Positions 1 to 64,000 of a stretch of 64,000 bases of DNA are shown here, piece by piece. The notes beneath the pieces are model-generated. The model was not told where the DNA came from. It saw only the letters and a program-made list of their open reading frames with translations, and searched no databases. Made by a program: the position numbers and the translations under genes. Location of the stretch: positions 1,871,345 through 1,935,344 of the forward strand of contig MU004237.1 of NCBI GenBank assembly GCA_010405405.1, written 5' to 3'. Origin of the DNA: Microthyrium microscopicum (taxonomy: Eukaryota). Numbering within the stretch: the stretch's first letter is position 1; each line of letters starts with the position of its first letter.

Positions 1-788
1 CAACAACCCTCAGGACGAAAGAAGGAAGCGGAAAAGGAATCAAGGCCCGCCGCCCGTCTCCTGCAGAAGCGCCTCAAGTCCTTCAGATGCACAAGTAGAT
101 GGAAATAGACATTGTAGGGAAAAGCTTCGTTATGGTGATGTTAATAATGTGATTCAAATGCTAAACTAAAAGTTCCACGACCGGTAAGGTTCTGTGGTAA
201 AGTGCTATGCTAGGGGTATCATAATCGAAAATGTAATCAAAATGAACCGAAATCGGTAGTGCAAAATGCTGAAAGAACCGAAATGCTTCGGGGAATCTTT
301 CCCAACCTCTATCCAAAAGAAAGCGCCACTGGAGGCGAAAACGCCACAGAATTTCCAGGGCTGTGGTTGTCCCACGCCTCAATTTTGCTTTTTGGCAAAG
401 GGGTAGACCGGGGAAGTGTGTTCCCCGACCCGTGGGCAAGCCTAGGGACCGTTGGCTGGCCCGTAATCTTGCTTTGAGACAGGGCGTTTGGGGGTTGGCT
501 GGTCGCTGGGAGGAGGTTTTGGTTGACGGGGAATAATTGGCGACGGTGGAGGGAGGGGACCGTGCTGAGATCCGGAGAGTTGGTATCACGATTGTGATGG
601 AGAAGTTGTATGTGTGTGGCGAAGACGCGTTTGGTTTGGAAGGACGCGTTTTTCTTGTGGCAGTGTGATACTGCGAGGGATGTTGTTTGCCTCTGGTTGT
701 GCTCTGGAAGTGAGTCACATGTGATTGTGGTTTGTGAATTGTGTGATGTATTTGGTAGAGTCGGCGACCAGCACCAGCTGGAAATCTT

Positions 789-1301
789 TCACTCTGGAGC
801 CGCAATGGGACACTCGGAGATTGGTGTCATGGGCTTGCCCATAGGACGCGATTTCTTGGAACTGCGTCTTCGTTTCTTGAATGTTGGTTTTGCTGGCGCG
901 AAGAGAGGCATAAGAGGTACTGCGGCTGGTGGTAGAATGTAGTCGCGTGGTGGTGCTGGTGCTTCATCGAGGAATGGCACGTCGCATTCGTCTGCGAGAT
1001 CTTCTGGGAAGAGGTCGAAATCGCTGATATATGAACTTGGCGCGTTGTTGTTGCTGCTATATGATGCTGCAGAGTCGCTCGCTTTGAGTGGTGGGCTCAA
1101 AGAATTTCTTGAAGGCCAGGATGGGAATGCGCAAGACATGCTGGTCTTGTATGAGCTGCTGCTGGTCCAGGTGGTGGAATTTGTGGAGTAAGTACTTGAT
1201 ACTGAGGATGCAGCAGAATTGTTTGAAGAGGGTGGTGAAGTGCTAGGCCATCCAACACATATGGGTGAGGATGACTTTGGTGAAGAACTGAAAGACTGCA
1301 T
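789..1301 (-). CDS. Uncharacterised Ser-rich fungal protein (170 aa) with a basic NLS-like patch
   Basis: ATG-initiated single ORF; short motifs CAFPSWP, SSYISDFDLF and KKRRRSSKK..MTPISE in a low-complexity protein; no function assignable. Confidence 0.6.
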   Translation of the reverse strand: MQSFSSSPKSSSPICVGWPSTSPPSSNNSAASSVSSTYSTNSTTWTSSSSYKTSMSCAFPSWPSRNSLSPPLKASDSAASYSSNNNAPSSYISDFDLFPEDLADECDVPFLDEAPAPPRDYILPPAAVPLMPLFAPAKPTFKKRRRSSKKSRPMGKPMTPISECPIAAPE

Positions 1302-4300
1302 TTTGGGCAGTGGCGTTGACTGATAGTCAGGTTGGAAATCCGGGGATGGTAATCCGGAGATGTTTTGTTTATAATGTACTAAGCAGCAGCAAGGCTGTCA
1401 GTAGGAGAAAGCCGGACCGATATGATGGCGATGGATGACGTGAAGACTGGAGTCGGAGCTAGCCAACAGATCTCGGAGCAGTCCGCAGTTGGTTGGTGGG
1501 CAAGGCTGCAGCTGAGAGAGAGCCTTGGAATGGTTCCGCAGGGTGGGTGGCGCAGGCAGATTGACAGGATAAACAGGATTTACTGAAAGCGATGCTAGGC
1601 AGCTGTAACATTTGTCGGGCGGAGCAAGGCAAATATATGTTGGTGAGCTGACTTGAGAATCCGGGGTGGTTGGATTTGAAGAGTTGTTAATAGGGGCGAG
1701 ATCAGGAGGAAGACTTGGGGGTTATTTGAGGCAGAGACAAGGCTTGTTGTGGGAGCAAATGGACTCTTGATGTGACAGAGCTTTGGCGTTTGAATCAATA
1801 AATAATGTGAGAGTGGGATGTGACCAAGTCAAGTCCAAGGGAGTTTTCAGCGTGGGACTATTGTTGTCTCGCACATGGGGTTGGTTTTTTGGCACGGGTG
1901 AGTACTGTGGACACCTCGGAGTAGTTGAGTCTTGAAGATTGATAACAATCAGACAAGGTCAAGTAAGAACAAACGTGAGAAGGAGCAAAGCAAAACAGGA
2001 ACAAAAAGGTGCAGGCCGACAAGCGCGAGATATATCAATTTCTAAACAAGATACAGTCAGGACTCTCAGGACTCAACGCACGAAGCAGTCAAACAAGGGC
2101 GAGAACAGCGGTGTCGTGAGCCCTGGCCAACACCTCCGAAATGCTGCAGCCGTGCCTTTTCCAGATGCCTCTAACCAAGGGTCCGAATGCGATGCTGCTG
2201 CTGCTTGCCTGCTGCTGTGCTCAGACTCTCTAATTTCTACTGGGGCGAGAACGGCGACCGCCCGCGGCAGTCCTTTGACACACTTTCCCAGAGCTTTGGT
2301 CGAGGCTCTCCATTCGCACAAAGGGCTTTTTCGGGGGACGGCTTCTGGGCCGCACGCGGTACCGCGGTTGCGACTCCCGCAAATCCCGCCCTGCTGGTTT
2401 ATTATTCCATGCTCCACAGCTCTCTCAAGCAAATTAGTCCGCCAATCTGGGGGAACAGCGCCCACCGCTTCTCTGTGCGTGGGACAAGTTCCTTCGAATG
2501 GGAGGTCGTGGGAACCACCCTCGCCTTTTCACTGGAGGACTCGCTCAAGAAGTTGCATGCAACAACTTGTGAGCGCTTCCCTGGGCTGCACCGAATAAGG
2601 TAACCCGACAAGGCAAATTCATCGTTGGCATACTCACCGCTGAATCTGGAGAGCACTACATTGGATGGAAAGGCCTGCGATGCGATGGCAACTATATGCA
2701 AGGCTGCAACCTGCCTCGCTTGCCAACAAATACAACAGCTTATGGCTCTGAGATAATACTCGTCCGATAAAACTCTTTTGCCATGGAAGAGTGACAGCGT
2801 CATTTTTTTGGTAGCAAGCGAATCTTGTTTAATGCGCCAGAGATGACACGTCGAGACGGAATGTGTCCCATGCCATGATTTTGTTCAATAACTCAACTCA
2901 TAAGCGGAATATCCCCCATTTGTGAATCACAACTGTATATTCGCAAGAACACTGTGACCTCTCGGCCAAATCTAATGGCAATTTTATCATATGCAATATG
3001 CAGTGGCCTCGAAATCTATGTGCAATGTGTGGTTGGCAAGGCTGATGATTCCGATACATCTGGTTCGCCCAACGTAACACTAGCACCACTGGTTGAGTCG
3101 TCACCTGCTGTCCATTGGTATACATGTTTCATATTCTCGAGGATAGGTAACTTGATTTTGTTCGTGGAGACGAGTCAACAATCATCTCCCACCAAGAACG
3201 ATAACTTCAATATGATCTATCAAAACGCCATACACTCCCCGCTGTTCATCTCCTACCCCACGCATAAAACAAAATCCCCTGCTACCCCAGTGAGTGTAGA
3301 GCCAGGATAGAGGATCAAACTACCACATTTGCTTTTCACAAGGTGGAGGTACTTCCAAACCTCACACAAACAGGGGACAAGATGCGAGATTTCCCAAGAA
3401 GATGCGATTCATTGATTTCGTGTTGATGCTGAAAGCTCGATGAACAGCCTAAAACTCCTGTGATACCCCCCGCATCCAAAAGTCTCTGGTACTTGCAACC
3501 GGCTGCCATCTGCCGCTGCCACTGTCTGTAACTTGTACCGATGGGGAATTGTGGCAGATGTAAAGGCTCCAGTCAGAGCACACGGGGAACAATCCCGACA
3601 GCCAATCCCGCTGCACAGTGCAAAAGCACTGCAAATGCACGTCCACGCAGGTGGGTGCTTTGTGTGGAGGAGGAGGCGCACTGTTGCTTTGGGGTTTTGG
3701 TGGCGAGTTTTGATAATGTCTTTTCAACAATATCGCTACAACATAAACGACAACAAGGGTAGTGATTATCGTTGGAATATTTGGTGTTCATCGTCGTATA
3801 AGCGATTCCGGCTCCATTAGTTCCAGACTCTCCTCAATATCCCAGCCAGCCAAAACCGGAGCTGTCCGCGCAAGGGTTTGATCAAATGGCCAAAACAGTA
3901 TACGTGTTTCGAATGTAGATTACATGTACCAAAAACCTCCTCCACCCGCTCCAGATCGCTCTGCAATTCAAGTCTCTCATACCCTTGCTGGACATGTCCC
4001 ACGTCGTCGCTGCTGATCTTTCCATCCAGACCACAGTACCTCCAGGGTCCCCGCGCAGCAGACCTGTACCCCAGATGAATCGAGCCTCTTTGTTCGCGAC
4101 ATTCCTATATTTCACCCAACCTCGTGCCCGCACAAGGGACACCGAGAACGGGATAATGAATTGCGAGCTGGAATGCTGATTTCGTGGCTGGGCGAGGCCC
4201 GGTCGGAATTTTAATCACGGGCAATGTAACCGAGCAAGCAGAGTTTCAGGGTCCATGAGTTGCAAAAAGTGTGGGGATGTCAGTGCGTATGTTCGGGACT

Positions 4301-5721
4301 TCGGAGTTGTAACAAAGAAGGATCGTGGAATGTTCCTTTGTCAAAAAGCACAGACTGTATCGTGACCATCTACACGGTATTGAGTCCAAAAGCAGCCCAC
4401 GATGGAAAAAACTTCAAGATTTGCCGCGGCATGAAAAGTGAGGCTAGGTTAAACTCTTTTCCATCCAAACAATTATTTGTGAATAACTGGTTGGGTAGTG
4501 GTTGACCGCTTCGAAACATATGGTTGCGATTGGATGATATATATTTTCCGATGTGGAGTTGATACTGCAAAGCTTCGGTATATCAACACGGAACATACTA
4601 CCGCACCTCACAACCGAAAGCTTCATCTGAATTTTGCCATAAAGAGGGTGTAGACTCCATCTAACCGTACCAACCTACCGAGGAGCTAGCTGATGCTTCA
4701 ATAATCAGACTCATCGTACCTGTTACACTTTTCTTCATTTTAATTATGTGTATAATTTTATTTTGCCATCATAGAAATACCCCTGTCGTGAAGAACAACC
4801 GCGTGTGTAGTGACAAGACGGAATAGCGAGTCCCATCTTTATCCAAAATTCTCTACAAGCCCAAGTAATCCGCAATGGACATCCATCCAAAAGTAGAAGT
4901 CCTAGAACCAACCACCACAATCCCGAATGTCAACATAATTCCGCCCTGCGCTGCTCCGCTGGTCTCCGTCTAGCTTCCCCACTCCTTCTGGCTTCAATGT
5001 TCCGCAACGCTTGTTCGCAACCTTGGCTTACCCTGGTAGTGGATCCAGCTGCTTTTGGCAGGCCGAGGCTCAATTAGGGAACTGCAAGTTGAACCCTGTA
5101 CTGTATTTTGCGGAGATGACTGCGAACTGCTCGTTGGGCCTCGGAGATTTGTGAACTTGGTAGGACGAAGCTTATAGAGAAGCGGTGCCTGAGTGTATAG
5201 TGATTGCGTCCACGAGACTTGATCATAGTTGCTGAGTGAGTTGCCGAGGTGTTGATGGGCCTTGATCGCTTGAGCGCGTGGGTTTGTGGTGTTCTTGGTT
5301 GGCTACGCTGTAGTCAGGAACCGGAAGTTTGATTGATGTCACTGCCTCGTTGGAATAATGCTGTCTTACTACGAGTTTACTCGGTCCCGAGAGGAGGAGA
5401 ATTGTATTTGCGGTACTCCGTAGGCTCTACGTCTTCAAAGGATTGTATGTTGGTGCGGTGTAGATGTGTAGAAGCTTACGTGTGATGACGAGTGTATGTG
5501 TGGTACGAAATACGAATACGCAGTACCGTACTACAAGTCGTGGTAGGAGATGCTACCAGACAGCGGAATAGTAGCAGCATGTCTGAATTAGTAAGCATCA
5601 TACTTACAACCGTATGATTCTCACTGTCAATAAACTTGTCTGAGCATTAGACTGTAGAGGTTGAGGTATTCTATGACTATCATTCAGTTTTAGAGGCCTA
5701 TGGCGAAGAACAGAGTATGAG

Positions 5722-8700
5722 TTACTCAAGAACTTGAATCCTGGACTTCTGGCCTTCAGATGGCCTCTCAGGATTAACATGCAATCCTTCCAGGTGCTTC
5801 AAAGTGAAATCCGAAGTCATATTGCCCAAATCTCCCTGTCCAGCGTCCAGGAGCTGTCTCATGCGGAAGTTCTCCAAACTTTCCAGGACAGTCTTCGCCT
5901 GATCCCGTACAATATCGTCTTCATCTGAGTTCATTGCCCAGCGCAGAACCTTCTTGAGTTCAATCCATTTGACGCCCTCCAATCCTGCAATGGCCATGTG
6001 GTTGTCCGTGGCTCTGTCAAGCGCCCGTAGATGCGCCATAAGGACTAGGACAGCACCACGACGGAGCATAGCATTTGCTTGACCTTCTTCAATCGTTAGA
6101 ATAGCTAGGACCACATCTGCTGTGGAGTTGATGATTTCGTTGGTCATATCAGATGCAACGTGCTCAAATGTGCTACTTAAGATGGCGAGCGCGGAGGTTC
6201 GAATACGTGGATCTTCAGAATTGTCTGAATCTTCCCATTTCTTCAGAATATCTTGAACGACTTCAAGTCTCTGCAGCTCTAGTCGTCTGGCATCTTCATC
6301 CATTTCGTCGTCTTCGGCGGCGTCAGTTGATAGATCTGGGATCTCACCACCCCACTCTCGTTCAGCTCGTCGTTGCTTCGTTTTCTCCAGACGTTCTGCT
6401 TTCGCACGCTCTTTCAGTTCTTTGGTGCGAATACCGCGCCGTCCAGCTACAGCAAGGCATACTTCTGCCATTCGTAAGAAGAGACCGGGCTCTGATTTGA
6501 CTGGTGATTCAACAAAACCAATCAGACTTTCAGCAACGCGGAGACGCGCATCAAGCGAGTTCGTTTCTTTCTGATCCTGGAATGCATCCGTATATGTTCG
6601 AACAGCATAACTTGCATTTGGAGATGAAGCCAAGTTGGAGAGGACTTTGATAGCAGCAAGATACACGAATTCTTCCGGGTCCTTGGTAATGACTTCTAAC
6701 AGGAGTATCGCTATCGTTGGTACGTCGTACTGCATATCTGGGGTGGCCAACAGGATCCCTAACCTTTGAACCGCTTCTGCACGGTCGGGGGGATATTTGG
6801 AGGTCAGTGAGGATTTTATGCGATGTAAGGTCTCTGGGCTCAAGATATTGATCTTTGCGTCAGCTACAGGCGCTTTGCTATGAAGAGCAAGGCTTATGTT
6901 TGAGACTGCTACGGCTAGCGAGGCTTTGGTAGACGTAGACAGCTCCTTTTTCCCCAAATGTTGGAGAGATTCGAGATTGGTGGAGATTTCTGATAGACAG
7001 TCTTGAGATTGCTGGTCCATTTGTTCGAGTTGGGAGGGAAGAAGTTGATTCAATAAGCTGATAGTCGTAGCCACCATATCATCTCTTTCTTCTCGTTCAA
7101 CCTTTGACAAAATATTGCCTTCGCGCTGAGCCTGATTGACAATGTTCGACAAGCCTTGTAGAGACGCGCTTTCAACATCTCTCAAAGCTTGCTGTGCCTC
7201 GCGTATCGCCGCAATGTTCTCAAGGAGGACTTGATTGATAACTGTGAAGATTTGAGTCGGCCTCTCGAGCAGCATGCCATCATCACGCTGCATAAGAGCT
7301 TGAATGAGCTGGTTCTCCCCCAAGGCCAAGAATGGATCCTGCTCTGCCGCAATCATCGTTTGTGATGGCTTGAGTAGCTGTGAGCTCAAGAGATGAACAA
7401 GGAACTCGCTGAATAGCTGTGGCTCTAAAGAGCTCTGCTCGAGAAGCTCAACGAGCTGCTTAGCCCTGCTTGTTCTCATTGATATCTTCTCAATTGCGGA
7501 TAGTGTATAATCTTGGCGGCAAACACGAACAGCAATACCGCCCTCGGAGCCCATTCCAAAGACCCATTCATGCTCGTCGTCCCAGATGAGATTTTTGGAG
7601 AGAAGAATGATGTGATTCAAATTGCCGCAACGTCGGAGAAACAATCTCAGAATCAACTTGGCCAGGCTCGTGGTAGCTGCTCTATGTGGAGTAGCAAAGT
7701 CCATACACGATAGTTCCCAGATAGGAAGAATTAAAGGTCGAACAAGTCGACCAGTCAGTGAAGGATTCGGGTGAACATCTACCAAAGCATGCAAAGACTG
7801 CAGACTCGACGCGAGGCGAGACTCGGAGACTAGCATTCCTAGAACTGGATCCGACCCTTGTTCAGGCTCAGCTGTCTCTTTTAGTGGATTGATTGCATTC
7901 TGTAAAGGAGTCACAAAGAGTGTCCATCCGATTGTACCTGGGGCACCAATGTTCTTCTTGTGGAGGATACCATTGGCGATGATGAAGGCCGCTGCTTTGG
8001 CAAACTCTGGTCCTTCAGTTCCTGAAAGCAGGTCCAGTAATTGAGGAGCGATTCTTGTATAGTACTCGTCAACGGATACCGAGGAAGGAACAGAAGTAAG
8101 GATTCTAGTAGCCTGGCTCATTGCTTCAGGAGTGAGAATAATGCCGTCTTTGAGAGGCTCTGAACCTGCTTTCGAAGAGGGCTCTTCGGTATAATTTTGT
8201 ATCATGATGAACCTTATGGCCCCTCTAACTCCTTCAGGGCGAAGTGGGATCACAGATAGATATCTTGAAAGATTCATCCTCAGCCAGCCAGGAGCTTGTG
8301 GCTTGATGAGCGCTGTCAAAATCTGGTACAATCCATCCGTGTTGACTCGTTCCAATGTCTTGTCCAGGAATGTAGCAGCTAATTCTCTGCAAGTTTCTGA
8401 TCGCGACGGATTGAAGGCTAAATCGGAGTTGGCTGCTAGAACGTCATTGTATATGCGATTTGCAACTTCTGAATGGATGCCAACGTTGGCACCGAATGCC
8501 AAGTCATTCAGACAGGTCATGACATCGTCAAGTATACCAAGGTCTGGAAGGTTTCCGGCAAATTTCGTACAAAGCCGGGTTTTGGCCAGTAACTCTTGGG
8601 GAAACCCGACTCCAAATGCAAGTGATGGGTACATCCCCTCAAGGAGGATGAAATCAAGCAAATTTGAGACGGTATTCAGCAAACTCATGTCAAGATCTCT

Positions 8701-8998
8701 CATTGACGCAGAGGCAGCCGAATCATCAGCTCCGCTTCCAACTGCATTATGAATATCTTTCAAGTACTGTATTGCCCGCCGAACCACTTCCTGGCCGCCA
8801 TCTGGAGAAAGTGATCTGCCTTCACTGGAAAGGATGGCATGCGCAGCACTTATCTTGGTGGGCGGGGAGCTAGCCTCTACATTGGTTAGCTCTTGTTAAC
8901 GTTAAAGACAGAATAAGCGGTTTACTTTTTATCAAGGCTGGATCAATGAAGGCAGTTGCTTGGCCAAGGACGCTGTCAAGCGCTTCAGTGCGAGACAT
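5722..8998 (-). CDS. RTP1: RNA polymerase II assembly factor Rtp1 / TANGO6 family ARM/HEAT-repeat protein
   Basis: 1021-aa ORF with family-like segments (LLRP.GVR-like PLRPEGVRG, DPEEFVYLAAIKVLSNLA, RIRTSALAIL). Reconstructed first exon 8998-8926 (MSRTEALDSVLGQATAFIDP) and 49-nt GT-AG intron 8925-8877 with GCTAAC branch join in frame to the long ORF. Confidence 0.82.
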
Positions 8999-9199
8999 GG
9001 CTATATTTATGATACTTCCAAGTCTCTCTTGCTCGGAGCAATAGGATAGAGGTTTGGCAACAACAACATTTCACTCTATACTCGTGACCTCGCAAATGTT
9101 TAATTTTTGTCAGCGAAGGAGGTAGAAGTGACGAGAACTGATCGGCAAAGATATTGCCAAAAGCGGATTTCTAGGTCACGTGCCGCGCGTCAACCTCGC

Positions 9200-10924
9200 G
9201 ATATCAAACCTTCTGAAAGCGCGTCCCCAGACTTCTTTTCCTCTCACACCCACAGCCCGCACCCAAGTCGCGCTCGATTATTTCTCTTCTTCACAGCCTT
9301 GTCTTGTCTCAATTCTTTTCGCTAATGATGTTGCTCTAGGAAGGGTTAAGATCAATTCTGAAGCCGCGCGACTGTCCCTGTCTCTCTACTACAGACCCCT
9401 AAGCATGGCCTCTCTCTACAGTTTACCGTCTCAAGTCTTCTGGCTCGCGCTGGAAATGTCTCCTGACAGCTCAATTGACCTGCACTTTCGGTTCATGTCG
9501 TGGCAGATTTAGCTTTGAAATACATGCTTCCTCCATGGCTGGGCCAGGTGCTGCAATGGTGAAAGCTATTGTAACCGGGTTTTTTGAGCGTTCACGATTC
9601 GGAACTTAACCCTAACAATCCCATATCTGCGTCTCACGGTTGTAGTTACCAGATTTTTCAGATTACTGCTTGGAGCGAAAGATTTGGTCTTGGTGAAAGC
9701 TGAGTTCCAGGTTGGAAGCGAAGGGTAGGAAATGCTAGACTTGGTGTCCGAATCAACTAGAATTGCATGCGCCTTATTGGGTTAGATTCTCAAGTGAGAA
9801 CGCGCGTCGCTTGCCTGGGCGGATATTTGACTCTGGTCAACGCTGACTGCTTTCTGGTTATCCTGCCGATAGAGAAGTGACTGACAGCTCTGGGGTCATC
9901 GCACGAAGCTTCGTTTGGAATCGCCAACCATGCCACGTACCTGATTTGGATATATCTTCGACCAGTCAGGCTTGGTTCCGGTGAAACCATTCGTTGTGGA
10001 AGGCAGTGGCATCAACTCTTTGCTTGATTTCATGCTCTTTTGTCGAATCAGGTCTTGAAAGCTTGTATCTGGTGCACGCCGACGATACAATTGCTTTTGG
10101 CATAGTCATGACCTCCGTGTTAATCGTCTCTCTTCAGAGATTACCTTTGTCGATTGATTGATGAGCGCAGATACTGCTGCTCTACTTTTTCAAGTTGACT
10201 TCAGCAATTACCTCCTGTGGGAGAAGAAAGCGGTTTTTACGGATGTTTTTTGTTCGCTTTTCAATGCCCGATGGTTGCCTTTTGGTGCCGGAGAGGAAAC
10301 AAAGACTGCCCAAAGAGGAATGCAACTACATACAGAGAGACCTTGGACGGGACAGTTGCAACGTGGATGGTTTGTGACTAATTCTTCTGAATGCAAAGGA
10401 GGTGATAACGATTGAAACAGCTCAGACCGGTTTGCGAGATCAGGCAATCAGCGCTAACTTTTATAGTATTCCTTTCAAGTCTACACTCACAAGTCTGCCT
10501 TGGTCCTCCAAGTATCAAGGAATCACTTCCAAGAACGGCAGCTGGGGTTGATGGAAGACACAATTTGGACGAACGACAAAAAGGCTGCTCAAGGATATCA
10601 AGCAAAGAAGCTGCTGGGTCAATAAGCTTTGAGGTCACGGTCAGAATATAATGGGACCTCACTCAAGTGGGAGTCAAAGTTTCGGCTTGTCCATTCGTTC
10701 TGATCGCTCGTGGTGGATGGATCCAATAGCATACTTGCCTTGGTGGGCTTGGGTGGTCGTCGGAAGTCTTTTGATTGATGTCTTTCAACGCGTATGCCAT
10801 ACTTGGGGGCCGAAGAGATGTGCTTGAAACCTTGTTTTACATTGTGCTATGTCTGACGGCGGAGGGATACACACAATTTTTTGTTACCCGCTGCCTCTGC
10901 AAGGAGGCAGCACCACTTTTTTTT
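9200..10924 (+). ncRNA. TER: Telomerase RNA (TER/TR), about 1.7 kb; 5' end approximate
   Basis: Region lacking a credible ORF. Template TAACCCTAA(C) at 9607-9616. GAAA-capped hairpins at 9552-9573 and about 9690-9705. Long-range pairing of 9214-9267 with 10739-10787. Sm-like site AATTTTTTG at 10875-10883. 8-bp stem at 10890-10911. U-tract followed by ATAAGT (10925), GCTAAC (10958) and CAG (10973). Confidence 0.85.
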
Positions 10925-10973
10925 ATAAGTAACCCTCAGTCTCTCCGTTCGCAATGTGCTAACTACGTGACAG
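10925..10973 (+). other. TER 3'-terminal intron with non-canonical ATAAGT 5' splice site (predicted spliceosomal cleavage site)
   Basis: ATAAGT at 10925-10930, branch GCTAAC at 10958-10963, acceptor CAG at 10971-10973; 49-nt length matches ordinary introns in this window. Confidence 0.8.
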
Positions 10974-11844
10974 GAAAGTGTGTCTTCAGCTGATGTTCCC
11001 ATACTCTCTTCAATTCTGGCTTGACATTCTGGGTTTTACCCGTCCACTGCCTTCTCGAATAGACAAACTCTGATTCAATTCGATTTAAAAGTACTGTTCA
11101 TGTCCCATGTAGAAATCCTCATCTTTGTCAACTCTTGGCTCAAGCTCGAAGCCACTCTGAGCAACTCCATAGTATCGATGGTTGTAGCACAACAGAGCGT
11201 ATGCCCTCTTACGCATGTACTCATGCGGTTCACAATCATATCATTAGGAGCACTCGGACAGCAACCACTCGGCCAGTTTTTGAGACCAATTTGAGCTGCC
11301 CTCCTCGTCAAGCTTCAGGCCCTATGGACTAGGTAAAGCTGTGCTCTCAGGATGTGCTGTGATCTGTCCTGCGTATATCCCACTATGGAAAGATTGAAGA
11401 GAAAATGAAGACTAAATCATACAGAAAGTGCGCTGGCTACTTGCAGATGCTTTACATGCAGCAGGCATGTCTGCTCGGTAACGAATCAACTGCCAGCATC
11501 ACTAAAAATGCTCCCATCAGGCTGAGATTCCATTTTAATCTTTTGAATCGTTATTGTTGCAAAGACAAGAATTCCAAAAGGCTTTCGTCCAACTTGTTTC
11601 TGCTTCAACAATACTAAAAATGTTTTTCTTCTTGTAGAATCACATCTCGGAGGTGGTTTAAAGCACATGCCACCTCGGATGAACCAACCCGCCGATCTTC
11701 ACTCATTGTTTCGTCGCGGGAACCCTCTCAAGAATGACCACATCGCCATTTCGTCTCTTCCCTTTTCATTCATGATCAGTCATCCTCAGCTGCAGCGCTA
11801 AATCATATCACTCATCGTTATCAACACCGCTCACAGTTATCAAC

Positions 11845-12306
11845 ATGTCTTTCACCCTACCAGAAAATTTCCACATCCTTTCCATTCCATTCTACTGGGG
11901 CCTAGCCATATTACCTCACGGTTATGCAATCCACCTTGCGACCGGTGGCAATGCATTGAAATGGGACAACCGCAATCCACGAACCACCAACCACCGTGCG
12001 AACGTTAAAAGCAGACTCAGCCCCGAAAACTTTGCTCTTTATGAAAGGGCAGAAGCTGCCTCTGCCAATGCTTTTGAAAACCTACCCATCTTTGCCTCTG
12101 CTGTGATCATTGGCCGGATGGCAGGACTCAGCAAGACCGTGCTGGATGACTTTGCAATGAAGTTCTTGCTTGCGCGAGCAGGGCATTCTCTCAGCTATCT
12201 TCTGATCAACAACTCGAGACTCGCAGCTATTCGGACAGTGTTCTATTTTTACAGCATTGGGCTATGTATCAGAGTTATGGTCAAGGCGGCGAAGACACTG
12301 CCTTGA
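11845..12306 (+). CDS. MAPEG superfamily membrane protein (153 aa)
   Basis: WDNRNPR and RAEAASANAFENLPIFASAV motifs, FLLARAGHSLSY, several hydrophobic helices. Confidence 0.85.
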   Translation: MSFTLPENFHILSIPFYWGLAILPHGYAIHLATGGNALKWDNRNPRTTNHRANVKSRLSPENFALYERAEAASANAFENLPIFASAVIIGRMAGLSKTVLDDFAMKFLLARAGHSLSYLLINNSRLAAIRTVFYFYSIGLCIRVMVKAAKTLP

Positions 12307-13313
12307 AGTTTTCGGATGCCAAGAGCTGGTTTGCCCCTTTCGTTGACATCGGCAATTCCATCAAAGTGTATAATAGTGGGTGAAGCTATGTCGAGGCGAA
12401 AACATCTATGTATCAACAATATATCGTCAGATGATGCTTCAAACACATGTTTTGGAACTGAGGCTGTACCTCTAATAAAAGACCTGAAACCCAAACATTC
12501 AATATATACAAAGTCTAAATATCAGAAGCTGTCTTGGCTGTTGATCATCCTATGTCGATCGCACTTCTAAGGGTCCATATTCATTCGGTCTTATAGTCAA
12601 GCTACTCAGATATCATCGGGGGTTAGCAGTGGTGTATAGTTTGATATGACAATTTTCCAGATACATAGATTGGGGACCAATTGGGTTGGTTTCCCCGCGT
12701 TCTTCTTCCCGGGTGTGTTACATGATTTTTTAAGCTTATTACATTAAGATATTATACTAAGACTGCCCTTGCGTGCGAGTTGGTACGTTCCTGTGGCATA
12801 TTTGGCGACCCAATTAACTGTAAACTGCGGTTAGAACCGTTGACCCAGTACAATTGTCCTTACTAAACCTTATTGAGTCTCTCGCTCTTTTACGCTTCAT
12901 AAATCCACTGGCAATGAACCCTACAATATTGCAGATCTAATGAATATCTACTGTAAGGATCCACAATGATCTACTTACCCTCCCGTGCATAAAACATCTG
13001 TACGAGCGTTCGATAACCAATAAAAGGAACCAGAAAGTTGTTTGAAACATGCTAAAGTACAGACCATCAGATCAGGCCAGTGAAAACACCAGGTAAAACC
13101 ATCTGAGCCCACAATAGACGAGACAAGTCAATATCATTCAAAGTACCTCTGCAAATGAACAGACCACTTGTCTCCTAGATCCAGATATAGCTAAAGCTTA
13201 CAGTGCGTCGGAATGATGCTTTGCCCTTGCACGTACCAAGAAATGGTGGCCAACAATGATATTCTGATAGTCATTAATAGCTTCAAATTGTGAAAGATGG
13301 TTATCTCGTACTG

Positions 13314-13323
13314 TGTATATAAG
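13314..13323 (+). promoter_or_regulatory. Putative TATA box of the KEP gene
   Basis: TATATAAG about 100 nt upstream of the ATG, followed by a C/A-rich leader typical of highly expressed fungal secreted-protein genes. Confidence 0.45.
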
Positions 13324-13418
13324 ACCTCCAAGTCCGACTGGAAAACCATCAGTCAATCAAACCAACAATCAAACATACTCTCCTCTACATACTCACAGAA
13401 CAATACACATTCATCATC

Positions 13419-14057
13419 ATGAAGTTCCAATACGCAACTATGGCTCTTGCCGCCCTCGCCATGGCCCTTCCTCAAGCTCCAGATGGACATGACGGACACA
13501 AGATGGCCGTCCAAAAGCGCCAACATGATGGCCACCCAATGCCAGCTCCACCAAATGCCGTCAATGACAAGCGACAAGCACCACCCGCTCCACCACCAAA
13601 GGGCCCACCAAAGGGCCCAAAAGGACCCGGCGGTCCAAAGCCACCTATGCCACCACCAACAATGACCAAGCGTCAAGATATGCCACACGACGGCCACAAG
13701 ATGCCAGTGCAAAAGCGTCACTCGCCAGATGATGGTATGCCAATGCCCGGCCCCAAGATCAACGAGAAGAGACAAGCTCCTCCACCAAAAGCTCCAATGC
13801 CACCTCATCTTGCGGAGAGACAAGCTCCTCCACCAAAGGCGCCTATGCCACCTCACCTTTCTGAGCGACAGGCACCACCACCAAAGGCTCCAATGCCACC
13901 TCATCTTTCTGAGCGACAGGCACCACCACCAAAGGCGCCAATGCCACCTCATCTTTCTGAGCGCCAGGCTCCTCCACCAAAGGCTCCAATGCCACCTCAT
14001 CTGTCTGAGCGACAGGCGCCACCACCAAAGGCTCCATCGCCACCACACATCAACTAG
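13419..14057 (+). CDS. Secreted Kex2-processed repeat protein (KEP), peptide precursor, 212 aa
   Basis: Signal peptide MKFQYATMALAALAMA; five KR sites, four followed by Q; then tandem QAPPPKAPMPPHL[A/S]ER units; no Cys and no enzyme domain. Confidence 0.85.
   Translation: MKFQYATMALAALAMALPQAPDGHDGHKMAVQKRQHDGHPMPAPPNAVNDKRQAPPAPPPKGPPKGPKGPGGPKPPMPPPTMTKRQDMPHDGHKMPVQKRHSPDDGMPMPGPKINEKRQAPPPKAPMPPHLAERQAPPPKAPMPPHLSERQAPPPKAPMPPHLSERQAPPPKAPMPPHLSERQAPPPKAPMPPHLSERQAPPPKAPSPPHIN
13773..14054 (+). repeat. 48-nt coding tandem repeat (five full copies plus one truncated)
   Basis: Units start at 13773, 13821, 13869, 13917, 13965 and 14013; mostly synonymous variation between copies. Confidence 0.95.
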
Positions 14058-14329
14058 GCTGCTCGTACGCCAAAGAAGTATCTCTGTGGAGGCTTCTAAG
14101 TCGTTATGGTACCGGATATTCGATTGCTAGAGAGTTTGACATGAGACAAAGCAGTAGATGGATAGATCCGGGATAAGTTGATACCGGGGTAGCGGGATTG
14201 TAGCATGTACATAGGACGGTTGAAAAGCTTTGGCTCATCTTGTAAATTTTATGGTTCATGACAGCATTTCATGAGAAACGAGCATTTTCCTATTAGATAA
14301 AGAATCAAAACTGGCAATCAGTTTTCAAC

Positions 14330-16330
14330 TCATCCTGTCTCTTCCATTTCATATCCTGCATCTGAGGCGTAATGAATCAATTCGCCTTCTGCATATCTGA
14401 CTAATATGGGCTCGTCTGTTTGCTGAGATGTGGGATCAAAAACTGGGGAGTCTGGTAGCCCAACTGATTGAACATTCATCTCGGCGGCCTTGTTAACGAG
14501 TCGGTATTGTTTGATGAGTTTAATTCGTTCGCGGGCCATTTCCATCATCTCGATTTCAGAGTCGGGATACAGATTTGACGATTCCTTGAAAAGAGTCAGG
14601 CACCGATCAGGTTGATCTTCCATGTGATGAACTGCAATTGCCAAAGCATACAGTCTTTTCGGTATGCTATGGCCATGAATTGAGAGGCGATCTGCCTGTC
14701 GCCAGATCTCGTGGCAATAATCGTAGGTAGCATCTACGCCGGCTTGGAACATAAGAATATAAATGCAAGGAAAGTCAAGTGTCCAGCCGAATGGCATAAG
14801 ATCGAGCGAGAATTTCCAAGCCGTATCTAGGCCGGCAAATTGGACTAGGCCGAGTACTATCTCGAGGAATGTGAGTGGAGATGGTACAGTTGCTTGCACA
14901 ACCTTGTTCGTGCCTAGCATGAAACAACGTCCTTGGCTCTTGTGTAGGTTGTTGATTGTCTTGAACCAAGGCTTGGCCAGCATAAGCCCACGATCTTGTC
15001 CTCTCATAAGTTTGATGTATTGCATAAACTGATCACCGTCCCCAGCTCGTCGGTAGTGCCGCAGGACTGACGAGCAAGTGATCTCGTTAGGTCGAAGGTT
15101 TGCGTCGAAAAGCATTGATACAAGAGGTTCAGTCAATTCTAGTCGCTTGTGGCGAAGGAACGCTGTGAAAATGCAGTTGACAGTGTGTATGGTTGGTGGC
15201 TCCTCTGATGCCAGTAATTCTGCACTGATGCGGGCGATTGTTGAGGGAGTGATGGCCCCTTTCTCATGGAATATTGATGATAGCTTCAGGAGTGATTTAG
15301 TTTCGAAACTGTGATTGGGGTTGAAGCGTGGAATTGGGACGTCGAATTGTAGATGTGCCAAAGGTTCATCTTCATCGTTCACGAACGAGTGTAGTCGGAA
15401 AAGTTCCAGCTCTAATTGTTGAAGTGCGAAGTCGGACTGTTGCCGCGAAAGTGATGCATAATGCTGGACTGACTGAGGTAGAGATTCAACGATCTCTCGT
15501 GGTTGATCGGTAAAACCAGCGATTTGAAATAGCTGGAGCACCAGTCTCGCTGTGCATATTTCGACAGTCCGCAGTTTTTTCCAAGTCCATCTTGCAGGTG
15601 GCCCGAGGTGCCGCGGTCTTGGACGGGCCCATGGTGACTGCGGTGGCAGGTTGTGTACGGCAACTCCTTCGCGGCCAGGAATATTTGGTGCACTTGGCAT
15701 CTCTGGTTTCCAGCGGTACAGAGAGAAAGAACCTAATCTGTTTCCTGATTGTGAATCTCTGTCGCGTTCGATCGCTTCAACTGCATCATGTGCATCTGCA
15801 AGCTCCGCTTCTAGACTATGTAGTGCATCAATTGCAGAGTGGCCAGATTGTATTTCCTTGCTATTTCGGGAGGCATGATCCTTTGAAACTTTGCTAAATT
15901 GTACCTCGAGCACTTCATTCTCAGAGGCTAATTGGATAATCTTGCTGTCCGTATTTTCCAACGATTTCAAGGCCTCCAGCGGAGAGTCCTTGGTGTTCCC
16001 CAGAGCCGGGTCCTCTACAGTTATGCCAAAACGTGCCTTGAGAAGTTCTTGAGCTCGTTGAGCTACAGCTTCCTCTGCGGCTTCCACCTCCTTCTTCTTT
16101 TGTGCAATTGCTTCTTCCCATTGTTTGCGCCTTTGGACTCTGCGTACGGTGTCAATTGCCGTGGCATATCCGAAAATCATGGTATAAACGTAGGTAGAAG
16201 TAGGAAACGCTTTCGATCGCATCGATTGGTACCCATTGCGGGCGGATTGAGGTGGGCCATGCTGTGCTCTACACGCCGAACAAGAACATCCGAACTGGCA
16301 AATCCGGGTCCAGAGGCCTCTCAGAGCCAT
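14330..16330 (-). CDS. Pentatricopeptide-repeat (PPR) protein, probably mitochondrial (666 aa)
   Basis: PPR-like helices PTIHTVNCIFTAF and LRPNEITCSSVLRHY; Arg-rich, acid-free N-terminus. Confidence 0.7.
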   Translation of the reverse strand: MALRGLWTRICQFGCSCSACRAQHGPPQSARNGYQSMRSKAFPTSTYVYTMIFGYATAIDTVRRVQRRKQWEEAIAQKKKEVEAAEEAVAQRAQELLKARFGITVEDPALGNTKDSPLEALKSLENTDSKIIQLASENEVLEVQFSKVSKDHASRNSKEIQSGHSAIDALHSLEAELADAHDAVEAIERDRDSQSGNRLGSFSLYRWKPEMPSAPNIPGREGVAVHNLPPQSPWARPRPRHLGPPARWTWKKLRTVEICTARLVLQLFQIAGFTDQPREIVESLPQSVQHYASLSRQQSDFALQQLELELFRLHSFVNDEDEPLAHLQFDVPIPRFNPNHSFETKSLLKLSSIFHEKGAITPSTIARISAELLASEEPPTIHTVNCIFTAFLRHKRLELTEPLVSMLFDANLRPNEITCSSVLRHYRRAGDGDQFMQYIKLMRGQDRGLMLAKPWFKTINNLHKSQGRCFMLGTNKVVQATVPSPLTFLEIVLGLVQFAGLDTAWKFSLDLMPFGWTLDFPCIYILMFQAGVDATYDYCHEIWRQADRLSIHGHSIPKRLYALAIAVHHMEDQPDRCLTLFKESSNLYPDSEIEMMEMARERIKLIKQYRLVNKAAEMNVQSVGLPDSPVFDPTSQQTDEPILVRYAEGELIHYASDAGYEMEETG

Positions 16331-16647
16331 ACGAGAGGAAATAGGCTCCTAGGTTGAAATCATGAATGCATTGCAAGGACGTTGAGCTTGGTGGCGAACA
16401 TAATTGAGGTGGTACGCTGGCGAAATGTGGAACGCATGAAAATCGACCATAAATTTGGACCAAGGAAGTTGAGCTCCAAATGCCAAGCATCACCAGATGC
16501 GCTTCCGCGATCGAGCTTTGATTGGATACTCGGCCCTACTTCCAACGCCACATTTGATTTCAACTTGCATGTTGCAACTTCATTCTCACCTACATCATTC
16601 TCCATTCCAGATCTCTACCAAAAGAATTCTCGGAGACCGCCGCCGCT

Positions 16648-17288
16648 ATGTTGGCATTGGCGTTAACAGCGGATCTCGAAGGGTCAGCATTTGGTCCAAC
16701 CTGAGCGCATTATAAATTCTGATAGAGACCCAGAGTTACAGATCTCCGACCTGACGACACAGCAGAGAACCCGTTTCTATACACATTCAAAGTCCAATGT
16801 ACCTCATGTCGCGAAATTCATCCCAACTGGGTCAGCGTCAGCCGACATGCACGTTCTACAAGCGTCATATCAAACAGCGCAAGTGATAACATCTCATAGG
16901 AAACCCATGAGCAAAGCGGAAGTAGAGGTGAAGCAAACTTCGTGTGGAAGTGTAAAAACTGCAAGGTAGGCTAAAAATAAAGTACTATGGTTCAGAGCGT
17001 TTTGGCTTATGACGAACAAAGCGTGAACACACAGCCAATATCAAGGAGGCACCAAAGGCATATGCGCAAGCCTCACCTGCAAAAGCATTCAACATCCTCG
17101 AGTTCGACTGTCGGGGTCTTGAGTTTGTGGAGTTCAAACCTGATGGCGATTGGCTTGCGACGGGCCTTGAGTCTGGTACCAAGTTCACGGATATAGACTT
17201 GACGGAAGGGGAATGGTTCGAATATGACGAAAAGGCTAGCGAGGAGGTCAGCATCAAAGATCTGAAGTGGGAGATACGTCGAGCATGA
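16648..17288 (+). CDS. DUF866 / CXXC-motif zinc-binding protein (C1orf123/CZIB-like), 4 exons
   Basis: Spliced translation MLALALTADLEGVTDLRP..YTFKVQCTSCREIH..SGSRGEANFVWKCKNCKREH..LEFDCRGLEFVEFKP..GEWFEYDEK. Introns at about 16683-16733, 16849-16899 (probably GC-AG) and 16966-17021. Not in the ORF track. Confidence 0.9.
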
Positions 17289-17503
17289 TTATTGAGGTAT
17301 GTTTTTGACAATAATCTTATGAAGATTGATGTTCCAACTGTTACACATTGTCAATCGTGACATTCCATGCATTATGAATCCAGACAACTTACAAGCCAGA
17401 TCGATATAAGCATTGATGAAAGGGAATATTTGACATTGCAATGAAGTACAAAGGCTGAGATGGGTTTCCCTGGAAGCGAACCAAAATATGACGGAAACAT
17501 GAA

Positions 17504-18689
17504 CTACGACTCCTCATTGACAACCCCATATTTCTGATGGACATTGGCAATGAAGTCCACACAAGCATTGAAAGCCCGATTTTTGCTTCCTCTCATCTTC
17601 TCATTGAACGAAGGCACTATATCCGTATCAGCATATGGAAGTTACCAGGCTTCTGAGATGCCACTTACACTCCGCCCAGCCATGAAATTGACCTTCAATT
17701 AGAATCGCCTTGAACTGACGATCTTTATGCTTTGGATTACCTGCTGCTTCTTCCTGCACTCGCTCCAAAAATGTCAGCTGCTCGTGAAGAAGGATATCAA
17801 CTGTGGGAATGATAAGCAACAAGTTTTCGGGGAGCTTGTCTATCGGTGCTAGAATCGGATTCAATCGAGGATTGTCCATATTCTGAAATCTCACTGGCCC
17901 AGGATACGAATCAAACAATGGCATGAAAACAGCGCTGGGATCCTTGGGTGGGAAACCGGGTGGTTTAGGTTTGTCATCGGGCTTAAGCCGAAGATCAATC
18001 TTGCTATTTGTTAACAGATTTCCAGACTGTGGAGGGTGTACCAACCGAAGCATAGAACGTGACAGCGCCCTTTATGGACGTTGGGCTAGGTGAGTGGAAG
18101 TGTGGCTGCAAAGTTGTTGCTAATGCCAGATTTCCTCCTGCCGAAAGACCGCTCAGCGTTATTAGTTCTGGATTTGCTCCATACTTGGTGGCTGCATTGT
18201 CTTTGAGATAGTTCATGATTGCGTCTACGTCGTCGATCGCTGCTGGAAAAGGGTACTTAGGTGCATATCGATAGCTGATTGAGATCACTACAGCGCCAGT
18301 TTTGGTACATATCTGCTCGCAAAGCTCGGCATTGTACTCTGGCAGGCCACCCACTGGGTCAAATTAGATGATTGGCAGCATCAACTGAAGACAAGGTATA
18401 TACAGAATGCGCCTCCATGAATGCTCACATGGAGCGGTTTCAATTCTGTTGATTCGGTTTTCGATTGAAAAACAATGATTCGAAAAGATTTTCCTCCTTC
18501 GACTAGAATCCATTCGGCCTTGAAAGGGCTATTCAGGAGGTAGGGAACCGTCTTCAAGGCATATGTAAGAACAGTCACTGGTTGAAGCAGTAGGAGGCGC
18601 CATCGGTACTTGAATGGAAGCGGAGCAAAAACGGCATCGATGGAAAATCTCAACCAGCTATTGATACCTCTGAGCAGCGAGAGAGCCAT
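17504..18689 (-). CDS. Alpha/beta hydrolase (abhydrolase_3 / HSL-like esterase), 4 exons
   Basis: HGGAF(L)GG oxyanion motif across an intron, YRYAPKYPFPAAIDD, nucleophile GLSAGG, DIL and FHGW catalytic motifs; last exon ends ..QKYGVVNEES*. Confidence 0.88.
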
Positions 18690-19405
18690 TTCGACGGTCT
18701 AATTGATCTTGCACTGAAGGTGACTAGGAGTGACTCAAGTAAGGTTACCTGCTTCATCAAAGAATACGAGGGCGACGATAGCCTTGGCGTATCAATGGAT
18801 CTTGGCTTTTGGGCTTTCAACATATCGTCCATTGCGCGTACACTTCCATCACATACCACCTTTACGATCTCCGAAATAGTCAGAATATCAAAGCTCCAAA
18901 CGTTGAACTAAATAGTCGAGAAGCTAGGTACGCGTAGAATTTCTTACGCTCCGCGCTAGTTGTTTTAAAAGACCACTAAATAGCCTCCCGCATTCAGACC
19001 GTAGCCGCTACAGAACTAATGAAGCGCTAGCATTTAAGGCTAATTTAGGTACTTATCTTTTTTCCATCGTACTTGCTTCGACCGCCTTACTGTTCTGCTT
19101 CAGTGAGGACTATACCATAAGTACCAGTAATAACATGCGCTCCGCATGTATGCTTCTCCAGATCCTCGAGCATATCGAGTCCCTTACCGCAGTCCTCTAA
19201 GCTTTCTCAATCCTGCTTACGGTCCTAGTCCTGAGCCCCTGTCCCTCTTGCGCGAGGTTGATTGGTTGGCCAAATCAAGCACCCATTGAATACGACGTGA
19301 GGAAGTTTGATCCGAACTCCATATAATGTGCTTTCACATTCATTATTTAAAGAGTAGCTCACCCGGACTTGAAGATCAACAGCTTGTTCCATTAAATCAT
19401 CCACT

Positions 19406-20506
19406 ATGCCTAAGTTGAGTGCCATCCAAGCCGGCATTGCCAAACTCCCCGATGATCAACCTATTGTAGCTGCCATCGCTGGCGGTACCACTGGCATTGG
19501 CTCTTACATTGCAAAAGAGCTTGCGAAGGTCTTCGCACTGAAAGGTCCCAAGCTACGCGTTTACATCATTGGACGAAATGCGGAACGCGCAGAATCAGTT
19601 CTAAGCGAAGGCAAAGAGATTAGTCCTGGCTCGGACTGGCGATTTGTAGAAGCAAGCGACCTAGCACTCATCAGTGAAGTCGATCGCGCCTCAAAGGAGA
19701 TAATTCGGCAAGAGAACGAGGCGCCACTCTCTGGAGGACTAGCGAGGCTCGATATGCTGTATATGACCCACAGCTACTCTCTATTCGCTCCCAGATTGAG
19801 TATGCCATCTGATATGATATGTTTTTAGATTTTGCTAACTTTGGCGATAGAAACGAAAGAGGGACTCGACGCTTTCATGTCAACACTTTACTATTCCAGG
19901 ATCCGCTTTATAACGCAGCTCATGCCACTATTAACGTCATCTCCAAGTCAAAGTCATGTCATCTCCGTGTATGCCGGCAGTTTCGAAGAAGTCAAGGATG
20001 CCGAAGCTTCCATTGGCTGTCCATCAGATGACGACTACGGAATTGGTACTGTCCGCAGAAATACGACCTACATGAAGAACTTTATCTTCGAGGAGCTCGC
20101 AAACAAGCACGCTGGCAAGGTTAGCTTTGTCCACATCTACCCAGGACTCGTCGATGGTCCTGGCTTCTACCATCCAGACCATCCACTCTGGTGGAAGATT
20201 GTTTGGCGGCTTGTGTATCCTATCGCCTGGCTGGCGTATATAACTTCGCCTGAGGTATGTGGGCAGGTCATGGTGAACTTGGCTACAGAGCGATATCCTG
20301 CCAAGGGCAATCAAGGGGGTAGTTCTGATGTGGAGATGGCTACAAATGGCGAGCTTGGGGGAGGATGCTATGGTGTTGGCCAAAGAGGTGATTCTGGAAA
20401 CAAGAAAGGAAAGAGTTTTGTGAAATTTCGGCCAGAAGGTATTACTAAGAAAGCTTGGGATCATACTATGGATACTCTGGACTCGATCGAAAGGGAAAAC
20501 AGATGA
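19406..20506 (+). CDS. Short-chain dehydrogenase/reductase (atypical fungal SDR), 2 exons
   Basis: Rossmann motif AGGTTGIG, YIIGRN, VSFVHIYPGLVD; intron 19800-19850 (GTATGC..GCTAAC..TAG) joins the two ORFs. Confidence 0.88.
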
Positions 20507-20661
20507 AGCGGTACATGAAGAGGTTGTACAAAATGGCAGGATAGCTCGATCATATAGATCACAATAGCATTCTTTGGTGAGCTTATTTTATTCTTTGTCA
20601 TAACCATCAAGGAAGATAATCCTCACCGGCAGACCTTCAAGTGTCTGCCATCTACTGATAC

Positions 20662-21312
20662 TCAACTCTTGAACCCATATCCAGCTTCATCTTTATCATT
20701 GGTACCACGAACAACCTCCAAGTTCCACATTGTCGATTCAGTAAATGGTTTGTTCGTTGTCGAATCGATAGGATTGCCCACTATCTTTCGCGCCACCACA
20801 TCATCCTTTCCAGTCAGCACATCCAGCTTTACCGGTCCTGGTGCACCCATCAACCCCGTCTTCTTAGGGGCAGAGTCCTGAAGAAACCAAATAGACTCTG
20901 AACTCGTGTTCGCAAAGTCAATATACCACGCCTGACTAGCCTTTCCCTTGACCACTGGCGCCATTTTCAGCGTTCCGGTAGCCGTATCGACTCGCTCTAA
21001 GCATTGTTTCTCGCCAGTGATGGCACTGTGCATGGTGCGCATGTTGTCTGGAGCGTTGCCGTTTGCGTCAGCAGGCAGGTAGCGGAAGTACCAAAATACG
21101 CTCATGTCGGCGCTGGAAGAGGTAGCTGGCGCTCGGTCCTTCATGATGGGTTTTGGGGTGGAGGCGGGACCTGTTAGGGCGAGGTATTGTTTGGGGTTCT
21201 TGGGATTGGCGTTGAGGGTTGACTTGTCGGGGATTGTTCCTGCGCGGTTGGCGGAGGTTATGCGGTAGATTTCGCCGGTCATGGTTTGGGTGTCTGCGTC
21301 CATGGTTGACAT
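20662..21312 (-). CDS. Hypothetical cytoplasmic protein, possible beta-trefoil (ricin-B-like) fold
   Basis: Intronless 216-aa ORF, no signal peptide, three pseudo-repeats each ending in a Trp-containing strand. Confidence 0.6.
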   Translation of the reverse strand: MSTMDADTQTMTGEIYRITSANRAGTIPDKSTLNANPKNPKQYLALTGPASTPKPIMKDRAPATSSSADMSVFWYFRYLPADANGNAPDNMRTMHSAITGEKQCLERVDTATGTLKMAPVVKGKASQAWYIDFANTSSESIWFLQDSAPKKTGLMGAPGPVKLDVLTGKDDVVARKIVGNPIDSTTNKPFTESTMWNLEVVRGTNDKDEAGYGFKS

Positions 21313-22739
21313 GGCGGATTGTGGTAATAAGACGAGGAGGTGGTGCGGATAGGTGGTTTTGACGTGTAAATTCTATAGTGTTTGGAGGTTGGACTCTTTC
21401 TGGGGGACTTGAGATGGGCTATGAGGGTAAAGTAGCGCATATTTATACACATAAGGTAGGCGCACCACATCATAAGGAGTCTTTCGATGACCGCGCGCCA
21501 TTGGCTCCCAATATGCACACAATCCGCACACAAGCCTTAACGCTTCAGCCTTGTAGTTGCGCTGAAGGGCTGAATGCATGCCAAGAAAGGCGAGAGCATT
21601 ATACAAGATAGGGAAGCTGTGAATCGTATAAGTAGTGATGGTCTAGATCGATTACTAAGAAGTGAACATGAAGCACGATGCTTTTTGCATGAGTCCAGAT
21701 CGTGGTGGAACTCCTTTTGGGATTTCGGACTGCATCTTCGACATGAAGCTGGTCTTGAAGCTGAACTTGAGCTCATATGTGAGCTACGCTTTTGTGAAAC
21801 TTCAGACTGGGCAAGCTTTAGTCGCCGGTTCGTATATCGTCCAAGGTGTTGTCAAGCTTTCAGCTATGTGCAGGTTGCTCAACTTGCATGCTCTGGTGGT
21901 CGACTTGTAACATGCCTCGTTCAGCCAATGAGATAGACATGGCAGAAATATGGTTCTAGGTTGAGTTGATTCTGGTCATCCACCAGTGCCTGAAGCTCAT
22001 GCTCGATGAAGTAGACTCCGAGAGTTGCTGCTTGCTTATTGTCATATAGCTTTGCTTAGAAGTAATAGATTGCATCCAGCGCAGTCGCATTGAAGTTGAT
22101 CATCGCCCATTTTGCGGTACGCCAAGGTTTGTAATATGCACACTGATATTCAGCCTTACCGAGTGACTGCCATTGAGCCAATGATCGTGGCAACAAGACA
22201 AAGCGGGACAGGAGTCCAGAACAGTGAAGTGTGCTAGTCCCCTTTCGACGGGGTGCTTCCAACCCAGCGGGTTCTTGTTAGCGAGGGCTTGTTAGACCAG
22301 GAAGCGGGAAGAGAGAAAACAGATAAGAGTGTTTGAAGGTAAAGCTTATTTACACTCGATGATTTTAGCGATCTCGCGATGCTTGGCTTCACATGCACCA
22401 AAGAACCAACAATGGCTCGAGGTTCCGATCACGTAGGTCGGCTGCTCGAAACGATACCGTGTTGAATTCAGCATGGGGAGATGTTGCGTTCCGCATAACT
22501 TCAAATGATCTGTTCCCGGTCCAGTTGTGCAAAGAGCAAAGCGTTGTCGTCGACGATAGAGGTTGGATGGGGCATGATTAAGATAAGATCCGATCTAGAC
22601 TCGGGTAGCTTGGATCCACTTCTTGCCGATCACGTGCTTCGGCACAAGGCATCTGCCGACGACATATGCTTTTTATAGCTCTACAATTTCCAGCAACCAT
22701 ATCATTTTCAACGAACAAAGTAATTACCACTTCCCCACC

Positions 22740-23494
22740 ATGGATTATCAAGTAAGGCTTCCAACCCCTTTGCGCGTGCAGAAAGCTAACGTCCCTAGAA
22801 TCGCGCAGGTTCCAAATTTGGCGGCGGAGGTGTCGCCTCTACATCAGCTACAAATGCCGACCGACGAGAACGACTACGAAAGCTCGCGCTCGAAACCATT
22901 GACCTAGACAAAGACCCCTACTTCTTCAAGAATCATGTCGGCTCGTTCGAATGTCGTCTTTGCTTAACGGTCCACCAAAACGATGGATCTTACCTCGCAC
23001 ATACTCAAGGACGGAAGCATCAAACGAATTTGGCGAGACGAGCAGCGCGCGAGGCCAAGGAAGGACGTGATCGCGAAGGTGTCATGCCGGGAATGCAACA
23101 AGTTCAAGTTCGCAAGAACGTCATCAAAATTGGGCGACCAGGATACAACATTACGAAAATACGCGATCCCTTTACACGACAACAAGGATTACTATTTCAG
23201 CTCCAGTATCCTGAAATTACACCGGGAACTACACCGCGATTACGATTCATGAGTGCTTTCGAGCAGAAGGTTGAAGAGCCGGACAAAAGCTTCCAATACC
23301 TTCTCGTAGCTGCCGAGCCATATGATATATGTGGCTTCAAGTTACAGGCACGAGAGGTGGACAAGAAGGACGGTCGATTTTGGAGTTGGTTCGACGAGGA
23401 TCAGAAGGAGTTCTGGATTCAGATATTGTTCAAGACGGAGCGTGATGAGCGGTACAGCAACGTGCCGGGTCTAGCACCCTCTGGGCGTCGTTAA
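22740..23494 (+). CDS. SF3A2: Splicing factor 3A subunit 2 (SF3a66/Sap62/Prp11)
   Basis: MDYQ|NRAGSKFGGGG..DRRERLRKLALETIDLDKDPY..ECRLCLTVHQNDGSYLAHTQGRKH (U1-type zinc finger), KIGRPGY, RFMSAFEQ; intron 22752-22798. Confidence 0.96.
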
Positions 23495-24098
23495 GCTGCT
23501 TGACCTATACTGCTCTGCTCTCTATGAGCAGATCGCGATTTGTCCAAACAAGGAATTGGAGAGAAACATTCCTGCTTCTCTTCTCATCGTCCTGATGGCT
23601 TGAGCCATCTACTTACTGGTGGAACTGCAAGCTCAAAAGGCGGAAGAGGAAATGTTTGTGTCCGCCTGAAATCATAAAGTCAAATCACTAACACAGCCTC
23701 TAGAATACCATTTGAAAATAGAACGTCATATGCATTCTGTCCAATAAATCTGACCACCTGACATACCACAATATAGTGACATTATTCATCTCAAATATGG
23801 CCGACTCTCTTTGTCCTTGTGCGGCTAAAGGATCTTCACCTGAGTTGTACTTGCCGCCCATCACTGCTGATATTGTACCTAGAATCAAAGAACGTTATGC
23901 AGAAGTCGCCATAATAGAGCACCTCGATTTCATTCTTTAGTCTTATCGCTCTAATTTCACTTCTCTCAAATATTTCCCTCGAGCACCATGTACTCTTAGT
24001 ACTTTGGTACTTAGTCCATAGTTCTCTCAACATTACCGCTCTCGCAACTCCCAAAACCACATCCCCAAACATACAGCTGTCAAAACACCAATTCAAAG

Positions 24099-25139
24099 AT
24101 GCCCCAGAACGTTAATCTACCGCTCCGTCCCGGTCCACTGGTCGCTACCCTGCCATCATTAACCGGCTTTGCAGCTACTCAGCAGCCAGATGTGCCTGTC
24201 ATTGGCCAACTCTCTAATCAAATTGTCGATGCGATTTTCGTGCGCGAAATGGGTCTCGATGCGCTAAATGAATCGGACGACGAAGGATTATATTTCCCTG
24301 AAGACGACTCGCATGATGAAGACGTAGAAGAACCTGTGGATGAGGAGGGTTCAGAAGACGAGGCAGGGCCGGACAGCAGCCACGGCTTTGAGAAGCAAGT
24401 GCGCCATCTCGCATCGTTGTTACGCCCAGAAGAGTCCACACCACAGCGACATCGCGACTACGATCCCGCGACCATCACACTTCCCTATGATCCGGAAGTG
24501 TTAGCCTTACGACGCTCTGCTCAATCAGATATACACCACTTTCAGCCTCTGCTTGAATCCACTATTCCCAGCGAGTTCCTAGAGATCAATATGTGGAAAG
24601 GGCAGTATATTGAAGCACGCGATGCTGCTGAACTTTCATCATTACGAAATAACGAGTTGGCTGCTGAAAATCGGCGGCTTACGGCCAAGATCAATAAGCT
24701 CCAGGCCATCGTAGGGCCTTTCATGCGCCATCACGTTATAACATATCTGCGTCAAAGCCAGGAGTCTTCTGCTGCGGGAGAACAGGAAGCTCCTGATATG
24801 ACTGCGTACTGGTCTACCTACTGTCTGGCACTCATGGAGACGCTCAAGAGACAGCACGACGATCATCGCGCAGATCTTGCAAAACACAACCGAGAAACTT
24901 TCCCTCTTGTGGCTGATCTGAGAAAAGCTCGACTCGCGCACGACATGATAAAAATGAAGCTTGCGTTCATGAGAAAACATTTTGTGCCCAAAGGTATGTT
25001 CACCGGGTATCAGGAAGAGATCTCTTCTTTGTCGAGTGAACTTGGTCTTTACAAACTGGCTTGCAATATCTTGCTTAGTATCGTCGTTCACTGGTTGATC
25101 TCAAGTCTTCTCGCTCGATTGGCATTTCGGAATACATGA
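24099..25139 (+). CDS. Hypothetical protein (acidic tract, coiled coil, hydrophobic C-terminal helix), 346 aa
   Basis: Long ATG-initiated ORF; no recognisable family motif. Confidence 0.6.
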   Translation: MPQNVNLPLRPGPLVATLPSLTGFAATQQPDVPVIGQLSNQIVDAIFVREMGLDALNESDDEGLYFPEDDSHDEDVEEPVDEEGSEDEAGPDSSHGFEKQVRHLASLLRPEESTPQRHRDYDPATITLPYDPEVLALRRSAQSDIHHFQPLLESTIPSEFLEINMWKGQYIEARDAAELSSLRNNELAAENRRLTAKINKLQAIVGPFMRHHVITYLRQSQESSAAGEQEAPDMTAYWSTYCLALMETLKRQHDDHRADLAKHNRETFPLVADLRKARLAHDMIKMKLAFMRKHFVPKGMFTGYQEEISSLSSELGLYKLACNILLSIVVHWLISSLLARLAFRNT

Positions 25140-25913
25140 TCAGTCGACGCATACAGTCAAGTTTAACTTGAGTTTGGCATATAGATGGGAAGGTTGCTGG
25201 CAGACGGTTTACATGTGAAATAAATCTATGTAATGGGTTATTCCAAATATTGCTTTCGGATGCGGGAGATGATCCGTGTCAAATGATAGCTGCGGGTGAT
25301 TTGCTTCGAACTGTATGATTATCACAAAATCCATCATGGTCAAGGCTTGCTTCTGGGCGCTGTAGGCTGGCCCGATGGTTTGACGGCCAATATATTCATT
25401 ATGGTGTTATTGTCATATGTGTAGTGGAGCAATGCAATGCATACCTACCTAGCTTGCCCATCGACTAATCAGCGGATTGTGAAGAAGCTAGGTAGGATGG
25501 GCAGCATAGCCTATGCTCTTCAACACGTTCGTAGGTAGCATGTCAGTAGGTTTTTTCGTTGATGGGTTGTGAGTGCCTTCGGTGTGAGCTTCTGACTCTC
25601 ATTCAATCACCTTCACCATAACGCTAAGCATGCAACAAATCAGTCATGTCTGATAGCCATATGATCTCATTATTTCCAATCCTGTTATCTAATCAAAATT
25701 GATACTCTTCCGTGTTTGTACCTTATAGGAATTTGAAATGGCAGCACGAAGACTTGTCATAAATTGAGCAGAGTCCACCGATATCGATATGAAGATCGTT
25801 CATCCTTTGGTTAAGTTCTTACATTGGTCTGGTAAAATACTCACTCAAGTTCTCTCGAACATCTATCAAGCTTTCGTAAGCATCACAGAACAAGAGCCGA
25901 CAGCTCACGTGTC

Positions 25914-26591
25914 ATGAGCTCAGCCGGAGATATCAGTTTCGAGCGCGAGTGCGATGCACAAAGAAAGGATCTTATGAACCGCCTAAGCAGCCTTATCGAT
26001 GACCAACGCGAGTTGCTACGGAACGGACCTCCCACTACATCATTACAGTTGGTGAAAGAGCTGCGAAAACGAGAAAAACTTGCCAACGTAGACGGAAAAG
26101 AAAGCGTCGAGACACCAACGGACAAAGAGGAACAATGGCAAAAGCTATACAAACAGCTAGAAAATGAGAAGGATGAAAGGTCAAATCTCGACCGAGCGGC
26201 CTGGGACATAGAGGATGTGATCGAAAGTCTCAAAGAAGAGATTGGAAATCTTGAGGATTCAAGGAAATTTCACAGGGAAGAAGTGAAAGCTCTAGAGTAT
26301 CAAGCAGGGGAGTTTGACTATGATCATATCGAATGTGAAAGGAAATTCGAGGAGCTCGCCGGCGAGTTGGAGTCATGTCAGTCCGACAAAAATGACCTGG
26401 ATTTGGAGTATGTGAGCTTGCGAAAGCGCTACAAGAAGACCAAAGCCAAACTTAAGGCGTTCCGAGATCCCACAGCAGAGTCTACTTCACCTGGTCCAGG
26501 TAGTTCTTCTTCCAGTGCCGAGGAGTCGGACACAAATGATGATGACAATGGAGCAACTGGTGGGCAGAAGGTTTTTTGTGAATTTTGCTGA
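25914..26591 (+). CDS. Hypothetical coiled-coil protein, 225 aa
   Basis: E/K/L-rich heptad-like sequence; ends in CEFC. Confidence 0.6.
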   Translation: MSSAGDISFERECDAQRKDLMNRLSSLIDDQRELLRNGPPTTSLQLVKELRKREKLANVDGKESVETPTDKEEQWQKLYKQLENEKDERSNLDRAAWDIEDVIESLKEEIGNLEDSRKFHREEVKALEYQAGEFDYDHIECERKFEELAGELESCQSDKNDLDLEYVSLRKRYKKTKAKLKAFRDPTAESTSPGPGSSSSSAEESDTNDDDNGATGGQKVFCEFC

Positions 26592-26987
26592 GCAAGAGGA
26601 ATTGAACAATGAGAATTGAGCAATTGATGGCTAACTTGCAAACTGAAATACCTTTCGAAAGGCAGTTTGGCTAGCAATAGGATGTTGAACGTGTTGAAGT
26701 TAGAAGAACAACGATCAAGACTAAAGCATAGGCACAAATCTACACTTCTTACTATCAAACGATTGATATGGTTGGTTTGCTGTAACAACTAAATAAAGCT
26801 TGCCACACCGTAACCCCTTACAACACCTCTAGCTTGATGGGACTTCAAGGCGATATAAGTTCAGTAGAAGTTTCAGCTCTCTGCAAATGAAGTTCTCAAC
26901 GTTACAAAGTCCTTCCGTTTTGAACTGTACTGATTTAAAGCATAACGACCTCGATCGCTTCAACTTTCTCACGACATTCAAATATCC

Positions 26988-28022
26988 ATGGCAGACAATA
27001 CTGCTGGAGGCGGCAATGCTCCTGAAGATGCTAATGCTCCTGGAGGCGGTACTGTGCTTAATGCCCCAACTCTGCTTCAGCGGAGAAATGACTTGCTGGC
27101 TCGACTCCAAGGTCTGGTCGATGAACTTCAGCGTTTGCGAACTGAACTTATCCCGGATCTGAAAGACGTCACAGTTCAATTTGTGCAATTCTTGCTGGAC
27201 CTAAGAACTTTCTTCCAAGACGCAAGTGGAAGAGTAGACGACAAGAAAAGAAAATCAAAGGAAGAAGCCACAGAAGAGGTAAAAGACGAGATGAGAGCAC
27301 TCAAAGTCAAGGTTTCGGATCTGGAGTTGGACATCAAGGGTCTAGAAACCATGAACAAAGCTCTAAAACAGGCTAAGGTGGAGTGCGGAAGAGAAAAGGA
27401 AGCCTTACAGGAGAAGATCGATGATGGCATAGTTGATATCAATGACCTCCAGAGCAAGATTCACGGCTTGGAAGAGGAAATCAAGACGCTCAAGGCGGAA
27501 CTGGAAGATGCAACAAGCAATTTTCAACGTACCGAAACAGAGTTGGCTCAAGAACAAGAGGCCAACAGAAGATCGAGCGAAGCGAATATGAGGCTGGAGC
27601 CAGAGATTCTTGCACTCAGACCACTACTCAACCAAAACCAGCCAGGCAACCAGCCCAGCCAGCCTCGTAACGATATGCAGGGTGATGACCAAGCAAACTC
27701 TGATAGCAACCAAATCAACGGTACTCAGCTTCATGGTATCCAGGCCGGTGGTGAGCAGCTCAGTGGTGGCCCAGTCGGTGGTATTGTTCCCACCAATGCC
27801 CCGTCGTCTACCTACAACCGGGACAGCGGTTACCAGCAGAGTGACGACCAGCGAAATGGAGACCAGCCAACTGACTTGCCGGCCAGCGGTAGCCAGCTCA
27901 TTCAAGCTCAGCCCACTTCTTTCATGGATAGTTCGACCGAGTCTACTGCCACTAGTCCTAGACAGACGGACGTCAATGATAACAGTGAGGAATCGCCCAC
28001 TCACGACCATGAGACCGCATAG
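26988..28022 (+). CDS. Hypothetical coiled-coil protein with Q/N/S-rich disordered tail, 344 aa
   Basis: Long heptad region followed by a low-complexity C-terminus. Confidence 0.65.
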   Translation: MADNTAGGGNAPEDANAPGGGTVLNAPTLLQRRNDLLARLQGLVDELQRLRTELIPDLKDVTVQFVQFLLDLRTFFQDASGRVDDKKRKSKEEATEEVKDEMRALKVKVSDLELDIKGLETMNKALKQAKVECGREKEALQEKIDDGIVDINDLQSKIHGLEEEIKTLKAELEDATSNFQRTETELAQEQEANRRSSEANMRLEPEILALRPLLNQNQPGNQPSQPRNDMQGDDQANSDSNQINGTQLHGIQAGGEQLSGGPVGGIVPTNAPSSTYNRDSGYQQSDDQRNGDQPTDLPASGSQLIQAQPTSFMDSSTESTATSPRQTDVNDNSEESPTHDHETA

Positions 28023-28308
28023 AGAACTGGTTGGGCGCACAAGAGCTTGATATCCCCGTTGTTTTTGGTCGGCCCAGAACGAAACAACTGGCAAGGAAGG
28101 CGGTAAGGGGAAAGCTGTAGAGAGAGTGTCCCATCAGGGGAAGAATAGAGGAACAGGACTAAAAAAAGTGTACAAAAAGGACCTCTACATGCAGAGCAAG
28201 GACAGTTAGATCTACAAGACATGTATTGCTATGGTATCTATTTCGCTAACTAACATAATACCCAATTCCGCTTTACTCACCAGTGACCAAGTACTGCTAG
28301 CCCACAGT

Positions 28309-30774
28309 TCACAGTTTCTGAGGCACTCCTTTGACCACCCCATCCAAAACAACATGCCCTTTGACCTTCGCATCCAAGATACCCTCCGCAGCTTTACCGC
28401 CCTCTAACCAACGAGCCAGCAGATCGTTGCTCTCTCTAGGCTTGATGGACTCACTGGCCGTTCCACAAGTGATATGTGCAATACGATTGACAGACTCCCA
28501 CTGCTCGTCCTTCTCGTCATTCACTAGGCGCACCACAAAAGCCATCACACGAGGATCCCAGACCACACGCTCGAGAAGTACTCTACAATTACCAAGCGTA
28601 GGTTCCAGGACATCGGCATCACTTGCACGCGCCTTGTCCCAGAGAGCGCTCATCTGCTTCCATTTGTCGCCATGGGTGGTAGCGTGAGTGCGATGCATGA
28701 GGGTGACGTGGAACTCTGCTTGGAGACGGCGGGACTTGGAGAGCTGGTAGTAGAATTTGGACTGCTCTGCTGGGAGTTCTTTGAAGACTGCGTCTAGAAT
28801 GGCTTGGATACGGGCTGGTTCAACGCGGACTGACAAGTATTCTAGCTTTGGCGGTCTAACGTCCTTCTTCTTTGGCTTTTGTGACTGGACGGAACGATCA
28901 TTGTTCTCTTTAGCGCCTCGTTTGTTTTTTTGCTTGTCATTGTTGAAGCCTAGCTGATGTTTTGTCTCTGGTTTATATCCGCTCATGGCGAATGCAATAG
29001 CATCATCAAGATCCGAAGCTGTAGGCAAGTCAGAAGGGAATAATTTTGGATACTCGTCAGAGAGTCGGGAGATGATGAGTTCTAGGTTTTCTCGAGAATC
29101 AACGAGAGGATCCAGGTCGATGATGGTATCAAAATCGCAGTCAGGAGGTGATTCTGGGTCGAGGCTCTGAAATCTGCTCAAGAAGCCATCCATGATTCCA
29201 ATGACTTCTTGCTTGCCCATTGTCTCGGGATGAATGGTTTGATGGTTATCTCCTCGGTTTAAGACACGAGCGCGTAGTCGTTGACGAACCTCTTCCCTAT
29301 TGTTATCGTTATGTACCCAATGTAGGGCCACAAATGTTGCTCTTGGGACAATTCGCTGGACGTCGTGGATGAATTGTGCGCGTTCTCGTTTTTGATGGTT
29401 GTTTCGATCCGCGAAAACTACCGGATGAGCTGCCAATTCCATAGTACACTGACTGACAAATCTCTCAGGGCGCCGAGCCTTCCCTGTTACATTGTCATTT
29501 TGGAAAACACCCCACTCGAATAGCTTTTGGAGCGCAATTCCAATAGTAGTCTTTCCGCAACCGAGAGTCGCGATAGGTACAAGCAGAACATCATTTGTGA
29601 CTTCGTTTGATTCTCCAGACTCGATTTCGCTCTGGATGACGTCTGCGCCCGTCAAGCCCTTGAATTTGAGAAAGTCATCTCGAAGCTTGATGATGCCATG
29701 GTTCTGGTTGTACTCTTTTGCGAGTTTTGAGTTGCTCGCCAGCTGTTTTCGTGCAAAGAGCAGATATTCTTCGGTAATCTTCTTGTGCTTCTTGTAACGA
29801 GGCTGCTTTCCAGAAATGATAGATTTTGTGCACTCTCGCCATTGTCTGTACATGAGATATGGTTCCTCAAACTTGTATTTGAAGAACCAGTCATGCCATT
29901 CGCCCTTTGGACCATCACGGGACTGACATCGGATAACAAATCCCTCAGTATCGCGTCCCTCGTAAGCTCCAGTGTTTGCAATATCATCCAAGAACTTCTT
30001 GACCGTGTCGATATCTTGCTCAACAATATGCGTTACCTTTCGAAACCCCCAAGTTTCGGCGAATTGGTCGACTAGGTTATGAGGATATGTCGCAAATTCT
30101 GGAAGGTTGAGATTCACTCCGTGTAGGTATAGACCGGCAACATCGGGTGTATACGCAAGGACATGCTCTTCAAACTCGTCATCGCACAATTCGGCGACAG
30201 CAGTGGCATTGAGACATCGCAACTCCTTTGCCAGATCAGCCTTAGACTTGCCCACGCTCTTCAAATGTTTCTCCAACCACCGCTCACCCACAACAGCATG
30301 TGATTTTTCCATATCGCCTCGCGCACCAGTGGAATGTTTGCTGCAGACCAACAGCGTCTCGTCATCCAAGGCGCCGATGAAAATGATGCAGCCATTCTCC
30401 TTGACACTCAATTCATATGGACCACGCGTATTGCGCTTGACATTTTCCCATTCTGTGTTTCGTACTTCGCCATGATTGAAAAATTTATCATAGCCGCGAA
30501 CCACGATTTCTTGCTGGTTGGATTTTTCATTTTTCCGCGTAAATAGACCTCTGGCATATGTGACAAGATTATCTTTCTTGTAGTCCCAATCTTGCATTCG
30601 CCATGAGTCTACGGTTCGTCCATTGGAGAGGATGAACGTGGCTTTTCTGACGGACAAATTGGACTTGGTTTTGGATTGACCTTTTTTTGTGCTTGCCTCC
30701 AAGCTAGACACCATGCGGGCTATCTCGGCGGGGTCTTGAGGAGCATAAGGTGCTGCCCGCTCTTCGAAGGACAT
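28309..30774 (-). CDS. TRL1: Fungal tRNA ligase (ligase, kinase and cyclic phosphodiesterase domains)
   Basis: RGYDKFFN, adenylation motif KENGC, EGFVIR, FKYKF, P-loop ATLGCGKTT, DRNNH, 2H motifs FHVTL and AHITC. Likely start is MSFEER at 30774, not the ORF-track start at 30870. Confidence 0.97.
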   Translation of the reverse strand: MSFEERAAPYAPQDPAEIARMVSSLEASTKKGQSKTKSNLSVRKATFILSNGRTVDSWRMQDWDYKKDNLVTYARGLFTRKNEKSNQQEIVVRGYDKFFNHGEVRNTEWENVKRNTRGPYELSVKENGCIIFIGALDDETLLVCSKHSTGARGDMEKSHAVVGERWLEKHLKSVGKSKADLAKELRCLNATAVAELCDDEFEEHVLAYTPDVAGLYLHGVNLNLPEFATYPHNLVDQFAETWGFRKVTHIVEQDIDTVKKFLDDIANTGAYEGRDTEGFVIRCQSRDGPKGEWHDWFFKYKFEEPYLMYRQWRECTKSIISGKQPRYKKHKKITEEYLLFARKQLASNSKLAKEYNQNHGIIKLRDDFLKFKGLTGADVIQSEIESGESNEVTNDVLLVPIATLGCGKTTIGIALQKLFEWGVFQNDNVTGKARRPERFVSQCTMELAAHPVVFADRNNHQKRERAQFIHDVQRIVPRATFVALHWVHNDNNREEVRQRLRARVLNRGDNHQTIHPETMGKQEVIGIMDGFLSRFQSLDPESPPDCDFDTIIDLDPLVDSRENLELIISRLSDEYPKLFPSDLPTASDLDDAIAFAMSGYKPETKHQLGFNNDKQKNKRGAKENNDRSVQSQKPKKKDVRPPKLEYLSVRVEPARIQAILDAVFKELPAEQSKFYYQLSKSRRLQAEFHVTLMHRTHATTHGDKWKQMSALWDKARASDADVLEPTLGNCRVLLERVVWDPRVMAFVVRLVNDEKDEQWESVNRIAHITCGTASESIKPRESNDLLARWLEGGKAAEGILDAKVKGHVVLDGVVKGVPQKL

Positions 30775-31406
30775 ATTGATGTGATTTTGACCGGAACGAA
30801 GAGAGACTAGTATTTTGAATTTGTGTAAATGGAGATATGGAAAGGTGGTAGGCTGATGGAAAGTCGTCAAACAAAGATGATATATGGAGGGGCCAATGAC
30901 CGTGTACTGTGGGCGAAGGAAGGAGCTGCGTGAACCACCTAAAGAAGGAACACTTTGGAATATTATACACCAAGAGCCCTTTTATGAAAAAGTATCTCAT
31001 TTGAACCTTCACTTGAAGGATCAAAGTCCAGTCATAACAAGTAGTAGAATATTGAATCCATTGTTCCTAGATGAGGCTCCGCACTTACTCAGCCTCATAA
31101 CTCGACCTCGAACGCCACAAACCCTTCCTATTTAAAATGCGGTGACCATCACCAGTTTCCTTCTTCCCAGTCACCGCAACTCTCTTTAAAGTGTCAAGAG
31201 TCATCAAATCTACCTCGCAAGTATCACGTCAGATTCTGGGAACTCTTTTGAATGTCATCTTCTTCATTCGGCTGAGATATACCATCTCCAAGCATACCTA
31301 GGTACCTCTAACGCGGTAGCTCCAAGCTCTAACGTTACTCAATCATACACTGTTTATACAAAAGTAATCCTATTACCTCCACATGACCCTATCCCTAGAT
31401 CCATAT

Positions 31407-31953
31407 TTACATGTCGTGGGAGTGTGCCATTGGCGCAGGAGCTGGGGCAGCAGCGGGAGCAGCAGCGGGAGCAGCAGCAGGAGCAGGAGCAGCACCTGGA
31501 GCGCCCTTTCCAGGCGCGTAGTCCGAGAAGAAAGCACCTGGGAAGCCGGCGGCACCACCACTACAACGCAATCGTCAGTATAATGTCATGATCGAAAAGT
31601 CGGCAGTTCTCGGGCTCCCAGTCTCAAGGCCAAGATGATAAACTATGTCCAATGCATTGAAGCAGAGCAGAATATCAAGGATAGCAACTTTCGCCGGGGT
31701 TTGAAGCATGTGCTTTGGAGGAGGAATGAGTATATGGGTTGGAAACTTACATCATGCCTTCAAGATCCTTGCCGACCTTGTCCATGTTTCCAGCCTGCCA
31801 GTCTTTAGCAAAGTTTGCTGCACCTGTCGTCATAGCATCGACAGCCTTTTGCATGGCCGGTCCAAAGAGCGCGGTGTTTGGGGCGGCGGCCTGTGGCATT
31901 GGTGCGGCGGCCACAATGGCGACGAGAGCAGAGATGATGATGGAGCACTTCAT
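31407..31953 (-). CDS. Small secreted Ala/Pro-rich protein (about 118 aa), 2 exons
   Basis: Signal peptide MKCSIIISALVAIVAA; intron 31750-31561 (GTAAGT..CTGAC..TAG) joins in frame to IGGAAGFPGAFFSDYAPGKGAPGAAPAPAAAP..MAHSHDM*. Confidence 0.75.
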
Positions 31954-34002
31954 GATGATGGTTGATTATGTTGAAAGAGGTTTGGTTTGTTTGTTAATTC
32001 GTAGGTTGGTGTAGTATTGGGTTTGATGATATCTTTTCAGAGGATCGATTCAATGCTTTATACCTATAATGCTGATGAGAGCATCATATCATATACACAC
32101 GGAGCACATGGCAGAAAATTCGACACTGCATGTCTGTATATTGCTGGCCTGATCCGATCCTGGGTCAACCCATATTAGCCCATGCGGTCAAATTCGGTCT
32201 CGCGTGCTAGGCCGTCACTGCATTAGGAATCGATTGATCTTATCAGTCAAGAACCATGGAGAAGTATATTGCCCTGTGGAGAAGTATACGGTCAAATCCA
32301 ACACTGATAACATGTGAAAACCCCAGCTATAGGTGTCTGATACCCGGTTGTTGAGATGGCAGTGACAGTTACTGGTAAGCAGTCCAATCAGGAACCTTGC
32401 GGAAATTGATGAAGCAACAACGGAGGTAGCTCCGTGAGAAATAGACTTTTGTGAGCAAATATAAAGACAGAGAAACCCGCGTCATGCTCATGAACGACAA
32501 GTCGAGTGGACCAGGCTGAAGCTTGCTACCTGGTCGCTTGACTTAGGACTGGACCTGACTATCACGAAGATCTCTCCCTTAGATATTGTGTCAAGCTTTA
32601 CTACGTCCGGGATAATCCTCAAGTACCTGGCCATTGAAGGCTATACAGACCCTTTCTATCGGGACAAGCGCACATGCTTCAAAGTTTCCTCCAAACCGGA
32701 ACTTGTACCGAACCTTGTTTTGAAAAACGGATGTCACCACCAAGCGGAGGATAATTTGCCTCTTTTGAAAGTTTAGCGCCGCTTACAGATATCGAATCAT
32801 AAAAGGTATGCTACTAGTAGGACGATCTACGGCCGGGTTTTTATGTTGAACGAGAGACTGAAACAGGCACAAACGCTCCATCCAGGAAATTTTATAGTAC
32901 CTATAGGTACTGCCGCCCATCTCTTTAGCTTGAATAAATCATCATCATACCCTTAAGCAAGAGAACTGTAGTAAGGTGCTACAATTCTGCGTAAAACGTC
33001 TACCATATCCCAGTGACCTGATGTATACAACAAGCCACACTTTGACACATCTTTTCCCGTATTTACAGTGCTGACATACAACACCACATCTACTCCAACA
33101 TACTACAACATAACCACCTTTATGAATGACGCAAAAGCTTACAAAAGAACAAAACTAATGTAATAAGCTAATTCCATTAACCACCCAGAACATCTATTAC
33201 ACTCCAGTGACCTAATCACACCACCTCATCGCACCAAGATACAGCAAATAACACCGCTATGAAACGATCATACGCTCAAACCGCCAAAGGACAGCCTCGC
33301 AAGTCAAATACAACCAACTACATACATAATAAAGGAACATGTCCCATGGAAGGCGAATGCCCATAGAATAGCTCGGCCCATCGTCCAACATACAACAGAA
33401 CTGTAGACATAAGAAAAGAAAAGAATCCGGGTAATGCCAAACGATTGTCGTTATAAATGCAAAAGTATTACGAATGCCCGACATTATATATGCGCATGAC
33501 CATTAACCAAACAATACACCGTGCAAGCTACCTTCGTAAGCCACCACACTACGCACATGATAACAGTGAAGCTCTACTCAGTGACAAAGTGATGGAACAG
33601 CAGAAAAAGTAGATAGGCAAAACCAGAAAAAAACAATATGTAGCGAGGCTGGCTAGATGCTTTACTTTACGCTTTCATCACCGAGCCAGCCTGGCAGACA
33701 AGAAGAACCAGAGATGCCGCTGAACAACGAACCGAAAGCAGTTAGGCAAACCGCCAATCTTCGACAGAGATACCCCATTGAACCCTGAAGGCGACACTGA
33801 TTGGCAAGATCATATTATCAACGCAAAGTCGCTCTTGAAATCTGAATCCCCTGAGGCGTTGGACCGGGTTGTAGTCGCAGACCCTAGTAGCGCGCTTGGA
33901 CACATCATGTTTCAAGTGGCCGTAAAACGAGTCACCAAAATCGCCTATGCCATCCTGGTTCCGCCTCGTACCGGCTGCTACTCAATATAGAGACATAGTA
34001 GC

Positions 34003-37000
34003 TTAGAGCCGCAACTTTGTCAGAATCAGCTGCGCAAGACTCTTATACTGCATAATGTTGCCGTCCACCTTTTTGAATTGAATGCCATGCAGACGCAAGA
34101 GGGGTACTTTGACGATGAAAATCTCGAAATCCACAGTCATATTGCGGGTCATTTCGTCACGGACGTGGGTTGAGGTTGCGCCTGCAGTGTCGCGGGCGGA
34201 GCGTGGGACGGAGCGGCCGAGTTGACGGCGCTGGTCGGCGTCCATGTTGCTTTCACTGTCTGTGTCGGAGATGGCTGGGCTACCGTCTGGTGCGCGAGGA
34301 GTGCGTGATGGTGTCTTGGGTGTGTGAGGAGAGCGCAGGTTGGGTGAGTGTTCGGGGGCATTTTGTTCTGCGCCCTTGAAGCCGTTGAACGAGATTTTGC
34401 GGCGGTGCGTGCGGTCAGCGGCACTTGGTTGGAGACCAGGACTTAGTGGACTTGTTGGGTCGGAGATTTCTTTGAGGCTAGGTGAGTGACGGCAGCGAAA
34501 GCCGCCAGAGACTTCAGTGTAGTTAACACTGAGTTCTTTAAGAACACGGATGATGTCTTGTCGGATAACTGGCAGAGGCCGGCTGCTAGTGGTGGATACA
34601 CTGAACAACCCCTTAAGATATACTGGCTTGAGCGACTCTTCGCCTCCTTCATGGTCTGTTGTGGCCTCGGCTTGTGCTGCTTGGGCTACTTCAGCATCGG
34701 TCTCTTCCTTCAGTCCTGCTGGAGGAGCAATACCCTCCCGCAGAGCCCGACGCGCTTGAATGCTCTCGCGTCGAGCATGACCTAACGACTTCGTTCTCCC
34801 AGCTGAAGTCGTGCCACGGTTATCGTGGGTTTCCTCAGTTGGGGTTGTCCCCTCGGTCTTTAGTTTGCTAGATGAACCACCGTCAGATCCGCTGGTGGCC
34901 GGCGGATCGGGGTAACTATCTGATGGTCCACGGCGCAATCTCCGTCGGTCAACACTGGCCGCTCTTCGTAAACTCATAAATCGTCGAGGGAAGCTGCTCT
35001 CATGCCCCGAAGGACTGAGCATTTCAGGTTTCGGACTGCCAGTGCCATGAAGAGAAGATGATGATGGCGCAGTTTCCATCTTTGGTCGTCGTGTGCTCAT
35101 GCTCTTTCGTGGAGTACTGACTGGACCAGTGTCTGATGGGCTGGTGATAGCAACTGCTGGAGGCATTGGTCGATGCTCTTTTTCTGAAGGGGGCTCTGGT
35201 CGACGCCGTCGAGTGCTTATCCGACGAAGTAAAGCACCAGCAGTGCTCTCTTTTTTGGGTTGCAGATGTTCCGGAGGTGGCGCGGCCGGTGTAGCTTGAG
35301 GTTCTGTTGGTGGCTTGGTTGACTCAAGATTTGTGGCAATCTCATCCTCGCCGCGAGTCCTTGCGCGAGGACGAGATCTCCCACCAGTAGCTTCACCTTT
35401 CATTTCGTATGATGCCGTATTTGTATGGGCTGCTGGAGGTGGTGGAAGGTCAACGAGCGCAAGAGGTCTTTCGCCTTGACTTGTAGGGATCGATGTTGCG
35501 CCAGGATTGGCTTGTTGCTTCTCTTTTTCCATCTTCTCCCTTACGAGGTAGTAGACTGAAATCATAGGAGCAAATGCGTTGACCGGATCTTCTCCAAGAG
35601 GAATGGCATCGGACGAACTGTTGGTCAAGGTATCTCTGCTCGTAGCGGAATTGCGCCTTTTGTAGAACCCAAACATGCCGCGGCTTTTATCCGCATCAGG
35701 CGCGTGTGTATGTTTTTGAGCAGCATGTCTAATGGCTCGTTGATATCTATCAGACTCAATGATCTTAGTCAACTGAGTAGTGATATAATCCGCGGGGCCG
35801 AAATCGAATCCTGTCATTTTCTGAATCACCGCTTGATCCAATGGAAGCTTCAACGGTTCTCGAGGTGGAAGAAAATTTTCTGGTGGTCCAGCAAACCCTT
35901 TGGTCATCCAAGGGTGGTTCATAATCTCTGCCAATGTTGCACGTTGCTTCGGATCTGTGACCAGCATTCGAGATATGAGGTTCTTGCATTCTAAAAATCA
36001 TTAGTATAGGAATCGGAGAGTGGTTATGATGATTTTGTTACCATTGGTCAGCCAAGGGGGATATTCGGCATTTCCTTTTTTAATCTTCGCATGAAGTTGC
36101 GGCATGCTTTGATCATCAAATGGAACTTTGCCGCAAACAAGAACATATAGCACAACTCCAAAACTCCATACATCGACCTCTGGTCCGGTATACTGTTTGG
36201 CTTGTAATAATTCAGGCGCTGCGAAATATAAACTGCCGCAAAAGGTTTTGAGGTGGTCGTAAGGTGAGAAAAGGTTGCTAAGGCCAAAATCGATAATCTT
36301 TATATCGCCAGTCTTACTGATGAGAATATTTTCGATCTTCAAATCGCGATGAACAATGCTGTTCCGATGCGAATAATCCAAGGCACTTGCAATTTGGCGC
36401 GCAAATTTCCGAGCACCCTTCTCCTTTAGTCGACCATGGGAGATGATGAAATCCAACATCTGGCCACCATTAACGTATTCGAACAACATGTACCAATGGT
36501 AGTTTGTCCTATATACATCCTTCATCCCGCAAATATATGGGTGGTTGAGCAAGCTGACAATGGCTGCTTCTCGAGCAGTTCGAACCTCTTTTGAGTGATC
36601 TGCGCGTTCACGCTCGGCTGTGGTTCGATGCTCGTCAGTCGACTGTCGGGGAACAATTTTGACAGCCACCTAGATGAATTAGCGGACGCGTTAGGGTGTT
36701 TCGTGTTCAACATACATGTTCTCCAGTTTCTTGGTTTTTCGCCAATTTCACTTTGCCCATGCTGCCTTGACCAATGGTTTTGCCCAGTATCCAGGTGCCA
36801 GTTGAGCAAGTGACATATGTGCGCTTTCTCGGCTGAGTGCTACTGGTGCCGCTGGTAGTTGGAACCCTGGTGGGGGGATGGTCTGGTGCCGCACCATTGG
36901 TAGGTGGTGGTGGTTGAGTGGATGATTGGTCGTGTGAAGCATAGCGACGCTCTGAGCGATTATGACTACTTCCGCCAGTCCTCAGAGAATCACTTCTAGT

Positions 37001-37216
37001 GGGATATGAAGAATTGGCGCCGCGGTCTCGAGAGGCGCTTCGACGGGTACCGGCTTGGGCCAAGTTGGATTGCTCAAAGTCTCTTCTAGCCACTTGAGGC
37101 AAATTCCCTTGGTCCTGAGATGGGCGATATGTGTGAGAGCTTGAGGAAGGATGCCTAGAGGACTGGGAGCGATGGACTCTGGCGGCGCCCCCCTCAGCAA
37201 GAGGTACTGCAGACAT
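34003..37216 (-). CDS. KIN1: Serine/threonine kinase Kin1 (MARK/PAR-1 family) with C-terminal KA1 domain, 3 exons
   Basis: [37 protein letters not shown]1 tail [21 protein letters not shown]; introns 36715-36670 and 36041-35991. Confidence 0.96.
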
Positions 37217-38320
37217 GGCGCGGGGGGTGTCGGGCGTACGCCGACCAAAACAAAGTTACGGACTAAATCTTATTGTGAATAGTGTATCGAAATACTATAA
37301 CGTTATAGGAGTAATTTGAATGTGTGAGCCGATTGACTGGCTGAGGAATTGGATCGTTTGTTCGGGAGAAGTTTTGAAGGGTTGTTTCAGCAGGCCACGT
37401 AGTATCGCAGTCGACGACAAAGGGCAGAAGTAGAATAGACTTGTGCGACCACAAACAGGGAGCAATTATGAGGTATGAGCTAGCGGCGGTGAGAGGACAA
37501 TTGCGGAATTCTTGGTGGAGCGGAAGGGGATCGACGGCGATGAAATTACGGAGGTGATGACGAGGTGGGAGGAGGTTAGACGATGGACAATATGGCAATT
37601 GGGAGCCCAGGCAGCCAGGAGGCAGGAAGGAGGAAGAGATTAAGAGGATAGGAGTATGAAGGAGTAGAGAATTGAGGGAGAAGAATTGATGTTTTGCGGG
37701 TGAAATTATCGCGAGCACTGAGCAGGAGATGTATGTAGTTCTGGTAGGCGTTGTTTAGGATTGCTCTGAATGGTAAACTAAGAGTGAAGGTGGACCTTTC
37801 GGACCTTTGGAGGGAATTGCAGTCGAGGTCTTGGCATTTTGCCTGCCTTGCTCTTACTCTCTACTTTCTCCCCCCTTCAATCAACTTGGCGATGCTAGCT
37901 GACAGGCCCTTCTAGCCATCGCAAACTGGTCATTGGGTTTGCAGAGGCTTGTAGAGGCTTGACACTACTTGTGCCATATTACATAACTTCCAGAATAAAT
38001 GTTAAAACTAGTTTTCTTCCATTTTCTCTCCAGACACATGGTAAAACTGGAAAATAGCCAATTGGGATGCTTCACAGTTTGATATCTAGCGCGTTACATA
38101 AACCACGCTAGCCATCTCTAGCCTTGACACCTGATTTTAACCTCCGTTCCTGCTGCCTGAATTCCCAGGCTTGAAGCTCAATATCATTTTCAACGTCAAC
38201 CAAGTTCACAATTACCAACGTTGACATTTCCATCACTCTGATGCTTTAAATAGCCCTAGTCAAACCACATATCCATGACTATCCTCGCCAGTCCTGCAGT
38301 GTCCTCACTGATGCCCCACC

Positions 38321-40381
38321 ATGGCTCAAAAACGCTCCCGAGCAACCTTCGAAGCCGACAATTACGCTGTCTACGGCACTCCTCTTCCCGCGTATGACCC
38401 TGACGCTCGAGACGATGGCTCTTACGTACCAATCTGGAAACAAGAGGTGGTTGATGAACGTGGGCGAAAAAGACTGCATGGCGCATTTACAGGTGGCTTT
38501 AGTGCTGGCTACTTCAATACAGTTGGATCGAAAGAGGGATGGACCCCTCAGACTTTCGTCTCCTCTCGGACAAATCGAGCAAAAGATCAGAATAAAACCG
38601 CACAACAGAGACCAGAGGACTTTATGGACGAAGAAGATCTGGCAGCGCAAGAAGATGACAAAGTTCTACAAACAAACGACTCCTTTACTGGCATAGGATC
38701 CACTGCTGATGACAACAAGAGGCGAGGAGTTCTGATGGACCTTGTTCGCCCGAAGGTCTCCATAGGTGTCAAACTGCTACAGAAAATGGGCTGGCGAGAA
38801 GGTCAAGGTGTTGGACAGAAGATCAAACGAAAAGCTAGGCTTGGTGAAAATGGCGATCATAATGGACAGGAACATGCATTTGCGCCTGAAAACACTAAAA
38901 TGATCGCTTTCATTCGTAAAACAGATCAAAAAGGCTTGGGATTTGCAGGAGAACAAAGTCTTCGTGAGGTGGTAAACCCGGAGCCAGCAGCGGAAGATGA
39001 TGCCGATGAGGCTATCCTCGCTCGGAGTCGCGTAAAACTCGCCAAAGATCCCAAACCGCGGAAGAAGACTGGCTTCGGGATGGGCGTACTGAACGATACT
39101 GGTTCTGACGACGAAGATCCATACGAAATTGGCCCAAAAATATCCTACAATCGAACAGTCGGAGCCGTCAGGAAAGCCAAAAAGGTCACAAAGCCTGGAG
39201 GCCTAGTTTCAGCATCTTCCAACCCTCTCATATCAACCAAACCAGTCTTCGTCTCCAAGAAGAAGCTGCTCTCCACCAATCCCATTCGCAAATGCCACGA
39301 CGGTCGGCTCCCCCTAACTGGCTTTGTCCTCAGCACCAAACCTCTCGACTTCGCCACAACGTCAAATCATCCGCCTCCTAAAGTGCCTCCTGACTGGGTT
39401 TCGACCAAAATACCCCTATCATCCACCGCAGCACCATCCTCCGGTAGTCAATACAAGTCCACCGCGGATGCCGCACGCGCTTCCACTCTTGATCCACATT
39501 CCCGCGCCACCCTCCTAGGCGAAACCGCTCTCCCTGGAAAATCCATCTTCGACTACCTCACCCCCGCGGCCCGCGAGCGCCTCGCCTCCGCCACCGGAAT
39601 CGCCAACCTTCCCGCCGCTGGCTCCGAAGCACCGCCCTCTGGCCTCCCACATCCCTCCGCCGCCTCTCTAGTACCACATCTCGATCCCGCCCTAGCACGT
39701 AGCGCACTCGCACGCTTCACGGCTGGATCCGCAGCAGGATTTACGCCATACGCCGATGATCCGCCCAAACGCACACGCTATGCATCATTCCTCGACCATG
39801 CAGCTGGTACCCGAAAAGATCTCCCGCCGCGAAGAGAGGGCGCGGGTATAGATGAATGGGTCGCCGAGATGCGAGAGTTTGTGCAAGCGGCACAGGTCTT
39901 TCGGCCCATGAGTGGACTTATGGCATCACGCTTCACTTCCTCTTCTGGCTCAACGAATACCGTAACGCAGAAGAAGGTGCAAGATCCAGCAGAGGAGGCG
40001 GCGAAGATGCGAATGTTTGGGCCGCTGACTAGAAGTGTGAGGTCATGGATGCCGGCGAAGCTGCTATGTAAGCGCTTCGGGGTCAGGGTACCGGATGTTG
40101 AGATGGATGATGGGGAGGAGAAGTTTGCTGGTGGAAGAGGTATGGAGACGGGGATGGAGAGTGGTATGGGGAGTATGTCTATGGCGTTGACGATTCCGGC
40201 CGCTCGTGCGGAAGAGACACGATCTATGCCAGAGACTACGATGAAAGCTACACCCGTGGTAGCTTTGCCGACTCCTACGTCAGTAGATGTAGAGCGGAAT
40301 ATCGCGCTGGAGGCCGAGAGACCGGGTGAGGCTGTCTTTAAGGCTATCTTTGGCAGTGATGATGAGGATGAGGATGATTAG
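38321..40381 (+). CDS. GPATCH1: G-patch domain protein 1 (DUF1604 + G-patch), 686 aa
   Basis: RLHGAFTGGFSAGYFNTVGSKEGWTP, PEDFMDEED, G-patch IGVKLLQKMGWREGQGVG, LLCKRF, VFKAIF. Confidence 0.93.
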   Translation: MAQKRSRATFEADNYAVYGTPLPAYDPDARDDGSYVPIWKQEVVDERGRKRLHGAFTGGFSAGYFNTVGSKEGWTPQTFVSSRTNRAKDQNKTAQQRPEDFMDEEDLAAQEDDKVLQTNDSFTGIGSTADDNKRRGVLMDLVRPKVSIGVKLLQKMGWREGQGVGQKIKRKARLGENGDHNGQEHAFAPENTKMIAFIRKTDQKGLGFAGEQSLREVVNPEPAAEDDADEAILARSRVKLAKDPKPRKKTGFGMGVLNDTGSDDEDPYEIGPKISYNRTVGAVRKAKKVTKPGGLVSASSNPLISTKPVFVSKKKLLSTNPIRKCHDGRLPLTGFVLSTKPLDFATTSNHPPPKVPPDWVSTKIPLSSTAAPSSGSQYKSTADAARASTLDPHSRATLLGETALPGKSIFDYLTPAARERLASATGIANLPAAGSEAPPSGLPHPSAASLVPHLDPALARSALARFTAGSAAGFTPYADDPPKRTRYASFLDHAAGTRKDLPPRREGAGIDEWVAEMREFVQAAQVFRPMSGLMASRFTSSSGSTNTVTQKKVQDPAEEAAKMRMFGPLTRSVRSWMPAKLLCKRFGVRVPDVEMDDGEEKFAGGRGMETGMESGMGSMSMALTIPAARAEETRSMPETTMKATPVVALPTPTSVDVERNIALEAERPGEAVFKAIFGSDDEDEDD

Positions 40382-40966
40382 ATGATAGGCACTTTTGAAT
40401 ACCAAAGTGTTGCTATGCTACGCTATGTCATAGTAAGGACATTACCCTCAGACTTGCTGGCGCGAACGGTAGCGCGTCTCAAGGCTTATGACTTCCCCTG
40501 CTCTACTCGTGATGTACGTGCAATATTGATATTAAGAGCGATGAAAGAGCTGATCATGTATGATAGGCTTTCCTCATAACAAAATCCGAAATTGACGCAC
40601 AGGATGAAAGCAAATACCGATGATTTCACTCTCTGTTCTGCTCTAGGTCTTCTCGTTTCATATCGTGAAGAACGGAATAGTCGGTGCCATTTCCAAAATG
40701 GAAGGAGCAACTGCGGATCGCCGCTCAGGTGGAAGTTGTCACTGGTGATTGTTGCGGTTGGTGAGGTGAGAGTCAACAATATTGACGACCATAACTGAAG
40801 CAACAGCTACCTTAAACCGCCGTGACTGCCTCCCACAGTTCCCAACTATTCCCATTTGAATGGAGCTAGAGCTGAGAAGCTATTCATCTCCATCCAGCAG
40901 AGAAATCTAGAAAGCTTCTTCATCCTTCAACTCATTTACTAACTAAATCCTCTTCCCAGCTTCAAC

Positions 40967-42584
40967 ATGGCCAGTTCACCCGTGGCTCCAGATGACTCTT
41001 TCGAGGTTTTACGAGTGTTTGAAGACTACGTTAGAACGAAAGCAGACCTCACTTGGTCAGAAAGAGACATTCCGCTTAGAGATGCAGGAAACATCTTCTT
41101 TGGAGTCGATCGTTCCAAGCTCTGCGCAAAGGTCAAGGTAGATCTGAAGCGTGAGATAGCTCGCGACAAGTATTATGCAAACCTGAACGAAGTGCAATTC
41201 ATTGACGAGCCAGCTATCTTTCCTTTCCTCATAGATATTATGGCTATCAACCACACCGATGATGACGAGGCAACTTACATTACCGATTTCATTCTACGAG
41301 CTTTGCGCGAGAGGCCCTTTGTATAAGGTAAGTGAAGAATTGGTTCAAGCACTTTGTGACAAACATTTTGAGGTAAGTCGTTCATCTAATGTGCTCATTC
41401 CTTCTACCATAGCTAGAATACTAATAGTCACATAGGGAGCTCAAGATGGAAAGCATTCCAATCTTACAATCGCCGCGAACTATCATCGGCCAAACTGCTT
41501 GCATACTGGTCAACCTGTTGACTCGATCCAATCTATCGAAAATACATCGGAACGCGAGCTAACATACGATCTTGATGTTCTGCTGGGACTTGCTGGGGCA
41601 CTTCCTCGATGGCTCAAACCGTTCTCCCCATATACCGTAGTCGAAGCTCAATATTTCTGCCGCAACGCTTTCCTCGATGTTCTGACTATCGAAGGCTCTC
41701 AGCAATTTCAAACAAGCGACCGGTCCCAAAACGAAACCAAACCATCAACATCCACAAATCTCGACGTAATCAACACTGGAGCGGGAGATTTGGATCAGCC
41801 TCTTATGATGGATCAACCAGGTCTCACAATAGACGTTTGCTATCAGCCTCAAGTTGATAGACGTCCTTCTCAAACACTTTCTCGGCCAGAACACGCTCCC
41901 GGAGGCATGAAGCAAGATCCAGAAAACAAGGGAACGGTTCAATGGCTCATCGAAAACGCAAAACGATGTATCATGCTTGCGCTCAAGAAACTTCAAGCTA
42001 ATGGCTTTTGTTGCAACAACATAATTTTTCTAAAATACAAACCAGCACATCAAAGCGCCGAGGCCGTCAAAATCCCTCTCCTTCTACTCAAGGCACTTTT
42101 CACAGCGCTTGAGACGCACTCATCCATCATATTCGACGAAACCCTCTCTGAGGATCCATCATCTTTGTCTAAGCAATCCGAGGTCGCCAAAGCCATAAAT
42201 CCAATTCTCGGACTCGTAATTGACGAGCCATTCACCGAAGACAAAGTCACTGGTGAGTGTCAGAATATCAGCGGTTCAAATCTGCTACATGCAACCGCTC
42301 TCGCAATCCAATTTGTTGCTTTGGCAATACAGTCCCACATTCGAAGATTCAAGGGCCCTCTCCACGTTGCTTTTCTGGGAGAAAATGTGAAAAACATCAC
42401 TTTGAAGGGAGTGCGACCACAGACAGGAGAGACGATGCCTAAAATTGCTGCCAGTACTCGAGAACTCAATTGTTTGAGTGGTACGCTGGATCGGTATGCT
42501 CTGGTCTTTGGAGCACCCTCATCTGATCTTGATGCGCTGGATGTCAATGTCAGCCTTGACGACTTGAAGGATCTGTGGGCATGA
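40967..42584 (+). CDS. Hypothetical fungal protein; exon structure uncertain, possibly degenerate
   Basis: 119-aa and 361-aa ORFs can be joined in frame through a weak GTATAA donor (41321) and a TAG acceptor (41435); the frame ends abruptly in TGA TAA. Confidence 0.45.
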
Positions 42585-43059
42585 TAAAATCTGGTGCTTG
42601 AGCTAGTGATTGTAGTCTCTCTAATGCATTACTTACATCAAATTATGAATTGCCGGGGAACTGTATACTTGTGGCAATGGATATCTTTGATGTAATGATG
42701 GGCATCTAGACAGCAAAAGTGGTCCAGCTCATTCGGTCGACGTTGCCCATCGCCTGTAATTCGTGAGATTGGGGTTCATCATTTGGCAAAGATAACACCG
42801 ACCCGTCAAAAAAGGCAATGGGAGACATCGATGTTGATGGGAGACATCGGCGTTGATGGGAGATATTGAGGTTCATGGGAGACTTCAGCGTTACGGTAGT
42901 GGGACTGCTCCCCGAAGATAGGGAGAGCAAGACTTGGTTAACACGAGTCACAAATGAGACAGTGACTTCTGACTACTTCATGATGAAGCCAATGAAATTC
43001 TTGGATGAGACAAAAGTTGATATACATAGTATTCTGACACGTTCTACCACACCACCACT

Positions 43060-45463
43060 TCAGTAGCCATGCAGCAATACACCACCACTACTGCCCTGCA
43101 TAACAGCCCCATCGTCATCACTCTCATCATCCGTGTCCTCCTCCTCGCCCTTCTCAATGACCTCCTCAATTTGAGCAAGCACCTTCAAGAACTCGCGCAC
43201 TCCCGAGCCACGCTCCCAAGGAATACCGGGGAGGTCATTCTCAGAGTCCTGCAAAGGAAAGAATTCACTCTCGCCAGCCTTCCATTTAGCCACCTGACCA
43301 ACTTGGAGCGCCAAGTTCTGGCTAAACTTCTTGTCCCAATCAGGATGAAAGACTTCAATGCCCCAACGCTCTTCGTACGGTTGGTACGTGATCCCTAGAT
43401 CGCCGTGTTGATAGTGAGTATCTGCTTCCATGATTTGGTTGACTTTGACGCTGTACTCGGAATCTCTCATGTGAAAGAGCCACGAGCGGATTTGCTGCAC
43501 TTTGCGAACGGGAAGTCCGGAGCCTTTGGTGTCTGAGGTTTCAAAGGCTTTTTTTGTCACATTAGGATTTTTCGCGTCTTTAGCCTGCAGCTTGATTCCT
43601 TCCGCAAATGATTCATACATCTTCGGAACTTTCCATTGACTGGCCTCATCGATGGGGAGGAATCGGCTGAGAGAAAGATTGTAAGAGAAGTGCGGCTTTT
43701 GCAAATCAACGAGGTTGATATCGAGGAGCTTCTCGTCTATTGAAGGGACTCTGCTCCAAACCGTATGGCCAGGGTCTGTATAGTTGTAGTTGTCAAAAGT
43801 TTTCTCCATTCGATATTCGTCCTTGTCCTTATCGTTGCTGGCAATAAAGGCAACTACCCGGAATGTGTTGGGAGTATAATCTTTTGATTTTCGATGCCAT
43901 CCAGGGAAGGAGTGAATCATGGGAGACTTCTTGTGAAAGAACCGTTTGAGCATGGCAACTTCCAGTCTCTTCTTGCCGAGTTCGCTGGTAAACCGAGATT
44001 CCAGCTGGTTTTCTTGGGTGTTGCTCTCTCGGAAGAACTGACGAGCAGTTTCGAGGTCCATTGTATCTTGTGATGGAAACACCTGGAAGGCACATGTACC
44101 AATAGAGGCACTCATTCGAAGACCGCCTACGTAGTAAGGTAACGACTCCAGAACCTTGCTAAAGTAGATTTCGATGAACATGCTGTTCATGTGTGTTTGC
44201 GATCGATCGGCAAGAAAGACTGCACCTGGGTCCAAACCTGGGGTGTTAACATCAGTCGCGTGGATTTGGGACCAATCTTCCCACGCTTCCTCGTCCATTC
44301 GATCTTTGCCATATCTGAAGATCTTGACAATCTTCTCACTAGCTGACATCACTGACTTTCGAGGCGCTGAATTGGTAGGTTTGTGCCGTTGCGGAGGCGT
44401 ATAGGTCACGAGATCCACCGATTTGCGAAGCTCTGCAAAAGATACTGGTTTGGCCAGGTGGAATTGGTATGGTGTAAATTGCCGAGCCTGCGCGTTTGAC
44501 TGACTGATCATGATTTGCTTGCATGCCGCCGTGCAACTGCCTTCTGATTTGCCCATGACATTGATTTGATACTGGTCACCAGCATTTGCGTAACCAATGA
44601 TCCAGACCTTGTGAGCTCTCCGGATTGGGTCCAGTCCTTCAAGGCGTTGCCCGAAAAGAGAGACCGGAGATGCTGTCTTTAGCTCCCAAATGATGATTAA
44701 TATGCAAGCCAGTTCCTCCTTTCCGGACGGTGCCTTGCGGTATTTGGCCACATCGTCTTTACCTGCCTCATCTTCTCGCAGCACGGTCCTATAGTCATAC
44801 GCGCCGACTTTTGCCCATCCAGAGTCTTCAGAGCCTCTACTGCCTAATGGAGCGATTTCTCGTGCCCATTCTTCTAGAAGATCTCTTGCTTTGTGCTGAT
44901 CCTCTAGCGAGACTGCCCAGATCTTGCAAGTGACTCGGTCGCCTTGTCCTTTGTAGGTTTCGATGTAGGTGTTTGAGAAATACTTGACACGATCAAGTCG
45001 ACTGAAATGCTCGGAATTGATTCCTATACTTTGTCAGTCAAAGTCACCAACAAAAGTCCTTGCTACGAAGTCGTCCAACGACACGCGATCTGCACAACCT
45101 CAGGAACCATCATAATGAAAGCTTGGTGGAACATTATGGCGCCTGGCACCCCTCAGCGCTCTACAAGGCTCCATCACAATTTTCAAAACCCAGGTATTCC
45201 CAACATCTGTCTGCTCAACGGTATATCTTACCAGTTGCTTGCTCGCTATAGCTTGGCGGAAACTTGAAGTCTCCTTGATGTGGCTGGCCCGCCAGAAACA
45301 AATTGTAGCCGTCATTCGTCGAGTGGAAAGCCTCCGCGTTGCGGGTTCGATTCTGCTGTCCAGGTCCTCTTCGAAAGGCCTTGATATCATTTTTGCCGGA
45401 AGGACAATTGCGGGCAAGATGGCCCTGTTGGCCGCAGCTTCGACATACACCGCGATCTGTCAT
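43060..45463 (-). CDS. CCHC zinc-knuckle protein with large uncharacterised C-terminal region (about 731 aa), 2 exons
   Basis: Exon 1 (45463-45232) encodes CRSCGQQGHLARNC; 208-nt intron 45231-45024 (GTAAGA..CTGAC..TAG) is phase-compatible with the open frame of the 574-aa ORF. Confidence 0.7.
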
Positions 45464-45848
45464 CTTGATTTCGCAATTTGGATATATTTGGGAAGAGGAG
45501 TTGGTGTTTTTTCCTAGTGTGAGGTGCAAGAGAATATGCCCGCCACCGGCCTCATCGATTGACGCAACGACCCACAACAAGTTTGCCTGACAAGGGAGGA
45601 GCCATGGACGGATGGAGGTTAGTTATGGCCAAAGTAGGAAAGTACGACAGAGGGAACGGAAGGCACGAGCCGTGTGTGGGAAGCCGCGAGCTCCATCCCA
45701 GGAAAGCCCCACTGTATCCATTTGTTAGCGGCATAAATCGAATCTAGGTGGAGGAGATCCAAATCGCAATAGAACAAAGACATTAAGAAATTGACATTAA
45801 TATCTAAAAAAGACCGTATTGAGCAAATCTAAGTACTTTTGACCTCAT

Positions 45849-47816
45849 CTACGCAGGAGCGGCCATGCCCAGCTTCTTACCCTTGACGCTCTTCCATTCA
45901 AACAGCAAACTTCCAAGGAAGCTCAGGATGGCGACGGCTATCGGCAGGATATATGCCTGTGTAAGTGCCTTGTTGTATGCTTCCAGTACGCCAGGAAGCG
46001 CTTCCGGCTTCTTAAGGACATCCTCCAGGAAGGTCCTAATGTTTGTTGCGCCAGCCTGGATGATCGTTTCGGCAGGAATACCGGGCGCATAAATGGGTAG
46101 TTGCTTTTTGAGAGCATTATTGAATATGTTGGTCGCGATCGAAATTGCAATTGCTCCACCGAGAGAGTTGAAGAAGATTGCTACGGCGTTGCCGGTGGGC
46201 ATTTCCTTGGATGAGAGGACGACTTGCACTGCGATGAATGGGAGCTGGATCGCGGCTCCCGAGCCTCCACCAGCCATGATTTGGTAGCCGATCCATTTGG
46301 CGTGTGGTGTGCCGACTTGGAAGGTGTATATGAGGCCAGAGCCGATTGCGAATACTAGTGGCAGTCAGCAATGAGATGACATTTCAGTATGCAATACTTA
46401 CGAGCAGTACCAAACCAGATGAACGGCGTATAGTAGCCGAGTACAGTTACACAAGCTCCACTGATTATGGCAAATATCGTGTTGGACACCAGGTATGGAA
46501 TTACTCGAATGCCAGACTGTTCAGCAGAAGTACCTTTAACCGCTTGGAAGTAGAATGGTAGATAGTAAATATGTCTGCAGAGCAGTGAGTCTCATAGTCA
46601 TCGCAGAAAATAGGCTCCACTTACACGAAAAGTCCCATGGACATGAACATCAGTGTCAAAGCAACAGCTCTGATGGTTCGCTGCTTGAAGATCCGGACCG
46701 GAATAGTGGCAGACTCGCCTAGCCTAATCTGAGTTGTGATAAATATCGTGATAAGAACACCGAAGCCAACGAAGCATCCAATAACTTTAGAGTCATTCCA
46801 CGGATACTGGAGACCGCCCCATTGCAGTGCAAGTAGCAAGCATACGATTGCGCTGATCAGGAACGTAGCGCCTACTGGATCCAATTCGAGTAGTTTTGCT
46901 TTCAGTGTGATGTTTGTAAAATCTCTCTCTGGATTCTTGAAGAAGAAAAATGTAGTCAAGATGGCCACCGCTCCAAAAGGCAGATTTATCCAGAAGCACC
47001 ATCTCCAGGTCAACTGATCAGTGAAGACACCGCCCAAGATTGGCCCGACGATACTGGAGACGCCAAACATACTTGAGAGTGCGGCAATGTACAAAGGCCG
47101 ACGTCGTAGTGGAACAGCGAATCCAACCATTGTCATGCCTCCTGAAAATAGACCTGCCGCCCCTGAGCCTGCGATAGCACGACCTACAATCAGCATCTTG
47201 CTTCCAGTTGCCGCGGCGCAGATAATTGAGCCAACCTCAAATATTGCCAGTGCGATAATGAACGTAAACTTGATGTTGAAGTAGGTATACACTTTACCGA
47301 AAGTCGGCTGGAGTGCAGTGGTCGTCAATAGATATGAGGAGCCATACCAGCCCACATCGTCCAGACTTTGAAATTGAGTAGTGATTTTAGGAATTGCAGT
47401 CGCGATGATCATTTGGTCTAAGCCGATCAAAAAAGTCGTTACACATAACCCAAAAGCCAGAAGTATCAGTGGGATACCATGGATATGGTGGGATGTATCT
47501 TCTTCTTCCTCAACATCAACTACAGTTCCAGCTGGTGCTGCAGAGATCTCTGCATCTTGGGCGCCTCCTTGTTGATATTTTTCATTGTGTTCAGAAGTAG
47601 TGTCGTCTTGTAAAGAACCATAGTGTTCGACCACTTTAGGCTCGTTCTCCTTGACTGAATGTTTATCGTCTGTATGCGGTACAATTGCGGGAACTAGCAT
47701 GTAAGATCCAGTCAGTATAGTTCAACCAGATAAGCACCCCAAGAACGTGGAAAGTGTTCGAACTCACGTGGCGCTACTATTGTAGGGCTCGTCTTAGCCT
47801 CTTCAGTGGATGCCAT
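45849..47816 (-). CDS. MFS drug:H+ antiporter (DHA2, 14-TMS; AflT/GliA-like), 4 exons
   Basis: LDQMIIATAIPKIT, VGWYGSSYLL, GRAIAGSG, TWRWCFWINLPFG, FFNSLGGAI; first exon MASTEEAKTSP; introns near 47767-47694, 46624-46574 and 46401-46356. Confidence 0.93.
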
Positions 47817-49682
47817 TTTTAATCCACGGATTCTCGTGAGCCTCTCAGAGACGACGTTGATATTTGACTCTTATAGCGCAAATTATAGAACAGGTCTTCT
47901 TGGGTCGCAATTCGCCCGTGAGTTTCAAGACAGCGGTCCGGTCCGGGGCGTGAAACACCAAACTGAAGATCTATGTTCTTGAGTGGTAAACAACAGCAGG
48001 GAAGGAATATCCAGGGTGTTTAGCTTCCTTTAGACATGGTAGAAAGCAATGAAGAGCAGTCGCATTACCTGAAGGACGCTCTGCGTACATCCAAAACCGT
48101 CAGAATACAGAGAACAGTAACGTCTTGCAGCAAGAAAAGACGATGACCGCAAGACACGGGGATACAGCGCCTCAAATATCATGGTGTCGATGCCGAGGAC
48201 GATCGTGCAAGGGCCATTCGCACCTCGCCGCTTCTTCATTTTGGCTTCGTTCTCTCTTGACAGCGTCCCTCTCGTACTCTTTCCTGGCTAGTAGTAGCAT
48301 TCGCCTGTTGAATATAACAGGGGAGCTTCTAAAGCAGAGTCAACGCCGCTACATTGACCATGCGATCTGTCGGAAGCGCGGCTTTCCGTATGCCGGACAG
48401 GCTATATAGTCCAGGCTACCCACGCGCAGGATTGCCAGTGGTGATCGCTCATTGGCGCGACTTAAGCGAGTTCTGGACCAGATGTGATTCATTTGGGCAG
48501 AGAAAAAGCTGAATTGTCGCCGGTTCGAAAAGCTAATGCCCCAAACAGCATGGTTCCAAAGGATGAAGAACGAGAAGCGCGTTCACCTGTCGCGTCGTTT
48601 TGCGGCGACACCCACTTTGGAAATTGGTATGCCACAATATGATGAACGATTGAAGCTTAGGCTGTTAGCCATGTCGGCTACAGTACCCCGCAAGTTCTTG
48701 GGAAGAAGTCTCCTAGCGTGCATAAATTCTTCGCTTATAGAGGAGGGAAGTGGTCGAAACTGGTCTGGTGGTTAAGATAGAGTTGTGCGCCACGTTTTTC
48801 TTCCCAGTGGAGAACCCCTTTTAACCAGTGAACGACCGCTATTTCTGCCACTAGATCCGCTGTTATGCATGAATTCAGCCGTTATACATTTGTGCTATGC
48901 AATCTGCAGTGTGGACAGGCTTTTCGCAATAATTGCCCAACAGTACCTCGTATGGAATGTGGCCAGTTAGCTTCTGATCCTATATAATAGACTCTTATCG
49001 CACAGTAACATCGACTTTCCTCAAATCCATATCTCGAAATGATTCGAAAAGAATCTTAAGATCAGAATCGGGGAACCGTAGAGGCCACCGATCATGTCTG
49101 TGCGAGCATGACGGCCGCGTATGATCTCATCTGGTATAGTCAGGTCCCAATATACCTGATCTGTCACCTTTCCTTATTTTTAGCAATGAGTAATTGGGCT
49201 CCGACCACATTGATCAAGAACTCCAGAAGCTTCAATTTCTGATATCAGCTTTTGAAAGCTATAATTGCTGCGATGAACTTCAATCTAGGTTAAGAAAGCT
49301 TCAATATCCCCGTCGACTCAATTATCAAGCTGAAGGTACAGTCAGTACCTAACGCACAGCATTTGGACAATGTAAATCAAGAATCTTACAGCGGCCCCGA
49401 TTTCGTTTCTAATCCTAGACACTGTGGTAGTAGTGCGCGCATCCTCCTCGTGGCTGATGTGACTCCTATATGCACTGAGTGGTCGACACAAGTAGGGATA
49501 CATATTAAAACTCGCGGGTGCTCAGTGACGGGCAGCGCTGATATATCTCTCGATACTGTAGCTTGAATGTTGTGCGTAGTCATCCGAGCTTTGTTCTTTC
49601 GTTCAAGTCAATTCATATCAACGTAAAATAATTCATCATTTAGTGTTGCAAGCGGGTGAAGTGGCTTTTAGGTCAATTCGTG

Positions 49683-52064
49683 ATGGCGAATCTTCGAATT
49701 CAAGAGTTTCCCGTCTCCCTCAGAGCTTTGTGTTGGCTCTTTCTACTTAAAATCGTTGATGCCAGCAACTCCAGAATAGGTAAGTCTGGGTAACAGAATA
49801 GAATCGATGACATGCTCACTATTGCAGTGACTACTAACGGGCAAACCCTAACGATGCGCAATCACACAATGTGGAGTAATTTCACACGTTGGTCCACTGA
49901 AGAATTCCCAGATGCGACCACGACTACAGGCTGGGACTGTCGTGAGAGCTACCTGGCCTACTATACCCTTGAGCAGTCCTATGTGGAGATGTTAGCTAGT
50001 CAAAGCAATCTATACACTCAAGAGGTGAGGACAAGCGTATTCGAAACAATTCAGGCGCTAGGGAACAGTACATCAACGTTCAAGGGCTGCGATGGAGTCG
50101 TGAGAGTGAAAGTTAATGGGGACCTGCCGTTATACACGACTAGGACCATCAGCGCGGTCAAGACCTACTTGATGCCACCGTCAAGAGAGATTGTGTTGGA
50201 CAAATCAAACGAGAATGACCCGAGGCGTCCACATGAGCCGAAATGTTCTATGGACCCGGAGCCTTGTGAGCATTTTTGGCAAGAATATTTGTTCGAGCGA
50301 TGGGGCATCAACGCTAAGAACAGCCATGTCCTAGGCTCTGGTCAACGTCGAGTTCCGTCGCGCTGTCTAGATGCCGCAAACTTTAGGCAAGAAAATGGAC
50401 GAAACGCGCGAGGACGGGGACTTCCAATATGTCAAATGAACACCGGTAGCGAAGTTCTCATTCTATACTGGCCATCAAAGATGTCCAGTGATGGCGATTG
50501 TGCTTCAACAGGTAGCCATAGCTCTCGAACGTCATCTATTTTATCCGGATCAAGTTTCTTAGTGGGAAGGTTCCCAAAGGTTCGGTTCTTCAGTACAACG
50601 GCGATTACTTTCCAAGGGAATGACATTCAATTGCGAACAGTCATCGCAAATAACCAAACTACAATTTTCTCGGAGAAGTTTGCGACAAAGTCTGTAATGT
50701 ATGGCAACTGGACCTTCACCTCACCCACAATCTATCTTGCGCATCACCCCATCACATACATGATAGAGACCATACGAATGCACGAAAATGATACCCTGTC
50801 AGTCTTGGGCACAAATTCCAGGGCTTTAGAGACGCGTGCAGCTGGTGTAATACCACTGAGACCTGGTGATGTCTACACTCGAGAACCTATTCGACCAGAC
50901 TACATGACTATTTCTGGCGACGATTACGTCAAGTTAGTGGCTGCCGGAAAATACAACCCTCTTCTGCCCCAATTCATGTCATTTTCAGATCGACTTCTCA
51001 ATCCCAATGACCTTCAGAACCCGGTCCCTGCTAGTGCCTACTACGATGCTCGTTTTGCAGATTGTTGGGGTAAACAGTCACACTGTGGTGCAATAACAGA
51101 TGACAGCTTCCACCCAATTCTTTCCGTCGTGAATGGGGCTTGGGAGGAGATGTTGAATTGGACCGACGCACGACAAAGTACCGCAAGTGAAAGCTACTGG
51201 AGAGACTGCGATAGACCATTCATGGTTGACCCGCCTCTTCTGATACCGATCGAGGAGGTTGACGACCCAAATGCATTGGCAGGACCAAAAGCACCAGCCT
51301 GGGCTGCGACGCAGGCCACACCCGCAGCTCAACATAAGAATCCTGACAGAAACGATGTGATGGGATCAAGCAACAACTGGAGACCCAGTCACCCGCAACC
51401 ACGGCCATGGATTGTTGCTCCAACACCAACACCAACAGGCAAAGCCAGCAGGACCTGGTCGACGAAAGATGATAGACAGGATGGAATGGCTGGAACAAGT
51501 ACCCTGTCGGCGGACAACCGCAAGCTCCATAATTGGATAAAAAACCTGTTGGACCCCATCTGGGTCGGTATAGAGGACAAGCATAAACAAGGAAACAGTG
51601 GCGATAGATTCGCACAGGGCGACTCGGCTGAGCGAGCAGGAAGAGGAAAAGGGTATTTAGATGATCATATGGACAACGGCAGCGACCTGTCTAAGGGTGA
51701 TTCAGATGACCGACGGGTTGGATACTCGACTGGTCAAACGGATAATGGTCACGGCCCATCCAAAGACGATAACAATGGACCAAGGACTGGATCTTCCACT
51801 GGGCAAAGCGAGCATGATAGCGTTTTGTCCAAAGGTGATATAAGCAAACCCAGAGGCGACAACTTTGGTGGCAGTTTCAGTAACGGACGAGAACAGAATG
51901 AAGATAAAGCCACGAACGAGTCAAACGGACCAACATACGACACGAATTCTCATTTTGGCGGTAGGGGAGTGCAAAATGGCGCTAAGAGAACGATCTTGAG
52001 CCCATCCATACATACATCGGCAATTGTAGTTTTATCAACTCTGATACGATTAATACCAAGATAG
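49683..52064 (+). CDS. Uncharacterised secreted/cell-surface protein, possibly GPI-anchored, 2 exons
   Basis: Exon 1 (49683-49779) has a hydrophobic leader; intron 49780-49827; Cys-containing core (TFTSPTIYLA, DLQNPVPASAYY, DCWGKQSHCG, DPP), disordered tail and hydrophobic C-terminus. Confidence 0.7.
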
Positions 52065-52623
52065 TATGCAGTCAATAATGAGAATGACTTGCCAAACAAA
52101 CATACTTTGACATCAAAATCAGCCACGCCAATCGAGGGAGAGTCCCATCGACGATGCATCAAACCAAACACTGAGCAAAATCATAAAACACACATCACAA
52201 ACCATCTAATCGAGGATCCAACAACGCTCAATTCACTATATACAACCCTAACCAATCTCCAAATCCTAAAATAACACAGATTCGCCTTGCTAAAAAACAT
52301 TGGCTCCTTGCGACCTCAAGACAAGAAAGCAGCTCAAGTCCGAAAAGCAGCCCAAGGGTGCGAAAACAAAGCGCCCATATGGCACTGTACAGTAGGTAGC
52401 CTCCGAAGAAAGTTTTTGGTCCCAACGGATATTACCCAGAAAGTATTACAAGCCCATGTCTAGCCCTTCGGGCTAAAACAACTCCAATAGAATGATGATA
52501 TGATGCAAACAGCCTCCGGTATTAGCAGTATTCGACATGCGGGTATTATATGCTGGTTTGAATGATTAAGTCTCTCTCTCGTCCTAGCCTCCAGTAGAGA
52601 GTTGCGGTGTGTGATGGTGAAAG

Positions 52624-52824
52624 TCACATAATCGTACACCTCCTCCTCGCCGCCTTCGGCGCTTCTCCAACCTTCTGCTTCCCCTTATCTCTCCCCTCCT
52701 TCTTCTCCCGTCGCCAAAAGCCACCTGTGCTCCTCTTCCGTCTCCCATCTTCCTCCCCGGACGCCGCCAGCCGCTGACTTCCGCTCCGCTCTGGTCTCTC
52801 CTGCTGGCGCCGTCCGTCCCCGAG
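52624..52824 (-). other. In-frame post-stop extension (66 codons) ending in a CaaX box
   Basis: Frame after the TGA at 52827-52825 reads LGDGRRQQERPERSGSQRLAASGEEDGRRKRSTGGFWRREKKEGRDKGKQKVGEAPKAARRRCTIM* with no internal stop. Confidence 0.55.
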
Positions 52825-54564
52825 TCACCTCTCTCCGCGTCCTCGTTGGTCCGCTGCTGCATCTGCATAGTGGCCTGGGCGCACTACGCCGTGGCCGTTT
52901 AGTGGGCGTTCGGGCTCGGGATCGCGTCTCCGGCCACCTGGTGTGCGTAGTTGTTCGTTGGCGGCGAATTCGACGCGCCGGCCGGATGTGCTGGATCGGT
53001 GGGATTTACTGCTTGGTGTGTAGCCTGGGTCTTTTGGTGGGACTTTTGGGGGTGGTGTTGTTGGGTCGTAGGGTGATGCTGGGTCGCTTGCGCGGCGCGG
53101 GCGGCGGATGGAGGCGCGTTGCGGTGTGCGTGGGAGGGGTTGGAGTTGTTGGGGGCTTACGTGTGTGCTACTAGTTCGGCGGTGGTGGGATGGTGTGCTC
53201 TTTGTGCTTTCGCGGCGGCGCGGAGGAGTAGCGCCGCCGACGGGGCCGCCTTCGATGGATGCTGGGTTGGAGGTGCGGCGGACGCCGGGCGCGCGTATGG
53301 GGCGGGGAGGGGTGGGGAGTTCGGCGGTGGGTGCGGGTTGGGAAGGTCGAGCTGCTGTTGCGGAGGAGGATGCGCGGGAGCGGGATTGGGATTGCGGAGC
53401 GCGTGAGGGTGTTATGTCTGGGATGGGTTGGGTGAGTGGTGGAGTAGTGCTGGTTGATTGGCGTGGAGGAGGGACGTATTGTGGTGGTGGTGGAGCAGCA
53501 TATTCGCGCTGTAGACCAGACGTTGGGAAATGTGAAACTGGCGTTGGACCGCCGGTGGAGGACTCTACGGACTCTGGACCAAAGCGAGGCGTTAGATCGA
53601 GACTCTTCCGTCGCATGATGGCTATGAGATATTGCACCGTTTCTGCTGCGTCTTCAAATGCTTCGTCTGATACGCCCTCCTCTTCGCCATCTTTAAGGTG
53701 GCGTATTGTACGACGTGCTAGCTGTCTAGCCGCTTCATGTTCATGCGCGCAATCCCAAAGAAACGCCGCGTGTTCAAAAGCTGTCGATAATCGCAGAGGA
53801 TGAGCGCCTGGTAATAAAGCTGCTGCTGAGGATTGCGCCGTTTGAAAATAAGTCCTAGCGATTGGGACAAAGTTCCTCGATGGAAGGATGAAACCAGATG
53901 GATACGGTAGCGAAGGCGAAGGTTCGAATCCCGGCGGATAATTCGGTGTAGCATGGACTTGAGGCGGACTATCGCCTGGTGCCAAACCAGCATATGGATT
54001 GGTTAAGAACGAAGCATCGGAAGTAACCGAATTGATCGGGTCGCGCAGAGACGGCTGTTTACCTCTGGAATTCCGCTTAGGCGGTGTCGTATCCTTTTTT
54101 GGTGTCATGCTCTCATAGCCGGATCCCGAGTAGTATTCCTGATATCTGAGATTTGAATCTAGATCCAAGCCAACTGGTACGACCTGTGATGCCCCACTGA
54201 CCACGGTGATGGGCGGATCATTGTGGAACAGGCAGAATATGTGCACAAACGAAGCACGCAACTTTGCGGCTAGCACCTGGCACTCCGGCCCCTCCTGGCC
54301 GTCTTGAGTGTATGGTAGAACATAGGCCTCTAGAAGTGTTAAGCCTTCCTTGGATAGCCAGAGTATGTGATGATATAGTTGTAGGGATCGAGTGTCGCGA
54401 GTTGTATCCAGACGTCGTAGTTTGCGGGCTTTATTGAGTTTACTTCCCAGTAATAGAGAAAGACCCAGTATTTGAAAAAGAGCCTCCGAGACTATGTGAT
54501 TTCGATCATCTGTGAATTGAGCTATTCGACCCAGATATTTTTGGTCGACTTCGGAAGCTGCCAT
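52825..54564 (-). CDS. Divergent 14-3-3-like domain protein with long Pro/Arg/Ser-rich tail
   Basis: AKLRASFVH and LPGAHPLRLSTAFEHAAFLWD resemble 14-3-3 KMKGDYHR and [21 protein letters not shown]; likely start MAASEVDQK at 54564. Confidence 0.8.
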   Translation of the reverse strand: MAASEVDQKYLGRIAQFTDDRNHIVSEALFQILGLSLLLGSKLNKARKLRRLDTTRDTRSLQLYHHILWLSKEGLTLLEAYVLPYTQDGQEGPECQVLAAKLRASFVHIFCLFHNDPPITVVSGASQVVPVGLDLDSNLRYQEYYSGSGYESMTPKKDTTPPKRNSRGKQPSLRDPINSVTSDASFLTNPYAGLAPGDSPPQVHATPNYPPGFEPSPSLPYPSGFILPSRNFVPIARTYFQTAQSSAAALLPGAHPLRLSTAFEHAAFLWDCAHEHEAARQLARRTIRHLKDGEEEGVSDEAFEDAAETVQYLIAIMRRKSLDLTPRFGPESVESSTGGPTPVSHFPTSGLQREYAAPPPPQYVPPPRQSTSTTPPLTQPIPDITPSRAPQSQSRSRASSSATAARPSQPAPTAELPTPPRPIRAPGVRRTSNPASIEGGPVGGATPPRRRESTKSTPSHHRRTSSTHVSPQQLQPLPRTPQRASIRRPRRASDPASPYDPTTPPPKVPPKDPGYTPSSKSHRSSTSGRRVEFAANEQLRTPGGRRRDPEPERPLNGHGVVRPGHYADAAADQRGRGER

Positions 54565-57500
54565 TGCCAAAGAAGCTAATTTAAAATCAGCATTAATCAA
54601 CAGAACACAATTGCGACAAAACGCATTGTGGTAGAATGGGAGGGGTGTAGTTGATATAAGTCGTTTGCATGAACATACCAATGCTTCAAAAGTAGCGAGA
54701 CCACAAACGGCTCAATGCAGAGGCCCGATGTCGAACAAAGGCCTCGCGATTGACCACGAAGGATCCGTTCTCCAGTTGACGAGGAAATGCGGAGGTTTTT
54801 AGAATTGCGATTTGTGATGTATATCAGTCGGGTATTATTGATTGACCAGGGCTGGGATGGAGCTCCAACACTCGTGGCTGCAAGCTCCAGGTTGTATGAT
54901 GTATCAATCGCAAGTCGGAATATATCTCCCCAAATATCGTACAACTAATGCGCAGGCTTGCCAATTACGATAAGTATGAATACAAGCGACGGGGTATCTC
55001 TAGCAAATCAAAACAGATCCAGACTGTACCTTCATTTCAGTTAGCGATCAATACTTCGTACACAAATACTCCACCATGGCGCCTGTCATCAACATCTTCA
55101 ATAACCCAGGACAATGGCTTGAAATCTGATACAGCAATCATCAATGCCGCGCGACAACGCACGTCAATGCTCTTGCGCGCAAGGCGACAGGTCCGTGAAA
55201 GACTCTCCACGAAATTCATCTGCACGAAATTATGACATACCTGGTAGACAAGAGACAAGCTTCAGAAAAGAAGGCAATCAAATGAATGAAAATCGCAAAA
55301 CGGGCCTCCCATTCGTCGGACGCGGTCCAATGGCACGTCGTAGACTGCAGCGTCACTGTTTTATGGACTCCACGCTTTCTCCAACGTCCCTGCGTAGCGC
55401 TCTTTCCGATTTCCCAGCCCTTTTATCGAATGTTCCAAACTCAGACTATTTCGGAGGCTTTATTTATTATGGTTGGCGGGAACGGGGAGCTTTCGTGGTT
55501 GCTGAGGATTCTGATTTGCTGCGAGAGCTTGGAGAAGCTCCTCTAGCTCGAGCCGAGGTGGATTGGGGGTCAGCTCTTCTTCGATGGAGTTGTAGACTCG
55601 GCTTCTACTGCGTCGTCGACTGCTGCGGTGTGACGAGTGGACGGACAACGCATTGCTTGGGCTCGTGGCAGCAAAGAATAGGAATTGGTTGACTGGAGAG
55701 AAGGGAAAGAAGGTTGAAGCTATCACAGACTGTAAGCTTGAGCTAAACGACAACACCAACCCGACGTCGTGGGGATAACAACAAGGGGAGAAGAGCTACT
55801 GACAGGAAAAGCAAAAGTAGTGGAAATAAAAAAAAGGCAAAGCTTCAACCTTGTCAAGTGCAAGTGCAATTGCAAGCGCACAAGTGAACAAGGTCCAGGC
55901 GCTCGGAAAGCAAAGGGGAAAAATCGAGTTTGAATCCTCGTCCTCGAAATGATTACACGCCCTTGTCCTGTCCGTGTCGTGGATGGCGTCTTGTTATTTT
56001 TCTCTTGTCTTCGTCAGAGGCAAGCTCGGCGCTCTAGAAAATGAATCTGGCCGCCCTGTCTAGGATTCTGGATTGAGCAAAGCTGGGCCCTGGATACGAT
56101 CCCTGATAGTGGTAAGGATATCTCGCTACGTAATCCCTTTCTTGCTTCCTTCGCCCAAGGACCACGTCAATTGCCTGCTGACGAGGTTCAATTGAAAGCG
56201 ATAACGAAAGATCGGGAAGCCGTCCAGACAACCAAGCCCAGCCGGAACTGAGAGTCGCGCGAGCCACGCGCTTGGTGTTCAGGTCAGGTACCGAAAATGA
56301 GGCGCACGCGAGGCGTTGAACCAGTCCAGAATTTTGGTGGAGCGGCTAGTCTTTGAGCCTCAAAAGGCGATCCAGGAAAAAGTAAGTGTTCCAGTTGTAC
56401 GGGTTTCTGATGCCAACAAATGGTTAATAACCAATCTTGGGTCCCGGATTTGATTTTTCTGGGGAAATTTGCTGGTGAGATTGGTGATATATTTGGCATC
56501 AACCAGTGGAAGAAGTCAAAGTTGTATTTTGATGTTTCTGAGAATACGGCCGTGGTCGGCGCGTGGCAGTCAATGGGGTTAAAGGTCTTGGAGCTCGAGG
56601 TAGAGTAGAGTAAGCTCCAAAGTTTCGAAACCGATACCTATGCGACTAATGTCATCAATTGACTCAACCCGCCCCCGTAACAGTACCTTAACAATCCGTA
56701 CCAGGCGTTTTTGTGAACAGCGTTGTGTATCGTCAAGAAACGTCTAAACACAATAAAATTCTCCGCACATGCAACGGTCAGGGTAATTGAGTCCACTGGA
56801 TAGACAAAATAAAAGGGTACGGGAGGTAGGTAGTCGATCAGATATCTGCAAGCCTGCCGCAGGCCCGCAAGCTGCAGACGCCTTCTTTAAAGAGAGTCGA
56901 CAATGCTTCAACAAACCTCTTGTCTTCTACACCACCACCACACCCTTTTCACACATCTTGCTTTCTTTAGATTGTCTTTAGCCCTTTGGACCAGCCATTT
57001 TCGTTTAATTCTTGAACAATTCCTTCTCTGCTAACCACCCCAGGACCTCGAGCTTCCCATCTCCTGCGTGGTCCTGCGTCCGGCGCAAGAGCTGCATGCA
57101 CACTCCGTCGAACCGCAGCATGCTACGTGTTCAACCAGTTCCCACGTCCAGCAATCCGCTGCCAGCGTGGCATGCTAGGCGACTGAACCCCAGATCGACA
57201 ACCAGTTCAAATTTTCCTGCCTTTTTTATTATTAGTATGCTTGTTCAGCTAGGGGTTGGTCGAGTGGGTGGTTTGATCGCGGCAAGTTGATCAGTTGGTT
57301 GATGTTTGCCTTGCGGAAGACAGCTTGATAGCTTAGCTGCTTAGCTTTTCTATGTTGGTCTGCTCATATGTCGTGCGCCTTGTGTTTGCTCTGACAGACA
57401 AGCTGGGGTGCTGGCGGCTCTTGTGTGGCATACAAACTCGCCCCAGATTTTCAAGGTGCTGTCAAGATCGCAAGAGTTTGCTGGGTTATTCGTTGGTTCG

Positions 57501-59221
57501 AGTCAAGGGTCGGTCCGGCTCTTCTCTGATCATATCCATGTTCAGGCCAGAGATAATATCGCTCGGCTGGAGAGACTAGGACTTCTAGACGTCACCAATA
57601 TTTGTTCTTGCTTAGCCTCAAGGCTGGAAAAGATGGGTGGTGGGGTCCATTTTGCAAACTGGCGGTGTAGATGGGGGGAAGCTTTAGAATGCAAGTGTGC
57701 ATGAAGCTTGCATACTCCTAATCCCTTGTGAGTAAACAAAGCTATTGCTGCGAACTGTTGGATTTTGTTATCCTGTTAGGGAATGAGATTATGCTCTCGG
57801 AGGAATTGGGCGAAGAATGGGTGGTGTTACGAGTTCGGTAAGCACATGAAGTTACACGCTATGTTGAGTTTTGGAAGGAGCTATCAACTGCTCTAATGGC
57901 GATTTGACAACGACATTGACTATCATGCCGCTTGCATCTAGTCTTGCCATGATCCATAATACCACACTTCTCACACTTCTTTTCTTTTAAAAACTAGGTG
58001 AATCGGAAAACGAGCTAAGCGGTGTATGCTGCTACATTCTCTGAACTACATGCCATTGCCACGGTTATCGATCTCAACTTTAAACTCAAGCACAAGATGA
58101 CGGAACAAGCAATTCGACAAGTTAATTCTGAATGCTTGAACACGAAAGAGCTACTGGATCGCTCGGAATAGTGCAGTGACGACATTCCACAATCCGCTCA
58201 ATATTTACTCCGGACATTGGAAAGACCAGCAACTCAAAAAAAATCACGTAATGAACAACACAGACAGTAGGATCATTCAAATCTAGACTTCCCAGCCATT
58301 GATTATGTGACAGCTGCCGGAACATTACAGAAGCTCTTCACTGATCTCAGACCTACGTCCAAATTCGAGCTCTCCCAGCGAATCATTTCTACTGAAACCT
58401 GCTAGAGCTTACATTTCCGCGTACACAACACACCAGCTGTATTCTTTTCTAGATTCCAACACAATGGTTCCAAGCGGGTAGTGATATCATGTTCGTCATT
58501 GCTGAGAAATTCGTGGCATTCGAATACTCCTAGCCTTCTCCATTTCCAGCCTTATAGAAGAATGGCGGAAATTTGATGTTATGGGCGATGGAGCGGTACA
58601 TTGGATCTTTACTCATCTCATCAATCAGCTGCATTTTTCCAATCCTCTTGTCATCCAAACTCGTGCTCATCTGCTCCCCTGCACCATCAAGTGCAGCTTA
58701 TACGTACAGGCTACTCTACCTTTTACACAGGCCATTTTACTGACATCAGGCTATGTTCACCAACACGCTTACAGTTGAAATTGAAGCTGTTCGGTGATTA
58801 ATTCACGGCAGAGTGGTTCGGCTGACTGAGACAACAGAAATCAAACAGACCATTTGGTCTATTCAGTACAAACAGCCTTGCGTGTGAAGGTGGGTTATGG
58901 AGTGTCGTGGGGGTTCACAACTTGCTGAGCTACCAACTCCATGTATCATTACATGAGAAAACCTTACCCTCTTTTTCCCTTTAGTCTCTTGGTTATCTCC
59001 GCTTTGTATGGTGCCACCATCATTTATTTTGTTTGTTTATGGAATAACAGCGAAAGGTGGTCTGTGTGGCTGGCTCCTGTGATGGTGGAAGGAAAGCGTC
59101 GTGCTAGGGGCGGACAATAGGAGCTTGATGTTACAGTTAATCTTCATCATACAGTGTTTGTTATGGTTGTTGAGTGTGATTTGTGTGCAAGCTGATCAAA
59201 TATGATATTGGTTACGTGGCT

Positions 59222-61363
59222 CTACGCTAGCCTTATGGTTTTCAGACAGCCTTTCTGTTTTATCAGCGAAGCTTTCAGACTAAACGTCCTGCAAGTCCCG
59301 GCCCGCAGAGCAAATCCAGGGTGGTTTTCAACAACCATGAGATAAGTGTAACCAGGATCGTCTTCGCTTTGACCTTTACGGTCAAAGTCTGAACAAATTA
59401 GAAAGAGTTCTAGCGTTCTCGATAACAACAAGTCATATATAGTTCGTTCTGTTCGTATTCCACGATGGACATTAAAGTGGAGGTAGCTCTCATTAAAGAG
59501 CCGGATAGGCGTGGAGTGGTCCATAAATGTGAGATCTCCTGGGTCCACGAAGTAAGCCTCTAGAAGAATGACTGTTGGTTGTATGGCTAGGTTAGGCAAG
59601 TGATTGCTTGGTCGCATCAACGTTTCAGAATAATAAGTTGCAAGATCGATGGGTGGCTGCGAATGTAGTTCGATTTTGATGCTTTGAATCTCACACTCGA
59701 GGATTTCATGCGGCCGAAACAATATCTTGCCCGTCCACCCCATCCAGGACCAAGATGGAATTGAAATGTGGTCTATGGCAGCCAAATTTATATACTTGGG
59801 GATGCCGCTCCACATCAAACACTGTGTGAACGATGTGTAAACTTCTGATTTAGCTGAAAGAGCGGAAGAGTTCTCTGAAGCAAAGCAGCAAGTGCCCCAT
59901 AGTTGATGTATGCCGATCTTCCTGACATGAGCCATGATACCCTGGAAGGCTTTTGGTCTATCTTCCTCATAGGTGAGGGTTCTTTCAGTATACTGCATAA
60001 TGAGGTTCGTGTACATAGTCACTGGCGTTGGCTTGTTCTTGAGGGAATTTCGAGCGTCATTGGGTGGTATAATACCGGAGAATAGACCAGGGGGACACCA
60101 GGAAAAACTGTCACTCATGCCGGGCTTGTGAAGGGCACTGAGATTCGGGGCCATGCTTTCGCAGCAATTCATGGCGTTGCACTCGTAGTACAGTTCACGT
60201 TCAGTGAAGACGAGACGACGTGCTGACAGCACTGCCTCCTGGAAAGTCCATCCCCTTGATGCCCAAGTCGAATCTTGAATCGCTGCTCTTGTCTTCCCAT
60301 CTGCAGGGATTATGCTGAATTTGCCATGCTTTGCAACATGCGCACGCTGCGATCGAGGCGAACCATTGATACCTGGGAGACCAGCATGACAGTCTTTACC
60401 ACTCGCTGCAATAATAGTAACATCGGCGGCTTTGTATATGACATCCATTTGACTGACGAATTTGTGCCTTTCCTCGAGATTATGTTGATCAATGCAATGT
60501 TTGTCGACCCATAGATACCTATGACCAAGGGCCCTGGTAGCATACATTGCGTCGCGGATTGTTCTGCTATACTTTGGCGTGTCCGTGTCAATAGGATCTC
60601 GTCCGACATCCTCTACTGACAGATCTCGGCTTCGTTCACTTGGAGTTCCCCAGACATAGCTCAGAGCTACATAAGCCGTATCTTCGCGCGCAGCAACTAT
60701 GTGGTATGTTTCGCAGTCAATCAGTTTTAAACCTATGCTTAGGTTTTCGCGCTCCTGACAGACGCGGTGATGTGAAGAGCAGAAGTTGAGCCACTCCCTG
60801 GCCTGATCGAAGTTGTCCTGATCAGCCACAATCCGAGGCTTGAATAGCAATGCTTCGTCCCAGTCATCCTTAATTAAATCGAAATAGTCGTATTTATTGA
60901 CGCAAAGGCGACGGATATCCTTTGCTCGAAGCTCATCAGAACATTCACCAAAATTGATAGTCCGATCTCTTTCTAGATATGAGACGAGTGATAACGCGAA
61001 ACGATCATCCCAACTAGTACGACAAAGTAAACACGTTTTGCTAGAATGTTCTCCGATGACTTCAGGAACCAAGATGCTTGAATATTCCCATGGTTGTATC
61101 CGTGATTGTATCAAAGACATATCCACATTAAAGATAAGCTCGAAATCAATCTTCTGACATCGCTCGCAGAGATTACTCCCACCAATTGAGGAGTAAGGAG
61201 GTCTCTTTTGCGTGGTCAGTTGGGCTTCTTCAACGCAATCAGTGTCGTCTTCGGCATCCTCATCAGAGTGTACTGTTAATGGAATATCGGAGCTCTTCAA
61301 AGAGGGGCGATGTCTTTCGTCCGGAGGTAAACGCTCCTCCAAGCCTTTTGCCGGCTCTGGCAT
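59222..61363 (-). CDS. Heterokaryon incompatibility HET-domain protein (713 aa)
   Basis: HET motifs YVALSYVWG, YLWVDKHCIDQ, MDVIYKAADVTIIAA, WASRGWTFQEAVLS, and IPSWSWMGW. Confidence 0.93.
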   Translation of the reverse strand: MPEPAKGLEERLPPDERHRPSLKSSDIPLTVHSDEDAEDDTDCVEEAQLTTQKRPPYSSIGGSNLCERCQKIDFELIFNVDMSLIQSRIQPWEYSSILVPEVIGEHSSKTCLLCRTSWDDRFALSLVSYLERDRTINFGECSDELRAKDIRRLCVNKYDYFDLIKDDWDEALLFKPRIVADQDNFDQAREWLNFCSSHHRVCQERENLSIGLKLIDCETYHIVAAREDTAYVALSYVWGTPSERSRDLSVEDVGRDPIDTDTPKYSRTIRDAMYATRALGHRYLWVDKHCIDQHNLEERHKFVSQMDVIYKAADVTIIAASGKDCHAGLPGINGSPRSQRAHVAKHGKFSIIPADGKTRAAIQDSTWASRGWTFQEAVLSARRLVFTERELYYECNAMNCCESMAPNLSALHKPGMSDSFSWCPPGLFSGIIPPNDARNSLKNKPTPVTMYTNLIMQYTERTLTYEEDRPKAFQGIMAHVRKIGIHQLWGTCCFASENSSALSAKSEVYTSFTQCLMWSGIPKYINLAAIDHISIPSWSWMGWTGKILFRPHEILECEIQSIKIELHSQPPIDLATYYSETLMRPSNHLPNLAIQPTVILLEAYFVDPGDLTFMDHSTPIRLFNESYLHFNVHRGIRTERTIYDLLLSRTLELFLICSDFDRKGQSEDDPGYTYLMVVENHPGFALRAGTCRTFSLKASLIKQKGCLKTIRLA

Positions 61364-64000
61364 GCTTTGTTGAAGGAAGAGCAGAAGTTACAAACAATAG
61401 ATCGTTGAATAGTTCAGTCTTTGCCCCGTATGCACCCGTTACTAACCGATCTTGTGAACTTGTGTCTCCCTGGTATACCGTGTCAGAAAGGATTTCTATG
61501 AAGGACTGGGATGTGGAGATAATGTGAATACCTGAATCTGAAGCAAGATAGCCTGATTTGAGTGTTGGGGTTGCTACTAGGTGTGCATGAGCACTGATGG
61601 AGGTCGGTGCGTTTAGGTAAATGGATGTAAGTTATGGAAACTGAGTTCTCTTAACCTTTGTGAAATGAAGAATGTCGGAGAGATGCGGCGAAAGGTAATC
61701 GCATCTTTGATTCCGATACCCCTCTTGTGCAATGCACTTTGAGGGGCAGCAGAGGCAACTCAATGGATTGGGGAAGGCATATTTCGACCCACAAGTGCCA
61801 CACTACTATACAGCAATGAGGACCCTAAACATGCAATCTACGTCGATAGCCATAGAGTATGATATTGATTTGTTTTTGGAGAGAACCAGCAAACTGCCAT
61901 TTTCAGTGTCAGAAACAGTTCATAAAATGATAAGAATGACATCGCAATAATTCATCGCAAAGCTGTCCTCTGTGTTCGGTCGGAGAGGACTCCGTCGACC
62001 ACGTTCCAGACCAAGTGACAAATGCAGAAAGGGCACTGGCCAGAGCAATCTGGCATGCGACGCCGTTTACTCCTGGACCGAGATTGTTTCCTTTGTTTCC
62101 CAGCGGGATCGACTAGATCCGCCGGCTGCAGTTGCAATGGGCAGATGAGGGTATTTGTATATCAGGCGGCTTGCCAAGCTGGTTTAGAGCTTGTCCGGTT
62201 TGTGAACGCGTGGATGTGCTAGAATATATTGCGAATCTCGGCAGTGGAGAAACGGTTGCCTTTTTGGTCGTTGATGAGGCTCAACACCATGGGATGAGAA
62301 CATCATGACTTGGAAGATGGAGTGACTTGCGCGAGTCGCGAATAAATCCACGTTAATCGCTGGGGCATAGCAAGAGGTTGGAATCATGTTCGTGGTCATC
62401 CAATACTGATTAGACTGTCATACTCTCAAATGTCAGGGGGCAAGGAAAAGGCAGAGGGCGAAAGTACAACACCACTCTCGTGATCTTCACGATACCTGTC
62501 TACGGCGGGACTGCGCTGATCCGGACATCATCTCGCAGCACCAGATCCAGGAAGTCATCTGGAAGAAAGGACCGCCAAGAGCTGACAGCGTTGCGTAAAC
62601 AGCATCTCAGAACCTCGTTGCCCTGTAAATAAGCACTGGCAGGGATAAAAGTCTTATTTCGGGGTCCTGTGTGTCCGATGCTGTGCACTCAAGGGATGGC
62701 GGTCAACTGGAGAGGACTGGACTTATCACGAACTTGCTTTTATTCGGCGCGTGTGTGGGCGCGTGTGTCAACACCAACCGAGACCCAACCGAATAAGGCA
62801 AGCTGGCGCTTCAAGGTGGTCAGCCTTCACTACGGAGTACTCGCGGACGAGGACTGCAATTTGAGGCCGCATTCTTGGCGGATCCTTTCACGATTGAGAC
62901 AGTAGATGGGAGATTTGGCTGGGATCAACGACGTGCCTGGATTTGGGTGGGTTGAGCGGGCGCGCAGGCAGATCAGTACTTGTGCATTACAGGGTGCATT
63001 TGAGGTGATGAGTCGGAGTGGGAATACGGTATGAGAGGGATGATAATAAAAAAGACAGCAGATGGAATAAATTGAAGTGATAATGAAAGGCCTAAAGGAA
63101 GTATCGTGTAACATGTCAAAATCAGCACTAAAGTGATATGGAGGAGGTTGGTGTATGACCCCGTAGCGTGGGATATGGCACGCAGCAAACTATTTCACGG
63201 AAGATGCAGGCGTAAACCATGTAAATCAGGTACCAGACGCCAAAAGAAGCTTGTCTTTGGAAATGCTCCAATCTGGGTATGGTGTAAGGTACCGAGAGCG
63301 GTTTGATGGAGTACATGTACAAACCAAGCCATCTAGGAGATCTTAACTGCCATGGAACTACCCTATATGTTAGGGGTAGAGGGTTTGTACCTATTATCAG
63401 TATTATCAGAGTTAGGGAGCACTATTTACCTGCAGTAGTACTAGTTACGGAGAATACATGAGCCAATTCCAACTTCACTCCGTCCTGACTTCTGCCCCTA
63501 TTCCTTCAACACCATGCTTATCATCCGTGAGCTATCCCATCCAGCGTCCGTAGCATATATCCAAATTGCAATCAATCTATCATGGCCTCTATACTTATTG
63601 AAATTGTGCCTGGCATGAATCGGCGGCTACCTGTCCGCCGGAATACGCAGCGGCCGGAACAGGACAGCCCGCTGGTTCTCCAACATAACCGGTTTCAAGG
63701 TGCAGGTAACCTCATAGCAAAACTCGCCACTCCCCAACACTTTTTCGTCTCATCTTGTCCCTACCCGCGCACTCCAGAAACTTTGTTTCAACTTTGCCAT
63801 CCAGATACTGGTTGGCCCTCAAAGCCTCGATGCTCCTCTTCATCATATTTGTGCGCTCTCTCATAAACTCACATGCACGGGCCGGAGCTCCCACGAGGTT
63901 CGGTAGGCGTCCTATCTGCCCCTTCCATTGATTCAATGTTCTTGTTCTGCGCCTAACCATCTCCCTGATGCTTTTTGCTCTGGTTTCTTGCCGAAATACA

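Follow-up and report, generated by a model that had tools for sequence, protein, structure and literature searches.

The stretch at approximately 9351-10924 on the forward strand is, with a probability of about 93%, the telomerase RNA (TER) gene of the Dothideomycete Microthyrium microscopicum (Pezizomycotina), producing a non-coding RNA of ~1.57 kb. The window (i.e., the whole 64,000-nucleotide stretch of DNA that was analysed) contains one copy of each of the modules that define the TERs of Pezizomycotina: a template in its conserved context, a pseudoknot, a P6/P6.1 element, and an AUAAGU 5′ splice site with branch point and 3′ splice site. The identification follows from these four modules each occurring once, sharing a strand, and being correctly ordered and spaced as is typical, and from their cover by an RNA-derived contig. 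A sequence-only reading had proposed that the gap between RTP1 and a MAPEG gene hides the TER of this fungus, and that proposal is supported. The gene is real and was previously unannotated, and it belongs to a family that is well described in related fungi and already known, with an Rfam model and >80 published members. Among the papers searched, none named Microthyrium microscopicum together with telomerase.

Three covariance models, from whose construction the window was excluded, located the template region, the pseudoknot and the 3′ splice module; each had a single match in the 64 kb, all on the forward strand and collinear. The calibration of their E-values is rough, and the matches ranged from modest for the template region (R1; 9559-9669, E 0.018, sole match on both strands) through the 3′ splice module (R3, 20 sequences; 10903-10977, E 5.6e-4) to the pseudoknot (R2, 19 sequences; 55.4 bits, E 1e-12). 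The comparison set comprised 39 metagenomic Pezizomycotina-type TER loci (L001-L039), all picked by their P6/P6.1 pattern; there is no close relative among them, and the covariation is therefore not within-lineage. Module order and spacing in these loci are like those in the window, and conservation extends to the template flank, the pseudoknot strands, P6.1 and the 3′ splice module. The template lies 1046 nt from P6, compared with 1063-1476 nt in 24 of the 25 loci that extend 1500 nt or more upstream and 1023-1476 nt over all template-bearing loci. P6.1 is 236 nt from AUAAGU (155-235 nt in 23 of 24 loci), and AUAAGU is 28 nt from CUAAC (27-52 nt in the loci).

The sequence-only reading had suggested the ascomycete TER covariance model as a check. 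Nothing in the whole window reached the Rfam gathering score, but RF02462 (Telomerase_Asco) gave two ordered local matches below its 30-bit threshold, which is a curators' cut-off for an 1858-position model with long variable regions and not a biological feature. The best (20.2 bits, E 0.00089) matched P6/P6.1 at 10653-10688 to model positions 1654-1690, and the second, collinear piece (12.4 bits, E 0.21) matched the pseudoknot at 10230-10310 to model positions 1285-1381. Routine Rfam annotation at the gathering score overlooks TER genes of this kind; short models derived from metagenomic TERs, one each for template context, pseudoknot and 3′ splice module, find the gene cleanly. The other Rfam matches in the region (Rothia-sucC, MIR9666, TCL6_1, rli32 and CLRN1-AS1) were at chance level, far under gathering, and were rejected.

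The locus gives a little-studied Dothideomycete lineage a TER gene with its functional parts mapped, and leaves knowledge of telomerase itself unchanged. There is no telomere repeat array within the 64-kb window.

Table 1. Features of the TER locus and its neighbours, in coordinates of the window.
Feature	Position	Strand	Basis
RTP1 (RNA polymerase II assembly factor) gene, upstream neighbour	5722..9074	-	Pfam RTP1_C1, RTP1_C2
RTP1 intron, 49 nt	8877-8925	-	contig joint 8876/8926, GT..AG
Probable shared divergent promoter region, RTP1 (-) / TER (+)	9075..9350	.	contig limits
Predicted mature TER, ~1574 nt (5′ end approximate, 3′ end at or within U8 tract)	9351-10924	+	RNA contig and modules
9-bp hairpin, GAAA loop, 3 wobble pairs	9552-9573	+	minimum-energy fold
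Candidate template-boundary helix, CCGGGU (9575-9580) / AUUCGG (9597-9602)	9575-9602	+	complementarity
Conserved flank UCGGAACU	9599-9606	+	directly 5′ of template
Template UAACCCUAA	9607-9615	+	single R1 match and conserved context
Pseudoknot domain	10219-10317	+	R2 match
PK1	10228-33 with 10254-59	+	
U-rich loop	10234-38	+	
PK2	10248-52 with 10300-04	+	
PK2.1	10267-74 with 10288-96	+	
Three-way junction (CR4/5)	10638-10706	+	RF02462 match and minimum-energy fold
P5	10638-47 with 10697-706, plus 10650-54 with 10691-95	+	
P6	10655-75	+	
P6.1, 4-bp stem AAGU/GCUU, loop UUCG	10677-88	+	
Sm-like AAUUUUUUG of the sequence-only reading	10875-10883	+	present
9-bp terminal hairpin GCUGCCUCU GCAA GGAGGCAGC	10890-10911	+	fold prediction
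Pyrimidine-rich tract ACCAC-U8, adjoining 5′ splice site	10912-10924	+	aligns with C-rich/U-run element of other TERs
Predicted intron for first-step cleavage, 49 nt	10925-10973	+	R3 match
5′ splice site AUAAGU	10925-30	+	
Branch site GCUAACU, branch A at 10962	10958-64	+	
3′ splice site CAG	10971-73	+	
MAPEG family gene, downstream neighbour, 153 aa, single exon	11845-12306	+	PF01124, E 1.6e-11

Transcript cover and neighbouring genes

An RNA-derived contig spans 9351-12526 without a single difference from the window; strand, transcript ends and local level are not readable from it. The kind of sequencing run was a guess, none of the runs with this stretch being recorded as RNA, and the run was taken to be RNA-derived because its RTP1 contig is spliced. 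A transcript had been expected over 9200-10924; contig cover begins at 9351, and 9200-9350 is without cover. The mature RNA is therefore probably ~1.57 kb, with its start nearer 9351 than the 9200 first proposed. This is close to the size of the A. nidulans TER (1584 nt; PMC3603654, PMC4299874), and the N. crassa TER, at 2049 nt, is likewise long (PMC3592445).

The stretches without contig cover in this run (9075-9350 and ~12527-12892) give a weak hint to the transcript limits. The spliced RTP1 contig stops at 9074, where adapter letters follow, and these contig ends suggest, if weakly, that the interval up to 9351 is a probable divergent promoter shared by the RTP1 mRNA and TER. RNA polymerase II would probably transcribe TER divergently from RTP1, as can be supposed from the family. 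The gap had been said to hold no credible ORF, and its nine ATG ORFs (51-84 aa) indeed match no Pfam family; the Aspergillus and Penicillium TERs also lie in ORF-free intergenic regions (PMC3603654, PMC4299874). A tblastn search with RTP1 against the 39 loci, most of them too short upstream, returned one weak match (L033; 44.7% over 47 aa, E 1.2e-4).

As the contig bridges 9351-12526 with neither gap nor joint, the TER precursor and the MAPEG mRNA could form one RNA polymerase II unit, in which first-step cleavage at U8|AUAAGU separates TER from the coding part. Such a unit would have a precedent in the basidiomycete TER made from an mRNA precursor (PMC9564094), of which it would be the mirror image. 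This arrangement is nevertheless unlikely: overlapping transcripts get merged by assembly; the 3′ product, an uncapped lariat intermediate, would probably be unstable; and tblastn found no MAPEG gene beside TER in the 39 loci, 12 of which have the full 2000 nt downstream.

An unbroken contig through the MAPEG ORF would also be expected if the region were just a long MAPEG 5′ UTR, or non-coding RNA transcribed upstream of that gene, with telomerase-like motifs that are coincidental, and the failure to reach the Rfam gathering score and the frequency of the bare template 9-mer in shuffled sequence (below) would be in keeping with it. However, a contig that spans two genes does not prove a single transcript, and an ordinary UTR intron is expected to be spliced out, whereas the contig retains 10925-10973. 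Furthermore, coincidence would have to account for R1-R3 and the Rfam model each matching once, on one strand and in TER order and spacing, with a (roughly calibrated) E-value of 1e-12 for the pseudoknot. A UTR origin is accordingly very improbable, and the modules are considered below as parts of a TER.

Template region

The proposed template, 1.5 copies of the TTAGGG complement at 9607-9616, was found as described (TAACCCTAAC, within the 17-nt block TCGGAACTTAACCCTAA), and its context is conserved. The segment TTCGGAACTTAACCCTAA at 9598-9615 matches an invariant or nearly invariant block of 21 non-redundant metagenomic fungal TERs. Within it the UCGGAAC flank of the template is invariant; GAACTTAACCCTAAG is also invariant in the 21 loci, and in the window C replaces its final G. 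By itself the 9-mer TAACCCTAA carries little weight: the window has one copy against a chance mean of 0.25, and at least one match was found in 21 of 100 shuffles. The significance of the template comes from its context and the other modules, not from the bare 9-mer; what the window holds is ~1.5 telomere repeats in a conserved, single-copy context. By analogy with the family, TERT would use the single-stranded 5′-UAACCCUAA(C)-3′ (9607-9615/16) as the template for adding TTAGGG repeats to chromosome ends.

The 9-nt template is identical to that of N. crassa TER (PMC3592445). The nucleotide 3′ of it, G in 21 of 21 aligned loci, is C in the window, and C9616 could lengthen the alignment region to give a 10-nt template resembling that of the engineered N. 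crassa t1 mutant, in which a 10-nt template raised processivity 2-3 fold (PMC3592445). A natural 10-nt template (UAACCCUAAC), together with the 4-nt L6.1 loop described below, possibly predicts altered repeat-addition processivity.

Two structures had been proposed just 5′ of the template. The GAAA-tetraloop hairpin was confirmed, with 9 pairs in the minimum-energy fold; its sequence is not conserved in the metagenomic TERs. The template-boundary stem fared less well. Its complementary strands are present and allow 6 pairs, including 2 G-U, with the helix ending 4 nt before the template, but the minimum-energy fold pairs this stretch otherwise, and RNAalifold over 21 TERs gave no conserved helix just 5′ of the template. 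The boundary helix of Aspergillus and Penicillium, 2 nt off the template, is not evident here (PMC3603654, PMC4299874). The stem in the window is a possible candidate.

Pseudoknot and three-way junction

The pseudoknot and the P6/P6.1 element, which the sequence-only reading could not place, were located at 10219-10317 and within the P5/P6/P6.1 junction at 10638-10706, respectively. When the window was added to the pseudoknot alignment, 93.0% of 374 cells were paired, compared with 44-59% in slid controls, and blastn aligned the region to comparison locus L035 at 72.5% over 102 nt (E 5.7e-7). U-rich and A-rich strands with PK1, PK2 and PK2.1 are all present. PK1 and PK2.1 covary across the aligned TERs, and PK2.1 of the window has two non-pairs; PK2 is invariant and is therefore without covariation evidence. 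The U-rich loop and a UUUUG/CAAAG helix could form U-A.U triples, i.e., a pseudoknot triple helix. A UGGG/CCCA pair around the pseudoknot, seen by eye only and left out of the evidence, is a possible core-enclosing helix.

The junction is the minimum-energy structure, and contains P5, P6, a 4-bp P6.1 and the U and G of its loop. In the junction alignment including the window, 94.6% of 504 cells were paired, compared with 29-46% when slid. The P6 interior, CATC[TC]NGNGTTG in 39 of 39 metagenomic loci, is TCACTCAAGTGG in the window, where A-U has become C-G, and C-G has become U-G, without loss of pairing; these compensatory changes add comparative support to a helix that is elsewhere almost invariant. 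The L6.1 loop has 4 nt (UUCG) in the window and 5 nt in 27 of 27 non-redundant aligned loci, the U and G being kept. The CR4/5 of vertebrate TR shares the P6/P6.1 arm; vertebrate TR ends with an H/ACA domain.

N. crassa TER has the two core domains seen in the window, its template-pseudoknot likewise comprising PK1, PK2 and PK2.1 and its P5/P6/P6.1 junction a P6.1 of 4 bp, but its L6.1 is a 5-nt NUNGN (PMC3592445). The same paper gives L6.1 loops of 4 to 5 nt for S. pombe and S. complicata. In Neurospora the pseudoknot and P6/P6.1 are two TERT-binding domains, both needed for activity, and the pseudoknot and the P6/P6.1 arm (10655-10688) of the window would likewise provide two elements for TERT.

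It is highly unlikely that the locus is a second TER copy (an inactive or redundant paralogue or a pseudogene) with the working gene elsewhere: its departures from the consensus, namely the 4-nt L6.1 loop, the two PK2.1 non-pairs and a missing terminal hairpin, could be read as decay, but every invariant position in the template context, PK1/PK2 and P6.1 is retained, the P6 changes are compensatory, as selection would give, and the locus is covered by the RNA-derived contig. Pezizomycotina are not known to carry duplicated TER genes.

Predicted 3′ end

The terminal intron proposed for this TER (ATAAGT 10925-30, GCTAAC 10958-63, CAG 10971-73) is where the sole R3 match lies. The combination of U8, AUAAGU, GUGCUAACU and CAG is the known module for first-step spliceosomal cleavage, and the AUAAGU/branch/3′ splice module was also present in 23 of 24 metagenomic loci. 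As judged from the motifs, AUAAGU, GCUAAC and a nearby YAG would together constitute the 3′-end signal. The RNA-derived contig has no joint at 10925-10973.

A different Sm-like site had been proposed upstream. The motif AATTTTTTG is indeed found at 10875-10883; however, it aligns to a different, paired element of other TERs, and the Sm-like counterpart is the pyrimidine/U8 tract at 10912-10924. The mature RNA is predicted to end in this ACCAC-U8 tract, a candidate Sm/LSm site where protein would bind. Most loci have a CCCCUCC...GGAGG hairpin abutting the 5′ splice site, which the window lacks, and the 9-bp hairpin at 10890-10911 matched an unrelated Rfam hairpin only at chance level.

The Aspergillus and Penicillium TERs share with the window AUAAGU, GCUAACU and a pyrimidine/U-rich tract directly 5′ of the splice site; AUAAGU and GCUAACU are motifs reported for Aspergilli (PMC3603654), and in Aspergillus TERs CGGC3-5U7-12 adjoins AUAAGU (Kuprys 2013, PMC3603654). 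Kannan 2015 (PMC4299874) showed that with an AU 5′ splice site the second splicing step is blocked. On this model, the spliceosome would perform only the first splicing step at U8|AUAAGU (10924|10925), and the A at intron position 1 would block exon ligation, so that the RNA would be left ending in the U tract. S. pombe TER1 also acquires its 3′ end by first-step spliceosomal cleavage, as predicted for the window, although there the second step is blocked by other means than an AU 5′ splice site, according to PMC4299874.

A telomerase RNA gene between RTP1 and MAPEG

The region between RTP1 and the MAPEG gene of Microthyrium microscopicum (Dothideomycetes, Microthyriales) is very probably (about 0.93) a telomerase RNA (TER) gene. 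The sequence-only reading had proposed this identity, and what was observed here upholds it: sequence modules and structural modules, the order and spacing in which they lie, and cover by RNA. Both flanking genes that it named were borne out by Pfam matches, the RTP1 protein being publicly listed as a hypothetical protein, and direct reading of 8000-12000 found every listed sequence feature in place. None of the nine ATG ORFs (51-84 aa) between RTP1 and MAPEG matched a Pfam family. Dothideomycete TERs have already been described (M. graminicola, 2425 nt; Qi 2013, PMC3592445, partial text), and a literature search found no paper linking Microthyrium microscopicum with telomerase. The locus is of mild interest as a TER below Rfam's gathering cut-off, for its divergent but compensated P6 and 4-nt L6.1 loop, for a possibly natural 10-nt template, and for an RNA contig joining TER to the downstream MAPEG gene.

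Features of the TER locus and its neighbours (window positions)
Feature	Position	Strand	Basis
RTP1 ORF	5722-8703	-	Pfam RTP1_C1 + RTP1_C2
9-bp hairpin, GAAA loop	9552-9573	+	direct reading; also local minimum-energy fold
CCGGGT and ATTCGG	9575-9580 and 9597-9602	+	direct reading
Template plus next base, TAACCCTAAC	9607-9616	+	direct reading
PK1	10228-10233 with 10254-10259	+	pair count
RF02462 piece, U-rich/A-rich pseudoknot strands	10230-10310	+	model 1285-1381, 12.4 bits, E 0.21
PK2	10248-10252 with 10300-10304	+	pair count
PK2.1	10267-10274 with 10288-10296	+	pair count
RF02462 piece, P6/P6.1	10653-10688	+	model 1654-1690, 20.2 bits, E 0.00089
AATTTTTTG	10875-10883	+	direct reading
Hairpin	10890-10911	+	3' end reading
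ACCAC-U8 tract	10912-10924	+	adjoins AUAAGU
ATAAGT	10925-10930	+	direct reading
GCTAAC	10958-10963	+	direct reading
CAG	10971-10973	+	direct reading
MAPEG ORF	11845-12306	+	MAPEG protein

Comparison loci and the template region

Thirty-nine loci for comparison were obtained by scanning metagenome contigs for the P6/P6.1 pattern, and they are therefore independent evidence for the other modules only. Where a locus extended 1500 nt or more upstream, TAACCCTAA stood 1063-1476 nt 5' of P6 in 24 of 25 cases; where it extended 400 nt or more downstream, ATAAGT stood 155-235 nt 3' of P6.1 in 23 of 24; and in 22 of those 23, CTRAC followed ATAAGT at 27-52 nt. In this the loci behave as TERs. In the window the three distances are 1046, 236 and 28 nt. 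No close relative of the window is among the 39 loci; in blastn, similarity was confined to P6/P6.1 and the pseudoknot, the latter reaching 72.5% across 102 nt (E 5.7e-7). The exception upstream, L036, lacks TAACCCTAA and may have a variant template, like some Aspergilli; in the exception downstream, L039, no ATA[AC]GT occurs within 500 nt, and its 5' splice site or its route to the 3' end may differ.

The 9-mer template alone was not significant (one occurrence, chance mean 0.25, at least one match in 21 of 100 shuffles). Around it, GAACTTAACCCTAAG is invariant in 21 non-redundant loci and the TC[GA] just before is nearly invariant; the corresponding window sequence is TTCGGAACTTAACCCTAAC. 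A covariance model of this region (R1; 21 sequences, window excluded) found a sole place on either strand of the 64 kb, 9559-9669 (+; 20.2 bits, E 0.018). As in the family, the RNA would template TTAGGG. The base 3' of the template (9616) is C, versus G in 21/21 aligned metagenomic TERs, and so the template could be 10 nt, UAACCCUAAC. With this C, up to 4 nt could also serve as alignment region. An engineered 10-nt template increased repeat-addition processivity 2-3 fold in N. crassa (Qi 2013, PMC3592445, partial text), and by analogy a similar effect may occur here.

Pseudoknot and three-way junction

The covariance-model search that had been proposed as a check was negative at Rfam's gathering thresholds, with no match across the whole window; under E-value thresholds (9150-11000) it returned two collinear plus-strand pieces of RF02462 (Ascomycota telomerase RNA), which are the two elements that the sequence-only reading had left unplaced. 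The pseudoknot model R2 (19 sequences, window excluded) had its sole place at 10219-10317 (+; 55.4 bits, E 1e-12). When the window was aligned with those 19 sequences, under a structure named by the analyst, 93.0% of 374 cells were paired, compared with 44-59% in controls with slid partners. PK1 and PK2.1 showed both-sided changes; PK2 is invariant and therefore gives no covariation evidence, and the window's PK2.1 contains two non-pairs. The order is U5 loop, UUUUG, PK2.1 and CAAAG. This layout is that of the PK1/PK2/PK2.1 description (Qi 2013, PMC3592445, partial text) and fits the U-A.U triple model (Kuprys 2013, PMC3603654, partial text); U-A.U triples would be expected in the window.

The P5/P6/P6.1 junction is the minimum-energy fold of 10620-10715. 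Across 27 loci and the window, 94.6% of 504 cells were paired (29-46% when slid), with both-sided changes in six of eight P5 pairs. One P6 interior is common to 39/39 loci and the window's deviates from it, the helix being kept through A-U to C-G and C-G to U-G changes; a P6 that is divergent yet still paired is as predicted by selection on structure. P6.1 is AAGU/GCUU with a UUCG loop, retaining the conserved U and G. At 4 nt, this loop (L6.1) has one base fewer than its counterparts in the 27 loci, which is no assembly error because an RNA-derived contig is identical to the window there; loops of 4 to 5 nt have been described in S. pombe and S. complicata (Qi 2013, PMC3592445, partial text). 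Judging from the family, TERT would bind through the pseudoknot and P6/P6.1.

The 3' end and RNA cover

AUAAGU is followed by a 27-nt spacer, next by GUGCUAACU, and finally by CAG 11 nt past the branch A. The splice-module model R3 (20 sequences, window excluded) had its sole place at 10903-10977 (+; 15.6 bits, E 5.6e-4). AUAAGU, GCUAACU and a C-rich/U-run element beside the 5' splice site are described in 13 Aspergilli (Kuprys 2013, PMC3603654, partial text), and A at intron position 1 is required to halt splicing after the first step (Kannan 2015, PMC4299874, partial text). First-step spliceosomal cleavage would form the 3' end here, as in related TERs. In the alignment, most loci have a CCCCUCC...GGAGG hairpin adjoining the 5' splice site; the window lacks it. 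The Sm-like AAUUUUUUG of the sequence-only reading lies 42 nt 5' of the 5' splice site and aligns with no conserved single-stranded element; the U8 tract appears the better candidate for Sm/LSm binding.

One public sequencing run covers the stretch. Its RTP1 contig skips 8877-8925 (GT..AG, minus strand) and stops at 9074, where adapter letters follow. Being spliced, this contig marks the run as RNA-derived, and its joint confirms a 49-nt RTP1 intron. A second contig, 9351-12526, shows no difference from the window and no joint, and the TER region is therefore represented in RNA, with its 49-nt terminal intron retained in the assembled form. If 9351 is the approximate 5' end, the mature RNA is about 1574 nt, compared with 1584 nt for A. 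nidulans TER (Kuprys 2013, PMC3603654, partial text).

The second contig continues unbroken through an 870-nt ORF-free spacer and the entire MAPEG gene. Contigs show neither strand, ends nor local depth, and one over two genes is not proof of one molecule; the bridge could come from read-through of a TER precursor, from a long MAPEG 5' UTR, or from an overlap merged by assembly. The RTP1 mRNA 5' end, at ~9074, is 277 nt from the TER contig start, which suggests a shared divergent promoter. In L033 (3-143, TER oriented +), an RTP1-like fragment on the minus strand (44.7% over 47 aa, E 1.2e-4) lies upstream of and divergent from TER, the same layout as in the window, so that some lineages may have conserved this arrangement of RTP1 and TER.

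Follow-up and report, generated by a model that had tools for sequence, protein, structure and literature searches.

A probable first-step-only terminal intron at the 3' end of a candidate Aspergillus-like telomerase RNA gene in Microthyrium microscopicum

A 49-nt element with an A-first 5' splice site in Microthyrium microscopicum is very probably a terminal intron that undergoes the first splicing step alone. It closes a candidate telomerase RNA (TER) gene of Aspergillus-like (Pezizomycotina) type, the body of which would end at position 10924 of the DNA analyzed. Homology and the literature together carry this reading. The sequence elements, their conservation across the family, the TER identity of the gene and an unspliced contig of apparent cDNA origin come from the present analysis, and published work on relatives points to cleavage, a block of the second splicing step, an approximate position of the mature end and protection by bound proteins. 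The terminal-intron reading stands or falls with the upstream sequence being TER. It would fix where the gene ends, within a seemingly empty stretch flanked by two protein genes, and would extend by one lineage the group of fungi in which a defective intron serves to cut an RNA end.

Qi and colleagues reportedly described in 2015 the formation of TER 3' ends by spliceosomal cleavage in Neurospora crassa and Pezizomycotina. In the published descriptions of S. pombe TER1, the first splicing step alone produces the 3' end, and a U-rich Sm/Lsm site lies close to the cut. A 2016 review stated that the biogenesis pathway of filamentous-fungal TER was still undetermined. Papers that followed the 2015 work on the Aspergillus module describe spliceosomal cleavage with a distinct 5' splice site in this group. 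In the published definition, the donor is AUA(A/C)GU directly after a pyrimidine- or U-rich tract at the 3' end of the TER. Our literature search returned no paper settling filamentous-fungal TER biogenesis, or which tract binds an Sm, Lsm2-8 or La-type protein.

Materials and Methods

The window, meaning the whole stretch of DNA that was analyzed, comprises 64,000 nt of Microthyrium microscopicum (assembly GCA_010405405.1, contig MU004237.1, positions 1,871,345 to 1,935,344, forward strand), and all coordinates refer to it.

Relatives were sought in metagenome contigs, which were scanned for a junction pattern derived from both the window and the Rfam consensus, yielding 78 loci. Loci were called TER-like on the junction sequence, plus a template upstream where the flanking DNA allowed (39 of 78). 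The other 39, mostly one recurring 33-mer and for the rest single chance matches, were dropped before all counts. The fetch pattern favors lineages with the junction GAGUCAAAG, and the relatives are distant, since none of them has the P6 sequence of the window. A covariance model, R1, was built from the 21 relatives only.

RNA evidence was taken from one run covering the locus (X1), the record of which gives RNA only as a guess. It was available as assembled contigs rather than reads; such contigs show no ends, strand or level, and they drop rare forms. Two stretches of the examined region have no X1 cover, and no inference was drawn from them. The 5' limit given for the TER gene is the left edge of an assembled X1 contig (contig 2) and nothing more, and its 3' limit is the predicted cleavage point.

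Results

Judged by its sequence, the gene upstream of the 3' module is a telomerase RNA gene of the Ascomycota/Pezizomycotina type (RF02462). Four blocks characteristic of the family follow one another in the expected order on the plus strand: the template, the putative pseudoknot block, the P6/P6.1 junction and the 3' module at 10875-10973 (Table 1). The template TAACCCTAAC, which spans about 1.5 repeats complementary to TTAGGG, has a single match in the window (0.09 expected), and its combination with the CGGAACT flank is also present in the metagenome relatives. Template and junction lie 1046 nt apart in the window, compared with 1023-1476 nt in the relatives, with the template upstream. 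The A-rich block falls within a weak local match to RF02462 (10230-10310; 12.4 bits, E 0.28), and by eye the same block is seen in the A. terreus row of the published Aspergillus alignment (Kuprys 2013, PMC3603654). The minimum-energy fold of 10600-10924 recovered P5, P6 and P6.1.

At Rfam gathering scores no family was found anywhere in the window, and the best RF02462 pieces (20.2 and 12.4 bits) lie below the 30-bit gathering cut-off. This is probably because TERs of different classes can be aligned in their core blocks alone, the remaining, variable parts being described as failing to align between classes (Qi 2012). Focused Rfam scans of 10690-11000 and 9300-10300 yielded chance-level matches (Rothia-sucC, MIR9666, TCL6_1 and rli32), the Rothia-sucC match (21.4 bits) being the hairpin of the 3' module together with ACCACUU taken for a bacterial terminator-like stem. 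A bacterial terminator scan also flags the hairpin and the T-run, a signal that has no bearing on a gene transcribed by Pol II in a eukaryote. When one mismatch was allowed, 50 matches to the Aspergillus promoter motif CRCGDCGCG were counted against 39 expected, and no weight was given to the nearest of them, at 9264.

The TER locus has two protein-coding neighbors, an RTP1-type gene read from the minus strand and a plus-strand MAPEG gene, the latter recognized by Pfam PF01124 in the ORF at 11845-12306 (E 1.6e-11). No stop-to-stop ORF longer than 126 amino acids was present within 9000-11300, and X1 contig cover extends over the locus, which is therefore described here as non-coding and transcribed. 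The region 3' of the intron could be either the 3' exon of the precursor, with read-through, or a separate mRNA that the assembler merged with it.

Table 1. Features of the candidate TER locus and its 3' module, in window coordinates
Feature	Position	Strand	Evidence or remark
Candidate TER gene body	9351..10924	+	Four family blocks in expected order; no long ORF; contig cover
Predicted template TAACCCTAAC for TTAGGG repeats	9607..9616	+	Preceded by conserved flank CGGAACT
Putative A-rich pseudoknot block GGAGAGGAAACAAAGAC	10290..10306	+	Weak RF02462 local match and by-eye match
Predicted P6/P6.1 three-way junction (CR4/5), 4-nt L6.1 loop	10653..10688	+	RF02462 local match, 20.2 bits, E 0.0012
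Sm-like site AAUUUUUUG (DNA AATTTTTTG)	10875..10883	+	Next base U, not purine
3' hairpin, arms GCTGCCTC (10890-10897) and GAGGCAGC (10904-10911)	10890..10911	+	Perfect 8-bp inverted repeat, 6 nt between arms
ACCAC + U8 (T8), predicted tail of 5' exon	10912..10924	+	Unpaired in folds
Predicted AT-AG terminal intron, 49 nt	10925..10973	+	Donor ATAAGT 10925-10930, GCTAAC 10958-10963, CAG 10971-10973
Region 3' of intron under contig 2, through MAPEG ORF	10974..12526	+	Contig 2 continuous 9351-12526

Direct reading confirmed the three features that the initial annotation had placed ahead of the splice donor, namely an Sm-like site, a perfect 8-bp hairpin and a U-tract. The DNA form of the putative Sm-like site, AATTTTTTG, occurs once in the 64-kb window when both strands are counted (1.06 expected), and this copy stands 6 nt before the hairpin. 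Positions 10875-10884 read AAUUUUUUGU, ending in U where the published Sm-binding consensus, AU5-6GR, calls for a purine. In centroid folds the U-run of the site is unpaired. The hairpin, the sole inverted repeat found in 10800-10990, gains a ninth base pair from a U-G closing pair and is then capped by a GCAA loop. The last 62 nt fold with a z-score of -4.38, and 0 of 200 shuffled sequences folded as well.

A 49-nt intron with an A-first donor and consensus branch and acceptor had likewise been proposed, and each of these elements was found in place. The donor directly abuts T8, and the branch region extends to GCTAACT (10958-10964), with the branch adenosine at 10962. The sequence has three elements expected of an A-first terminal intron: a donor after a U-tract, a GCUAAC(U) branch and a YAG acceptor nearby. 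As a bare pattern, ATAAGT..CTAAC..YAG is not rare, with one match in the window against 0.23 expected and at least one match in 17 of 100 shuffles. With a T5 prefix and GCTAAC included, the window again holds one match, and none of 100 shuffles does. A looser scan found a second combination, ATAAGT..CTGAC..TAG at 15006-15090, which has neither a U-tract nor TER context and was judged a chance occurrence.

Two X1 contigs bear on splicing at the locus. Contig 1 skips 8877-8925, a stretch with CT..AC ends that corresponds, on the minus strand, to a 49-nt GT..AG intron belonging to the RTP1-type gene. Because this intron is missing from the contig, the X1 material looks cDNA-derived. Contig 2 runs from 9351 to 12526 with no joint and keeps the AT-AG element at 10925-10973. 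The run that retains the AT-AG element therefore lacks an adjacent canonical intron that is equally long and likewise has a GCTAAC branch. The unspliced contig fits a blocked second step and would fit a non-intron equally well.

Conservation of the A-first donor was assessed in the TER-like loci. A match to AT[AG]AGT lies 120-400 nt after the junction in 28 of the 39, as ATAAGT in 27 and ATGAGT in one, and a G-first donor occurs in none. Nine of the 11 loci with no donor have at most 162 nt of downstream DNA, too short to show one; the A-first donor is absent from the two that are long enough, L061 (386 nt) and L072 (377 nt). When redundant sequences were collapsed and the window included (n = 24), 23 carried ATAAGT, one carried ATGAGT and none was G-first, and the A at intron position +1 is invariant in a 21-row alignment. 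In the window the donor follows the junction pattern after 240 nt; the corresponding distance is 160-240 nt in the relatives, where the GCUAAC branch and YAG acceptor are also present. Taken with the published Aspergillus alignment discussed below, these placements uphold the proposal that the element is an A-first terminal intron of TER.

The relatives also have a hairpin just upstream of the donor, which covaries, with compensatory changes in nine of ten predicted pairs, and its 3' arm aligns with the 3' arm of the window hairpin. Model R1 gave no matches in the window with default filters. When the filters were switched off, its top match anywhere in the window was 10883-10930, yet at 10.1 bits and E 1.1; this is positional agreement and is not significant alone. 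After the hairpin, most relatives continue with CCCCUCC, a short loop of U-rich or other sequence, and GGAG or GGGG right up to the cut, so that a small terminal hairpin stands at the cut site in most of them but not in the window. The plain C-rich and U-run tail of the window resembles those of L073 and L078. Ahead of the hairpin or hairpins, four of the 24 unique sequences, namely the window and L026, L051 and L073, have an internal A(1-2)U(5+)G, and a terminal T-run of at least four occurs in 14 of 24. Across these sequences, neither U-rich tract appears to be universal; the hairpin and the A-first donor do.

The closest published counterpart is the 3' module shown in ten Aspergillus and Neosartorya rows of a supplementary alignment (Kuprys 2013, PMC3603654). 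Its elements run in the order GC-rich hairpin with a four-base loop, CCC or CCCC, U6-10, a 1-3-base spacer, ATAAGT and GCTAACT, the A. terreus branch reading GCTGACT instead. The window follows the same order, from GC-rich hairpin through C-rich stretch, U-tract and AUAAGU to GCUAAC(U). Its intron opens with ATAAGTAACC, a start found also for N. fischeri and A. clavatus. The junction shares the opening GGGACCTCAC with these two species and with A. fumigatus, and the L6.1 loop is 4 nt long in the window and in those rows. These matches in intron start, junction start and L6.1 loop suggest that the gene is Aspergillus-like in type. It does not come from those species themselves, because the junction reads GAGUCAAAG in the window and GGAUCAAAG in the Aspergilli.

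Smaller differences separate the two modules. U8 and the donor are in direct contact in the window, whereas C(U)U or U stands between them in the aligned Aspergilli. The Sm site described for these species, CGGC3-5U7-12 (Kuprys 2013, PMC3603654), corresponds in the window to the hairpin's 3' arm together with the tail of C-rich and U-rich sequence. Six nucleotides before the hairpin, where the window has AAUUUUUUG, the aligned Aspergilli show a conserved GUGAAC-type stretch and no U-run. By this comparison the module appears to be of a known kind, and its sole twist would be AAUUUUUUG upstream of the hairpin, which is missing from the Aspergillus alignment.

Discussion

The elements described above suggest the following pathway, modeled on published work in relatives. 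RNA polymerase II would transcribe beyond the TER gene, and the spliceosome would recognize AUAAGU, the GCUAAC branch (A10962) and the CAG acceptor. Branching would cut between U10924 and A10925, and the adenine at intron position 1 would prevent exon ligation, so that the 5' exon is released as TER. The released RNA would end in the U-tract, possibly nibbled by a few nucleotides, and the hairpin at 10890-10911, together with proteins on one or both U-rich tracts, may guard it against further decay.

That AUAAGU disfavors exon ligation, as the initial annotation had stated, agrees with the published result for A1. When the A. niger module was placed in S. pombe TER1, the cleaved form was dominant and the spliced form barely detectable, and an A1G change lowered the cleaved form more than 10-fold and made the spliced form dominant, indicating that A1 blocks exon ligation (Kannan 2015, PMC4299874). 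In the descriptions of S. pombe TER1 itself, by contrast, the donor is G-first and the second step is blocked by other intron features. A further difference from that system lies in the Sm site, which in S. pombe is single and overlaps the 5' splice site by one nucleotide; the canonical-looking site of the window lies 41 nt upstream, behind the hairpin. The window also differs from the metagenome relatives, probably closer to the Neurospora/Pezizomycotina group, in that their RNAs would end in the small cut-site hairpin that it lacks.

An end exactly at 10924, as originally annotated for the mature RNA, is probably too exact. Published ends are ragged: those of A. oryzae TER vary within 6 nt (Kuprys 2013, PMC3603654), and for RNAs made via the A. 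niger module they fall within the U-rich Sm site (Kannan 2015, PMC4299874). For this reason 10924 is better taken to mark the cut itself and the farthest position that an end could have. The mature and possibly trimmed ends are likely to fall within 10912-10924, and would be expected at roughly 10917-10924.

We judge it about as likely as not that the tail is trimmed back after the cut. The 3' extensions of snRNAs are trimmed by exonucleases after assembly of the Sm core. A comparable refinement of the terminal-intron reading would have the cut at 10924/10925 followed by exonucleases that shorten U8 to ragged ends in 10912-10923 or to the foot of the hairpin. The A. oryzae and A. niger module ends argue for it, as do the ends given for S. 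cryophilus and S. octosporus, which precede the 5' splice site by 14 and 27 nt, and nothing in the window speaks against it.

Alternatively, the 3' end could arise by downstream termination or polyadenylation, after which the exosome would shorten the RNA as far as the hairpin or the Sm-like site, with the intron signals unused or serving as a back-up. The Nrd1-Nab3-Sen1 pathway of S. cerevisiae is the model for such a route. The RNA contig, unspliced far past the element to 12526, is compatible with it, an Sm-like site with a hairpin resembles an snRNA 3' end that needs no spliceosome, and L061 and L072 are TER-like with no A-first donor. We nevertheless consider this route improbable: A+1, GCUAAC and YAG are kept in distant relatives and in the Aspergilli, with no G-first donor among the 28, which would be hard to explain if they were not used. 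Furthermore, the A. niger module was both necessary and sufficient for cleavage in the test host (PMC4299874).

More improbable still is an ordinary or alternative intron of a long transcript that reaches into the MAPEG gene, using the A-first donor inefficiently or the GTAACC at 10929, which lies 4 nt inside the element. A single contig does join 9351-12526, but a two-gene contig does not prove a single transcript, no joint is seen at the element, and the upstream sequence reads as TER rather than as a 5' UTR. That the short motifs came together by chance and have no function is scarcely credible: the bare pattern does recur in shuffled sequence and an unrelated ATAAGT match exists at 15006-15090, yet the fuller pattern with the U-tract and GCTAAC is absent from the shuffles, its distance after the TER junction agrees with that in the relatives, and the module matches the published Aspergillus alignment (PMC3603654).

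The preferred reading, a terminal intron cut at its first step, leaves room for an additional feature at the 5' side of the hairpin. In snRNAs, the 3' domain consists of an Sm site followed by a terminal stem-loop. The window resembles this arrangement in having AAU6G and then a stable terminal hairpin, and departs from it in that the RNA is a candidate TER, its end would be set by a splice-site cut, it carries a U8 tail, and U rather than a purine follows the G. We tentatively suggest a two-site 3' domain, in which AAU6G at 10875-10883 would be an Sm site before the hairpin and the spliceosome-cut U8-OH tail would be available to Lsm2-8 or a La-type protein, although we regard this arrangement as more doubtful than probable. 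If true, two complexes would occupy separate sites at once, whereas in S. pombe they succeed one another at a single site. The internal site would then be a lineage-variable form of end protection, since it recurs in three distant metagenome lineages (L026, L051 and L073) and is absent from the Aspergillus alignment. The hairpin that parts the Sm-like site from the U-tract makes this locus a natural construct for asking which tract protects the end and which complex binds it.

Terminal hairpin and donor in relatives

In most metagenomic relatives of the telomerase RNA gene (TER), the last ~16 nt upstream of the donor hold a small hairpin, and its 3' arm runs exactly up to the cut site (L005, L009, L012, L023, L051, L063, and others, these being metagenome loci matched by the P6/P6.1 junction pattern). 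Its arms pair as CUCC/GGAG, CCCC/GGGG, CCCG/CGGG, or CCCUU/AAGGG, a pairing assessed by eye alone and in a register that varies from row to row. The loop resembles an Sm site in several relatives (AUUUUUGG); a U-run is wholly absent in others.

The donor varies in a single relative, L078, where ATGAGT replaces ATAAGT, preceded by CCCCUCC, U8, and CG and with its first base still A. An A-first donor is absent from the TER-like loci L072, L060, and L010, which form a single lineage, and from L061. In L072, 377 nt of unrelated sequence directly follow the terminal hairpin on its 3' side; the contig could derive from spliced, cDNA-type material, or the lineage could make its RNA end differently. 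A chimeric contig is possible for L061, which departs from its relatives ~130 nt past the junction.

The junction pattern matched the same 33 bases in L001 to L004, L007, L014, and ~25 further loci. Neither a template nor a donor was present in their metagenome contigs. The matched bases evidently represent a conserved segment of an unrelated gene, probably a bacterial one.

The terminal element and its neighborhood

The 49-nt AT-AG element predicted to terminate TER in Microthyrium microscopicum begins with ATAAGTAACC, a start shared with two Aspergillus-group rows of a published alignment (Kuprys 2013, PMC3603654). A G-first sequence 4 nt into the element could act as a weak cryptic donor. 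The GT..AG intron of the nearby RTP1-type gene equals the element in length and has an identical branch; it is spliced out in contig 1 of sequencing run X1 (RNA only by guess), and this contig terminates in adapter sequence at 9074.

Features in the window and in one metagenomic relative
Feature	Location	Strand	Detail
RTP1-type gene intron (GT..AG)	8877-8925	-	49 nt, GCTAAC branch
GTAACC in AT-AG element	10929-10934
MAPEG gene ORF	11845-12306		PF01124
Proline-rich protein ORF	13416-14057	+	~5 tandem copies of ERQAPPPKAPMPPHLS-like unit
Stretch with ATGAGT donor	L078:1303-1370	-

A single assembled contig from the same run spans 9351-12526 and joins TER, the unspliced terminal element, an 870-nt gap, and the MAPEG gene. 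It represents either a TER precursor reading through into the MAPEG transcript or two overlapping transcripts merged by the assembler. The proline-rich protein had no Pfam match; its ORF is also covered by contigs of run X1.

Follow-up and report, generated by a model that had tools for sequence, protein, structure and literature searches.

Peroxisomal isoforms that arise by translational readthrough are described for fungal glycolytic enzymes, including GAPDH and PGK, as well as for animals and fungi in the case of MDH1x and LDHBx (PMC4207609, PMC4359377, PMC3840789). According to one of these reports a short UGA context drives the functional readthrough in fungi and animals (PMC4207609), and UGA followed by CGG or CUA is elsewhere described as the "type II" readthrough context (PMC11166343). 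In the large antigen of hepatitis delta virus a recoded stop is reported to add an extension with a farnesylated CRPQ box, which confers a new function (PMC3185554). Prenylation signals are also listed among surveyed readthrough products, namely for Drosophila Syx17, whose extension carries a predicted farnesyltransferase signal and a positive PhyloCSF score (PMC3840789, Table 2), and for Arabidopsis MT1C, one of 144 readthrough extensions, with a CVLC end (preprint 10.1101/2021.11.09.467898).

In the window, which is the whole stretch of 64,000 nucleotides of Microthyrium microscopicum DNA analysed here, a gene for a 14-3-3-like protein ends in a UGA stop codon behind which the same frame stays open up to a CaaX box (Table 1). 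The initial annotation had described this layout, with TGA-CTC, 66 further codons, a Lys/Arg-rich stretch and an RRR-CTIM end before the next stop, and the translation of the minus strand agrees with it. The best reading of the locus is in our view a programmed readthrough of the UGA yielding a minor, polybasic and farnesylated isoform, to which we assign a probability of about 65%. A small share of the 14-3-3-like protein is, to judge from the sequences compared below, probably made longer and tethered to membranes.

Table 1. Features of the 14-3-3-like gene and its 3' region (positions in the window)
Feature	Position	Strand	Remarks
Main ORF of the 14-3-3-like gene	52828..54564	(-)	ATG at 54564, 579 codons, coding part intronless
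Stop 1, TGA	52827-52825	(-)	After AGG (Arg, 52830-52828), followed by CTC (52824-52822); proposed readthrough site
In-frame extension, 66 codons	52824-52627	(-)	Starts L-G-D-G-R-R, ends R-R-R-C-T-I-M
Lys/Arg-rich (polybasic) stretch	52639..52743	(-)	Extension codons 28-62, directly 5' of the Cys codon
CaaX box C-T-I-M (TGT ACG ATT ATG)	52638-52627	(-)	Predicted farnesyltransferase signal
Stop 2, TGA	52626-52624	(-)	Immediately 3' of the CaaX box
5' UTR intron, 103 nt, GT..AG	54576..54678	(-)	Immediately 5' of the ATG; junction seen in the contig from RNA run X1
Rest of the 3' UTR	52226..52623	(-)	To the end of the RNA contig; adapter sequence from 52226

The 579-residue protein consists of a helical N-domain (residues about 1-320) with a disordered loop (118-228) inside and of a disordered, Pro/Ser/Arg-rich C-terminal tail (321-579). 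Its ORF is 100% identical to the annotated protein P0003 over the first 60% and colinear with homologues of 561-615 amino acids. The Pfam profile PF00244 scores the window protein at 23 bits over residues 235-313 only, which stays below the gathering cut-off of 33.2, and precomputed PF00244 matches are present in many homologues. A comparison of profile and PDB sequences gave BMH1 with E = 5e-6 over helices 7-9. The AF2 model contains eight helices with pLDDT values of 80-90 in the helical blocks, and in a Foldseek search against the PDB every match listed, 4bg6 among them, is a 14-3-3 chain (TM normalised to the target 0.56-0.68). The modelled helical horseshoe fold is therefore that of the family, and we refer to the protein as 14-3-3-like and do not call it a 14-3-3.

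Relatives of the gene fall into two clades that are relevant here. The twelve other members of the window clade (P0004-P0014 and P0041), which are the nearest homologues, were compared as protein models; all twelve share the position of the stop, finishing in ...[ED]R aligned with the ...GER of the window, and nine of them end in G[RK]GER. The second clade is represented by six loci (L002-L006 and L021) from related soil metagenomes, which amount to four clearly distinct sequences in two lineages; together with the window, L002, L003, L004 and L006 make up the five distinct sequences referred to below. The six are the complete genes of their clade among 68 loci compared, in 49 of which the ORF reaches a stop. 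All six read ...R-TGA-C in the DNA, followed by 57-69 in-frame codons which close with R-C-E-I-M and a stop, corresponding to the R-C-T-I-M and stop of the window, so that a search for a conserved stop and in-frame CaaX in orthologous 3' regions, as the initial annotation had proposed, was positive in this clade.

The stop 1 context is TGA-C in all five distinct sequences, with TGA-CGG in four and TGA-CTC in the window. The extensions measure 198, 207, 198, 171 and 186 nt, and all differences are multiples of three. C-x-I-M is invariant in the five, with the Cys codon being TGT in three and TGC in two. Stop 2 keeps its place while the codon differs (TGA in L002 and L003; TAG in L004-L006 and L021), and the second-clade extensions keep the Arg-rich end. 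Window and second-clade extensions are 25-31% identical, mostly due to Arg and in addition to G-R-R at codons 4-6 and the R-C-x-I-M end. Within the sequences compared, the stop, the C at +4, the open frame, the Arg-rich end and C-x-I-M with its stop are hence conserved across two clades. More distant homologues lack the extension, and ten loci which have a long ORF without a CaaX extension show TGA-A, TGA-G, TAG-C or tandem stops and in no case TGA-C. A quick tree (midpoint-rooted, with SH-aLRT support) does not place the two extension-bearing clades as sisters; either the extension has been lost in some lineages, or the topology or the root of this tree is wrong.

These comparisons also bear on the main alternative considered in the initial annotation, i.e. 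that a gene normally ending in CaaX is cut short here by a nonsense mutation of this strain or by a sequencing error. Besides the open frame itself nothing speaks for it. The stop position is shared by the window-clade models and by the DNA of the second clade, the RNA contig described below is identical to the window and reads TGA, a Cys at position -4 occurs in none of the 120 homologue models among the matches listed, and no called protein contains the extension. The chance that a mutation or error lies behind the stop is next to nil, and we regard this explanation as refuted.

The substitution pattern of the extension was evaluated within the second clade. In frame 0 the extension has a pN/pS of 0.45 between L002 and L003 (one-sided Fisher test, p = 0.005) and of 0.33 between L004 and L006 (p = 0.004). 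The other frames give 2.03 and 0.76 for the first pair and 1.38 and 1.27 for the second. With 0.29-0.52 the dN/dS of the extension is similar to that of the disordered coding tail (0.07-0.50), and the excess of substitutions at third positions is modest ([7, 13, 19] and [7, 5, 11]). Frame 0 is open in all four distinct relatives, whereas the numbers of stops in frames +1 and +2 are 2 and 7 in both L002 and L003, 1 and 2 in L004, and 2 each in L006. In the final 90 nt of the extension the identity amounts to 91% and 88% within the pairs and to about 72% between the groups. Pairwise nucleotide alignments with free end gaps gave column counts that were unstable outside the extension, and for the region 3' of stop 2 a multiple alignment was used instead. 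This multiple alignment collapses directly 3' of stop 2, and the G+C content falls at stop 2, not at stop 1, in all five sequences. Judged by these alignments the extension of the second clade carries the substitution pattern of a protein-coding region, with purifying selection in frame 0 only.

For the window itself the situation is less clear. Only 9% of its extension is T, which leaves the other two frames almost free of stops as well (0 and 1); the earlier caution that GC- and purine-rich DNA favours open frames by chance was right in this respect. Among 5000 dinucleotide-preserving shuffles 6.5% remain free of stops over 66 codons or more and 0.16% close in a relaxed CaaX, so that chance alone should produce a few examples in a genome with about 10,000 genes. 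On its own, the open frame of the window is weak evidence. It is the comparison with the relatives that raises the window extension above chance. In a six-frame translation of 421,283 bases from the fetched loci plus the window region, a relaxed CaaX closes only 23 stop-to-stop ORFs of at least 40 codons. Seven of them are accounted for by the extension described here, as found in the window and the six loci.

The same data have to be weighed for the possibility that the extension is untranslated, i.e. a conserved non-coding element of the 3' UTR or a chance frame in G-rich DNA, with a coincidental CaaX. The nearly open frames of the window fit this explanation, as do the shuffles, 2-15% of which contain an open frame of this length, the absence of the extension from all called proteins, and the strong nucleotide conservation of parts of the relatives' extension, for example of the stretch encoding R-P-R-A-S-S-S-P-G-P. 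However, a non-coding element accounts poorly for a pN/pS below 1 solely in frame 0 of two independent pairs, for the stop-free state of only this frame in four distinct relatives, for the synonymous change of the Cys codon, for a stop 2 which changes its codon and keeps its position, and for the shift of G+C and alignability at stop 2 instead of stop 1. A relaxed CaaX end is found in 0.2-0.5% of the shuffles, yet it is seen in both clades. The TGT-to-TGC change would furthermore break an RNA-binding core of the UGU type, and a UGU element of the PUF type within the CaaX codons was rejected since TGC interrupts it in L004 and L006. An untranslated extension is unlikely in the light of these findings.

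Two further ways of translating the region were considered. An independent small ORF was discarded because the window extension has no in-frame ATG ahead of its last codon, and a frameshift is unnecessary because the extension is in frame.

No called protein carries the extension. A constant position behind a stop codon would lead to this outcome, and called proteins offer no independent confirmation of the extension. An HMM profile of tail and extension revealed no homologue among 1.84 billion representative proteins; the single match, P0123 (E = 2e-4), turned out on inspection to be an unrelated Glu/Arg-rich repeat protein. The extension alignment was also used in a word-indexed search, which gave no match in proteins of 122-2000 aa, a result of weak evidential value, and none in near-length proteins of 31-121 aa. 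A prokaryote genome collection was scanned for stray fungal contigs, and none of the 12 pattern matches was a relative.

Transcript data are available as the assembled contigs of one run (X1), the consensus of which drops rare or stage-specific variants and isoforms. The contig skips the 103 nt of the 5' UTR intron (CT..AC on the plus strand), which indicates that it derives from RNA. It is colinear with the window over 52226-54575 with 0 differences and reads stop 1 as TGA, so the major mRNA contains the UGA together with the entire extension. The major mRNA of the 14-3-3-like gene is unspliced across stop 1 and unedited.

A minor alternative splice could also produce a longer protein, by removing stop 1 and fusing the tail to the segment with the CaaX box. 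The ...G-TGA sequence yields a weak donor-like GTGAC in 5/5 sequences, the public annotation of P0003 (393 aa) draws a long intron in this region, and contigs cannot reveal rare isoforms. However, the junction annotated for P0003 lacks GT..AG ends, and none of the five sequences offers a frame-keeping GT..AG candidate across the stop whose donor fits GTRNGY and whose branch site fits CTRAY. The constraint in frame 0 spans the whole extension including its first codons (x-G-x-G-R-R), of which a spliced-out segment would need none. The check for a splice junction across stop 1 that had been suggested for this locus found none in the X1 contig, and with the contig running colinearly through the site we hold such a splice to be highly improbable.

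RNA editing was the other route to be evaluated. Here a stage-specific A-to-I change, for instance one in sexual development, would recode UGA as UGG (Trp), and the edited mRNA would be the source of the extended isoform. Stop-loss sites that add C-terminal extensions are described as common in some filamentous ascomycetes (PMC11156358, PMC13123824), the coding evidence for the extension would suit editing equally well, and a single RNA data set in the form of a contig consensus loses exactly those variants that are rare or stage-specific. Fungal A-to-I editing is, however, reported to prefer strongly a U at -1 and hence UAG and UAA (PMC11156358), and the A of stop 1 has a G at -1 in 5/5 sequences. 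As far as that source describes it, editing is documented in Sordariomycetes and one Pezizomycete and was not found in the Eurotiomycete and the Leotiomycete tested; its part drawn on here makes no mention of Dothideomycetes, to which the host of this gene belongs (PMC11156358). The conserved C at +4 is accounted for by readthrough and not by editing. A comparison of RNA and DNA for an A-to-G change at 52825, which had been recommended for this site, returned an A in the consensus of the contig. Editing of stop 1 is accordingly quite improbable.

We also looked for RNA elements around stop 1. No convincing conserved RNA structure was found 3' of the stop (RNAalifold consensus energy -3.55 kcal/mol, covariation term +2.44). 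A 3' stimulatory structure is an optional trait, being present in many, not all, type II readthrough cases. None of the Rfam families, SECIS included, matched in 52100-53000 at E up to 1, and for lack of a SECIS match in this region the reading of UGA as selenocysteine was rejected. To our knowledge Dikarya are without the Sec machinery.

From the three routes named in the initial annotation readthrough is therefore retained as the best fit to the colinear contig; editing suffers from the G before the A and splicing from the missing consensus intron. The locus shows what is expected of a readthrough gene, i.e. the leaky UGA-C context in five of five sequences, a conserved stop and, in the second clade, a coding signature. 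The window context UGA-CUC differs from the best-studied CUA or CGG. A CaaX box with Met at X and Ile at a2 is of the farnesyltransferase type, and the boxes of the window (C-T-I-M) and of the relatives (C-E-I-M) alike have the Cys at -4, the aliphatic a2 and one of the residues M/S/Q/A/C at X. A candidate second membrane signal is given by the polybasic stretch in the window and by the Arg-rich end in the relatives; the last 30 residues of the window extension comprise 12 K/R versus 4 D/E and no second Cys.

According to the preferred reading most ribosomes would terminate at stop 1 and release the soluble 579-residue protein. A minority would decode the UGA by a near-cognate tRNA, add 66 codons and terminate directly behind C-T-I-M. 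In the longer isoform the Cys of the CaaX box would next receive a farnesyl group, which together with the Arg/Lys-rich stretch may hold this isoform at membranes, where partners of the 14-3-3-like domain would be tethered along with it. The readthrough itself, its rate, the farnesylation of the Cys and the destination of the isoform are what we infer from the comparisons above.

A broader version, in which a dual-localisation switch of old origin operates at the level of the class Dothideomycetes, with a tuned UGA readthrough leading to the farnesylation of a few percent of a dimeric 14-3-3-like scaffold, is rather doubtful. If it were true, one lipidated subunit could recruit an unlipidated partner to the membrane along with its phospho-clients. 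In another version the farnesyl tail could be sequestered in the groove of the scaffold itself, much as a canonical 14-3-3 is reported to hold a farnesyl-Cys beside a phospho-Ser at the C terminus of Rnd3 (PMC3690454). Such a sequestration would result in a self-inhibited anchor, which might be released by phosphorylation of the basic, Ser-rich extension.

Readthrough that unmasks peroxisomal targeting and, in one virus, recoding by editing that unmasks a CaaX box are already known. For cellular genes the literature searched yielded isolated survey predictions of such an anchor past a stop and no demonstrated case; should the broader version be true, the present locus would be the first conserved cellular case of readthrough creating a lipid anchor. 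The locus would also open a first functional approach to a fungal family of 14-3-3-like proteins that is widespread and unstudied. As the signal is kept in two deep fungal clades together with a coding signature, it is a concrete and testable candidate. Annotation pipelines overlook C-terminal ends of this kind, and in the case of P0003 the end was mis-modelled.

The K-Ras4B anchor consists of a farnesyl-Cys and a polybasic stretch and ends in CVIM. The predicted signal resembles it by a C-x-I-M end directly after a basic run; in contrast to K-Ras4B, the protein is no GTPase and the signal is reached only past a stop. We know of no canonical 14-3-3 with a lipid anchor of its own. Like the canonical proteins, the modelled N-domain matches 14-3-3 chains alone among the top matches, but the domain is divergent and combined with a disordered insert of 110 residues and a tail of 260 residues.

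The closest viral parallel is the hepatitis delta large antigen, where recoding of a stop likewise leads to a C-terminal extension finishing in a CaaX-type box. As described, that case is viral and concerns a UAG, the recoding is due to RNA editing by ADAR rather than readthrough, and the extension has 19 residues. Stop-loss A-to-I editing in filamentous ascomycetes shares the C-terminal extension gained from a canonical stop (PMC11156358). It is reported for UAG, with U at -1, in the sexual stage, whereas the stop here is a UGA with G at -1 and an unedited RNA consensus. Syx17 and MT1C share with our locus a predicted prenylation signal in a readthrough extension. They stem from ribosome profiling surveys and are, in these sources, single predictions from other kingdoms and families, while the support here is comparative and without footprints.

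Compared with the peroxisomal readthrough isoforms, the putative signal is a CaaX box with a polybasic patch instead of a PTS1, the extension is longer (57-69 versus about 7-20 codons) and the context is UGA-CUC or UGA-CGG versus UGA-CUA. The extension belongs to a scaffold-like relative of 14-3-3 instead of a metabolic enzyme, and the case is known from sequence alone. What the locus has in common with these systems, as far as the cited reports describe them, is a conserved leaky UGA-C and an in-frame extension with a C-terminal sorting signal, which would give a minor part of the protein a second location.

The gene lies on the minus strand of the window, and the coordinates and layout described in the initial annotation proved exact when the ORF, its stop, the 66 codons behind it and the CaaX end were re-derived.

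Features of the 14-3-3-like gene and its 3' extension in the window
Feature	Position	Strand	Basis
Main ORF, 579 codons, uninterrupted	ATG 54564 to TGA 52827-52825	minus	translation
Stop 1, TGA, between AGG (Arg) and CTC	52827-52825	minus	sequence
Extension, 66 open codons, end ...K-A-A-R-R-R-C-T-I-M	52824-52627	minus	translation
Stop 2, TGA directly behind C-T-I-M	52626-52624	minus	sequence
103-nt GT..AG intron in the 5' UTR, 12 nt upstream of the ATG	54576-54678	minus	sole joint in RNA contig

The RNA evidence consists of one sequencing run in the form of assembled contigs, and the intron joint in its contig indicates that the run derives from RNA. Between 52226 and 54575 the contig matches the window colinearly, showing no differences and no further joint. 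The major mRNA thus includes the UGA, the entire extension and about 400 nt beyond. The contig ends about 160 nt from the end of a 756-codon stop-to-stop ORF (49794-52064, plus strand), which is convergent with the 3' end of the 14-3-3-like gene.

The homologue search returned 553 proteins at E up to 0.001, of which the best 120 were inspected. In a quick 50-row tree 12 homologues group with the window; all of them end in ...[ED]R, and their ends, nine of which read G[RK]GER, align with ...R-G-R-G-E-R of the window. The initial annotation had named a nonsense mutation or a sequencing error as the main alternative to a cryptic signal. Both are excluded, because the stop position is shared and the RNA contig shows no differences. 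None of the best 120 of the 553 homologues carries a Cys at the fourth-last position. The extension was likewise missing from the called proteins, both in these 120 and in profile and word-indexed protein searches; the sole profile match, P0123, was by inspection an unrelated Glu/Arg-rich repeat protein and was rejected.

The public 393-residue model of the gene, P0003, is 100% identical to the window protein across its first 60%; its source names Microthyrium microscopicum, a Dothideomycete. Behind ...G-G-P-T-P-V-S-H it departs from the ORF and resumes about 920 nt further downstream, beyond both stops and in a different frame (window 52610-53533, minus strand), to end in a hydrophobic peptide with a Cys. 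This model looks wrong, since its junction lacks GT..AG ends, the RNA contig runs colinearly through the region and homologues align end to end with the uninterrupted ORF. A short TCACA repeat flanks both sides of the junction.

A metagenome contig collection was scanned with the alignment of the 12 homologues, which gave 68 loci; in 19 of these the contig ends before the ORF does, and in the other 49 the ORF reaches a stop. The comparison at the DNA level covers the window and a second clade, while the window's own clade was compared by protein models. Six complete genes from related soil metagenomes (L002 to L006 and L021), with N-domains 47-61% identical to that of the window, all read ...R-TGA-CGG, followed by 57-69 in-frame codons and the end R-C-E-I-M plus stop. 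A conserved stop with a conserved in-frame CaaX in orthologous 3' regions, which the initial annotation had suggested looking for, is therefore present in this second clade. As L004/L005 and L006/L021 are near-duplicates, four clearly distinct relatives remain beside the window. In these five sequences the extension measures 198, 207, 198, 171 and 186 nt, so that all length differences are divisible by three. Three of them use TGT and two TGC for the Cys; as stop 2, always right behind the Met, three have TGA and two TAG. The protein alignment has in common G-R-R at codons 4-6, a central aromatic-R-R and an Arg-rich end, and R-C-x-I-M is invariant. Among loci reaching a stop the extension is absent from more distant lineages, and in the quick tree (midpoint root, several open forks) the two clades that carry the extension do not group as sisters.

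Codon alignments were built in frame 0 and re-read in the other frames (one-sided Fisher tests). For L002/L003 pN/pS is 0.45 in frame 0 (p 0.005), 2.03 in frame +1 and 0.76 in frame +2; the values for L004/L006 are 0.33 (p 0.004), 1.38 and 1.27. At 0.29-0.52, the dN/dS of the extension is comparable to that of the disordered coding tail (0.07-0.50) and exceeds the values for the folded N-domain (0.04-0.14). Identity over the last 90 nt is 0.91 and 0.88 within the pairs and about 0.72 between groups, and alignability ends directly behind stop 2. In all five sequences G+C drops at stop 2 and not at stop 1, in the window from about 0.64 to 0.44 (mean over codon positions). Strand composition flips at stop 1: the coding tail (52828-53400, minus) is C/A-rich via Pro, Thr and Ser codons, whereas the segment 52624-52830 (minus) holds the extension with 48% G, 27% A and the Arg codons AGG, AGA and CGG. 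The relatives' extensions are also G-rich (42-46%).

Of 5000 dinucleotide-preserving shuffles made for each sequence, 2-15% had an open frame of equal or greater length, and in 0.2-0.5% the first ORF finished with a relaxed CaaX. Six frames of 421,283 bases (loci plus window region) hold 23 stop-to-stop ORFs of at least 40 codons with a relaxed CaaX end, seven of which are this extension. The caution that composition favours open frames by chance was justified for the window: its extension has 9% T and the other two frames contain 0 and 1 stops, so the open frame there is by itself unremarkable. The relatives' extensions have 14-20% T, with no stop in frame 0 and 2 and 7 (L002), 2 and 7 (L003), 1 and 2 (L004) and 2 and 2 (L006) in frames +1 and +2. 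The case rests on sequence conservation, not on the open frame of the window.

Splicing across stop 1 was considered as a route to the extended protein. However, the RNA contig has no joint there, none of the five sequences offers a frame-keeping GT..AG candidate spanning stop 1 that combines a GTRNGY donor with a CTRAY branch site, and the codons right behind stop 1 are kept as codons. Editing of the stop was a further route. Fungal A-to-I editing has been recorded from Sordariomycetes and one Pezizomycete, and the examined Eurotiomycete and Leotiomycete showed none; a U before the edited A is strongly preferred, so that it acts on UAG (PMC11156358). At stop 1 this base is G, and the RNA contig consensus is unedited. 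A selenocysteine reading found no support, as the Rfam scan of 52100-53000 gave neither a SECIS nor any other match. UGA followed by C is described as the leaky context, and UGA-CGG or UGA-CUA as the signal that defines readthrough of 'type II' (PMC11166343). UGA-CGG is what the relatives carry, the window has UGA-CUC, and the ten long-ORF loci without CaaX extension show TGA-A, TGA-G, TAG-C or tandem stops, never TGA-C. Three of these long-tailed loci (L012, L017 and L019) have TAG-TGA or TAA-TAG, the opposite of a leaky context. No conserved stem-loop was found behind stop 1. Such a structure is common 3' of type II signals, though not obligatory. A leaky stop hiding a CaaX extension, as initially proposed, is thus supported at the comparative level by the conserved stop and extension of the relatives.

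The Pfam 14-3-3 match of the protein is sub-threshold (23 bits, cut-off 33.2; residues 235-313 only), and the profile of the 12 homologues finds yeast BMH1 in the PDB (E = 5e-6, helices 7-9). The AlphaFold2 model has eight confident helices (residues 1-114 and 233-320), a disordered loop between the helix blocks and, behind them, about 260 residues of disordered tail. As all PDB matches listed by Foldseek are 14-3-3 chains (target-normalised TM 0.56-0.68), the predicted fold makes "14-3-3-like" a fair name, short of strict family membership. A tail block common to the family, R-R-x-S-N-P-...-E-G-G-P-V-G-G, starts at 53263-53280 (minus; R429-P434). R-x-x-S-x-P is the shape of a mode-1 14-3-3-binding site; the start of the block fits it as a candidate 14-3-3-type site, and the invariant R-P-R-A-S-S-S-P-G-P in the extensions of L002-L006 has the same shape. 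Candidate sites of this type in the own tail of a 14-3-3-like protein are curious. Distant homologues (38-45% identity; many of L022-L068) end after 309-363 codons, several groups sharing ...M-x-N-P-I. The long disordered tail, and hence the extension, seems lineage-specific; alternatively, an intron may follow these codons in the distant homologues.

The extended isoform would end in C-x-I-M behind a basic stretch. By the rules for farnesyltransferase, and by analogy with K-Ras4B, such an end is a predicted farnesyl-plus-polybasic membrane anchor. 14-3-3 proteins act as dimers, so a minor lipidated share could carry partners to a new location. Since canonical 14-3-3 is reported to bind a farnesylated, phosphorylated C-terminus (PMC3690454), binding of the protein to its own farnesylated end is conceivable, as pure speculation. 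The open literature, supplements aside, yielded no demonstrated cellular readthrough coupled to farnesylation, CaaX or prenylation, and no fungal or 14-3-3-like case of readthrough with prenylation. Surveys predict a farnesylation signal in the Drosophila Syx17 extension (PMC3840789) and a prenylation signal in that of Arabidopsis MT1C (10.1101/2021.11.09.467898). A conserved CaaX extension behind a putatively leaky stop is worth an experiment. It would be a device of the same kind as the functional readthrough by which fungi and animals expose PTS1 signals (PMC4207609; PMC4359377). In the large antigen of hepatitis delta an established stop recoding likewise reveals a farnesylated CaaX, although there the recoding is by editing and in a virus (PMC3185554).
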